The translations under genes and the position numbers were made by a program. DNA of 61,650 nucleotides, counting the filler, from Basidiobolus ranarum (lineage: Eukaryota), in NCBI GenBank assembly GCA_040143965.1. It is 10 parts of 10 records of this genome, joined end to end, with 100 filler letters (N's around TTAATTAATTAA, not from the genome) between each part and the next. Parts side by side here need not be neighbours in the genome. Positions count along the whole stretch, not along the records: positions 37,082 to 43,155 come from JASJQH010008295.1; 9 more parts are not named here. One strand, 5' to 3'. Below the pieces are notes generated by a model that saw only the letters and a list, made by a program, of their open reading frames with translations, searched no databases and was not told the DNA's origin. This document shows, piece after piece, positions 1 to 61,650 of the stretch; position 1 is the first letter of the stretch, and each line of letters starts with the position of its first letter.

Positions 1-1218
1 GGTGATCGTCTGGGGAGAAAGAAAATGTATGGCTCCGAATTGGTTATCATCATTTTCGCAACTATTTGCTGCGCTATGGCTGGGGGCTGGGTCAAAGGAG
101 TAAACGTAATTGCTGTCCTAGGTTTCTGGCGGTTCATACTTGGTATTGGTATAGGTGGTGATTATCCAGTTTCTGCAGTTATCACATCCGAATTCGCCTC
201 CACAAGTTAGCGTGGCATGATGATTGCCGCGGTATTCGCCTCACAAGGTACTGGCATCCTAGTCGGAGCGTTATTTACGGTCATGGCCCTGGCCATATTT
301 CAAAGTGCGATCCGGGCTGATCAAAATAATCTCGACTATGTATGGAGGCTGATGCTTGCTTTCGGATGTGTCCCGGCTCTTTTTACTGTGTATTTTCGTC
401 TGACTATGCCTGAATCACCACGTTACACCTTAGAGGTAAATGGAAATATTGAGCAGGCTACCAAAGACATGATTAATATTTTGGGCGAGCAAGAGAAAGA
501 GCGTATTGAAACTCAGCAGAAAATAACCAAAGTTCAGTCGTCGTTCACTGAGTATTTTGGACAGTGGAAAAATCTCAAGATCTTGCTGGGAACATCTCTT
601 TCTTGGTTCTTCCTTGATATCGCTTTCTACGGTCTTTCACTCAATCAATCCTACATATTGCAAGCCATTGGATACTCCTCCAAAGGACTCTCTCCATATG
701 ATGCTCTGTGGTCTGAGGCGGTAGGTAATTTGATTATATCCCTCATGGGAACTGTTCCAGGTTATTGGTTTACTGTGTTTCTCATCGAACGTATGGGCCG
801 TATTAAGATTCAGTTAATGGGCTTTGCTTTCCTTACTGTCATCTTCATTGTCCTCTCGGCTGGATTCTACAAGATCCGTAACACCGCTATTGCTTTGTTC
901 ATTGCCTTGTTCACATTGGCCCAATTTTTCTTCAATTTTGGCCCCAACACCACAACTTTTGTCCTTCCTTCAGAGGTATTCCCTACTCGATTCCGCTCTA
1001 CTGCTCACGGTATTTCAGCTGCCTCTGGTAAGCTGGGTGCTATTATTGCTACGTTCGGATTTAATCAATTGGTTGAGATTGGAGGCAAGGATGGTGAGCA
1101 TGCGTTCCTTCCACAAACATTAGGTATATTCTCTGGCATCATGTTCCTTGGACTTCTGTCAACCTTCTGGGTTCCAGAAACCAAAGGTAAATCGTTGGAA
1201 GAAATCTCAGGTGAATAG
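1..1218 (+). pseudogene. PHO84: MFS high-affinity phosphate:H+ symporter (PHO84-like), 5'-truncated by contig start, with a single in-frame TAG at 208-210
   Basis: One frame from base 1 (GDRLGRKKMYG...GIGIGGDYPVSAVITSEFASTS*RGMMIAAVF...PESPRYT...DIAFYG...FFFNFGPNTTTF...EVFPTRFRSTAHGISAASGKLGA...PETKGKSLEE*). The two track ORFs (25..210, 217..1218) are in the same frame, separated only by the stop. Whether this is a pseudogene, a sequencing error or recoding is unresolved. Confidence 0.85.
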
Positions 1219-1504
1219 AAATAGTATTACTGTAGTTACTAAAGGCATCTCAATAAACCATTTTGATAATCAATGATAGTGGTGAAATATGATGGCTATA
1301 AGAAACGGTGAATTAAAGGGTAGGAATGAAATTCAACTTCTTATATATTAGATTATGAGAATTTTCTGCCTGTATATGTGTATTGCTCACAGGTAGACTG
1401 AATATTTTGGTAGAGTGTGGAAGGCGTACAGCCAAATTTAAAACACCAATACACTGTAGAAGTAATGATGAGTAATTCATTACTCCTGTTCCATATTTAG
1501 TTAG

Positions 1505-1835
1505 TGTGAAAAATGACATAGCATCCATATTGTCCTATAGTTAGCTACCTGAATTTCATGTTATTATGAAACATCTTCATGAGAAATTTGCTGAAAATAT
1601 TGAGACCAACTTGAAAGTTCTAAGAAAGATTATATGACTTTTTCAAATTGATCAAGAGACCCCATACTTTGAACACATATTTCTAGGACCTTCTTGCACT
1701 CATTCTGCATATTGGTTTGTCTAATTCATGATTGAAGTATAAATGTCAACCTTAACTGAATAAATAATTTAATAAAAACCACCATTTCTTCTATTTCCCC
1801 AAATTACTTCCAGCAACTTCCAAAACACTTCAACA
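1505..1835 (+). mobile_element. Degenerate solo LTR, copia-associated family A
   Basis: Starts TGTGAAAA and ends ACTTCAACA. Aligns by eye with 18299-18453, 25754-26102, 53300-53646 and the reverse complement of 52169-52516. Confidence 0.75.
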
Positions 1836-2879
1836 ATTGGAGAGTTATCCAGCCTAGCTTTTAACCTTTGATACTATTATTAGGAGTCTTCTAAATATAT
1901 AAGGCTAGTTCTTTGCTATATAGATATACTTACTATACTTTTTCTATATTGAATATATGCTGTTGGTTTGATTATTCTAAATGACTCAAGTCTACAAGCA
2001 AACAACCAAAGTATATATATATATTCACATTTGTTTGTGCTGTCTTCTAGGGGCCATTAGACAAGATGTTCTAGTCTAAGACAAATATGTATTTGGAGGA
2101 AAATACTTGTCCATAGTCTTGAAATCATTCCAATGTTGCATACAGTGATGCCACCTTAGCAATCTTTCCAAGCATTGTAGTATAAGTTATAGCACTCAAG
2201 ATATATATGTGAAATAAGTATTACACCCATGTACACTCTTGCCCAAAATTGATTCAAAATTTGCATGCATTTTTACAAATGACAATATTGTGTCATTTAC
2301 TTCATTTTTTGATGTTCTACCTGTCACACTACTTAAGCAGAGCTCAAATGATAGTTCGTCATGTTGACAAGGTGATTCCATCAATCTTGGCAATAGTATA
2401 CACACTTATATTCAGTGTAGTGAGTGAATCATTTTGAAGCACAACATGTTAGTAACACTCAGATCATACAATATCAGGAATATTTATAAATTCCACATTA
2501 TATGTCAGCCCAATTGTAACAATACAGGTTTAGCCATAGTCATTACGTATCCCATATAAGCCTTCCTGACTAGTGCCAGGTAAATGTTTAATCATCCATA
2601 AATGGTGGATAAGAGTTTTCCAAAATATTTGAAGTTTAGTGTTTTAAAATTTTACATATTGACAGCTATTTTAACTTCATGTTTGAATGGAAGAGGCATC
2701 TTTTTGGCCATTAATGTGCTACATGTATTTATAAAAGCTATTTTTGTCCTGCATATCTTTTTAATTTATTAAATGTTGGTGAATGTCTAGATCTGAAATA
2801 AAACCAGAAGGGCCATGTTCTGCACCACTCAAAGTTGCAATTATATGCACCAAAATGAGCACTGTTCAACACCTAACTG

Positions 2880-4322
2880 AACTTTGAGGATTGTTATTGC
2901 AAAAGAACTGTCACAATTTTATCCATTTTGGATTGACCATTTACTTACCATCATAAAATATCAAGTTAGATATGATTTTAATCAATTTTTTAGTTTCAGG
3001 AGTGAGATTTCAAGATCTTGCAAAACAGTTGCACATTATTGGCTACAATGTTAGAAACCTATGGATAACCACATATGCAAAAAATGCAACTCAAATTTTA
3101 GATATTTACCATGTGAATGCTCATTTGTCACCTTCACAATCCCTGGTTTCTTTGATATAGTCTCCTAAATATTTTTATAGAATTATTCATATGCAAGGTT
3201 GAGCTCATATCCAACTCAAGTTTTTACTAACATCTCCATCAAAGCCCACCATTGTATTAATGTTCCTGCTTCAACATTCTTCCAGCTATTTGTTGCATAC
3301 CTTTCAATATTGTGCCACTCTGTATTAAGTTCTTCCCAGATATCTGCATGGTCAACACCAAACTGAATGCCAAGTTAAATGTTCTTCTTCTGAAGCCAAA
3401 TTCTGCCTACTTGCATTGCATTTTTCCATTCACACTTTTGAAAAGACTCTTCAAGCCCTTTTACTATTTTTATAAATCCTTGTAGTGTTACACTACTCCA
3501 TGTACATTGTGATGTTTGGGTGGCTTTGTGCTTGCCTTGACATTTGGGGTTAATTTTGACACTTTGTAAAATAACACTTGAAGTTGGAAAGCTGTGAGTT
3601 GTATTTGCTGATGTTTTAGTTTCCTGAGAGGTGTGAGGTGGTGGATAAACTTCCAGTTTTTGCACTCTTCCAACTGATGTACTTGGTCCCACAGTATGGT
3701 TACATGGTAATATTAAGCCTTTTTGCCAGTATATCTGACTCCAGTAATATGGATCTTTGTCATGGTGTGAGGTATTTGGTAAGTGGGACAATAGAGCCTA
3801 AAATCACAGGCTCCTTTGCTCTTCCCATAGGTTTACTAACTACCTGCTCCTTGAGCACATCTTTGACTGCTTTTCTTTCTTTTCCAAGTTGGTAAATACA
3901 TTCATTTTTGATATTTTTAAATATAGGCCTGTACTAGCCCAAATTGCCATTTGCTTGCAAAAACCCAGGATAAGCCACATCAAATAAGTCAAGAACATTC
4001 TGAATAATGCCTGCTCTTTGGCTTTCTATGATTAGCTTAAATCAAGGTGATTATGGGCAAGATTCAGCACAGTTTCCAAAATGTTAAACCACTCACCATC
4101 AGAGCAAGTGATAGCAGCTCTGACATTGAGAGTCTTTTGGTTTGCTGGTTTTCCCATGAGATTTCTACTTTCATGTTTACAAGCAATTTGGGTTATTGTG
4201 TCAACTTAATGGTCTAACACATACTCTACTCTGCTAGATTGTCATAGTGATGTTCATATGTAAGGTGTGGAATTAATTGAAGTCACATATGAGAATGGAT
4301 GGAGGGAGCAGCATTTGCTGTA
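2880..4322 (-). repeat. Unclassified dispersed repeat with a decayed minus-strand coding remnant
   Basis: Colinear similarity to 47945-49055. Shared peptides include KNAMQVGRIWLQKKNI versus KNAVQVRREWLQKKGI. About 3470-3915 is absent from the other copy. Confidence 0.7.
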
Positions 4323-5399
4323 GCTTAAGTATAGCATTCTGAAAGTCTGGTATCATTGTTGAGTGACTATCTAACTCATGACTAGTTACTTCAGAATTCT
4401 GCATTAATTACAATACTGCTGTGCTATTGCTTGTAATGGCCTGAATAGCAATCTCATAGTTTTTACTTATGATTGCATACCAGTCATTATGGTGTTCTGC
4501 CTGAGATTCCCTTATTGTATTGATTTTTTCCCAATTGTCTATGCAGGGATGTTCAATAGTTGGCAGAGTAGGCATTTTGAAAGTTGATGATCTTGACAGT
4601 GTTTCTATTGAGCTTTACTAAACTATTAGTTTACCATGTAATTGCAGGATTGTAGTCTCTCCACCTGCATTATTCCTAGAAAGGAACACAACTGGTAAGT
4701 TGATTAATGCTATATTGATAATTCAGTTAGCTCTCACATGTTAATGCCTTCCAAAGCTGATATTGGATTGCTAGATGGCTTGTCAATTAAGTCTTATTGT
4801 GGTCATTAATTTTTGTGCTATAAAAGCAAGAGGCTTCATAGAACAAAAAGCGCAACAATGGTTATTGTCCAAAGTCACAAGCTGCACAAAGCCTGGTGTG
4901 TATCAATAGTGATAAATGCACCAAAACAACTTTAGTTTAGCCTACTGAGTACATTGGCTGTGCTTCACCTCAAAGTTCTGGTAACACTGCTGAGAGTCAA
5001 GATACCATGGAGTTATCACTATTATATGACCAGAAAGATATAGGTTGAAGTACAACTTTGGTCAACCCAGAAAGTCCAAAAAACTTTGATGACATGCTGC
5101 TAGATGTTGATATTGATTATTCTAGCACTGATAGCAATATATCCAAAGAAGATGAAGAAGACGATGGTTTTATTACAGATTCTTTGTTCTTGGCAAGCAT
5201 TAGTCCACTCATAACACTAACAGTAAAGGAAGCAGCTTTGATTATTGAGGAGTGTAGAGTTCAATCCAATCCTAGCAACCAGGCATTCATTGGTTTTCCT
5301 CCACTTTTACCATAGTCCATTAGCAACTGTTGCTTGTCACAGACCTGGTACAAGTGGAAAACACTATTCAATAGTATAACTTATAATCCTTCAGTAATT

Positions 5400-5480
5400 A
5401 AACTACCTACATGTCCAAAGATTGCTTGACTTTCACCAGTGATCTAAAAAATCTGAAGTCATGTACTGTTTGCATACAAT
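5400..5480 (+). mobile_element. Possible CACTA/EnSpm transposase Cys-motif remnant
   Basis: With one frameshift it reads CP(K)DCLTFTSDLKNLKSCTVC, resembling the CPxDC...L..CxxC motif N-terminal of CACTA transposases. An acidic ORF fragment (5058-5315) precedes it. Confidence 0.4.
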
Positions 5481-6089
5481 TCACAATCACTGAAGCAAGT
5501 AAACATTGTTCATATTAGCATACATGCTGTTGATTTTGATCTTAAAGTTTTGATGAAATCGCCCAAATATATAGCTCATTTGAACATACCATACTCCTAA
5601 GCTATACTATGATTCTAAGAAAATACATCTTAATTGAGGTTTTGTGAGAATATCAGCTAATATATACAGTTGGATACAGTTAAAACTATTACAAACATAT
5701 TGCCCATAGCTTAGCTGACAGAGTGGTGTTGAATATGTCGGAAGAAATTGCTATTGGCCTGAAAATTCCCTCCTGTACTATCAGGAGAAGTACAAGATAT
5801 CTTTGGGCCAATAGCTGTGCTAACTTAGTACTGACCACTTAGTCCATTAAATTTGAAGAATTCTTTATGTGTTGTTTCTCATGGAGCTGCAATTAATATA
5901 CTACATCTAAGAAGCATGCATTCATTAGTAAATGAAACAACACAAGTAGTTATGGCAAATATGGAATCACCTTCAATGTATAAAGAGTGATCTTGTAATC
6001 ACTCACCTAGATAATAAATTTCTAATGAATTTTAGGGTCAAAATAACAACTAAATTCTTGGATTATCTAGTAAAGACAAATTCCCTAAG

Positions 6090-6189
6090 NNNNNNNNNNN
6101 NNNNNNNNNNNNNNNNNNNNNNNNNNNNNNNNNTTAATTAATTAANNNNNNNNNNNNNNNNNNNNNNNNNNNNNNNNNNNNNNNNNNNN
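6090..6189. other. Artificial contig-joining spacer (N44-TTAATTAATTAA-N44); identical spacers at 12272-12371, 18454-18553, 24631-24730, 30808-30907, 36982-37081, 43156-43255, 49327-49426, 55491-55590
   Basis: Nine identical 100-bp spacers with stops in all six frames. Flanked segments are 6089, 6082, 6082, 6077, 6077, 6074, 6074, 6071, 6064 and 6060 bp. Confidence 0.99.
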
Positions 6190-9100
6190 ACCAATCGATG
6201 ATCTTGGAAACGCCATCCAAATCGTTGGTAGCAGTGGTATGAGATACACCTTTCTTGTACATGTTTTGAGTACCACCCAATTGCAAGTTCGACGAGTATA
6301 CCTCACGACCAAGAACCTTATTCAAAGCCGCAGCTCCGGTAAGGAGAATGGGTTGTCCTTCATTTTGAATGGTTCTTTGACCCAGACGAACCAAGTAAGC
6401 ACCAATACCAACGGATCTACAACTGACTAAGGTGATGGTGAAGATATCTTCGTAAGAACGAGATGTTTCTCCAGCAATTAGTCCGGATCCACGTAAATTC
6501 TCTACTCCCAAGCCATCAGTGGCTCCGATGACATCGGTGATCATGAAACGACGCTCTCCATCCTCCTCAATCTCCTCACCAAACACCACCTTTTGCCCAT
6601 CAGAGTTCAATTGTTGATACTCTTCTGGCGTAAGGTAAAGGTATTTGAATCCCTTGGAAACATCGTTGGAGTCGACCCAAGCAGTACGGAACATGGATTT
6701 AACCTCTTCAGCCAAACCAATACGAGCACCAGAGTTAGCAGAGAAGTAAATTCTAGGAATACCCAATTTACGAGCGAGTTCAGATGCCTTATAGAAAACC
6801 ATATCTTCGGCAACTCCAAATGATCCAATATTGAAGGTGATGTCATTAGCGATAGCGATCACATTTCTACCTTCGGGATATTCAGGGGTGAAGATTTCAA
6901 AGTTCCAAGCAACCATACCACAATTATTGGATCCAGGTGAACGGTAAAGTTCGTGAATTTCATTGTTATCATCTAACACGAGTTCTTTAGCGTTCAACAG
7001 TTCCTTGGGTGTACGAATGGATGGATCTTTAGCCGCTGCTTTAGCCCAAGCATTACGAATAGATTGTCGGAACAATTCTGGGAAATCGTACGCGTAGGCA
7101 GTGCCCAAAACATGAGCCTTGTAACGACGTGGTTGAAGCCATTCCTTGGTTTGGTACTTGTTGGAGATGGGTTGAAGGTGCATGGATCCTGGGGTACCCA
7201 AGGATTTATATATCAACTCACCGGAGCTATTCTTCACTTCAGTGTAAGTTTCCATTTTTAGGACGAATCCAGAGACATTACTAATGGTGAATCGAACTGG
7301 GATAGGGTTCTCCGATTTACTAGTTTGAACGTTGAATCGAATCTCGGCACCAGTAACTCGTTGTCTCCAAAGACGTTTACCATGACGATCGATGAATCCG
7401 GTCAATGCGGATTCTACTTGTTCGGGTTCAAGAACGAAAGTAGGAATGAAATTAATGAACAGATGATTACAATCGGAGTTCTTGTATGTGGAGCTGACAA
7501 TCTCAAGTGCGTCTAGAATATCAGTCAAAAGACGATCACTCTCTGAGACAAGATAATCCGCCGTTTGAAGGTTAGATCTAAGTCTACCAGGACGTACCAG
7601 AACTCGAACGAAGAATCTACAATCAGATAGATTCTCCTTACCAACTGCGTAGTAGATATGGATGTTACGATTCTCGCTGAAGCAAGGAGTGATATCGAAA
7701 TTCGTGAGTCGATTCAATTCCAATTGGTAAGCCAAGGCTGGTTCGATATGACGAATGGTTTGATCTTCTGCATAGTTATTCTTCTCACGGAAAGTGAAGA
7801 ATGCTGGACTAGTTCCCTCACGATTCAAGAGGAAAGTAACTCGACGGATTCCACGTGTACGAAGTTTCTCCCCATTGGATTGAAGGAATTCCTGGAGACG
7901 TTGGACCCATGTCTGATCGTGGAATTCTTCAGTGAGAGGAACATGTAAGGCCAAGTTCAGGATATTTCTGGGTGCAGTAGTGCTTGGATCAATCAATGTG
8001 AACACTGAGAGAACTCGGTCGAAATGGGCTTCAAGTTCTTCGAAAGTTTGGAATGCTCCCATGGCACCACGACGAATAGGCTCATCACCAACGGAGTTTT
8101 GCATGAAACTCATGTCGGAAATACTCAAAATTCTTTGGGATGATAAACTACGTCCTTGGGTACCAGTACGACTGGAATCATGAAGTTCGAAGTTCCATTC
8201 GAAGATGAATGGTGTTTGTTCGGTGTGATACACTGTATCATAAATATCATACGCATGGTAAGAACGTCTGCAATATACTTCTAACGCAGCGAGTGCGATC
8301 CAAATGTTCTCATGGTAGAAGAAATTCTGAAGAACATCGAACATGAAATAGTTGGTAACAATAAGATCCTCAATGGAGTCGTAACTTGGGGTACGATATT
8401 CCTCTTCGCCAACGCCATAAATGGTATCGGTGACAGCGCTCTTGAGAATACGCTCCATTTGCACCATACGTTCTTCATAGGATGGGAGTTGGGTTTGAAT
8501 AAGCATTTCTTTAGCAAGAAGCGCGACCTTTGCTGTGTGACGACTGCTAAGCTCAGAAAGATTCTTAAGAATCGCAGAATAACACTTATCCAAAGAACCT
8601 CCAACTCCATGGGGACGAATCTCATCAAGTAAAGCAAGAATCAAGTTATTCTTACCAGCTACCCTCCAGTGAGATTGAACTAGATTGACGACATAATCCA
8701 GATCATCCTTGTGTCCATCACGCAAGTTGAGAATGGTTTCTTCCTGACGTTTGGTATCATCATCGAAGAGCAACTCAGTATCGTAGTACTTGTTCAGTAA
8801 CCCACAAATGATACGTCTCTGGTAGGTGATGGGACCACCAATGTAGGAGGATACCACATCAATCACCGGACTGATAGATGCCTGGAAAGCAGCAACTTCA
8901 GAAGCCTTTAAGTTATTGCGACAATGGCTTTGTATAAGCTCGTTAAGCTTAGCAGCTGGGAAAGAATCGTGGTTCTTTTGTGCCTGATCCACTAAAAGAT
9001 GAAGATCATACTCCAATTTGGGAGGCATACGTCCGGACAAAGCGGAAATAACTTCATTGAATTGATGGAAAGCAATTTCCTCGTCTTTGAGATATTCCAA

Positions 9101-11585
9101 CAATTGCTTGATGGTGTTCTGTACAGGACCTTGGCTATCATAACCATCTAAAATAAGATCGAGAGAATGCTTGATCTCACGGAAGCGTTGATGAACCTTC
9201 TCACCGCTAACCAAAGGAGAGCCCATAGAAGGAATTTGGCCTTCAAACAACTTGGCATGACGAACACGGCTAGGATCATCCAAAGTTAAGATACCAATGA
9301 TATCCCCAGCGCCAAGTGTACTTCCAGGTTGTTTGATGAATTGGACTATACCGTCTTCTCCAGCAACCAATGGCATGTACATCTTCATGACTTCGATTTC
9401 GGCATAAGCATCTCCAGATTTGATATGACCTCCAGGCTCAACCAAATAACGGACCAACTTACCGGGAGATGGGGATCTCAACTGTGTAGGATCATTTTCT
9501 TGTTCCAAAAGGCATGTCTTTCCATCGACCATCATACGAGTGGCCTGAACTTCTTCCTTGGTATAGATGGTATGACTCTTGCCATCAAGAAGAATAAGAA
9601 GTCCACCGTCAGTAAGAGAACGAACGGAAACCTCAGTCTTGCTACCATTGATATAGAGGACATAGGCATCGTGAGAGATACGAGCAACAGTGAATTTATA
9701 GCGAACTCCTTCCAAGATGAAATCCACAGTGAAAGCAGAGCTTAAAAATTCTTTGCTTAACACTTGACCTTTCTCGAGTGATCGTTTGAATTCTTGAATC
9801 TTCTCTTGAGATTGACTGTGGGCCTTATACACAGCACCGCAGATAATGGCTAGAGTAGTGGGAGGTCTTTCGGCGGTTAATTTATTGGAGATCAAGGTAT
9901 CAAGCCATCCAGTATTGACAGTATTCTGCTCGAAAGCTTCAGTCTCAAGTAGTCTAATCAAATACTCCACAGTAGTACGGAACTCACCACGAATGGACAT
10001 CTCTTTTAATGCAACAACCATGTTCTTACGAGCTTGTTGACGGTCTTCTCCGTATGAGAAAATATGTCCAAATTGAGAGTCGGCAAATTCATGTAAACCT
10101 CCGGCAGAACTAAGTGAGAAGTATCCCCACACGTTGGTACTACTTCTGAAGTTAAGTTCTTCCATCATACCACCACTGGGTTTGAAACCAGCGTCAGGAT
10201 TCTCAGCGGTAATACGAACGGCAATAACATGCCCTTTAGCAGCAGGTTTACGTTGAGTTTGATAAGACTCCTTCTTTTCGAAATCAAAGTCGATCTCTGA
10301 AGTGCCACTATGAGCCAAGCCATACAACAAACGAATATCACGAATTCTGTGAAGTGGAATACCCATGGCAATTTGTAATTGGGCAGCGGGTAGGTTAACT
10401 CCGGAGACCATCTCGGTAGTAGGATGCTCTACCTGCAATCTGGGATTCAATTCAAGGAAGTAGAATTTATTATCAGAGGGACTGTAAAGATATTCGACGG
10501 TACCGGCACTAACGTAGCCAACAAGTTTAGCTAAACGAACGGCGGCTTTCTCCATCTCCTCAAAGGTATCAGCACCAGCGATAGTAACCGGTGCTTCTTC
10601 AATGATTTTTTGATGACGACGTTGTACTGAACAATCTCTACCGAAAAGTGAGATAGCATTACCATATTGATCAGCTAACAATTGAACTTCAAGATGTCTG
10701 GAATCTCCTGCAAGCTTCATAATAAATACTGGTGATCCGGGTACTTCTCCTAGAACTTGATGGTAGGCTTGAGAGAAAGCCTCGGGAGTTTCAACCTTTC
10801 GGATACCTTTACCACCTCCACCTTCGGAGGCCTTAATCATAATGGGAAATCCAATTTCCTGGGCCATCTTTAATCCTTGCTCGGCTGAAGTGACACATGC
10901 TTTTTGATATTCGTGATCAGGAACACTCAAAAATCCCTGTTCAGTTAGCATGGTTTCCGATAAGCCATTACCACTCCAACCCAAGGTTGGAACTTGTGCA
11001 GATTGTGCAACGATGGTAGAGGAGATCTTATCTCCTAAAGATCTCATAGCCGAGCCAGGGGGACCTATAAAAACGGTCTTATTTTTGCTTTGGCGAAGAA
11101 GCTCAGGGAGTCTAGGATTTTCGGAGGCATGACCCCAACCAGCCCAAATGGCATGAACTCCAGTACGCTCAGCAATGTCAATGATTAGATCGACATTAGC
11201 ATAATTATTGTTATTGGTGCCACCAGGAACTTCTACGTATTGATCGGCCATACGAATATACTCAGCATTCACCTTTAAATCCTCAGGTGTAGCCATAACA
11301 GTAAATTCAATAGCACGTTCATTACCGAAAGTCTCGTAAGCCCATTTTCTTACGGAACGAATCTCTTTAACAGCAGCAATCCCGTTATTAGCGATCAAAA
11401 CCTTGGTGATAACTGTATGTCCACCAGACTTTTCAACGAAATCTTTTACAAATCCGGGAGATGCGCTTTCTAAAGTATTACCGCCTGTGGAGAAAAAAAT
11501 GAAGCAGTCAGTTTCAAACGCTTAAAGTGAATATCAAAAAAGAAAGACATTTCAACATACCGACGAAGTCTTGAATACTGCTCAT
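6190..11585 (-). CDS. ACC1: Acetyl-CoA carboxylase (BC-BCCP-central-CT), 3'-truncated; exon 1 11561-11585, intron 11485-11560
   Basis: Spliced start MSSIQDFVGGNTLESASPGFVKDFVEKSGGHTVITKVLIANNGIAAVKEIRS. Motifs: KASEGGGGKGIR, ELNPRLQVEH, biotinylation EVMKM, CT motifs ANSGARIG and VENLRGSG, Snf1/AMPK-site-like RILSISDMS. Intron is GTATGT...CACAG. Confidence 0.98.
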
Positions 11586-12371
11586 GATGCTGATAGATGA
11601 AAATTAAACCGGAGTTTTTTAAGTGACTTCTTTAAGAATAGATGACTTGAAGAAAAAGTGGAATGCAACGGAATATGAAAAGTATAAGATGCGAATAATA
11701 GTTAACAATAACTGGGTATGTACACTGAGTTTAGAATTAGTTGTACTTCGTTTCCGTTTACGGAAAGTTTAAAGAAACAAACGAGCTTGAGAAGTGTGGA
11801 TTGAAAGTTGCGGTCGCAGGGAACCGTTGTGAAGAACTTGAGAGGAGGAAATCGAGGTACTTATAGTGTTGATTTACCCTTCTCGGTGAATTGAACTGTT
11901 GAGATGTTATCTTCGTAGTGCTTTCCTAAATTGTTGATGGACCAGATTTGGCGAGGACATCACACTATCCAATCAATAGTGGTAATTCATGGTCGTATGA
12001 AAATCTTAACCTATCATAACTCATTTTCAACATATCTCAGATATTAGTTTACTCACATATATTGTCGAGTAATATAACATTGTGATAATATTTCTGACTG
12101 AACGGGTTCCTATTGATGCAAATTTATCGACAAAAAGTATGCCCGAATCACAAACACCCAAGTGTTTACTACCTGTATTTGGTGTGCATAAAATAGATAT
12201 TTTAGTAAGAATCGAATTGCTCCAATGAGCCAGTTTAGGTTGACTAACGCTACGAAAATGGTGGGGTGGGCNNNNNNNNNNNNNNNNNNNNNNNNNNNNN
12301 NNNNNNNNNNNNNNNTTAATTAATTAANNNNNNNNNNNNNNNNNNNNNNNNNNNNNNNNNNNNNNNNNNNN

Positions 12372-13038
<667 letters not shown>

Positions 13039-15044
13039 TGGATAGAGCTATATAGAATCTTTCTCATGACATAAGACTGGTCTTGCTCTCCTAATACCCA
13101 TTTATGTTTATTTCTATAAACCACGTACATATAATATATTAGGACTCTCTTGACACACTTAATTTCTAAACGGACTAAGGTGTAAATAAACTTTACGAAG
13201 CTTGTTACGCTATAGAACAGGCCTTAAAACCAATTAAAGTTTTGCTGAATTGACTTGGTATTTTAAGACCATCCATGTTTGGTTTGACATTAGCTGTACA
13301 CTCGGTGTTAGATATGCCACTCACAGTTGAAATCTATTTTTTATATGAAATTGAGCATCCAAATGTGTTTATTCTATTAAGATTTGTTGTTCGGTGATTA
13401 TTGGCCGCCTAATTTTCAATAACAAAATTTCGATGCCTTAATGATTTGTGATGCTGGATAAAATGAACAGAGTTTTCTCAGAATACTTTTAGATGCTTCT
13501 GTAGCCTTTAAATTAGAGAATATTTTCAAAAGCTTACCTAGATGAAGCTTCTCCTCACTATCATATAGCAGTAAAATTTTCCTCTCTTTGTAAATCAAAA
13601 GAAACTCAATTATGCTTCTCTTAATTGTAGTACCTCCATAACTGATATGAAAGTCCACACCAAGAAAAAGAAATCAGAGCAATATGGTGTGAAACTATCA
13701 AAAGCCATGCTATGTCTATAGAATGCCACTGATCTGTGTCCCGACTTCTCGAATAATATATAGAAAGCGGAATCGAATTGAAGAGAAAACCCTTTCCACA
13801 GACATAATATGAATATGTATTATAAACTGTCCATCCGGTGGATATAATCAGACTGGAAAGATAAAATATGACTACACAAATTGAATGAAAACAATATAGC
13901 ACCACTCACAGTTAGGTACTTCAAATGACCTAGCGATCTTGATACATTATTTCATGGATATTTCCTTCAGTATTTACTTCATAGCACAACTAAAGATGTA
14001 CATTTGTGAAAATTCTGTGCATTTCCCTTGAGCTATTTGATGTATGCAACGTTAGTTACATATATTGAGCTGATGAAACTAGCTAAAAGGAAGTCTAAAA
14101 ATAAACCACAAGAATCTCGTTGTCGTTTCTGCTGAGAGGTTTCACAGGCTCGGGTATAGAATGTCCCTCATCCGTCTCTTCGTCTAAACGTATTTGGTCC
14201 GGAAGACAGCTCTCCGCTAATCACATGGCTGTATAAGGCTGAAATCCATTGGGGACATTACGTTCCACTTTGCTCGACGTCGGTCCTACAATTATCTAGT
14301 CGGCATCAATTAAAATCAAGAACGAGACCGGATGGAGGAATGAGCATTGCAATACAAGGCAACTAAATCATGGATTTTATTTTCCTCATTAATTCATCTT
14401 CGAGAGTGACATGGGTGATACAGAGACAGAATTAGAGGACAATGATTATATATAGCTTTAGTAAAATTTTCACCAAGTCGGAGAGAACTCTGGCAACCGC
14501 TGATTTATCAGATATAAACAAATTTGAGATGGTTGTTCTGGTGAAGGTATTGCCTTAGTAAATCGGACTATATGCCATATTTCCGGTTGAGTTTGAGCGC
14601 CCTCTCTTTCGACAGCTGATCCAGCTACGTCATTTCTATTTGGTAATCTTTTTGATTCGTTTATGGTGCCCCGTTTCTAAAAATACTTGAAAGGTTTTAA
14701 GGCAAGCAAGTCTATATTGAGACCAAAGTTCACTCTATATCAAATAGCTCATAAAACTTTCCTCATTGATTATATTCAAATCCCTCATGCTATAATGGGA
14801 ATGACTAAACACAGGATTGGCGTCGAGTCTTTCAAAATTTGCATCATTTATTGCCCTTCCTTCTGTATCTCTGTGAGTGGGATGATGGCCATGATAAAAG
14901 TTACCTAAAATAGTTCACCCACAGGTTGTGTCATTGGTACACATGGATGACTCCCCATATGGCGGGTGAATTTCGTATAAAACTCATTCAAGTCAACTCG
15001 TAGCATGAATATTCACTCAATACAGCCCCATCTCTGGCCTTCCT

Positions 15045-15674
15045 ATGCACTTCCTCAACGCTATCATTTTGACCCTTGGCGGTGCTCTTTTGAGCAGTGG
15101 GTGTGAGATGGACTGTAGAAACGGTATCAACAAAGCATTTGCCGATAACTACTCTCCCATTATTGCCAATCATATGGCCGTACTAGTTGAAGATATCAAG
15201 ACTACATTTGCAGTAGAGGTGCAGGATATTCCAGAGCTAGGAGGAGAGATCGAAAGAAGTGTTTCTGAACTTCAAACTACCATATTAAACAGGTTACCAA
15301 AAGCTGTTGACCGTCAAGTTTTCACAAAGTATCGTGGCCCTTGCCCCCAAGATATTGAAGGTTGTCCTAACTATAACTGCTCATCCCTTTGTGGCTCCCC
15401 CGGTTCTGTGATTTACTTTATTGATGATGCCCTTCAACTCGCTAATGCCGGTGTTGTCGGTCAAATTCAGAAAGATACTGAGCCAGGCAGAATATTCCAC
15501 AAATCGATTCGTAGCGCTATAACTAGTAAACTAGGTAATGCCCCTGTAAATGTCGAGTCCAAATTGAAGACCGTTTTACAAGATCTACATGATAGAGCCG
15601 TTGATATGTGTGACGAAGCATGCTATAGCAAGTGGACGTCTCAAATCATTGGGCTTCTCAAAACCTTTGACTAA
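15045..15674 (+). CDS. Secreted cysteine-rich protein of unknown function (209 aa)
   Basis: Intronless ORF with a hydrophobic signal peptide ending near SSG-C. Cys pattern CEMDC...CPQDIEGCPNYNCSSLCGSPGS...CDEAC. TATAAA at about 14976. Confidence 0.85.
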   Translation: MHFLNAIILTLGGALLSSGCEMDCRNGINKAFADNYSPIIANHMAVLVEDIKTTFAVEVQDIPELGGEIERSVSELQTTILNRLPKAVDRQVFTKYRGPCPQDIEGCPNYNCSSLCGSPGSVIYFIDDALQLANAGVVGQIQKDTEPGRIFHKSIRSAITSKLGNAPVNVESKLKTVLQDLHDRAVDMCDEACYSKWTSQIIGLLKTFD

Positions 15675-17142
15675 ACAATCTTATAGTGTGAACTTAATTT
15701 CTGATACTGTGAATGAATCGTTTTAACATGTAGAGTTTTCCATTTAATTCATTTCCACTCTAAGCATCTTTCCAGCCACTCCCTTATCCTATGTTTATTA
15801 GTAATAATCAGTCCCTACTATACATTTTGATACATGGATTAAAAGGCAATTGGTTGTCGAATTCTCATGATGATAATCCTTCATATATGTGAACTCAAGA
15901 ATATTTCCGAGAAGTGCCACTACGGATCTAAGTAGTCTTGATATCATAAAGCATTGAGGTAAGCAATAGGAAGACCAAGGTTATGATATGCACGCAAAAG
16001 AATGTATAACAGTCTGATATCTTTATCTATTGAGTCAAATTCAAGGTGTCCTGTATGAATCTTGCTTAGTTTTTGCACTGCTACGGTTCATGCAATGGAA
16101 TCTAGATACATCTATGTGTTAGGTGGGTGCACGCTACGAAAAGATGGTCTCTATGAGCCAACCCCTAAGAAAACGTGTGGCACCATGCCATAATAGGTTG
16201 GCATTTGTATTTCGCGGTTTTTAAGAGAATATTTGTTCAGCGCCCTAGCACAGGTGACTCATGCTCTATGTATATCGAATTTTGACAAGTAGGCGCCTCA
16301 TACATATTGAAGGCCTGTTAAATTCATTGAGATGAAACACCAATTAATTGTATGAAGAGAGGTGCTTTCGTAGCTGTTTCATCAATTAGTATTCCATTAT
16401 ATCATCATCTCGATTATAGTAACATCCATTGTTTGCTACTATGTATATCTCATATAAGCCGTTGACATTCTGTCAGTCTATTATACTGTAAGATACGAAC
16501 CTCACAGGTACTCAGCCCCGACTTGTTTTACAAAGCAAATGCATTTCGCTACAGAACTTACATGATAGCAACTCCAGTTGGTCAAATCAAAATATGCAAC
16601 CAACAGGTTCAATGACTTGAGTGACCTTATCTTTCGTCTCGTTGAAAATCTATTTCACGAATGTTGAGCGGAGTGGTTTCAACAACCTTGGATAGAGCAT
16701 AGCGTATATTCATAAATACTGCAATCACGTGAGCTATCTTGAAATGAATGTGACAACTATTTGAGGAATTAACAATACTCCACGTTGTATAACAATCCGA
16801 TCATAGTTGTCAGATTATAGCATGTTTTTGCGCTGAAGTGATTCAAACCTGATATTGGCTCTATCTAGGTATCAATCAAAGAGATTCAGAGTTCCTCCCC
16901 CTTAATCTCTCTTGGTTTCAATTGTATAATAGGCTTCTTATACTGTGTTTCAACAAACAACGGCTAGGAGGTCAATACATGCCACATTATTTATTAGCCC
17001 AGCAAATACACTATATATTCCTTCGGCTTATCTGAAAGTGGAAATCACTTCAGTTTCCACGAAATTCTGCTATCCTGCTCTTACTTGTTGCTACCAGCTC
17101 TTACCTAAAACACCTAAGCGAAATATAATATATTAAGATATC

Positions 17143-18099
17143 ATGGATTACCAGAGACGACGCATGCCACTCTCAACATGGCTCGGGCTAAGTGACCTCG
17201 ACCTATCTATTCCTGTGACATCAAATTTCGTTCCTTCATATGTTCTAATCTTCACCAGGACGATTTCTTTGATTTATACGTTAACTGTGGCAATCACTAA
17301 CTTTGTAATTAATATTGACAACGTATGGGAAGGTTTTTTCGTTTATTTCACTGATTTATCTTTTCTGGGACTAGTTGCATATTTTATGGTAAGCACCACC
17401 TGCTCATTGAGTTAGTCATAAGAAATGCCTTCGCCGGACTCTAACGCTATTAACCTTTATGTTAGGTATCGACATATCATTCACTGCGATATTATAATGG
17501 GTCGATTCAATTTCTACATTCATCATGGATAGCCCGCTCCAAATTCCTTCGCTTTGTCTACTGGCTACTTTACGAGACCATTGTAGTATTTCACGTGGTG
17601 GTTCCGATTGTATATTGGACACTTATTTTCACCCCATCAAACCGTAGTACTTTACTGTTGTGGGTCAATGGATCAATCCATGGAAGTGACTTCTTCTTCA
17701 TGATTATCGAAGTAGTCTTGGGCCGATGGACTTTAACATGGAAGCACCTACCATTTGTTCTATTGTTCCCAGTTCTATATATGTGTATGGCCTTTCTGAA
17801 TTATGCCATGTAAGTATTTAATATGATTAATGAGAGGTTTTTGACTTCAATTACTAATATCACCGTTTGAAAGTAATGACTATTTCGTCTACGGATTTCT
17901 CAATTGGTATGCCAGGAAATCAGGATATGTTGCTTTAATTTATTTAGGAGTGGCATTATTCTTTGTAGCAGTATTCGTAGCAATGCTTTATGTGCACAGA
18001 TTACGCGATCGCATCGGTGTGAAAAGAAGACCTGAATTGGCTGAACGTGAAGGGTTAAGTTCAAATCCGTTACAGATGATACAAGTAAACTCTGCTTAA
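17143..18099 (+). CDS. FAR-17a/AIG1-like (rolling-stone-like) multi-pass membrane protein; exons 17143-17388, 17466-17809, 17874-18099
   Basis: GT-AG introns join the exons into one open frame with about six TM segments. Motifs FVYFTDLSF, VVPIVYW, SIHG...IIEVVL, VYGFLNW, HRLRD. Confidence 0.8.
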
Positions 18100-18298
18100 G
18101 ATTGGAGTACTCCATGAAGCCATTAGAAATACGGTTTCTTCATTATTGCTTCTAGCATTGCAATCCCACTCATTATATCATCGTTTTTTATCTCACCGTC
18201 ATTAGACTTTCCTTCATTTATCGTACCAATTTTGATGAGCCAAATTACATCTTCTAAACCTTTTTTCAAATATAAAGATTTTTCTAATATGCTATATC

Positions 18299-18453
18299 TG
18301 TTGAAAATTACATAGCTTAAGCATCTATATAGTCATATAGCTAGCTACCTAAATTTCACTAGGTTATTATGAGATATTTTCATGACGAATTCACGCTGAA
18401 TATTGAGACCAACTTGGAAATTTTACGATGATATGATTTTCTTAAACTTGTCA
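18299..18453 (+). mobile_element. Family A LTR, 5' part, truncated by contig end
   Basis: TGTTGAAAAT start; matches 1505-1650 and 25754-25915. Confidence 0.75.
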
Positions 18454-18859
18454 NNNNNNNNNNNNNNNNNNNNNNNNNNNNNNNNNNNNNNNNNNNNTTA
18501 ATTAATTAANNNNNNNNNNNNNNNNNNNNNNNNNNNNNNNNNNNNNNNNNNNNCGTCCCCGCCGGGGGCGCTCCTCCCCGGGGGGGGGTGGGGGTATAAA
18601 TTTGGCGATTGGGAAGGGTGAGAATTGAAATTCAATTATCTACCAGAGTATTTTCAACTATAAAGATTCCAATATTTTCAGATATGTAGAAGAGAGGAAA
18701 GGAGAGGAGAGGGGGAAGCAAAGAAACTATCGGAATATGAAAACAAAGAGAATAAAGCATATCATTTGAAATGAAATGAATTTACAATTTATGATATGTG
18801 AGGTGCTAAATCATAAACAACCGCAATCACTAGATTGATCAAGGCAGAAGAGAGCGCAC

Positions 18860-20367
18860 TTAAGCATCCATGGAAGGGTTACTTTCATTCTCTGCTCTAC
18901 CTTCACCATCAGATCTACGGGATGTCTCTGTCTCACCGTTATCGGAGTTGTTACTATCGTTAACGGTGGCAGCGGCGACTTGCGCTCTTTTACGGGTGAG
19001 TTTGGCAAAGTCTAGTCATAGAACATAGATTAGTCAAGTGGTCTTGCCATCGATCTATTCAGTTACTTACGTAATCCACACGCGTTACATAGGGTGCGTG
19101 CACCATCAGGGCCTCGTCTCCATTCTGGAGTTTCGGTAGTATTACAAGAATGACATCTCCCAGGAGGAGGCTGGCCAGATCTCTTCTAGGTTGAATGTCG
19201 ATTAAAACTCTGAGTGAACATTGGAATGACGAAGATAAACAATCGACCTACACTTCTTTTTCTATATTTGGGTCGAGAGGGAGCCAGTAGGGTACGTTTG
19301 TTACGAATATATTCCATATCATCATCGTCAAGAGCCTGCTTTGCATGAAATGAAATGTGAATAACTAGGGTGATTGATGGACAAGCATTGATTGTCGTTA
19401 CCTCATTTCGATCTCCCGACTTGACCCCTTCGCTCCTTAGACCCGTCAAAACACGTAATATAGCCTGTGCTTTGGCGGCCATTTCTCTTACGAGACTATC
19501 TGAAGGACAAGGGTATACCTTTTCGGATCGATTTCCATACTCAAATGCAAAATGACTCAACATTCTACAATTCTCTACCACCTTATCCAGGGCCAGGGGG
19601 GATGAGTTTCGGACTTTTTGTTCATTACGTACATCTTCCAATTTAATTTCCATTCCTCTGTCCATCTCTGAAAAGTGCAAATTTCGATGTTGACCAGCAC
19701 CAAGAAACTCTTCTCTTCTAGGGAAAGAAGGGGCCCTCTCGGGAGTCACTGCAGTTGCAAATTCCCGATTTTCAAGGTAATTCATAGATGATGGTGGGTA
19801 ACGTTGAGGGGGTAAGGTAGATTCGATAGGATTCCAATGGGGATGTCCTTCAGGAAGATTTTCCCTAGTTCTTCGGTACACGGGATCATTCCCATTTGGT
19901 CCTAAACGATTCAAATTAGGGGTGTGTTCACGTTCATGAGACACGTAGTCTCTCTGAATGGGCGGTGGATATTTAGCGTAATTAGAGTAATCCCGAGAGG
20001 TATAACTTTCACGTGGGCCGTTAGGGGCACCAGAAAACCCACCTCGATTGTAAGGGTAGTTTCCACGGTAAGTCTCTGATTCCATTGGGGGCTTTTCGTA
20101 GATATGGTTAGGTGGGTTCAGTAATTCTGTGGGTGGTTGTCCATGTGGTGAATTGACGTTGGCGCCACCAGGATAGTATGAGTGTTCGAGATAAGTAGGT
20201 TTGGGACCAGACATTCTGGGAAGTAAATCTGGGGAATGTTCCCTGTTAATTGGGCGTGCATTTATCAGCTCTGAGGGGTGTGGTGGGTATGGGATACGTT
20301 GAGTACGATAAGGATTTCCTTCAGAAATGGGTATTGGTACGCCCTCTGTACCAGAGCGAATTTCCAT
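18860..20367 (-). CDS. nsdD: NsdD/SUB-1-type GATA zinc-finger transcription factor; introns 19336-19401, 19186-19251, 19012-19070
   Basis: Spliced C-terminus [55 protein letters not shown] (CX2CX18CX2C), with a Pro-rich disordered N-terminus. The ATG at 20367 follows a TTTCAG acceptor, so a 5'UTR intron or further upstream exon is possible. Confidence 0.88.
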
Positions 20368-22278
20368 CTGAAAGTAAGTTGCACGGTAGGGTCTAATAGT
20401 AAAGGAGGATATTCAAGGTTTAATGGACTTTTTCTTACTCAACGAAGTGAAGTTAAATCTCACCCTCACTATTGGTCAAATCCCCCACAAATTTGGTGAA
20501 CGATGAAAGTTCCTGCCTAGTATGGATTCTCACTCAAAGTGAGTGAATCGAAGTGGAATTTATGACTGGCTGTATGAATAGGGTATATGTAGAAGCAAAT
20601 TATTAGCCAAAAACGTGCTACGTCCGATAGAAAAGTCATAATGAGCGCATCTGGTACCTTACTCCAGAATTCAGCTTTGTTGGTTGGGAGTAACTGGTGA
20701 ACTAAAGTCGAGTTTAAAAACAAGTGCAAGAAATGGGAAGAAAAGGAGTTCCAATTCAATAGGAAGTAAGCAACCGGGAAAAGAAGGAGGTTACGTTAGA
20801 GGATTCAAAGTCTATATTTGTGTGTAGAGAATGGGATAATATCAGATCAGGGAAAAAAAGTTGCCTTAGGTAATGAGAAATCGGAGATCTCGCTAACAAT
20901 AGAAAACGTAACACCAATTTGGAAGGTAGCGTGAGCGTGAATTCTCTTAATATTCAATAAATTGATTCGATCTTTCTAGATTGGAGAGTGAAGCAAGTAC
21001 ATGCGCTTATTGGCTCACCATTCACATATTTCAGATTCACCTCGGTTGTTTTTCAGATCCATATTGCTTCTGGGCCAATTTTTGTAGGGGGAAGGGGTGA
21101 GGGTTAACACCGATAGTTGATAGCTCAACTTTATTTGTTCACTTCATCCGTAACATATCCCGTAATGTTGAGTGATCTACCAAATGTGTCGGATAAGAAG
21201 AGAACGCGCACGGGAACGGCGCATGACCAGGGTTAGGGCTCAGACTCAATAGCTAATCGTGTACAGCATTTAGTTTAATAAGATCGCGATTAAAATATCT
21301 GATAATGCTCAGGTAATGAAGAGCATCGCTAACTTGCTATAAACAGGTTATTATGTGATGACGAATGGACGGTGCATTATAGAAGCTGCGTTGCCGAAGC
21401 ATAGAGGCTTAGAGTGTTGAGTGAGTTGGGTGAGTTGGGTGAGTTTCAATCGAATTGATAAACACAATCTCTGATAATGGCGCTATACCCCTTATTTGAT
21501 TCCCCCTTATATCACCTGAATCTTGATCGCTGCAGAGATACTATTACACAAATTCCACATGTTTGCCAATGTTTCTGTTTCTGGTGCAATGTGATTAGTC
21601 CATTAATGTAACTGCCATATTACAGAGAGATTGAGAACTTCTAGATTGGGTGTGGATGCGGATGCGGATGTAGATGTAGATGAGTAAGCCAAGACTGCTG
21701 GGATTGTTAAGCTAAAACGTGGATCAGTGAGCCATAAATGCAGCAAGAAACTGATGCGACAGGGCGATAGTCATATATGTTAAACTGAGTGTGACACATG
21801 TCTGTGCAAAGTTCGCCAACTCTGCTGCTGGTGACTTTGTACAGTAGTGGCTAAGACTACAAGTTTTGTTCTACCGAGGTAAATAATGGCCCCTAAAAAC
21901 ATGACATTAATTTGCTCTTGGTTTGAGGTGTTTATTGCTTCTCGACTTTCATTTTAGTCCTTGTTCTCAAAAGCTATATTTAACTATTAAAATGAAAGCA
22001 AATGGAGGTTTTTTTCGTGAGAATAGAGAGCATATGAAATGAAGGGTGAACATAGGAAGGCTTGCATTTTAACAGGTTAAAGACGTGAAACGAGGGTGTA
22101 AACGTGGATCCTTCATACCTATCTACGTTTGGATAGTATCATATGCTTGTGATGAAGCAAAGGGTGGATGTGTATCTTCAAGTTGGGGAAATGATCTCTT
22201 GATCTATCGGCACAGTGGTGCATTGGTGTATATAAAAAATAAGCAAAGAGCTGTATCCAGTTTTCAGTTTCGTCTCAA

Positions 22279-24095
22279 TCAGTTTTTCTTGACGCGGGAA
22301 AAGCTTTTCAACAGGTCAAATGCCTCGACTGGTCCACTCTCAGGATTACTTGTTTGTGTTTCAGGTAGCCGTTCTAGTGCCTGGATAGCCCGGGAAAGCA
22401 CACTTGTTGAAAATTCCTGGGTCAGCCCAGAAAATTGCGATGCGTTGTAAAGGATATGATGCAATCTATCAATCTACACTCATCATTAAGTATCATCAAC
22501 TGCATGTAATGGGAGTTCAATAAACTTGGGACTACCTTGTATTCCATTTGATCAATATCCTCCATGTCAGTGCTTTTGTAGGATGCCTCATCAAGTGAGC
22601 GAAGCAGTGCCCGTTTTTTCTCATCCAAGTAATCATCATGAAGCTCCGGAGATAAGTGGATCTTCTGCGGTGGTACAGTAGGTGGAGGATATCTATCAGC
22701 AACATTGGCATGATATTGATTATGTTTCTTGATGAGATTGATCCATTGTTTGTCTTCCGCTTGCAATCTGATTCGTTGATTTAAGTGAAATGCACAGACT
22801 GACCAGCTCTATTATTCCCCGCTTACCTGGAGATCTGCTCTTCGTATTCTTTCTTCTTCTTGATGTTTTCAAGGTTCTGAGGATGTTCAAGCCTTAGCGT
22901 GGAATGATCTTTGGACTGATCGTTTCCCTATTGAAAATATCAATGACCATTGTTGAAGTGGAAATAATCAAACTCTAGGATTACCTGGCGATGGTACCAT
23001 GATGTGTTCACTTGATTATTGACTAACATCGAGACAATGCTCTCCTGTATTGTCTTAGCTATTGTTGAATGAGATTAGTTGAGTGGGAAGCAAATGCAAG
23101 TAGTACAAGTTTGAGAACCGATTTGAAAAGCTTCGGGATCTCCTCGATTTTTCTGAGAATCCATTGCACGTTGTGCACACCAAGTCAACAGTTGTTTCAT
23201 ACGAATAGGATCTGGTACTTCAGGCGATATGTGACGATATAGCTCCTCCGTACGAATACTTGGATGAGGCAAAGCTAAGAAAATATTCAGTTTGGAAACA
23301 GAAACATAACAAAATCAAATGATCATACCTGTAAACCCACTACCAATGGAAGAAGCTCGTTTCCCCCGACGGGCAAAACTAGAGCGACGTTTCTTCTTAC
23401 GAATGTCTTCGATTTTTTTGCTAGACAAAGGTTCGTCTTTTGGTAACGGTATGAATGCTTCAGAATACCTGGTTCTTTCGTGAATCATTTTCGAAAGCGT
23501 AGGGGGAGCCAACGATTTGTGCTGCCTTTTTTTCTATGTCGAGTAAAAAATCACATAAAAATCTACAATTTCTCAAAACGGTTGACCTTACAGTAATCAT
23601 AGAAATAAGAATACCGAAATCTGTTGAGTGCGAGTAGGCTTCGAAGGGGTTATATATTTTACAAACTCGTCTTCGCTCTCATCGGTCAAGTCAAATGGTT
23701 TATTAGGGATAGGAGATGTGACACCTTGTTTCTTGGAAATACCAAGTGACGACTTGGCTATCGTTTTCTTACGGTTATTTGAACTATTTTTTCGAGTGGT
23801 TGGAGTTCGACGCGTTTTTTTGGTTTCACGTACAAAGATAAAGCCAAGATCATTTTCTTCTTTAGGTTCTATAGAAGAATTATATTGATGAGTCCATTAA
23901 CAAACTTGATCTATATAGAAACGCGTAAAAAAGAGACTTTGAGATACCTTCCAATTCAGGTTTCTATAGAAGAATAAGTAATTGAGGGAAATAAGTTTGC
24001 GGCATCTAGTGAAATAAAGTCAAAAATTTACTTACTTTGTTCGCTTTGGTCGAGCGAGGTAAAGTTTTTCCTGTAGACTTACGTTTGGGTGGCAT
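22279..24095 (-). CDS. DSN1: Kinetochore MIND/Mis12 complex subunit Dsn1/Mis13 (multi-exon)
   Basis: Exon 1 24036-24095 (MPPKRKSTGK...). Conserved KKRRSSFARRGKRASSIG (Aurora-B-type sites), LPHPSIRTEELYRHISPEVPDPIRMKQLLTWCAQRA, HPQNLEN...LQAEDKQW, C-terminal FDLLKSFSR. Short GT-AG introns; not all internal boundaries were resolved. Confidence 0.85.
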
Positions 24096-24755
24096 TTTAA
24101 AGGATAAACAAAGCAAAGGCGAAACCGGAATTATCTAACTATTACTGTTGACTATCAAGGAGATTGAGTAACACGCGCAACTTTAAAGATAAGATAATTT
24201 TATGTTAAAGAAATGATGAAAGTTATGTCTCAATGCAAGTTTTTGGTACCTTAAATGACGAAGTCCCATCAGTTCGATTCTTCGAATCAAAATTCCACTG
24301 AAATTCTAATTAAGGTAATTTATCTCCATTATCCTCGATATTAATAGCAATGTTAATTATGGAAAACTCTAAATACAGATGCAGCTTGAATGCTAATGTT
24401 TATTTGAGTTTCTAATAAATGCTAATGACTACATATCATCTCTACTTCCATTATTTTCCATTCTGCGTGTAGTACTCTAGACCCGTTCAACTAATAAAAT
24501 AAGCATCATAAGATATAAGATTAGTTTAAAATTAAAGAAAAAACAATTATGGAAATCAAGAATTTATCAATTCAAATCAACAAATCTAATTGAAAGTCAA
24601 AATAAACAAAAGATTAGTGAAAATTTACTTNNNNNNNNNNNNNNNNNNNNNNNNNNNNNNNNNNNNNNNNNNNNTTAATTAATTAANNNNNNNNNNNNNN
24701 NNNNNNNNNNNNNNNNNNNNNNNNNNNNNNATTCATGGAAATCTTCCCCATTGAA

Positions 24756-25128
24756 TGTTGGAATATTAGTAATCTCCTTTTGGGAAGAAGACTCTAATTC
24801 ACTTGCAGCTACCATGTTGGAGGATCTTGACATAATGGGGGTAGACTTTGTATATTAGATGCAACTTATGATAGTGTGCTTTAGTTACTTTATTCTTCAG
24901 AATATATGGTTACTAATATAGTAGAAAAGTAAATCACTTGTTTGAGCTATTCAAGAGTTTGTATAATAATATAATATATTAGTGGGGATATTAAACATAC
25001 TTCTTTTATAGATATAGAGATACTCTTATTTTGAATATATGGGCTATAGATATATTGCTTTCTGTTTCTGATATATGTATCAAAATTAAAGTTAACAAAG
25101 ATGTTTAATAAACATTAATTATTCAACA
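24756..25128 (+). mobile_element. Probable LTR (separate family)
   Basis: TGTTGGAATA...TATTCAACA inverted ends, internal AATAAA, followed by AGTTATATGCC (a degenerate GGTTATGAGCC-like PBS). No second copy in the window. Confidence 0.45.
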
Positions 25129-25186
25129 AGTTATATGCCAATATCTTCAAAACTATGGATTTGATCAAATCATAGTAGTTAAGCAG

Positions 25187-25729
25187 ATGTTCAAATATCT
25201 GAAAGGTACTGTGGATCTGTGCTTAAGATACACACTTTCTGCATCAAACTTTGATCTGATGGGATCTTCAGATGCAAATTGGGGAAGAGATATTGAAGAT
25301 ATGAGATCTACAACAGGAAATTTATTGCTTTTCTGCAATGGAGCTATCTATTGGAATTCAAAGAAACAACCTACCATAGCACTTTCAACAATGGAAGCAG
25401 AATACATGGCTGCCTGGGAAGCAACAATAGAAGCAATATGGTTAAGAAAGCTCTTAACAGACTTAGGTTATTCTCAAAATTCACCAACTACAATATTTCA
25501 AGATAATGAAAGTTGTATCAAATTAGCTAAAAATCTCATGTTTGATAATAGAAGCAAATATATAGATATTAGATTTCACTTCATTAGAGAAACTATGAAA
25601 GATAAGCTTATAGACTTAGCTTATTGTTCTACAGAAGATATGATTGCTGATATATTAACCAAACCATTAGCTAGAGAGAAATTTGAGAAGTTTAGACCTT
25701 CCTTAGGATTAGTTTATATGACTATTTAG
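25187..25729 (+). mobile_element. Ty1/copia pol 3' end (RT tail and RNase H)
   Basis: SDANWG...RSTTG...W.SKKQPTIALSTMEAEYMA...FQDNESCI...RSKYIDIRFHF...DMIADILTKPL; followed by polypurine tract AGAGGGAGAG (25744-25753). Confidence 0.95.
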
Positions 25730-25753
25730 TATGACTATTTAGTAGAGGGAGAG

Positions 25754-26102
25754 TGCTGAAGTCAGCATTGCCTAAACATCTATATAGTCATATATAGCTT
25801 AGTACTTGGCTATCTTATATTTCACTAAGATATTACCCATTATTCTCATGAGGGATTTACTCACAATATTGACACCAACTTAGAAATTCTCAGATATATA
25901 GATTTTTTGAACTTGTACTAGAAGCCCTAAACTTTGTACACATGTTCCTGGGACCTTCCTTAACACATTCTACTTGCTAGTTTGCTTACATCTTGACAAA
26001 ACTATTCATGTGAACTTTCTACTCAATAAATCAATAAGTGAAAACCACCAATTCTTCTAGTTCTCCAAACCACTTCCAACAAACTCCCAAAGTACTTCAA
26101 CA
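25754..26102 (+). mobile_element. 3' LTR, family A (349 bp)
   Basis: Directly after the PPT; TGCTGAAGT...ACTTCAACA inverted termini; several homologous copies elsewhere in the window. Confidence 0.9.
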
Positions 26103-27432
26103 ATTGCCAAGTCAAAGCTAGCAAGAAATAGTTACCACTTGCTGGTTAGCAGTTGAGAACTTTGGTTGTAGCAAAGTAGCACAGATCCTAATGATCACAG
26201 TGGACTGTGATTGTACGATTTAAAACAAATTTTTGGAAATATATAATAGCTATGAGGAACACAACGATACTTGATAACTAAACTTGGTTCTAGATCTATT
26301 TGCCACACCAATGAAAATCAGTTAATGTCAAGCAGATCATCTCAGACCATATGAATCTGCGTATTCATCACTGTCAAGTATAAGCACTGCATAGCTTTGT
26401 TTACAAATTCATAGATATTGGGAATAGCATTTCATCGGTTTTTGGGCGAAATTGCTACAAAGTATAGATATTAAGTTGACCAAATATAGCACCATTATAG
26501 CTAGATATTATGCCAAACTACTTCCATTGATGAGCCACACTCTATCCTATGGGCTCTCACACTCAGCCCAGAGTTAAACAAATAACCATTCTATGATACA
26601 AGAGGCAAATAAGAGTTTCCAACAATCGCTAAATGTGGCTTCCAAAGATCAGAATGATGGAGTAAAGTGAGGTGATGATTGAAAGTTTTGACATGAACGA
26701 CGCAAATAGTAATTGTATTTCTCCAGTTTATTAATCGACTCAATATCAAGTAGTGACTATGAATAGAAGTAAATCTCGCAGTTTTAGTACCACGTCAAGC
26801 ATTGGAAATTTGTTCATCGAAATCCTCCTTTCTATTTCTGGACGAATTGCCATGGTCGAAGCTTTTTGAGCATCTACATTTGTATTGCACTGTACCTCCA
26901 TGCTACGCTATAGTGCAATCGGAGCTCAATCTGATGTGCAAAGATGGACACCGCAATATTGAACCAATTGTTGGCCATGGCTAGCATCTCACATCCGTCA
27001 GAAGCAGCAGTTCAAATAAAGAGAATACATTGATACCAAATACAAAACAGCATTGACAACCGTACTTGAAATTAAGTGCATTCAAGTATCATTGGCATGA
27101 GCTTTTCAGGCAGTTGAAACTAAGTCTCTGCTTGAATGTACGGTTTACCAACTATCATTAGATACTGGTCAACCAGACATGGAAAATATAACTCAACAGC
27201 GGTGGATAGTAAAGTGACACATACAACAAGTCAAGATTTCATAAATTTATCGTAACAATATCTATTACATGTCAAATACATTCGAGGCTGTACTCACTCA
27301 AGAGAAAAAAAAGGCGACAAAGTTCGTTCACACATAGCTACACAATTTACAGATTTTATGCTTGCTACATATGAAATAAAGTCATTAAAAGCAAAGATGA
27401 CATTCTGTAACGAAGGCTGATCTCTGGGTCTT

Positions 27433-28322
27433 CTATAGGTAGTCGGCTGATTTCCTGACAATACGTTGAACCTTCTTTTTGAATGTAGGATAGTCGTTAC
27501 GCCATTCCTTGGCAGCTTCAATATTAGCTGGAGACTCGTCATTAGGACTAGAAAGCATAGAAATAACACTGATCAAAATAGTCTCAACAGTATGAACAGG
27601 AAGCCAACGCTCGTTTGCCTGTTCATATCCGTACTTATCTTCACCAGGAGGGTGCTGAAAATATGGTCGGTTAAAAATAATTTCGCAAGCATACATCGAA
27701 TGCTAGAAACTTACCAAGATGGAGATACAGACTTCGCCATCAGGGTATACTATCAATAAATAGACATATTAGAGTGAGAATGAGCTGTGTGATGCAATGA
27801 TATAAAAGTAGAAGCAAATACCATTAGGATGCCACATATCATTACTGAATTTCAACTTTGGAGGCATGAGAGGGTAATCCTATATCAAAAAGCAAGGTTA
27901 GATATAAATTATTTCTGGCTCTATATTCAAAGGCAACTAACAGTTGGGAAAGTCATTTTAGCGGTAAAGAAGCCCCCTTCACTATATGGTACAGAAAAGT
28001 AAGTATTATTACTATAGAAACAGAGTAGCAGAGATTCTTACTAAAGAGTATCAGGGGGGCCTAGGATCATTATCTCCCACTAAGATAAAAGTTAATGACG
28101 AGAATTCTATGCAAAAGAAAATAAGTATAAATACTTCGTAGATATTGCTGTCATCAACCAAGCCAGCAGAAAATCCCTCTACAGGATGTTTGGTTAACTC
28201 TATAAAAGCAACAAATAAACGATTAGTATTGAAGTAATTCCATATGCTAGGCACTAGGAGAGATTAGTCTGATTACCTCTTAATTGCTTTCTGAGCAGAA
28301 GGGCAGATTGTTCTTGAGCCAT
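27433..28322 (-). CDS. UBE2G1: Ubiquitin-conjugating enzyme E2, UBE2G1/Ubc15 (Ubc7/Cdc34 family); exons 28277-28322, 28135-28199, 28042-28079, 27942-27981, 27822-27879, 27715-27749, 27433-27654
   Basis: All six introns are GT-AG and phase-consistent. Protein MAQEQSALLLRKQLRELTKHPVEGFSAGLVDDSNIYEW...[44 protein letters not shown], with the HPN motif, catalytic Cys and acidic loop. Confidence 0.95.
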
Positions 28323-30366
28323 TTTGTATATGAATAAGCCGAGACTGTGTGCAATAATTAGAGACTAAATAACTCTGAAGATGTAAAACACCGTTAAATA
28401 TTTTTTTATCCAATTACACGGGAACATCTACTCTGACGAAACTAAATTTGAAGATCAAAATCTAACGTTGACGAATGGGTTGATCTAGGCACTATTAATA
28501 ATACTTTACTACGTCGTTAATAGCCCCTTTATAGCTAGATGGATCAATTCTGATCGTATTAGTCAGAATATTCGGAAGAGAAACACACAATGGTTAAGTG
28601 CACTTGGGTAGTTTGTTTGTGTAAAAGTATTACACTCCAACTGGTATTTGAATAGTATCTAGAAAAGAGGACCTGCCCCTGAATCATGGGCAATTTTTAG
28701 GATCAGCGACCTTTAATACAGATTATATTAAGTGCATGAGCTGAACATACTTATAAATCATTATACTTGCATGCCAATAGATATTTCAATTAGTGATTAA
28801 AAGAATCCTGACTGGTGATGGAAATAACTATCAGAAATTATCGATGAACATAAACTTGAAATGGATTAAGATGCGCAGCCGTCATTCAATTCTGATGTAT
28901 TGAAGTAATCCAAGCTCATGTCCAGTCTGACTCGCAACATCGGCCATCCTCTAGTATCTCTAGTTCCATAGACCAATCCTTGCATAATTTTGAATTACGC
29001 ATGTTCCACTCTAAACGTATCCTTTCTCTAATAATATGTTGGATTTTTTTAATCCTCTTACTATATGGATATTTGTGCTGGAGCTCTCTCCTATCAGTTG
29101 GGTATGGAGTCGAGGATCCCCTCTCCCATATAGCTTTTGGTTATGTCTTTAAGGAATTTGAAATACCTAATTTCGACATTCCCCTGTGTCCCAACGTAGA
29201 AAGCCCTATACTTCTCGGGAGAAATTGGTGTATATCATGCTAGTTATTCATATTAGCAGTCCAGCCCTTTGAATTCTTGAAAGTTCAAACCGCTACAGCC
29301 AGCGAAGAGTATCACATCTAAATTTAGCACGGTACCACTACTTTAGCGTTTAAAATTGCCAAGCTGTTGACTCTAGAGCCATCGCTGGTTCTTATACTAG
29401 TACTGATAATATCATATATCCATGACCTAAGTCAAGTGCTTCTTTTTATTCGCTGGTTAGTTCGAAGAAGCCTCTTCAACCATTAAGAAAGTTATTGAGA
29501 ACAAACCACGTTTGTTGGGTACCATGGCAAGTGGTTCGTTCTGGGAGCATGCACTTGGAGTATGTCGGTAAGGTACTCAGTTAAGCTATTGAAGATATAT
29601 TGTGACTGTTTATGGAAAGTTTGAGAATAAGGAGTGTATGTTGGTAGCTTCAGCCTCTAAGGTTCTATAAAGTAATGTGTCTATCGATAGTACATCTATC
29701 TTCAATATTGGCTAATTTTGGAAAATATAAGCCTCAAATTTATCTCGGCATGTGTCCTGATATAAAGGTATTGATAGCGTCATTTTTACTACACCTTTAG
29801 CCTCTTACGATCTCTTAATAGTTGTACTTAGGGGCCAGACTTTTTTACATTGATCCCGATGGTACTAGCATTGGGAGTAATCTCTATTCTATTGGCTCTG
29901 ACTCTGCTTTTGCCTACTGTGTTTTAGATACTGAATATGGCTGATGCTTTGGAGATCGGTTCACGTTTTGAATACCATGCCACTGATCATGATGCTCTGG
30001 TGGTTAGGTATCCTCTCACTCTTGCAGTAAATCATGCCACAGAACATGGTGAACATTGGCAGTACCAAAATATTGCTAAACCAGTCATCTATCATGTTAT
30101 TATTAATCTTGATTTTCTCATTTTTTTCTTGACTTTCATCTCTGTACATAAAGAGTCACTCTAATGCTATCGATAGTTTATTGATAGTTTGGAAGTTAGA
30201 TAAGCAATTGTCTTGCGATTGGCTTTATTCAGTCCTCTTACAACATAGTGTTGAGTCGCTGATTATTTTGGTATATTTTGTGTTGGGTAGGAATATATAT
30301 TAAGATTTGTGTTTCAAAATAACGGTGGGTCAAAAAGTCGGAATGAGTTATGGATACTTAAGCGAA

Positions 30367-30807
30367 TCAATTTAAAGATCCAAATAGTTCTCTCTTCACA
30401 CAAACAGGGCCATGTTCCAGTTCTAAGATGATGCATTCTTCAGGGGAAAATTCTGGTGCAACATTATTTTTTGGATTAGGTGTATCATTTGTAATTTGGT
30501 CTGGAGAGCCAGGTGCATTGGCAGGGTTACTTGAGGTTTGATGGTCCTTGTTAGGATTGCTCAATTCATTAGGTTGAGCTCGGAAGCCCGGCTGATTGTT
30601 GTTGGGAAAATCAACTCCTGGTTGAAATTCACGGTTAGTCTGTTCGGATGGAGCTCTAAAGTTACCAGGGTTGGTTTGGCCCGGTTGAGATCCAAAATCA
30701 AAGTTAGGTTGTTCTTGCTGTGGTCTAAAGTCACCGGAGTCAGCCTGCCCTGGTTGAGGTCTGAAGTTGGAGTTGGGCTGTTCTTGCTGAGGTCTAAAGT
30801 CACCAGA
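30367..30807 (-). CDS. C-terminal part of a Gln/Pro/Asn/Gly/Phe-rich tandem-repeat protein (5'-truncated)
   Basis: Frame open from the contig end: SGDFRPQQEQPNSNFRPQPGQAD-SGDFRPQQEQPNFDFGSQPGQTN-PGNFRAPSEQ...CIILELEHGPVCVKRELFGSLN*. The unit is 69 bp/23 aa. Confidence 0.75.
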   Translation of the reverse strand, partial: SGDFRPQQEQPNSNFRPQPGQADSGDFRPQQEQPNFDFGSQPGQTNPGNFRAPSEQTNREFQPGVDFPNNNQPGFRAQPNELSNPNKDHQTSSNPANAPGSPDQITNDTPNPKNNVAPEFSPEECIILELEHGPVCVKRELFGSLN

Positions 30808-30907
30808 NNNNNNNNNNNNNNNNNNNNNNNNNNNNNNNNNNNNNNNNNNNNTTAATTAATTAANNNNNNNNNNNNNNNNNNNNNNNNNNNNNNNNNNNNN
30901 NNNNNNN

Positions 30908-33900
30908 TATAAAACCGGAGATCTGGCTCGCTATCTCCCAGATGGAGTGCTTGTATTCCTTGGTCGCAACGATCATCAGGTCAAAATTCGAGGCATTCGG
31001 ATTGAAGTAGGCGAGATTGAGGCACGCCTTATCGAACATCCCCAGGTACAGGAAGCAGCTGTGATAACTGTTGGTGAGGGAAATGACAAGCGCATGGTTG
31101 CCTATGTTGTGGCTGAGTCGGCCGAACATCTTCCTCACATACTACGTGCTTATCTCAAGACGAAGCTCCCCGAACACTTGGTACCAATCAACTATGTGTG
31201 CCTGGATGAACTTCCGTTGTCACCTAATGGTAAACTTGATCGCCGGGCCCTCCCTGCAATAGATGACAAAGCTCTTGCTCGCGAGGTATACGAAGCACCT
31301 GAAGGTGAGATTGAGATTGCCCTGGCAGGCATCTGGAGCGTACTGCTTCAAGTTGAACACATCAGTCGGAAAGACAATTTTTTCGCACTTGGTGGTCACT
31401 CACTACTGGCCGTACGTTTGATGAACCGTGTGGTGGACCTAGGAGCAGAATTACCATTGGCAATGATTTTTTCTTCTCCCAACCTCGCATCACTTGCTAC
31501 TACTGTTGAGCAGCATTTGAATCAAAAAAACACTGGACCCCGTGCCATTAAGTCAGTTTCACGCATGGGGGCTCTGGAACCGTCATTCACTCAGGAGAGT
31601 TTGTGGTTCGTATCCCAACTCAATGATAAGGCCAGCGTAACCTACAATATACCACTAGCAATGAAATTTCGCGGAGAACTGGACGGGATGGCCTGGCAGC
31701 AAGCATTGAATACCTTATTCGCACGCCACGAAGTTCTACGATCTGTGTTTCACAATATCGATGGTAGACCCAAGGTGGAACTACTGAATCCAGGATTAGG
31801 CATACCAATCAAATGGCACGATTTAAGGGGCGTTCCCAACGTTCGGGTACAAATTGAGAGTTTGACTGCGATGGAAATGTATTCGCCATTTGATCTAGCC
31901 CAAGGGCCACTGGTTCGAGCTCGTTTAATACAACTTTCAGGCAATGAATACATTTTTCTGTTCACCATATATCACCTTGTCTCGGATGGCTGGTCTGCTG
32001 GATTAATCACAAATGAATTGAATACTTTGTATGCAGCCTATCGTGCAGGTCAGCCTGATCCATTGCCACCACTTTTCATCCAATACTCCGACTATGCTGC
32101 CTGGCAAAAGAAATGGCTATCTGGTGAGAGACTACAGGATCAGAGTGCATACTGGCAGGAGGTACTCGCTAATGCACCCGCTCTGCTCGAACTGCCTACT
32201 GATCGGCCGCGACCTCCGCAGCAGTCCTTTGCTGGAGCCGTGTCGAAGATTCACCTTGATAAACAGATGACACTGGCACTCAGACGCCTGAGCCAAGAGT
32301 ATGGTGTAACCTTATTTGTAATCTTGTTGAGTGCATGGAGTGCCGTCTTGTCTCGTCTCTCTGGTCAAGACGATATTCTCATTGGTTCAATGAATGCAAA
32401 TCGCAACCATCATCAAGTCGAGGGATTGATCGGATTATTCGCCAATCTCCTTGTGTTGCGCATTGATCTTTCTGGGAAGCCGAGTGTATCCCAGCTGCTT
32501 GAACGCGTCTGGCATTGTACACTAAATGCTCAAAATAATCAAGACATTCCCTTTGAAGAGGTCGTTAGAGTCGTAAATCCTCCTCGCAAGCTGGATCATA
32601 CTCCGATATTTCAGGTCACATTTACTTGGCAAAATATCGATATGGGGACATGGGATTTGCCTGGTTTGGAAGTGACATCCGATTTTTCTAGCTTCAACAC
32701 AGCTTCATTCGATCTTGAACTGGATCTGCAAGAAGTTGATGATGAGATTATAGGGGAATTGTGTTTTGCGACCGCTCTGTTTGACCACCAGACGATTGAG
32801 CGATACATCAGTTACTTGAAAGCCATGTTGCAAGCAATGATGAATCATCCGAAGCAGTCTATTGCTACACTTGATATTATTTCTCCTGATGAGCGTAAGG
32901 TCTTGCTAGAATCACGAAATGAGACACATATGCTGTATCAAGAACATATGTGTATTCACCAGTTGTTCGAACAGCAAGTGATGCGTACTCCTAATGCCAC
33001 TGCTTTGGTATATGAGGGCGAGGTATGGAGCTACGAAGAACTGAATACGCGTGCAAACCGACTCGCACATCAGCTCATAAGTCTGGGCATCAAGCCAGAT
33101 ATGCGCATAGCAATCTGCGTGGAACGCTCACCAGCCATGGTGATGGGGTTGCTCTCAATCTTAAAGGCAGGTGGTGCTTATGTTCCATTAGACCCTACAT
33201 ACTCTACCAATCGCCTTTCTTACATGATAAACGACGCGGCCCCAATGGTGTTAATAGCGGATGAGGCTGGGCGTAGTGTATTGAGTAAAGAGGCTCTTAC
33301 TTCTGTGACAATACTTGATCTGAATACACAAATCACATTTCCTTGTACTAATCCGACCATTCCTGATTTGGCCTCGAGTCACCTTGGATGTGTAATATAC
33401 ACTTCGACCATCACTGGTAAGCCAAAAGGGGTGATGATGGAACATCGAAATATAACGAATCTCATCCAAGGCCAATGGAACTATCTTGAAGTCAACTCCT
33501 CCAGTCGGGTGTTGCAGCTTGCTTCGCTCAGTGTGGATATGAGTATCTTGGAAATATTCATCGCGATAGGCTATGGTGCCGGCTTGTATCTTCCTCCTGA
33601 TGCTGTGTACATTGATCGAAGTATGTTGTGGAATTACCTAGCAACCCATGAAATTACACATGTAGCCTTAACTCCATCGCTACTTCAAGATGGAAAGGAT
33701 TTACCTGTTTTGAGATCACCACTTACACTTATCACAAGGGACCAAGTGCTTAGTGCAGCATTACTTCGAACTCTGATCCCTCAAGGCATTGTTGTCACCC
33801 TCTACGGTCCAACAGAAATATCAGTTGGCGCCGTTACATGGCGTTGTCCACCAGATTTTGATGGTGAATTGGTTCCCATTGGCCGACCAATTGCAAACAC

Positions 33901-35311
33901 TCGTGTCTATTTGTTGGACAATTATGGCCAGCCAGTACCCTTGGGAGCAGTAGGTGAAATCTACATTGGAGGGGCCAGTGTCACCCGTGGCTATTTGAAC
34001 CTTCCTGAAATGACTGCTGAGTGCTTCCTCTTCGACCGGTTTAATGCAGATGAGGGATCTCAGATGTACAAAACTGGTGATCTGGCCCGCTACCTTCCAG
34101 ATGGCAATTTGGAGTTTGTCAGCAGTAGAGTTCGCCAAGTCAAGATTGAAGGGATGCAAGTAGAAGTAAATGAGATCGAAGCATGCCTTACCAAACACCC
34201 TCAGGTGCGAGAGGCTACTGTGATTCCACTTGGTGATGAAAGAACCTCCACTCATCATGTGTGTGAGATGCCACAAGGTAAAATTGAAACTGTGCTTGCA
34301 GGCATCTGGAGTGATCTGTTACATATAGAACATATTAATCGTCATGACAACTTTTTCTCGCTTGGGGGTGACTCACTACTCGCCATAATGATGGCCAGTC
34401 AGATTATGACTGCCTTAAACATCGAGGCTACGGTACGTATGGTATTTGAATCTCCTACTATTTCAGGATTGACACAGCGTATGCTCGAGTCAGAGAGTTC
34501 TCAAGATGATTCAGTGAATATTTTGATTCCCATCAAACCGACAGGTACTCGTCCACCTCTTTTCTGCATTCATACTTTGGTCGGCCATCCCTGGAGCGTG
34601 ATTGATCTGGCAAGATATCTAAACAAGGAGCAGTCTGTTCATTATCTTGAAGCCCGTTTACGCAGTAATGTTACTTCGATAGACGCGGCTTTTGATATCA
34701 TGGCGTTAGAGTGTGTGAATCAGATACTCCGTGTTCAGACAAAAGGACCTTACTATCTTCTTGGATGGTCCTACGGTGCCAGCATAGCTCACCGCATTGC
34801 TGTTCAACTTGAACTCCAAGGAATGAGAGTGGAGTTGCTCGCTTTACTGGATGGCTACCCCGACTACTCCGATCCAGACGAAAAATCCAAATCTGATATT
34901 TCATTCCTGGAGAAGCAACAAAGTTTTAAATATCCTAAACCCGAAAACACAGTAGAGATGAGTCAGGAAACTACTTGTTGCTCGTTCTTTAACTGCTTTA
35001 ACTCAGAAAACATAGCCATTGCCGGGAAATATTTTTGGGAGAAATACCGAGACTTGCTCAGCAAGGCCTCAAAGAAGGTACCCCATCGCATTTACAAGGG
35101 TGATCTACTGTTCGTTCATGCCACTGAAAAAAAAGATGGATCTGCTCCGCTACTCTCTCCTGATTTATGGAAGCCCTACGTACGTGGCAATATCGAGACT
35201 TACGGCATCTGCTGTCAACAAGAAGACATGATTAGATCGGAATTCACTTCGCAAATTGCTCAGATTTTGGGACGTAAACTCGACCAACTACATCAGGCCC
35301 AACAAGATTGA
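30908..35311 (+). CDS. Intronless bacterial-type non-ribosomal peptide synthetase, 5'-truncated: [A partial]-T-C-A(degenerate)-T-TE
   Basis: YKTGDLARY, GRNDHQVKIRG, PLSPNGKLDRR; T1 GGHSLL (31391-31402); C domain YHLVSDGWS (31970-31990); A motifs SYEELNTRANRLAH, KAGGAYVPLDP, YGPTE; T2 GGDSLL (34364-34375); TE GWSYG (34763-34777). Confidence 0.97.
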   Translation, partial: YKTGDLARYLPDGVLVFLGRNDHQVKIRGIRIEVGEIEARLIEHPQVQEAAVITVGEGNDKRMVAYVVAESAEHLPHILRAYLKTKLPEHLVPINYVCLDELPLSPNGKLDRRALPAIDDKALAREVYEAPEGEIEIALAGIWSVLLQVEHISRKDNFFALGGHSLLAVRLMNRVVDLGAELPLAMIFSSPNLASLATTVEQHLNQKNTGPRAIKSVSRMGALEPSFTQESLWFVSQLNDKASVTYNIPLAMKFRGELDGMAWQQALNTLFARHEVLRSVFHNIDGRPKVELLNPGLGIPIKWHDLRGVPNVRVQIESLTAMEMYSPFDLAQGPLVRARLIQLSGNEYIFLFTIYHLVSDGWSAGLITNELNTLYAAYRAGQPDPLPPLFIQYSDYAAWQKKWLSGERLQDQSAYWQEVLANAPALLELPTDRPRPPQQSFAGAVSKIHLDKQMTLALRRLSQEYGVTLFVILLSAWSAVLSRLSGQDDILIGSMNANRNHHQVEGLIGLFANLLVLRIDLSGKPSVSQLLERVWHCTLNAQNNQDIPFEEVVRVVNPPRKLDHTPIFQVTFTWQNIDMGTWDLPGLEVTSDFSSFNTASFDLELDLQEVDDEIIGELCFATALFDHQTIERYISYLKAMLQAMMNHPKQSIATLDIISPDERKVLLESRNETHMLYQEHMCIHQLFEQQVMRTPNATALVYEGEVWSYEELNTRANRLAHQLISLGIKPDMRIAICVERSPAMVMGLLSILKAGGAYVPLDPTYSTNRLSYMINDAAPMVLIADEAGRSVLSKEALTSVTILDLNTQITFPCTNPTIPDLASSHLGCVIYTSTITGKPKGVMMEHRNITNLIQGQWNYLEVNSSSRVLQLASLSVDMSILEIFIAIGYGAGLYLPPDAVYIDRSMLWNYLATHEITHVALTPSLLQDGKDLPVLRSPLTLITRDQVLSAALLRTLIPQGIVVTLYGPTEISVGAVTWRCPPDFDGELVPIGRPIANTRVYLLDNYGQPVPLGAVGEIYIGGASVTRGYLNLPEMTAECFLFDRFNADEGSQMYKTGDLARYLPDGNLEFVSSRVRQVKIEGMQVEVNEIEACLTKHPQVREATVIPLGDERTSTHHVCEMPQGKIETVLAGIWSDLLHIEHINRHDNFFSLGGDSLLAIMMASQIMTALNIEATVRMVFESPTISGLTQRMLESESSQDDSVNILIPIKPTGTRPPLFCIHTLVGHPWSVIDLARYLNKEQSVHYLEARLRSNVTSIDAAFDIMALECVNQILRVQTKGPYYLLGWSYGASIAHRIAVQLELQGMRVELLALLDGYPDYSDPDEKSKSDISFLEKQQSFKYPKPENTVEMSQETTCCSFFNCFNSENIAIAGKYFWEKYRDLLSKASKKVPHRIYKGDLLFVHATEKKDGSAPLLSPDLWKPYVRGNIETYGICCQQEDMIRSEFTSQIAQILGRKLDQLHQAQQD

Positions 35312-37470
35312 GCACACTGGTGGTGTTTGATACGGTGACTGCATTCCAATAGGAGAGGTGTGTGGACATTTTCGTTGCAATGTAAATAATATATCCAATG
35401 ATCTCTATAGAGTTCGTCACTAGTTCGAAAATGAATACTGCATATGAAATAAAGTGAAATCATACTCTATTAGCAATCTGACACAGCAATGTAGAACATT
35501 GGATTCTGGATGATAGCCATCTCCATCATAGGATACCGACATCCCTTATCCAACATACCACTTGTTGTTGAGTGCAACACCAGTACTTTAAGAGGTGAAT
35601 TAGAATGAATCGAAGCCCGAACTTGATTTGTAGCAACCAGCAAATCCTAAATCCAACCCATACTCTGTGTATGCCGGAATGCGACTTGAATTCATATTGC
35701 GTTGCTCAGGTTATTCACTAGTGATACAAATTGTCTCATGGTTCACACGACTATTCAAGCCAAAATAAGCATATGAGTGATGAGAAGGTGTGAGCAACAA
35801 TCAGAGTATGGATGGAGAATGTGACTGACAACTTAGCAGCAAATCTAGCCCTTCGAATCCATATAGTATAAATCATCCTGATCGCACAAATCCTTGCTTG
35901 TGCACTGACTTGTGGTACACTTCTTGAAACCACAACGATATGCTCGACTCTGACGATCCATCTCGTTCGTATCCGCGAAACTCTTGCGCAAACATTTCCC
36001 TCCACTCATAATTGGAATTACCGTCACACTAATTGGAGCACATATGATTGGATCTGGACCGAAAACCCGGTGGAAATTGTATGGACTGCCTTAACGTCAA
36101 TACTCCCAGCACTAATTACTTGACTTATTGGAATTCACAGTCTTAAATGTGATTATTCCTTTCATCTTCAGACCCAGTATTTATGGAAGTTGGACCTTAT
36201 ATTCTGAGCTCACATTGCTCATTATTTTTGCCACTCTCTATTATGAGAGAAAATCACATGGCTGGACCGATTTCGACCAACAAGTTTTGGAGTAAATATA
36301 TTCTTGCATGTGAGCTCTATGCTTACTAACCATCTTCTTTATGTGATATAGGTTTTGTTAAGAGATTGTTTGATTGATTTCTCTGCAAACATCAAAATAA
36401 AGCAATAGATTAATTTTCAATCAGCCTGAATATATTGATATACCTAATTATAAAACTCAGGATTCTGAACGGTGAGCTTAAGCCAACAAAAGCAATGTTG
36501 TGCACCAACATACAAAACCACATAACTTATGTCACCATTAACTTGCATTAGTACCTGTTTAGTTAATCACTGTTGCTGATAATTCACCTGACCATATCCA
36601 GTGACTCTATGATGTGATTTGTCCTATGGCTATCTCTCTTTTCTCTAATCCCTATTTTAAGATCACAAGATCTGGTATGTGATCAATGCCTAATAATATA
36701 TCTTTTGTATCACAATTTGTAATCTATTTGCTTGATTCTTACTAGTTCTGTTGTCTATGAGAAAGTATATATAAAGTTACCTAAACCTTTTGATTTAGTA
36801 CGTGCCTCAATAAAACCTAGTTTCTTACTATCTCCCTTGTGTATCTTTATGTTATTGCATTCCTTTTCTAATATGCTGTATTAGGCTAGTATACCTAGCA
36901 GTGAAGGAACACCAAGCCTAGCTGTCTAGCAAACTAACTCTCTACCATTACATGATCAGGATCTGCACTACTAATATCTCCNNNNNNNNNNNNNNNNNNN
37001 NNNNNNNNNNNNNNNNNNNNNNNNNTTAATTAATTAANNNNNNNNNNNNNNNNNNNNNNNNNNNNNNNNNNNNNNNNNNNNAAGGCACCAGTATTGCACT
37101 CCCAAACGGGGTGGATCAGCCAATTACTGTTCTTCCACTCTTTCTGGACCTGGTATATGCAGCAAATAAACCGGCCAGCTTCAACCAAATAGGGTAGATT
37201 GATCCTGATTGACACTCCCTCTCAATCTGGAATTTCAGGATAGGCATATCGTGTTGCCTGAACACTGGCCTCCATTTGTGGAGCCAACTGATCGGATGCG
37301 GATAAGAGCTTAATGGCCAACGTCCAACGTCCAACGTCGGCTGTGACAATCCCGAAATTGATATAGATGACCTGTCTGATGAGTTAAATTACAGGGAGCT
37401 ATGGTTTAGGTTTTCCCAGCTTGATATAAATATGATATGGCCTTGGGCGCCATCGGTATAAGCTGCAACG

Positions 37471-38688
37471 ATGTGGTGCTCTTTAGTCTTCATTTTAGCT
37501 GCGCTTTCCGTGAGCGTCAATGCCGATGCCATCGACATGTGGGTTAATCCCAGTCAAAACAAGAAGGTCGTCGGCTTCTACACAAGCTTAGAGGTTCCAC
37601 ATGGATACGATCCGCCATCAACATACTGGTGTATAGCTGGCTGGGGCCTTGGGTACTTTGGGATTCAAGTGCTTGTGGATGGATCACACGCATTGATCAT
37701 GTCCGAGTGGAACGAGGGTCATAAATCCCCACAAATCGACCTTTCCATTCCTCATGGGGAGATCTCACAGTGCGAGGAGAGTTGCCCGGAGGGCGCCATG
37801 GCCCATGTAATCATTCCCGGGCACGCTTGGGTAACGGGAGTCAAGTACAACTTCAAGATTGAAATGCAGTTCAACGGGACCAATCAGAATATTCACAGCT
37901 ACTTCTTTACCAATAATCATTGGGAGCTGATAGCACAGATTACCGCACCGAAGTATGGTCGACAGGGCTTCCAAACTATATACCAATTTCTTGAGAATTG
38001 GCTGTCTAATTATGACCAAGAGAGAAGAGGAATCTATTCTGACCAGCACTTCAAGTTCGAGGGCGATGAAAAGTGGTATCCCGCTGCCAGTATCTCTCCG
38101 TTTAAAAACGCGAACAAAGTTCACCCCGACTACTACGCTGAAGCAGTGCCTTTGCAACAGGGAAATGGCATGATGCTCAAGCTGGATGGAACTCAGCCCG
38201 GAAGCAAGAAGGGTTGGTTCTATTATCCAACCTTGCACACCAATGCAACCAATATGCTCCCACCCATCAATAACCCGCCACCATTGCACGGCAAGCACAC
38301 CGTCACTGTTGTGGATACGTATGTTGCTTACAGGCGGTATACCGACTCACCGGTAACTACAACCACGACGGAAAAACATTGGCAATCTGTCACACTCAAT
38401 CCTACGGTTACTCAGATCGAGACTTTGCGCGACACTTTTGTGCAGACCGAGACCGTGCACAGAACAAGAACAGAGCTGACAACGGTCACGCCATCTGCAG
38501 ATATTAAGGATGAAGTTAAAACAATAACCGAAACACTTACTCAAGAGGATACCACCACAGTGGTAGATCAACCCACCACTGTCTCAACCGTTACTCTCCC
38601 GAGAATGGAGAATCAGAGTCTCACGGTTTTTGAGACTGTGCAGCCTACAGTAACAGCTCCAGTTATCACGGTTACCTCCGTTTTGTAG
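37471..38688 (+). CDS. Secreted DUF3472-like protein with Thr-rich C-terminal tail, paralog 1 (405 aa)
   Basis: Signal peptide (VNA-D). FYTSLEVPHGYDP.STYW...GYFGIQ...SEW...W.TGVKY.F...WELIAQ...FLENW...R.GIYSDQ...W matches my recollection of bacterial DUF3472. Thr/Val-rich tail, no introns, TATAAA at 37425-37430. The ORF is certain; the family call is less so. Confidence 0.8.
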   Translation: MWCSLVFILAALSVSVNADAIDMWVNPSQNKKVVGFYTSLEVPHGYDPPSTYWCIAGWGLGYFGIQVLVDGSHALIMSEWNEGHKSPQIDLSIPHGEISQCEESCPEGAMAHVIIPGHAWVTGVKYNFKIEMQFNGTNQNIHSYFFTNNHWELIAQITAPKYGRQGFQTIYQFLENWLSNYDQERRGIYSDQHFKFEGDEKWYPAASISPFKNANKVHPDYYAEAVPLQQGNGMMLKLDGTQPGSKKGWFYYPTLHTNATNMLPPINNPPPLHGKHTVTVVDTYVAYRRYTDSPVTTTTTEKHWQSVTLNPTVTQIETLRDTFVQTETVHRTRTELTTVTPSADIKDEVKTITETLTQEDTTTVVDQPTTVSTVTLPRMENQSLTVFETVQPTVTAPVITVTSVL

Positions 38689-40583
38689 GATATTTATTGA
38701 TTGATTGTAACAAACACCAATCAAGCTATTTCATAACTAAACAGACTTGCTTCGGTTTTTGTATTTCAACTGATCAGAATTCCACTCTGCATGTAGAGTT
38801 CTTAATGTCCTTATTAGTGTTTTGTCAGGTGGTGATCTTTCCAATGAAGTTATTTGCTAGTGGTATTCGCACAAGTTCGGATTTTTGATTTGAACCGTTT
38901 GTAATGGGATGCTCTTTGCCAGCATTATATATTATTTTAATAGTATACAAATTCAGCTTATAAATGAGTGGGTTCACCCGCATCTATATTTACAAAAATA
39001 TATTCATTGTTTATGTTTTAATAGCGGCACTCAGTTATTTGTATTTTACACTTATTAACATTAGAGCAAACAGCAATCTACTTTCCCTAAAGATCATTCC
39101 TATGTTGGTTTAGCATCATTATATACTCACTGCTATTATCAATCATTGCTCAGCGGTGGGCTCTTCTTGCTGTTGCAGAGCAATGTTCTAAATTAACTTT
39201 CATTACTATACTGGAATTTGAAAGTCTGAAAAGTGGCTCCCTGGGCTCTAGTAGAGATTTGTAATGAATACTATACAAATGCCAAAGTATGACAGATATT
39301 TGCTGTGAACATCTAGTATATTACGGTAGAGCCGAGAGCGATATGCCATTGAAGAGCATGGCAACTTTACAAGTATTTCACTCAAGTATCATCAATCAAG
39401 GATGATACCTTTATGTGTACAAAGTTTAGGATCGATTGAAAAATTTTGAATGCTAATAGTATTCCAGGCACCCGACATTTGGTGAGAAATATTCCGTGTA
39501 AGACCCAACAGTATATTTGGTCAAGATATAAGCCACACATTGAGTTGTACTTAAATGGCTAAGCCAATGTGAATATTCAGGCTCTGACTCAAGAATTTGA
39601 ACAACTACTGCATCCTCATCAGTAGTTTACACCCCAATTGAGCCCATTTCATGTAAAAAGTTATATCTCTACACCCTTCTAAGCGTGCACAGTTCGCGGT
39701 CTTTTGGACAACTTATCACATCGATAAAGATAAACCAATAAAAGCCTATGGCAAAATATGTACGTTATCAAATTAGGGTAAATGTTTAGATGCTAACTGA
39801 AGAGGTACAGCACATGAAACATTGATCTTCCTGTGACGGTTCTAACATATAGCATTTACTATTTTGATGGATCCGTATAGACTCCAAGTTTTTTATGTGT
39901 GGTTCTGGGCCTTTTACTCGCGTCAGGCTTTTAAGGCTAATCAATCATTCAAGATATTTACATCCTTACTTCGGCTAAAGTTGCGTGTGCGCACTTCAAG
40001 CTCTGTGCAGGATCGGCATTTCTTAATGCCTATTATGACCTTCCAGATACTTACCTTATAAGAAAACTGATAGCCTTTCTTCGCACATAGTCACTGTCTA
40101 AATGTATCTTCCTAATTAGGTACCACATGTCCAATCAGGGAGTACTTACTTAGGGTTAGGAGTTCGCTTTATTCTTAAATTATCATTTATCTATACATTT
40201 ATATCATTGTGGTCCCTTGCCGAGCCTATACCAAAAAAAGGAGATGATACCAAGTGAAGACTTCGCAGAATTAGAAGCTACTTATCTACCTCCATGGGAA
40301 GCAATTCAAATTAAAGTGTAATATATCCCCAGTTTCTCGATATAGATTCTAATCTGCAATACTTGGCTCATTCGTATTTGATGTTCCAAACGATTACCAG
40401 CTGTATTTAGATTCGAATTGTTCAGTTGTAATAGCCGGAGTAAGGCTTATCAAGTCCATTCTATAGCCACAAGTAAGGCCAACATCCTCTAGTATTTCCG
40501 ATCATTAGATCACAAGGAAATACTATTTTCCACAGTAGCATAAATATATATTACTTGTAGTGTAATCGAAGTGTCCCTGTACT

Positions 40584-41804
40584 ATGTGGCTCTCACTTCT
40601 TATTGTATTGCTGGCATGCTGCGTTGGCATCAAAGCTGACGCCATAGACATGTGGGTGAACCACAGTCAGAATAAGAAGATTACTGGTTTCTATACAAGT
40701 CTAGAAGTTCCTGACGGCTACGACCCAGTAACGACGTACTGGTGCGTAAGTGCTTGGTGGCTTGGATATTTTGGTATTCAAAAGCCCAACCCATCGTCAT
40801 TTACCCTGATCATGGCCGAGTGGAACGACAAACACAAGTCTCCACAAATTGATCGTTCGCTGAATCGGGCGAGTATTTCCCAATGTGAAGAGAATTGTCC
40901 TGAGGGTGCCGTTGCTCACGTGATCGTTCTAGGGGACAATTGGAAGACTGGAGTGAAGTATGACTTCAAAGTCGAAGTAGATTTCAATGGAACGAATGAA
41001 ATCTTTTCTAGTTACTTCTTCAAGAACGACCATTGGGAATTGGTTGGGGAGATTACTGCACCAAAATACGGAGCTCAAGGTTTTGGATACATCTATCAGT
41101 TCCTCGAGAATTGGGAGACCAATGACAATCAGGAGCGAAGAGGAATCTATTCCAACCAGCATTTCAGGTTTGAAGGAGATGACAGTTGGTATCCAGCCAC
41201 AAGTATCTCTCCATTTAACAATGCGAACGTTGTACATCCTCACTACTATGCTGATGCTGTACCCTTAGAGAAGAAAAATGGCGTATTGCTCAAACTGGAC
41301 GGAACAGGTCCGCCAGATAAAAACGGATGGATGTATTATCCACTGTTGCATGTGAACGCAAGTAATATGGTGCCACCTCAAGCTAGTGTGCCTCCAATGC
41401 ATGGTAAGCATACTGCCACTGTTGTGGAATCATATGTTGTGTACGAACGGTACACTATGTCGCCAATCACTACGACAACTACCGAGAAACATTGGAAAAC
41501 TGATTCAATCGCACCGACTGTCACTAGGTTTGAGACATTATATGATACTACTGTCCAAACCGAGATAGTCCACAATACAATAACCAAGGTGAAAACAAGC
41601 TTCCTGCCCGCCGAGACGATGTCGGAAATTACGCACACAGATACAGTCACCGAAGAAACAACCATCACCGAAAAACTTGGCCATCGCACTGTTACAAACA
41701 CCACTGTTTCTCATTTGTTTACGGATACGCAAGATGTCACGGTCATTCAGACTGTACAACCCACTATAACTACTTCTGCTGTTACCAGTACAAAGTACAT
41801 GTAG
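40584..41804 (+). CDS. Secreted DUF3472-like protein with Thr-rich C-terminal tail, paralog 2 (406 aa)
   Basis: Colinear over its full length with 37471-38688 (ADAIDMWVN.SQNKK..GFYTSLEVP.GYDP, CEE.CPEGA, IYQFLENW, ERRGIYS, HGKHT, PITTTTTEKHW). Confidence 0.8.
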   Translation: MWLSLLIVLLACCVGIKADAIDMWVNHSQNKKITGFYTSLEVPDGYDPVTTYWCVSAWWLGYFGIQKPNPSSFTLIMAEWNDKHKSPQIDRSLNRASISQCEENCPEGAVAHVIVLGDNWKTGVKYDFKVEVDFNGTNEIFSSYFFKNDHWELVGEITAPKYGAQGFGYIYQFLENWETNDNQERRGIYSNQHFRFEGDDSWYPATSISPFNNANVVHPHYYADAVPLEKKNGVLLKLDGTGPPDKNGWMYYPLLHVNASNMVPPQASVPPMHGKHTATVVESYVVYERYTMSPITTTTTEKHWKTDSIAPTVTRFETLYDTTVQTEIVHNTITKVKTSFLPAETMSEITHTDTVTEETTITEKLGHRTVTNTTVSHLFTDTQDVTVIQTVQPTITTSAVTSTKYM

Positions 41805-42539
41805 GGGGCTGCGAGTAAATAGTATTAGTACGAGCAGCAACTGACCTTTAAGACTGACACCTAAACGCATGACTTATTCTCTAATAAAGCATTATCGATT
41901 ATGACTTCAAATCCACTGCTATTAATGGAAATACTCTCATTGATCACCAGAGCAAAGAGACAATCAAGATGTTGTTAAGGGTGTTTATACAAGTTAGCAA
42001 AGCGGCTAGGCAAGAAATAACTTTCTAGTACCAGGCCATCATCGCAATATTTCTCAGATTCTGTACTACTATTTGCTACATTACTCATAGACTTCAAGTA
42101 ACTAAAATAGCTTCTACAGATACGTGTGGTACCCTCTGTAGCATATTCTGTATATAGGCTTGTTATACCTTATCAAATACACACGCTAATACAAAGTGCG
42201 GTATGACATTTAATGAGAATCATTTACTCTTTCAGTTCTTCAAATCACATGGCCTTGCACCATCATTTGCACAAACTAGTCATAGCACACTTAATATTCA
42301 GTTAACAATTTTATAATCAGACTGTTTCAGGACTGACAAGTTCTTTATGTTGAGGGTGGATGTTTGAGATTTAAAGTACACAAATCTATCCCACAAGGGT
42401 TAAGGAGTTCAGGCAAAACTCCATTCTGGTGTACAGTTACCAACAGCTGAAATCTTTACTTTAAATAAGTATTCAAAACAAAGAATCCATATGCTACAAG
42501 TGCTGTTTTTCAACCAAAGTGCAAAGAGATAGGTCATTC

Positions 42540-42580
42540 TGTTGAAATCAGCATTGCCCAAACATCTCTATAGTCATATA
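42540..42580 (+). mobile_element. Family A LTR 5' end, interrupted by a second TGTTGAAAG-starting element at 42581
   Basis: TGTTGAAATCAGCATTGCCCAAACATCTCTATAGTCATATA matches the start of 25754-26102. Confidence 0.7.
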
Positions 42581-42763
42581 TGTTGAAAGTCTGGTGACTT
42601 GTGGTACAAGCAGTAATTCCCAAAGAGGAAAATATGGAGTATGGTGACTGCATCTGAACACAAAGTTAAAGGCCAATCAGTTGCTTGTATAGCTGAAATG
42701 CCAAAGTACCATACATTGACAGAATAGGTTAAAGTTCCCTAGTAATATAGGCATAGCATACAA

Positions 42764-42794
42764 GGACTGGTAGCTCAGTGGTTAGAGCACCTTG
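42764..42794 (+). pseudogene. tRNA-like 5' half (acceptor strand, D arm, 5' anticodon stem), cut off by an LTR
   Basis: GGACTGG-TA-GCTC-AGTGGTTA-GAGC-A-CCTTG has canonical spacing, a perfect D stem and an A-box. No anticodon or T arm is present. Confidence 0.6.
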
Positions 42795-43155
42795 TGTCAT
42801 GATTCTGATCTTGGCATACTGATCCACTGCATATGGAACTCTTCTATTATTAGATTATGACATCATATCTACTGTGCCATCCCTTCTCGGCAATCTGGTG
42901 TCAGTTCATCCAGATTACCTTATATGGAAGTCATGTTCTTTGGAACATTCCATGAAACCTGACCAATCATGTCATCCCACACATAGTGTATTTCCGCCAA
43001 GACCTTCCATGGAAGGTCACCTGATCATCCTTACATCATCCTTACATCATTCTTGCATCATCCCTCTTTGTATTGGTCCTTGTAGTCCCTAACACCCCAA
43101 CTCTCGAACTTGCCACAGTATATTCCCTATTCAGTATATTATGTTTCACCTTGCA
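42795..43155 (+). mobile_element. Gypsy-associated LTR family C, 5' part, truncated by contig end
   Basis: TGTCATGATTCTGATC start; homologous to the reverse complement of 50960-51166. 43081-43155 matches the reverse complement of 49252-49326 at 74/75 bases. Confidence 0.85.
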
Positions 43156-43255
43156 NNNNNNNNNNNNNNNNNNNNNNNNNNNNNNNNNNNNNNNNNNNNT
43201 TAATTAATTAANNNNNNNNNNNNNNNNNNNNNNNNNNNNNNNNNNNNNNNNNNNN

Positions 43256-43875
43256 AAAAAACATCCTATTACATTGTCTTAAGAAAATCAAAGATGTTAT
43301 TATTAGCTAAAAATCCTACATTTCATACTTGAACAAAACTTATAGATATTAGGCATCATTTTGATAGAGAAGCACTAGAGAATGATATAATTAAACTTGT
43401 CCATTGCCCTATTGTAGAAATGATAGCTAATATTGTAACCAAACCTTTAGCTAAAGCACAATTTGAATTATTAAGATATAAGTTTGGTTCAAGAGAAATA
43501 TAAAATAATTAGTTGAGTGGGAATGTTGAAATTAGGTAAATAGCAGCTCATTATTTAGTAGTTAGTTTATTCATATTCTGATTATTTAGTACTCAATTCT
43601 GTCATTCAAAAACATGTGTTTATTGCTCTAATTGATAGAAATATCAATTAGGTCACTTTTACCAGTTTTCACTATATCCTCAAAACTTCTCCAAATTACC
43701 TCAAATTTTCACCCATGCTTAACAGGCATGTTTGTTATGATCTACAAACATCCAATAGTTCTATTTCATAGTAAACTATAAATAGGACATATTCAATTTA
43801 TTAAAACTTAAGTGTCTAATTCACAAATCCAAATCTTGTCCAAAACACTTCCAAATCCCCTAAACACTTTTATTA
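43256..43875 (+). mobile_element. Copia RNase H end (to about 43503), PPT and 3' LTR family B (43524-43875, 352 bp)
   Basis: LAKNPTFHT*TKLIDIRHHF...MIANIVTKPL; GAGTGGGAA PPT; the LTR is the reverse-complement homolog of 54617-54968. Confidence 0.88.
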
Positions 43876-44199
43876 AGATCCTTATATAGTAATTAGATTA
43901 GTAATTAGTGGATCAGTTATTTCTCACCTGATATATTAGTTCTAGTAAAAACACAGGACCATCTCCTTCAATAAACTTCAGCCCAGTTATTGTGAATACA
44001 ATACCAGTTTACTCTATTCTTTATAATTCTTAGCTACTTAAGAATTATAACATTGGTTGCAGGGATAACCTATCCTCCACTGTGAAGCAGAACATTTTCC
44101 ATGTTTAAAACATCTGAATGAAACACCTGAATGGATTTCTTCACCACCAATAATTCTTGGCTACTTAACATTTTTAACAGGCCCCTAATTGGCAATCAA

Positions 44200-46930
44200 T
44201 CTTCTTTAGATATTGCAAGAAACCAGGCCATTTAATCAAAGATTGCAGAAAGAGGATTTTTGCCAAAAACATAAAATTTGAACAAGCAAATAAAGAAAGC
44301 ACTAATAGGGATCCTGTATTTGTGTGAGCCCTATCAGTAACCACTAAGGAAGACTTGGAAACATGGTACATTGTTTGAACAGCTTCCCACTATATTTCAA
44401 ACAAAAAGATTAGTTTTCTTGCTTAAAACCATCCAAAAAGAAGAGACTACATGGGACATAACTATGCACAAGATGCAGTTATCACAGATGAAATATGAAC
44501 CAAACTAGCTACTGGGATCAAGACTCAAGACTTATACAAGTTAGAAATCAACAAATGGCATTCTGAGCATTTGGACTTGGCCAAAACTGGTGAAAGAAGC
44601 TGATGAACATGGTATAAAAGATTAGGCCACATTTAGGAACAGAAACTGACCCACATGATCCTAAATCAGCTTTTTAAGGCTTGAAAATTGAAAAGGTCAA
44701 CAATTTGGATTTTTGTGAGGGCTGCATATATGGAGACATCATGTAAAGCTGTTTTCAGGCTCTGTAGTGGGCAAATCCTCTTAAAATTATGCTGTGATTC
44801 ATTCTGACCTATGTGGGTCTATCAAAAATGTTGTGCTAGATGGCACCAGATGCTTTATAACATTTGTTAATACAGAAACTAGATGTACTTGGTTATTCCT
44901 CATTAAGTCAAAATCTGAAGCTTTGACTATGTTCAAACACAACAATGTAACGATAGCAAAAAAGCAGCACAAAAAACCAAGGTACTAGGGAGTGATAATA
45001 GTGGAGAAAACTGCCCCAATGACTTTGCTACTTTTTGCTCTATATATAGAATTAAACAATAAACTACTGTACCTTATACACTATAGCAAAATGGAGTTGC
45101 AGAACATTCCAATAGGACCATAATAGAGGTAGCAAAATCAATATTACATGTGTAAAAGTTAGCTAACCAAAAATTGGGCTGAGTATGTCTCCACTGCTAT
45201 CTGGATCAAAAACAGTGGTTTAACAACATTGCTACAAAGGTCTACTTCATTCGAAGCCCTCAATGGACCAAAACCAAGTGTGGATCATCTCAGGATCTTT
45301 TATTGGGCACCATATTTCCAAATTCCAGCGCAAAATCCTCTAAATCAAAACCCAAAAGCTGTAAATGCATACTTCTTAGTTACTGTGATGGATTTAAGGC
45401 CTAAACACAATTTGGTACCAAAGATCAGAAGTTGATTAAAAGTGGAGTTGTAATTTTTGATCCAAAAGCAAATATTTCACCTCAAATATAGGTTCTTGAT
45501 ATAGAAAACACTTTTGGCACTATTCTAAAAGGGTCTGACAAAGTTCTAGCTTTATCTGAACCTAATTAACCCAAAATATCAGCCCTAAATACATCAGATA
45601 ATAAATCAGCCAGGGAACTGGTGGAACACTTCCAATGAAGATATCTATGATTATGCAGCATTCTGTAACAAGCCACAGACTTTTGAATATGCTCTGGAGT
45701 GTCCAGAAGAATGATTATGGAAAAAAGCAATGTGTGATCAGTTTTCTCTACTTCAGGACAATATAATGTGGGTTCAAGTACTCAACCATTAGGTACAAAG
45801 TTAACAGATTCCAAATGGGTCTGCAAAGTCAAAGTCCAAGCTAATGGTGGCATAGAAGGGTACAATGCAAGAGTAGTTGCAAGAGATCATTCCAGAACTC
45901 TACAAGTCAATTTTATGAAATTTTTGCTCCAGTAGCTATGTTCAGTCCCAATGGATCAAACCTGTCATATTCTTCATTCCATGACTTTAATTTACTTCAC
46001 ATATATGTAAATACAACCTTTCTGAATGGAAGTTTTGAAGAATAGCTCTATATGGAGCACTTAGATGGATTTTTCGATTCAAAACATCCTGATATACTCT
46101 ATAAAATGTAAATATTGCTATATGGACTTGAGCAACCACCCAGGGCATGATAAAACAAGATAGATACCTATTTTTGATCATTGAAATTCCAAAAATGCAT
46201 AACAGATCACAGTATTTACATCAAAACAATCTTAAACAGGATCCTCTTCTGGGTACTGTTTATATATTACTTAATCATAGCTGCAATTGATCCCAAAGCA
46301 CTTAATCAGATGAAATGCAGCTTATCAAACCAATTTAACATGACTGATATGAGTGAATTATGTTATTTCCTTGGAGTCCAAATTAAGAAAGGTAAACTCA
46401 AACCAAATATCATGCTGAATCAGTCTGGACATATCCTTGACATCTTAAAATGCTTCAACATGGAGAATAGCAAGCCTGTATCAACACTAATGGATCTAAA
46501 TGCACAGTTAATCATAATTTCATTCAACTTGGCCCAAAATAACTCAAATCAAAGCCAGGAGTCCCTTTATCAATCCATAGTGGGTAGTTTAATGTATTCA
46601 ATTGGTGGAAAACATCTTGACATTGCTGTGACAGTGGGAACTGTGAGCCAATAGATTGGAAATTTGGGTTCTGAACACATAACTGCAGTAAAACAAATAC
46701 AAAGGTATTTAAGAGGAGCTACAGATCTAGTTCTTGATTACTCTTGCACTCCTGATGCTTGTAGTTTGAAGGCTACAGTGATATAGACTGGGGAAGAAAT
46801 CTTGATGATAGAAGATCAACAACTTTTCACACTTTTCCCCATAGTAATGGATCCATTATTTGGAATAATAAGAAACTCCCAACTCTAGCACTCTCCACTA
46901 CAGAAGCAGAAAATATGGCTGCCTCTGCTA
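44200..46930 (+). mobile_element. Heavily degenerate Ty1/copia gag-pol (zinc knuckle, protease, integrase, RT, RNase H)
   Basis: YCKKPGHLIKDC knuckle; FCEGCIYG; IHSDLCG; SDNSGE; QNGVAE; YNARVVAR; YFLGVQI; YQSIVGSLMY; ALSTTEAE; many stops and frameshifts. Confidence 0.9.
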
Positions 46931-47099
46931 CAAGAGATATTTTCAGCAGTAGAACATCTTCAGCAAACTCTGTCAGCACTCTTCAGACCTATGAGAAAAG
47001 AAATTCACAATAACTTGGCTCATAGTCCATAGGAACACCACAATTCCCAGAATATAGAAGATCCATTACACCTGTTTGACTAAAATTATAAGTAAAAGA

Positions 47100-47940
47100 G
47101 ACTTTCTACTCTGTAGCTACAGGATCTTACAAAGTGACCATAGAAGATCAAATCGATGAATGCATCTTTGATTCTGCCTTGTAGTCTGTCTTCAAAAGAC
47201 TTAATCTTGCTTAAGCTAGGCTCTTGGATGATAAAACTGCAAATGGTTCTTCTGAGATGATGTCAGCAGTCTGTGATGTAGTATCATTAAATATTGGAGG
47301 TATCAAAGTATCAACACCCAGCTTTATAGTATCTGATGGACCATCCTTTGACATACTACTTGGAAGACCATATTACAGAAGAGCCTTATTGCAAGCTGAC
47401 AACAGACCAGATGATAGTATATGGTTAACAATAACTTCATAGGAAAGAAAAAAACTACTTTCTGTGCTGGTCAGAGTATACATATCAAAAACTCCACTCA
47501 TGTACCACTATCAATCAAAGAGATACTGAAAGAAGTGTTTACATAGAATACTTCCTAATCCAAAACACCATACTGCATTCATGTAGAAAGAACAAGCCTG
47601 TAAGTCAGAAAAAGAAGCCAGTATCTAGAAAGCTTCCTTTGGTGGAATACTGTGAGAAAAGAGTTACTTGTCTTGTGGAACAAAGATTACAGGCCATTCA
47701 TTGAGTAACACCTTGACAATGTAAGAGAAAGCTCTGTTCTTGAATAAGGCAAAGCAATGCAACCATGTCTTTACACAAAGTGCTGAACAGAGAGGATGCT
47801 TATCAACTGAATATTTACCTTCCATCAAGATATATTCAGCAGAACGTTAATAATGGGCACTAGGGACATATCCAATACCAGCTAGAGTGATGATACAAAT
47901 TCTTAGTATGCTCAAGCTTAGATTTCAAAGGGAAAGGACC
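47100..47940 (+). mobile_element. Degenerate Ty3/gypsy-like pol fragment (aspartic protease and pre-RT linker)
   Basis: CIFDSA..., TANGSSE, PSFDILLGRPY retropepsin-like motifs; later PSIKI...YPIPARV..ILSMLK. Confidence 0.55.
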
Positions 47941-47944
47941 CTGA

Positions 47945-49055
47945 CAGAAACTTGAGGACTGTTGTTTGAAGACAGTCACAACTTAAATCCACTTTGGATT
48001 AACCACTTAGTCAAGTGAGGTTTGATTTTAATCAATTTTTTTCATTTTTGGGAGTCATATATCATGCTCATGCAAGACAGTTGTGCATTATTGGCTACAA
48101 TCTCAGAAAACTATGGAAAACACATGTGCAAAACATTTACCTCTTGAATGCTAATTTGTCACCTTTGAAATTCCTAGTCTTGTTCATAAACTTTCCTGAA
48201 TATTGTTGTAGAGTTCTTCACAAATAAGTTTAACTCCTATGCAACATGAGCTTGAATTGATATCTTGATCAAAGCCCACTGTTGTGTTAATGATGCTGAA
48301 TCAATATTCATCCAGCTATCTGGCAGATAGACTATGATATCATGCCACTTTGTATAACACTGTTCCCAGATATATGGATAGTCAAGACCAAACTGAATGT
48401 CAGGTTGAATGCCCTTCTTCTGAAGCCACTCTCTGCGTACTTGCACTGCATTTTTCCCTTCATTCCTTTGAGAGTACTCCACAGATGCTTTTACAAGTTT
48501 CTAGGTGTATCATGAATAGGTCTACAAAGCCCAATTGCTATTTGCCCGCAGAAACCTAGGATAAGACACATGAAATAAGTCAAGAACCTTCTGAGCACTG
48601 CCTGATCTTTGGTTTTTGTCAATTGGGCTAAATCACGGTGATTTTGGGCAAGATTGCACACAATTTCCAATATGTTTTACTATTTATCATCAGAGCAGGT
48701 GACAGCAGCTCTGAAATACAGAGTCTTTTTGTTTGCTGGTCTTCCTATGAGATTTTCACTTTCATGTGCACAAGCAATTTGTAATTTTTGTGTAGGCTTA
48801 GTAGTCCTACACATATTCTGCTCTGCTAGTTTATAGCAGTGACATTTATATATATAATGTAGGATTGATTGAAATTCCATATCAGAATGGATGGAGTGAG
48901 CAGAATGTGCCCAAGTAATGTTAGGTCATTGTGTCAGCTTGATGGTGCATGACATATTTGGCTCTGCTAGATTGTCATGTTGACATTCATTTGTATAGTA
49001 TGGAATTAATTGAAGTTCCACAAGAGAATGGATGGAGGGAGCAGCATGCTGCAGG
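47945..49055 (-). repeat. Second copy of the unclassified repeat (homolog of 2880-4322), with a local partial duplication (48820-48905 / 48961-49050)
   Basis: Shared strings such as CTCTGCTAGATTGTCAT...GAATGGATGGAGGGAGCAGCAT and AAATAAGTCAAGAAC. Confidence 0.7.
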
Positions 49056-49326
49056 TGTCACAATAAGGAACTGGACAAGGACTGGGAGCAACAACAAGAG
49101 GCTAGAAGGCAGGAGAATACTTGGGTGTAGACCACAAGACAAGAGAAGACAAGACTGGACAAGGAAGATACTTTGGCAAGAATCTTTATTGATAACTGGC
49201 ATTGATCAGACCTCAGTCTGATCAAGGAATACATGGGGCTTATATAGATATTGCAAGGTGAAACATAATATACTGAATAGGGAATATACTGTGGCAAGTT
49301 TGAGAGTTGGGGTGTTAGGGACTACA
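49056..49326 (-). mobile_element. LTR family C, 3' part (truncated by contig end)
   Basis: Ends ...ATTGTGACA on the minus strand. Contains TATATAA, a 10-bp hairpin and AATAAA. Homolog of 50710-50960. Confidence 0.88.
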
Positions 49327-49689
49327 NNNNNNNNNNNNNNNNNNNNNNNNNNNNNNNNNNNNNNNNNNNNTTAATTAATTAANNNNNNNNNNNNNNNNNN
49401 NNNNNNNNNNNNNNNNNNNNNNNNNNGCAGTAAACCCAGTAATTTGCCATTCAAAAATTATATTTTTGCAAAAATTGCTGGTTATTGAATAATGCATGCC
49501 AAATTTGAGGATCAATATTTTAACATGTATGAATACCATTAAGATACCATCAAGAAACCACCATCACACCATCAAAATCCCTGGCAGAATGCAAGCCAGC
49601 AACATTGTGATGGTTCTCTGATGGTTGTGCTATTTCAGAGGGAGGATCTGATCCTGATCAAATCAATTTTATTTTTGTTAGGGTTCTTT

Positions 49690-50200
49690 GTTGTTGTCTT
49701 TCAAACTACTGGTTGTCACATTTAACTGCCTGATGGATAGCATCAGTCAAAATCACTGGGTCAGCCATGGTGAGTAAAAGATCCTTAATATTTTCTTAGT
49801 AAATATTGGAATTGGATGATCAGGGCAGATTCTCCCCAATTGAGATCTCAGGCCAGAAGGCAGAATTCTGCAGCATAAGTTGATGCAGGATTTGACCCTT
49901 GCTTAAGTGCACAGAGCTTGGTGGCTGAAGTTTTTTCCTCATCTGCATTTCTAAATGTGGCTTCCAATTCAGCAAGAAATGCAAGGAAGTTTGAAAGAAG
50001 TGGAGATTGACTTTCCATCAAAGGAGCAAACCAAGATAGAGCTGTTCCTGATAATAGTGCTCCCACTAAGCCTAATTTTGTTTGGAAAGAGGGGTAGCAA
50101 TGGTGTTGTTACTGGATGATGAGCTTTACTGGGTGAATGAAACCCCAATAGTTTTGGCAAGTGCCATCAAATGTATTTGGTAAGGAGATCTTGGTTTCAG
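49690..50200 (-). mobile_element. Ty3/gypsy (Tf1/sushi, chromovirus-like) gag remnant
   Basis: PKISLPNTFDG...LVGALLSGTALSWFAPLME...F...DEEKTSATKLCALKQG...STYAAEFCLLA*DLNWGESAL...IKDLL...AVKCDN, a PEG10/Retrotrans_gag-like pattern, with stops. Confidence 0.85.
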
Positions 50201-50709
50201 GAGTTAGGTTTGCAGGATAGTTGGGTGGAGCTGAATTCTGTACTTGAGCAAGAAAAGCACAAAGTTCTTGATTTTATTGCTGAAGCAGAGTAAGTGCTCA
50301 CATGATATCTACCATTGTAGGGGCTGGTGTAGACATAATACCTACTATGTTGGGAGGGGGAAGTTTTAAAAACCATAAGTTTCACTAGGAATGATAAGCA
50401 CAATGCAATGTCCTACTTTCTGTTGAAGGAATGATTGGCACCTTGACAAAAGAAAATGCTGGTATCAACATCCCTTGAACTGGATCAAGTACTAAAGCTT
50501 TTTTGACCAAAAACAACTGTAAACTCAACCAGTAGTGTCTTGACAAGGATGCGCTTAGAGCAATTATCCAAAGATGGAAGGTACCTTTGCCTTAACAGGG
50601 AAGCTTGGGAAAGATGGGGAATAAGAGCAAAGCCAACCTTGGGGGGTTTCAAGGTTGGAGAACAGGGATTGAGAGAAGTCTACAGGCAAGTGTAAGTAGT
50701 TGATCAAAC

Positions 50710-51166
50710 TGTCACAATAAGGAACTGGACAAGGACTGGAAACAAGAACAAGAGGCTAGAAGGCAGGAGAGTACTTGGGTGTAGACCACAAGACAAGACT
50801 GGACAGGGAAGATACTTAGGCTAGAATCTTTATTGATAATGGGCATTGATCAGACTGAGGTCTGGTCAAGAAATACATGGGGCTTAAATAGATATTGCAA
50901 GGTGAAATATAATATACTGAACAGGGATAATGTTGTGGCAAGTTCAAATGTTGGGGGTCTTGGTAGAAATACACTGTGTGTGGGAAGACATCATTGGTTA
51001 GGTTTCAGGGAATGTTCCAAAGAACATGACTTCCATAGAAGGTAACCTGGATGAACTAACACAAGATTGCCAAGAAGGAATTGTACAGCAGATATGAATT
51101 CATATTCCATTAATAAAAGAGTTCTATTTGCAGTGGATCAGTTTGCTGAGATCAGAATCATGCCAC
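50710..51166 (-). mobile_element. 5' LTR family C of the gypsy element (internal deletion of about 85 bp relative to 42795-43155)
   Basis: TGGCATGATTCTGATC...ATTGTGACA on the minus strand, upstream of gag; followed directly by GTTTGATCAA (50700-50709). Confidence 0.85.
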
Positions 51167-53299
51167 TTGTTGTAAATAATATTATACTTCCAGTAATTGA
51201 TTGCATATAATATGAGCCGTTTTGGGAATAGGATATTTCTTAGGTGCATAATTGGCCAAATTAGTATAACCTTGTCTCTGAGCCAAACTTCCTGATTCCT
51301 GAGTTGCTGGAAAAATAACCTTTTTCTGATTCCCATACTAGATATTGAAAGAGAAAATATGCTGATCTTCAAATGCCAATTCTAAATTATCAGTATCCTT
51401 GGAGTAATCTAGTTTCCTGGTACAAATTGATATATTTCTGGTATTGCCAGATTTTTCACCACTAGGATAGCAGCTTGATTTAGGAATATCATGAAACAGT
51501 TTGTTCTTCTTGATTTCAGTGCTTGTAGTGAATTTTGAGACAGGATTAATTGCTTGTTAGTTTTCTGCTTAGAATACTCACCACAGGTATTGGTAATGAT
51601 TTGAGCTTTGTCTTATACCCATTATAGGCTGATGTCATAGACCTACACCTGAATGTCACATTTTCTAAATGTGCATATTGTTGATAGATGGTTTTTCATT
51701 CCAAAGTTGGCCTAATTTCAGTGTCTTTTGCCAATATGTCATTTTCAAAGTTGGTTACAGTGCTTGTTAGCTCAAGATTTGAGATTTTCTTCAATGAATA
51801 TAATATCTCTAATGTGAATGATTTGATTTACAGCAGCAATTTGGAGATGTTAGCCTCTGTTCTGATATCCTAATAGGTTACACTTAATGACCTTTTTGTC
51901 CAATTTCCTATGCTGAGATTTAGGAATATGAGCATATACAGTAGATCCAAATATTCTGAGATGGCTCAGTGTAGGCTTGTTTCCAGTCCAAATTTCAATT
52001 GGAGCTTTAGAGTCATGGTTGCTATGTGTTAGACTACTATTTTGGAGATATGTTGCTATTACAATAGCTCCACTCCAACAGGTCTCTGGCAGCTCTGAAT
52101 CAATCAGCATTCTACAAGCCTTCTCCACTAAGGTCCTTTTCGTCCTTTCTGCAACTCTGTCTTGTTCTTGTTAAAGTATTTGGGAGCCTGTTTGAAGTGG
52201 TTTGAAGAATTTGAGGAATTGAAGGTTTTCACTTTTTGATTCATTGAGTAGGAAGTTGACATTTATAGTTTTGTGAAGAAGTAGACAAACTAACAAGTAG
52301 AATGTGTTAAGGAAGGTCTCAGGAACATATGTGCAAAGTTTGAGGCTTCTAGCACAAGTTTCAAAAATCTCTTTATCTGAGAACTTCTAAGTTTGTAAAA
52401 ATATTCTAAGTAGATTCCAATTGAGAATAATTGGTAATATCTTAGTGACTTTTAAGATAACTAAGTCCTAAGCTCTATGTAACTATATAGATGTTTAGGC
52501 AATATTTATTTCAGCCACTCTGCACTATGTGGAATAGTCAATTTTTGCTGAATTCTCTTTTCTTGATAACAGCTAGTCATAGCTTCATTGCTAGACTGAG
52601 TCTCATTAGAACTGTGTAGGTATTTGATTTTTCTTCCTGTTATGGTGGTGACAGTTGCTTCATCTAACTTGATATAATGAAACACTTCTCCTTTGCTCAA
52701 TAGAAGATATGAAACTGCAAGATGGGACTTATCATCAATGAAGATAGTACCCATTGTGACTTATCAAAGTTTGCATAGGGCCTTATAAGTATGTATGATT
52801 CAGATCCAATAAATCATTAGCTCTGCTAGCTCCTTCTTTTGGAAATGGTTTTCTGCTAATTTTACTGTAAATATTGCTTTCACTTTTGGTATTATCTGAG
52901 GGCCTGAGATCCATTCCAGTACATAGGCTGTTTTTGTATGACAATTCTACACTATTGCAGTTTAGACAACCCAAGTGTTGATACCAAGTCATCAAGTTTC
53001 CAGAAGGAATTGTTAAAAAGTTAGAAACAGTCTCAGTTGTTGGTGTAATATACAGGTGATATAGAGTCCCAATTCTTGTTCCAGTTGTCACTATTAAGTC
53101 CTTTGATTTGTATATGGTTATTTTTCCTTAGCTAAAGTTGCCAGCAGAATGTCTCTATTCAATTACTCCAATTGAAAGTAGATTTGTAGTTAATGATGGA
53201 ATATATATGACATCTTCCAAGGTTACTGTTACACTTTTGGTTTTACTGATCTGTAAGTCAAGCATCAACTTTCCCATTCCAAATGCAGCAGTTTGTTTC
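51167..53299 (-). mobile_element. Degenerate copia pol (protease, GAG-pre-integrase, integrase, start of RT), split by a solo LTR
   Basis: LEDVIYIPSLTTNLLSI; WYQHLGCLN; RKPFPK..SRANDLLDLNHT; FIDDKSH; IPHSA|EQDRVAERTKRTLVEKACRML; HLRIFGSTVYAHIPK..RKLDKK. Confidence 0.88.
52169..52516 (-). mobile_element. Solo LTR family A inserted in the integrase of an older copia
   Basis: Full-length reverse-complement homolog of 25754-26102; the integrase frame resumes on both sides. Confidence 0.88.
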
Positions 53300-54600
53300 T
53301 GTTGCAATTAGCATTGCCTTAACTCCTATATAGTCATACATAGCTTGGTATCTAGTTATCTTCTAATTCATCAAGATATTTTTGATTATTTGAATTGGAA
53401 TTTGCTTAGAATATTTTTACCAACTTGGAAGTAAGCAGATATATGGACTTTTCAAACTTGTGCTAGAAGCCCCAAACTTTCCACACATGTTCCTGGGAGC
53501 TTCTTTAACACATTCTACATGTGTGTTTGTTTACATCATGACAAAACTATAGATATCAACTTTCTACTCAATAAATCAATAAGAGAATATCACCATTTCC
53601 TCTAATTCTCCAAACCACTTCCAACAGGCTCCCAAATATTTTAAAAGGTTATGAGCCTCAAGCTTGATCTCTCTGTAATGTCTACTTCTCAAATATATGT
53701 AACTCTTGCCTCTTCTGAAAAATTGGATAATGCCAATCATCAAGTTTGGAAAATTAAAATGAAAAAGCTGCTGCAAGTAAAAGGGCTTTGGGACACTGTT
53801 GTAGGAGAAGAAAACAATGTAAAACTAACTGAAACCAATGTTTTACTCCAGGTTAAAAAAGAACCAAGTGCCTTCAACACAACTTGTCTCAATGGTAAGG
53901 AAAATTGCAAATTCAATGTTCAAGAGCTAAAACTGCCAAGAAGGTATTGAAAGCCTTGGAAGACACCTACTAAACAAGTTCTGCTGCCAAGAAGATGTTT
54001 GTAAGAAGAAAAATTGTTAGCTTAAAGATGAAGTTGGGAGAAGACATTAAATCACTAATTAATAGAATCTCTATCTGAGTGTATGAAATGTAATGCAACC
54101 AAAAGAATGAAGAAAATCCTTCAATAGGCTATGTAAAACCTTCCTATAGAGGTCAAAAGAACTTTAGGAAGAAAAGTGACATGTTCTATGATTACTGTAA
54201 AAGAACAGGCGATTTAAGCAACAAATGCTTTAAAAGAATTGCAAAAGAAGAAAAATACTGAATCTGGATATGTATTTGCAACAGAAGATCACTGGTTCAT
54301 ATCTGCTTTATTTATGACTATCAACAAGAATTCTGTGATGTGGTATATTGATTCTCGAGCCTCCCAACATTCATAAACAAACAACACTGGTTTGTTGGTT
54401 GTGAAAAAATCCCAATTAGAAAGATTTTCATGGGCAATGACTGCACATTGGATGCTATTGGCATGGGAACAATTCAAGTCAGATTAACTGGAGCTTCTGA
54501 AGAGAAAGTGTATACTTTTAAGGATGTGCTACTTGTTCCAGATATTGCCAACAATTTAATATCTACATGTAAGGCCACCTAAGAAGGGCTAAATTTTAAC
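53300..54600 (+). mobile_element. Family A copia 5' end: LTR 53300-53646, PBS GGTTATGAGCC 53647-53657, gag and protease remnants
   Basis: Gag EKLDNANHQVWKIKMKKLLQVKGLWDTV; decayed knuckle; protease WYIDSRASQH; KDVLLVPDIANNLIS. Confidence 0.9.
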
Positions 54601-54616
54601 TTTGATATGTCAGGAT

Positions 54617-55490
54617 TGATAAAAGTGTTTAGGGGATTTGGAAGTGTTTTGGACAAGATTTGGATTTGTGAATTAGACACTTAAGTTTTAATCAATTGAA
54701 TATGTCCTATTTATAGCTTACTATGAAATAGAACTATGAGATGTACTAAGATCATAACAAGCATGCCTGTTGAGCATGGGTGAAAATTTGAGGTGATTTG
54801 GAGAAGTTTTGAGAAAATAGTGAAAATTGGTAAAAGTGATCTAATTGATAATTCTGTCAATTAGAGCAATAAACACACATTTTTGAATGACAGAATTGAG
54901 CGCTAAGTGTTCAGAATAGGAATACACTAACTACTAAATAATAGGTTCCTATTTACCTGATTTCAACACTCCCACCCCACTGATTATTTTGCATTTCTTT
55001 CAAACTTCACTTATATCTTAATAATTCAAATTTTGCTTTAGTTAAAGGTTTGGTAAAGATATTGGCTATCATTTCTTCAGTAGGGCAATAGAGCAGTTCA
55101 ATTATATGATTCTCTATTGCTTCTCCAACAAAATGATGCCTAATATCTATATATTCCATAACTAGATCTACAGTTCCTCTCAAATTCCTGAATATTTGTT
55201 GTACTGCAGTTTTGTGCTCAGATCCTGGATTTTTGAGATATTGGCTAACAGTTCTCTCTGCCACAGCAATGTCTGGATGTGTTACAACCATTGTATACAT
55301 TAAACTACTCTCCATGGATTGATAAGGGAACTCGTGGCTTTGATTTGAGTCATTATGGGCCAAATTGGATGTAGTTTTAATTAATTTCACATTGGGATCC
55401 ATTGGTGTTGATACAGGCTTGCTATTCTCCATGTTGAAGCATTTTAGGATGTCTAGGATGTATCTAGACTGATTCAGCATGATTTTCTGA
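54617..55490 (-). mobile_element. Family B copia 3' end: RT/RNase H remnant (55007-55490), PPT, 3' LTR 54617-54968
   Basis: MLNQSRYILDILKCFNMENSKPVSTPMD, nearly identical to 46412-46500; GGGGTGGGAG PPT; TGTTGAAATC...TTTTATCA LTR of 352 bp. Confidence 0.9.
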
Positions 55491-58400
55491 NNNNNNNNNN
55501 NNNNNNNNNNNNNNNNNNNNNNNNNNNNNNNNNNTTAATTAATTAANNNNNNNNNNNNNNNNNNNNNNNNNNNNNNNNNNNNNNNNNNNNATTGTTTTAT
55601 ATAATACACGAGATGCAGATACATACCTACCTGGACCGTTAATGGTCCTTGTGAAGAATTTAGGTTTGGCATTATAATTTCATGCACAGCTGAATATGTT
55701 TGTGTTCAATAAGATTGTAAGCTAAGAGTAAGACGGAAAGCTAAAACAAAGTAGAGGTAACGAAGTTATATTAGACTAGCTAAATATTAAATTTTAATGG
55801 TAAATATTCAAGAATGTTTGAAAAGGGATCCAAAGTGAGAGGGAGCAAGTTACACCAATAAATAAAAGGAATCAAACTAAGATTGAAAGGAAATATGACC
55901 AAGCGGGCAGGGGCTGAACAATGTTGACAAGGGAGAAAGGTGTGGAGCTGTTCGAATGTACATACCAATGCAGTGATATTAACCAATTAAACTCGGAAAT
56001 ATTTACGAGAACACAATGAAGATTGAGTGAGTCCATGTAGGAGAAGCATGGAAAAGAACGAGCAATGAAAAAGGTGTCTTTTCAGCTAACTTCCCCACAT
56101 TTACGTCGTGATCAATGATGCGTTCTCTTGGTGCTTGTATGTTTACTTTCCTTAATCAAATAGAAAGCATTACAATTACCTAATCAATGTGAACAATGGA
56201 CGATATCTTAATGGTTTCAATTTAATCAAAATATACGTCCCATCCACATCCCACATCAACATTGGAATATGTATGATATTTAGAGGATCCCCTTTGGAAG
56301 AAATTATGCGAGTGTATCGTGTAACGTGAGTGGTTAGTTCATGATAACATACGGAATCCTGTCCAAAGCCAGCTCTTTGAAACCTCACAAGGTTTAATCA
56401 AATTCAAATCCAGCGACCCAAGCCTTGCATATTACATCAATACAATGACTTGGCCTCATCTGGATGTCATTCGTTCCATTAATTCCCATTTTACCGGCAT
56501 TTAATTAGCTTCAATCAAATTCCATCCACCAAGCTACATCAGACATATATTTAGCCAGTTTTCTAAGGCAGTCCAGCATCATCTGACATGGCACGCATTC
56601 GATTCCAATGAAAGTGAAGCGATCCCTACAGAGACCGTCAACAATGTGGCCGTTGATAATCAAAACCCTGATACCACGTACTTTCTTAGTGGTGGACGCT
56701 CTTGTGTAAACATGAATATGGAATTTGTAAAAGGCCACCCAGAGCCGCCGTTCAAGACAGGCTCAATGAGACATTGTTGACCTTCATGCCAATGGTCTCC
56801 CAGTTGTTTGACTAATAAAATTACAATCGATATCACATTAGTTGCTTGCCTCGAAGGTTTCTTGATCCTGAAACAACAGCATTCGGAAGAGTTGAAAGTG
56901 GGATGAGCTTATTCGTGTTAAGGACCCATGTACTGGAAATGATAGTGAATTTCAGAGTCATTGTAGATGTTGCCCCTTTCCACACGTCAGTGATAACTAA
57001 TCTTGCTATTGGTGACGATGGCTATTGTTACGGCTTACTTCGGTTATGTATGCACTTCATCAATTGGAACTGGTATAAATAGGGAAAAATGCAGTATCCT
57101 TACAATAGATTTAAATATTTGAGTGGAAAAGAAACAAAGGCTTTGGAAGTCGGGGTACGAGATGGTATATTTGGAATATAAATGAGATTCTACGATCGTA
57201 CTCCAAAGGCCCGTTGCCCTTCGGCAAACCATAAGCAATTGTAGAAGAGAATCTAGTTACTATCATATACTCTCGATATCTCCGCACCCCCTCTTCCGAA
57301 TACAATTACTGATACTAAACATGCTACTCTTCTCGGTCTCCCTTTAACAAATACACTGCTTGCTTGTGCGCCTCCTCTATCTAAAACATATTCGGTCAAA
57401 CTTGCTACTAGAGCCGGTCTTCAAATTGCTTCTGTATCAACATTTGACATCAAGAGACAAAATCAAGCCTGATACACAACTCAGTCACGAATCAGTTTTC
57501 TCAGGATTTATTCTAGCAACTAAGGATCCAAACCACACAATTGGTTTAAGAGACCTAAAGGTTTTCTATTCTTTGATATTGATAGCCTGGGTCATGTTTA
57601 CATACTTTCAACTTGTATCCCGTCCTGAGTCGAAGTCATAGCAGTCATGAAATTCACGGGAAAGAATTTACCACTATACTAATACATCGACTACGTAACA
57701 AATTATAAACCAGTTGAGTCACAATATTACGTATGTTAGTTTATTTAACTGAAAGACAGGAAGTTGTCATAAAATTTACAGCAATCATGTTTACGAAGCG
57801 ACGAATCCCTGTTGTGTACATCTCTACATTAAGAATTAGCATGTTTTGCTAGCATTAGTCGATGCTCTCTGTTGTACATTCGTAAAGTTCCCATATGGGA
57901 GCATAATCCGATTATACTTGCAGCAAGTTTCTATTTATAAACAGTATGTAGGCCAATTACGTAAATCCAATGATAAAAACTATCTGATTTTGGCGCTCGA
58001 CTATTCCTAATCTATCGAATTTCGACTTCATCAGACCATTTGATAGGCTCAGCAAGATTCCATGGTATTTGGCTAACATATTAGAGCGCTACATTCAATA
58101 CATACGTGGGCTTAGTGTAGACAACAAAACCCACTTCTTAGGCCAAGCAGCAGAGTAGCAATTCGTTGTGCTCGATTGGCAAAATCACCAATGGCTTGAG
58201 AGTATGAGAAAATACTTCACATGAGGAGTGGAGTGTGGTCAATCGTGTAACGGGCTGACTTTAGATATCAGAGGTGATCCGAACTGCTGGGTGCTTATTT
58301 AGATCATGATTTGTTGAATACAGGGTGAAGCCGATGAGACAGATCAATGTTGACAATGGCTGTTACTATCTCTATTGATGAATCAGTTCTGAGAGATGTC

Positions 58401-58794
58401 CAGAGTTTCCCCAGTATTCTCACAGCAGTAGCAATTTCGTGGGAACAATCTTGGATAGTTCATCAGTAGATAGTAGTGAAATAGTATATGGTTGGGCATG
58501 ACTCATGTGTCAATTTGGTCTCCGAGAAGTGTCTGGTGACCTGCAAATCGGAAATTTTTGAAGGCCTGCCCTGTATTACGGGTTCTGGATGACGATTGAC
58601 CATTACCCCGTCAGCACTAGGATCTAATTTACCTGTATATGTGGTATCTTGACCCGCAATACGCTTATAGACTTGGACAATAGTAGCAGGAATTCCTAGA
58701 GGATTTATTTTAATATTTACAGTGTTCTCCACCAAGCATCATTACCTGCTTTAAATATAATTTGCATTCCTGATCTATTTAATTAACTTTGCAT

Positions 58795-61554
58795 ATGACT
58801 TCCTGGGAATCTATACGCCAGGAGATTCGAGCATTTCGGGCTTCTATTCCTCCACCCTGCCTTAGTACTATGAAGGATTTTGTCTTTGACGATAACAGTA
58901 ATCGCATTTACTTCATCGGAACAGATCCTTCCAAACATTTTCGTACGACAACACTGTTCTCGGTCACTTTGCCTCCTGAGCCAGTGGGGAACTCGTATTT
59001 AGCTGATCGTTCTAATCGCATTAACGGTACGAACTTAGATGGTTTGTGATTTCACTGTCTTTCTACTAGAGTTTTGGTTTCTAAAAACATGTTTTTATAG
59101 AGTTTGTTTTACCTTCATTGGAATGGAAGCACATGCTGACAGACCTATACTTGCGCGACAAACCTCATGAAAATCTATCTAGAGAAGAGATTTTGGCTAA
59201 AGAGCGAAGACGAATTTCTATCGAAGGTATCACTTGGTATCTTTACGAAGAATCCTCCAGTCTACTCCTTTTCCCCCACTCGAATAATTTTTGTATTGGG
59301 AGTGTAGGTAAGGTGAGTTCTGAGAATCTTTTCTTTATGGCTTTATATTTCCTCTGTCTACTAGCTTATTAGTATGTTACAGATACCTAACTGTTCTTAT
59401 AAATTTTAGAATGAAGATTTTCAACCTATTCCTATGTTTCGACATCGAAGCCACAATCCAAGAATGGATCCAAAAATAGGAGGTCGTGGTCGAGATTTGG
59501 TTGCATATGTAAAGCAAAGAGATATTTGGGTATCTACATTGGACGGTCAAGAAGTACAATTAACATTTTGTGGAAATAGTGACGACTCAAGTATTTCTTG
59601 TGGAATCCCTGAGTTCGTTATGCAGGTAATTCTCTTATGTTGCTATTCTTTTATAGTTTACACGTTTATTCATTCATATTATATATTTGATAGGAAGAAT
59701 TCGATAGATTCAGCGGGTTTTTCTGGGCACCGTCATCTATGGTCGCTTCTACGGATTCTTTCGAACGGATTTTGTACTTACAGGTAAGTGAGTCCAATGT
59801 AGACCAAGTGTGTTTCTCTCATGGAACCAAGACAGAAGAATTTCGGTATCCACGTACAGGCAAGTGAGATAGTATTTCGGCATTTCATAGGTGTTCGCAA
59901 GTAACAATTATCGACTTCACAGGAACTCTCAATGCAATGTCAGACGTACAAATCGTCGAGTTTGCTCATCCAAATGAGGTACGGATAAACTGACTATGTT
60001 CCTCATGACAGACTGTGACTTAATTATCGTTCATATAGGCGTCTGAGCAAGATATTACTCATAAAAGACTCTGGGGCAAAGCTACATTGAATGAGATGTT
60101 CCCTTGGATGGAGTACATCGTTCGTTTAGGTTGGTGACCTCATGGGCAAAGGTAAGATAAGCTTGGTTAATCCCACTTTCACAGGAAATATAGAACTCAT
60201 TCATTATTAAGTATCTGGGTCCAGATTTTAGATAGAAGACAGCAACACACCGCTATCGTAAAAATTCCGCTATCCAATTTTACTACTGTTTTTGAGTATA
60301 ATAGCAGTGCCAAATACGAACAATGTGTAAGGAATGTTGAGATTCTATATGAAGAAGAGATAAAGACCGGCTGGATCAATGTATGTTTATAGTAATTCAT
60401 TTCTTGGAGATTTGTGGTTAGCAGCTAACATCAAGGGGTATTAAGCATACTATAGCCTATCATTTTTTAGAGAGTTCCAATGAAAATACAACGGAGTTCA
60501 TATGGAGTAGTGAGCGAACCGGGTTCCGACATCTTTATTACATTAAAAAACACCGACTCGATATACACTGGACAATAAGACCTCTGACGCACGGAGAATG
60601 GCCAGTGGTAGATTTGCCCATTTCAGTAGACATACATCGAAAAGCAGTTTATTTTGTCGGAAAACGAGATACACCGCTGGAAAATCATTTGTACGTAGCC
60701 TCGTTTAGAGAGAATGCGTCGCCTCATCACGTTGTACTTCTGACGCCCACTGGTTATTTTCATAACATTACCATGAATTCGTCTTGTACTCGTTTCGTGA
60801 CTTTCTACTCAAATATAAATGAATCCCCCAAAAGTTCCGTTTATTACCTCTCATGGGAAGATAAATCTCCTTTCCCAAAATCGAATCTATGGGCTAGAAT
60901 AAGGCCTCTGGGAGTTACTAATGACAACCTTCCAGTTGGAAATTTTTTTTCCTTTAAAAATAGAAACGGTAGGTCGGTTATTTAATGCGCCAAAATTCGA
61001 CCTCAACTGATGCATTGAACTTTAGGAAATCAAATTCATGGATGTTACTATAAACCGGATAATTATGTTGAAGGTCGAAAATATCCGACGCTCTTACACG
61101 TTTATGGCGGGCCGAAAGGACAGGTAAAGCGACTCAATATAGCTCATCTGTCATTCTCTTACTGAAGTACTTTAAGGTTGTGACCAACGATTATAAATGT
61201 CCACGCTTCTTGAGGATGTTTTTGGCCACAAAGATGGGCTTCGTCGTCATCATGATTGATGGGCGTGGATCATCGGAGCGAGGGTTGGCATTCGAAACTC
61301 AGATTCGCTGGCGAATGGGTAGTGTAGAGCTCGATGATCAAGTGGATGGTTTGCGCCATCTTATTGAGAACTTTCCAGGCCAAACCAGCTCGATGATCGA
61401 TACAGATAAGATAGCGATTTCTGGGTGGTCTTATGGTACATATTTCAAAAGAACATTCACCCCTTGCTCACGATTGGATCCTAATTAATGTGTTTAGGCG
61501 GCTATCTCTCACTCTTGGCTTTGGCTCATCACCCTGATGTTTTCAAAATCGCCA
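58795..61554 (+). pseudogene. DPP9: Dipeptidyl peptidase 8/9-like (S9B) multi-exon gene with in-frame TGA (60135-60137), 3' end missing
   Basis: LSREEILAKERRR, RMDPKIG, GIPEFVMQEEFDRFSGFFW, YPRTG, FPWMEYIVRLGW*PHGQSIWVQILDRRQQ, IWSSERTGFRHLY, DTPLENHLY, YPTLLHVYGGP, DGRGS.ERG, catalytic GWSYGGY, PDVFKIA. No N-terminal TM anchor. The family call is secure; pseudogene status is probable. Confidence 0.85.
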
Positions 61555-61650
61555 TGTAATGCGTCCTGAAACGCCTAGGTTGCAAAGGTCCACGGATACT
61601 TTGGCCGCTTGCTTATTACGGCCATGAAAGGTACTAAAGACAGTTGTGAG

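What the first reader, a model, noticed from the sequence alone, without database searches (positions are those of the whole stretch)
37471..41804. Tandem pair of secreted DUF3472-like proteins: probable bacterial gene domesticated with a Thr-rich stalk
Seen: two intronless, same-strand paralogs (405 and 406 aa) 1.9 kb apart. Each has a signal peptide, an aromatic-rich ~230-aa beta-type domain, a conserved CEExC pair, shared N-glycosylation sequons (NGT; NAT/NAS), a Pro linker and a ~130-aa Thr/Val-rich tail. Both frames are intact despite extensive third-position divergence. From memory, the motif order (FY..V.VP.G.DP..SY, GYFG.Q, S.W, W..G..Y.F, W.LIA, FLEN., R...Y..Q) matches DUF3472, a mainly bacterial family of unknown function common in Bacteroidetes. 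Inference: a horizontally acquired, duplicated, eukaryote-adapted secreted enzyme or lectin acting on host or microbial glycans, with an acidic residue such as the E of FLENW possibly catalytic. This is the best candidate for an undescribed system here.
Basis: partly seen in the sequence, partly recalled or inferred. Interest (0 to 1): 0.76.

Follow-up and report, generated by a model that had tools for sequence, protein, structure and literature searches.

The report
Fungal relatives of a mucin-cutting enzyme
Two neighbouring genes of a gut-dwelling fungus (Basidiobolus) encode secreted relatives of a recently described bacterial enzyme that cuts mucus proteins; they keep its two key acidic residues but have a rebuilt active-site loop and an extra threonine-rich tail, so the fungus may have its own set of mucus-cutting enzymes.

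Summary
In detail: two intact, intronless, secreted-type paralogs, 60% identical, both DUF3472. The family is no longer of unknown function. HC7, the Bacillus cereus di-glutamate mucinase, is a DUF3472 protein (profile E 2e-33; fold Z 25). HC7 Glu200 maps to Glu175 (FLENW) and the second conserved Glu to Glu107 in both genes. Best reading: secreted glycopeptidases that cut O-glycosylated animal proteins. Activity is not shown.

The pair belongs to a Basidiobolus family with 12 complete ORFs in this genome. Its subclade has replaced a Phe and a Gly that are almost invariant elsewhere (180 and 181 of 181 rows) with a Cys-x3-Cys loop, so the substrate may differ.

Bacterial ancestry is plausible but old. 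Mucorales fungi have the family, no named bacterium falls inside the fungal group, and Basidiobolus members already stand in a published tree. No sialidase, fucosidase, GH27 or M60 gene was found. The scan noted the DUF3472-HC7 link before on other DNA. I could not read the HC7 paper.

The parts
37471..38688 (+). Gene A (P0001), 405 aa, secreted-type DUF3472 protein
   Evidence: ORF; Pfam PF11958 130.1 bits; 77% identical to B. meristosporus ORX90729
37471..37524 (+). Gene A predicted signal peptide (aa 1-18)
   Evidence: Hydrophobic stretch, KD11 2.68; cleavage site inferred
37525..38256 (+). Gene A HC7-like beta-sandwich domain (aa 19-262)
   Evidence: AF2 pLDDT mostly above 85; Z 28.7 to 4qhx, 24.9 to HC7 8pmu
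37771..37785 (+). Gene A Cys101-x3-Cys105 loop, replacing the family F-G-x-E-G-T/S-G loop start
   Evidence: Profile columns; disulfide inferred
37789..37791 (+). Gene A Glu107, equivalent to HC7 Glu131; putative second catalytic residue
   Evidence: Profile column 239, Glu in 130 of 137 rows; role inferred
37993..37995 (+). Gene A Glu175, equivalent to HC7 Glu200
   Evidence: Profile column 307, Glu in 128 of 137 rows; Ala in 8pn3/8pn5
38257..38289 (+). Gene A Pro-rich linker (aa 263-273)
   Evidence: Sequence; pLDDT below 50
38290..38685 (+). Gene A Thr/Val-rich tail (aa 274-405), no GPI-like end
   Evidence: Thr 28.8%, Val 15.9%, KD15 max 1.13 at the C-terminus; no confident fold
38689..40583 (.). 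1,895-bp intergenic spacer
   Evidence: No ORF of 120 aa or more; no long repeat apart from the paralogs themselves
40584..41804 (+). Gene B (P0002), 406 aa, paralog of gene A
   Evidence: ORF; Pfam PF11958 124.4 bits; 60% identical to A
40584..40637 (+). Gene B predicted signal peptide (aa 1-18)
   Evidence: KD11 3.2; cleavage site inferred
40884..40898 (+). Gene B Cys101-x3-Cys105 loop
40902..40904 (+). Gene B Glu107 (HC7 Glu131 equivalent)
41106..41108 (+). Gene B Glu175 (HC7 Glu200 equivalent)
41403..41801 (+). Gene B Thr/Val-rich tail (aa 274-406)
   Evidence: Thr 29.3%, Val 11.3%; 50% identical to tail A, dN/dS 0.30

Best explanation
Both genes encode secreted di-glutamate glycopeptidases related to the mucinase HC7. 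The protein enters the secretory pathway, is N-glycosylated (N135, N258) and folds an HC7-type beta-sandwich. An aromatic-lined cleft (Tyr52, Trp53, Trp58, Tyr62, Gln66, Trp80, Trp177) binds a Thr/Ser-rich peptide that carries short O-glycans, and Glu107 with Glu175 hydrolyse the peptide bond. Likely substrates are mucins the fungus meets in its life cycle: host gut mucus already trimmed by bacteria, or mucin-type proteins of the arthropods that carry it. The Cys loop probably shifts the preferred glycopeptide motif. The tail is probably an O-mannosylated extension that spaces, stabilises or retains the enzyme. Shown: ORFs, family, fold, residue equivalence, purifying selection, gene-family context. 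Inferred: expression, secretion, catalysis, substrate, role of the loop and of the tail.
For: Profile of 137 homologs hits HC7 at E 2e-33, and the PDB names HC7 a 'DUF3472 domain-containing protein'. The model matches HC7 at Z 24.9-25.7, rmsd 2.5-2.7 A over 232-233 residues; the next family (neprosin) is at Z 14. HC7 Glu200, mutated to Ala in the glycopeptide complexes, is Glu175 here; HC7 Glu131, Tyr68, Trp69, Trp74, Tyr83, Gln87, Trp105 and Trp202 all have identical counterparts in both genes. HC7 cleaves mucins with Tn and T O-glycans (PMC13003899, sections 3 and 5). Both Glu are kept in every Cys-loop row that covers them, while separate Basidiobolus paralogs have lost one or both. The domain is under strong purifying selection. 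Homologs are fused to CBM32-type (F5/8), M60-peptidase, NPCBM and chitin-binding modules, as secreted catalytic domains are. Basidiobolus lives in herptile guts and travels on insects (PMC10964425 passages).
Against: No activity or expression data. HC7 is distant: 18% identity in the structural alignment, and gene A alone does not find it by phmmer at E up to 10. The Phe at HC7 128 (180 of 181 non-Basidiobolus rows) and the Gly at 134 (181 of 181) are both replaced in this subclade. The proteins have no recognised carbohydrate-binding module. No match was found in the own genome for sialidase BNR_2, GH29, GH27 or M60 (fragmented assembly, so absence is not shown), so the fungus shows no kit of its own for trimming vertebrate mucin. 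Mucorales (Absidia and relatives, largely soil fungi by general knowledge) keep the family with both Glu, so gut mucus cannot be the only substrate of fungal members.
Confidence: 0.55

Rival explanations
1. Active glutamic peptidases with a changed substrate: O-mannosylated Thr-rich proteins of the fungus itself or of other fungi, or plain Pro/Thr-rich proteins, with no need for GalNAc.
For: The loop beside Glu107 is rebuilt on a long branch (0.75-0.95 changes per column, 100/100). Mucorales have the family. The genome has protein O-mannosyltransferase genes. The fold is shared with neprosin and eqolisin at Z 11-14. Mucin-trimming glycosidases were not found.
Against: The aromatic cleft residues match HC7 one for one. 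The one characterised member I could trace needs O-GalNAc glycans. An enzyme that cuts O-mannosylated Thr runs would threaten its own tail.
Confidence: 0.25
2. Non-catalytic or weakly catalytic mucin-binding adhesins: the domain holds glycopeptides and the tail ties the protein to the cell or spore surface.
For: Two near-invariant loop residues are lost and a bulky Met/Val replaces a Gly next to Glu107. The tail is conserved (dN/dS 0.2-0.4) and is found almost only on this subclade. Basidiobolus has other DUF3472 paralogs that have lost the Glu residues.
Against: Both Glu are kept in the pair and its subclade while synonymous sites are saturated. There is no GPI-like C-terminus.
Confidence: 0.12
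3. Glycoside hydrolases or lyases acting on a polysaccharide, as the first reader and the 4qhw entry title suggest.
For: Structural matches to GH16 glucanases at Z 12.5-12.7 and to alginate lyases at Z about 9; 4qhw is titled 'putative two-domain sugar hydrolase'; chitin-binding fusions in B. meristosporus.
Against: No glycoside hydrolase family matches at E up to 1. HC7 scores twice as high and is a sequence homolog. The 4qhw title is a prediction.
Confidence: 0.05

Closest known systems
HC7, di-glutamate mucinase of Bacillus cereus K8 (PDB 8PMU, 8PN3, 8PN5; Narimatsu et al. 2024, Nat Catal 7:386, not held here; described in PMC13003899)
   Same: DUF3472 domain, same fold (Z 25, 233 residues), Glu131/Glu200 and the cleft residues Tyr68, Trp69, Trp74, Tyr83, Gln87, Trp105, Trp202 all kept.
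   Different: 18% identity; F-G-G-E-G-T-G loop replaced by C-x3-C-P-E-G-A-M/V; no CBM5 or other recognised module; fungal signal peptide, N-glycan sequons and a Thr/Val tail; activity untested.
BACCAC_02064 of Bacteroides caccae (PDB 4QHW/4QHX)
   Same: Best structural match (Z 28.7, rmsd 2.2 A, 242 residues) and the only significant direct sequence hit in the PDB (E 1.9e-7).
   Different: Has an N-terminal extra domain that the fungal proteins lack; uncharacterised; canonical loop.
Basidiobolus meristosporus DUF3472 proteins ORX90729 (P0003), ORX88821 (P0004) and relatives
   Same: 73-77% identical in the domain, same loop, same tail.
   Different: Annotated as hypothetical; tandem order not seen (they lie on different contigs).
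Mucorales DUF3472 proteins (Absidia, Chlamydoabsidia, Cunninghamella, Hesseltinella)
   Same: Single-domain, signal-peptide-like N-terminus, both Glu.
   Different: About 250 aa, canonical loop, no tail.
Glutamic peptidases neprosin and eqolisin (scytalido-/aspergilloglutamic peptidase)
   Same: Related beta-sandwich, Z 11-14; acid-residue catalysis (established knowledge).
   Different: 6-13% identity, no Pfam match; not known to need O-glycans.
DUF3472 proteins of centipede venoms (PMC7864903) and of Drosophila Vesanto virus (10.1101/2020.10.16.342956)
   Same: Same domain, taken up by eukaryotes or their viruses and duplicated.
   Different: Separate lineages; reported as of unknown function; many centipede ones carry DUF5077.

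Membership tests
Pfam DUF3472 (PF11958) | Score above the gathering cut-off over most of the model | tested here: met
   130.1 and 124.4 bits against 24.8; model positions 8-241 and 13-242 of 269
Pfam DUF3472 (PF11958) | Fold of the solved member 4QHW | tested here: met
   Z 28.7, rmsd 2.2 A, 242 aligned
HC7-type di-glutamate mucinases | HC7 catalytic-domain fold and sequence homology | tested here: met
   Z 24.9-25.7; profile E 2e-33
HC7-type di-glutamate mucinases | Glu at HC7 position 200 (mutated in the substrate complexes) | tested here: met
   Glu175 in both genes
HC7-type di-glutamate mucinases | Second conserved Glu (HC7 131; its catalytic role is my inference from conservation) | tested here: met
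   Glu107 in both genes; Glu in 177 of 181 non-Basidiobolus rows
HC7-type di-glutamate mucinases | Near-invariant F-G-x-E-G-T/S-G loop (not known to be required for activity) | tested here: not met
   Phe (180 of 181) and last Gly (181 of 181) replaced by Ser/Asn and Met/Val, with Cys-x3-Cys. Hence filed as a variant homolog, not as a canonical HC7-type mucinase
HC7-type di-glutamate mucinases | Two Glu facing each other in an open cleft | not testable with these tools
   Model coordinates were not returned
HC7-type di-glutamate mucinases | Cleaves mucins with Tn/T O-glycans | not testable with these tools
   Needs an assay; HC7 behaviour from PMC13003899
HC7-type di-glutamate mucinases | Export from the cell | tested here: inconclusive
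   Hydrophobic N-terminus only; no predictor, no proteome
Neprosin / eqolisin glutamic peptidases | Family profile match | tested here: not met
   No Pfam hit other than DUF3472 at E up to 1; fold similarity only
GH16 and related glycoside hydrolases | Family profile match | tested here: not met
   No hit at E up to 1; Z 12.7 at 4-10% identity
Recent bacterium-to-Basidiobolus transfer (as in PMC7466969) | Fungal copies nested inside a bacterial donor group, no other fungal homologs | tested here: not met
   Basidiobolus, Mucorales and 5 unnamed rows form one side of a 100/98 branch without any named bacterium; Mucorales homologs named
Ancient bacterial origin | Family mostly bacterial, patchy in eukaryotes, intronless here | tested here: inconclusive
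GPI-anchored fungal wall proteins with Ser/Thr stalk | Hydrophobic C-terminal anchor signal | tested here: not met
   KD15 max 1.13 and 0.70 in the last 30 residues; gene B ends in polar residues; heuristic only

The most novel reading that the evidence does not exclude
Basidiobolus has expanded an anciently acquired di-glutamate mucinase into a secreted toolkit of about ten enzyme types. The disulfide-loop subclade, to which this pair belongs, has a new glycopeptide specificity and a new Thr/Val module for retention in mucus. It would be a fungal mucinase system that feeds on mucin trimmed by gut bacteria or on arthropod mucins, and the same activity would explain DUF3472 in centipede venoms and in an insect virus.
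Probability: 0.3. Interest if true: 0.75.

Novelty: new variant of a known kind. Interest (0 to 1): 0.5.

Why it matters
It gives a testable function to a gene family listed as unknown in Basidiobolus and its relatives. If active, these enzymes would show how a gut fungus can use or cross mucus without its own mucin glycosidases, and they may bear on the opportunistic infections the genus causes (PMC9391592 passage). Mucinases with new cleavage rules are also wanted as tools for glycoproteomics (PMC13345888 passage), and the rebuilt loop is a natural variant to test. The limit: the enzyme class is known, and the HC7 paper, which I could not read, may already list fungal members.

Tried and rejected
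Contamination: rejected. The closest proteins are from another Basidiobolus species, the family is spread over many contigs of this genome, and GC3 (0.55, 0.46) is near that of other window genes (0.38-0.45).
Recent duplication or gene conversion: rejected; domain synonymous sites are saturated and gene A pairs with a B. meristosporus gene. The place of gene B relative to P0004 is unresolved.
A single fungal origin: Basidiobolus plus Mucorales-group rows are one side of a branch in the best tree, but at 62/14, so neither shown nor rejected.
Tail as a known domain: no Pfam or NCBIfam hit; folded alone without alignment, pLDDT 33.5; with alignment about 45-55, predicted as strands; ESM Atlas best feature score 0.81, no structure match above the naming bar. 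A test of tail self-association could not be run (tool unavailable).
Direct phmmer of two single Basidiobolus domains did not reach HC7; only the profile did.
NCBIfam gave one weak hit far below cut-off (2-methylfumaryl-CoA isomerase, 13.8 bits against 725): chance.
Literature: 'DUF3472' is in 5 papers, 4 listed, none on fungi or mucinases by title; passages of 2 read. 'di-glutamate mucin' with 'Narimatsu' is in 5 papers; passages of all 5 read, none links the family to fungi in what I saw. 'Basidiobolus' with 'mucin': 17 papers, 16 listed, none relevant by title. A last mixed search listed 15 of 435 papers, none with 'mucinase'. Supplements of PMC7466969 were not available, so I do not know whether these genes are among its transfer candidates. 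The supplement of PMC8778642 has no DUF3472.
Full report
OBSERVATION. The two ORFs are as described: 37471-38688 (405 aa, gene A) and 40584-41804 (406 aa, gene B), same strand, 1,895 bp apart, on one gap-free contig. They are 60% identical. Each has a hydrophobic N-terminus, Cys101 and Cys105, sequons at N135 and N258, a Pro-rich linker and a tail with 29% Thr and no GPI-like end. Nei-Gojobori counts give saturated synonymous sites in the domain (pS 0.79, dN 0.22) and dN/dS 0.30 in the tail, 0.21 in its first half. Both genes are old and maintained by selection.

ORGANISM AND FAMILY. The closest proteins are from Basidiobolus meristosporus, 77% and 73%. Several paralogs in this genome match proteins that the databases name B. 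ranarum. Both genes are DUF3472 (130.1 and 124.4 bits, cut-off 24.8). The genome gives 21 DUF3472 matches, 20 over the cut-off. I counted 12 complete ORFs with a hydrophobic N-terminus, one more gene split over two overlapping contigs, and partial copies at contig ends; the 12 fall to 9 types if copies over 90% identical in DNA are merged, since these may be alleles. Four matches have stops inside and were left out.

WHAT THE DOMAIN IS. AlphaFold2 with 137 sequences gave an all-beta domain with 194 residues at pLDDT 90 or more. Against 48,161 representative chains the best matches were 4qhx (Z 28.7, rmsd 2.2 A, 242 residues) and HC7 (Z 24.9, 2.7 A, 233), then neprosin (13.9) and GH16 glucanases (12.5-12.7) (same order). 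A profile of the alignment hits HC7 at E 2e-33, and the PDB names it a DUF3472 domain-containing protein. [quoted passage not shown] The primary paper (Narimatsu et al. 2024) is not held; I recall that its abstract mentions eukaryotic members, which I could not check. PMC13003899 lists MEROPS G9 among mucinase families; that this is the HC7 family is my inference.

ACTIVE SITE. Through the shared profile, HC7 Glu200, which is Ala in the glycopeptide complexes 8pn3 and 8pn5, is Glu175 of FLENW in both genes. HC7 Glu131 is Glu107. These columns hold Glu in 128 and 130 of 137 rows and in 80 of 80 GTDB loci (the first Glu was part of one search pattern, so only the second is a free test). HC7 Tyr68, Trp69, Trp74, Tyr83, Gln87, Trp105 and Trp202 have identical counterparts. 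That Glu131 is the second catalytic residue, and that these aromatics line the cleft, is inference. Against a canonical reading: in 181 non-Basidiobolus rows the loop Phe is present in 180 and the last Gly of F-G-x-E-G-T/S-G in 181, and both are replaced here (Ser/Asn104, Met/Val110), with Cys-x3-Cys just upstream. This change marks an 11-row Basidiobolus subclade on a long branch (100/100). Every row of it that covers the sites keeps both Glu, whereas other Basidiobolus paralogs have lost one or both. I read this as changed specificity rather than lost activity, but it is not shown.

THE TAIL. A search of the own genome gave 5 matches: A, B, the paralog on C7354, a partial near-copy of it on C3792 and a weak hit (E 7.9e-4) in a stop-interrupted Thr/Val-rich frame. 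In the trees it sits on a 7-row group (97/96). It has fixed positions (GKHT, a Thr run, a Trp) and little Ser or Pro, unlike a simple linker. No confident fold or family was found. The genome has O-mannosyltransferase genes; fungi add O-mannose rather than O-GalNAc (established knowledge), so a GalNAc-dependent enzyme would spare its own tail. Stalk, retention module and self-associating strands all remain open.

ORIGIN. In IQ-TREE runs on subsets of 76 and 71 rows (chosen from 214 domain sequences, 79 GTDB domains and 11 later hits), Basidiobolus forms one group (99/94 with 20 rows; 93/91, not starred, with 18 rows). With Mucorales-group rows and 5 unnamed single-domain rows it lies on one side of a 100/98 branch that holds no named bacterium. 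A FastTree run on all 214 rows agrees (33 rows, 97). Named Mucorales homologs come from Absidia, Chlamydoabsidia, Cunninghamella and Hesseltinella. Fungal monophyly is neither shown nor rejected (62/14). HC7 itself could not be put in the tree. Gene A pairs with B. meristosporus P0003 (100/98), so the duplication predates that split. The supplementary tree of PMC7864903 (label text of parts 11 and 12 read, branch drawing not seen) lists three B. meristosporus proteins next to Absidia, Mucor, Parasitella and Hesseltinella, and also ciliates, springtails, copepods, molluscs and centipedes; its section 10 concludes that the family moved from bacteria to animals several times. PMC9391592 (passages and Table S6 read) lists a secreted DUF3472 orthogroup as an indicator of Entomophthoromycotina (A 0.99, B 0.5). 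PMC7466969 (abstract, section 17) documents bacterial transfers into Basidiobolus in general. So bacterial ancestry is plausible, but old and without an identified donor.

HOW IT MOST LIKELY WORKS. Secreted, N-glycosylated enzyme; cleft binds a Thr/Ser-rich peptide with short O-glycans; Glu107 and Glu175 hydrolyse the backbone (0.55). Basidiobolus lives in herptile guts and is carried on insects that the host eats (PMC10964425 passages). No sialidase BNR_2, GH29, GH27 or M60 match was found in the genome, while controls rang in 1-4 of 14 genomes (absence not shown in a 13,754-contig assembly). That fits either mucin pre-trimmed by bacteria, as for HC7, or arthropod mucins, whose O-glycans are mostly short (my knowledge, no paper read; one search found none to the point). 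Chitin-binding fusions in B. meristosporus, a Vesanto virus member and a DUF3472 entry among secreted-gene families of a nematode-digesting Chryseobacterium (PMC6394051 passage) point towards invertebrate matrices. Rivals: peptidase of changed, GalNAc-independent specificity (0.25); non-catalytic adhesin (0.12); glycoside hydrolase (0.05).

NOVELTY. The domain family, its fold and one enzymatic function are known, and Basidiobolus members are in print as proteins of unknown function. In the searches I ran no listed paper ties the fungal family to mucinase activity, but most subscription papers, including the primary one, are not held. Two earlier notes of this scan made the DUF3472-HC7 link on other genomes; I had reached it before the look-up, and none covers this sequence. 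What is new here is the fungal expansion read as a mucinase family, the rebuilt loop and the tail. Verdict: new variant of a known kind, interest 0.5.

Other papers touched: 10.1101/053173 (passages), 10.1101/2021.12.02.471044 (passages), PMC12518865, PMC13523644, PMC13345888, PMC13765066 (passages), PMC8778642 (supplement search only).

Noticed in passing
window 31094-35311 (+): NRPS piece (carrier, condensation, adenylation, carrier, thioesterase) on a different contig from the pair. Bacterial-type NRPS genes in Basidiobolus are known (PMC7466969); the origin of this one was not tested.
   Followed up: partly
G000:C9122 (L123) and G000:C8420 (L124): Head-to-head DUF3472 pairs, 393 and 405 bp apart: one Cys-loop type, one with Asp in place of the Glu200 equivalent. 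Possible shared promoter for an enzyme and a binder.
   Followed up: partly
P0037, P0157-P0159 (B. meristosporus): DUF3472 proteins named chitin-binding type-1; the domain was confirmed by Pfam for P0037. Suggests a chitin-associated substrate such as an arthropod gut lining or the fungal wall.
   Followed up: partly
P0022, P0052, P0162-P0164 (B. meristosporus): Secreted-type paralogs; the two scored (P0022, P0162) have lost both Glu, and four near-copies have close accession numbers on one contig: likely pseudoenzymes kept as binders or decoys.
   Followed up: partly
L041 (G000:C7354, about 4700-6500): A Thr/Val-rich frame with a signal-like start and several stops, just downstream of a tail-bearing DUF3472 paralog; weakly similar to the tail.
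   Followed up: no
BFVD A0A7D4W429: The Vesanto virus DUF3472 protein is the top viral fold match (E 1.7e-5). A mucinase role would parallel insect-virus enhancins (recalled). Its Glu residues were not checked.
   Followed up: no
P0025, P0046, P0054, P0099: DUF3472 proteins fused to M60, other metallopeptidase-like, BSP or GH16 domains.
   Followed up: no
window about 42765-42800 (+): A stretch that looks like the 5' part of a tRNA; ARAGORN finds no tRNA gene in the window. Possibly a relic.
   Followed up: partly
window 37425-37432 and about 40540-40550: TATA-like elements 35-45 bases before each ATG; not tested against chance.
   Followed up: no
window 15045-15674 (-): 209-aa ORF with a signal-like start and several Cys, no Pfam match at E up to 1 (strand to be checked, the scan was run on the + reference as listed).
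   Followed up: no
window 25187-25729 and 55007-55480: Fragments that look like copia-type retrotransposon RT/RNase H (recalled motifs, not scanned).
   Followed up: no
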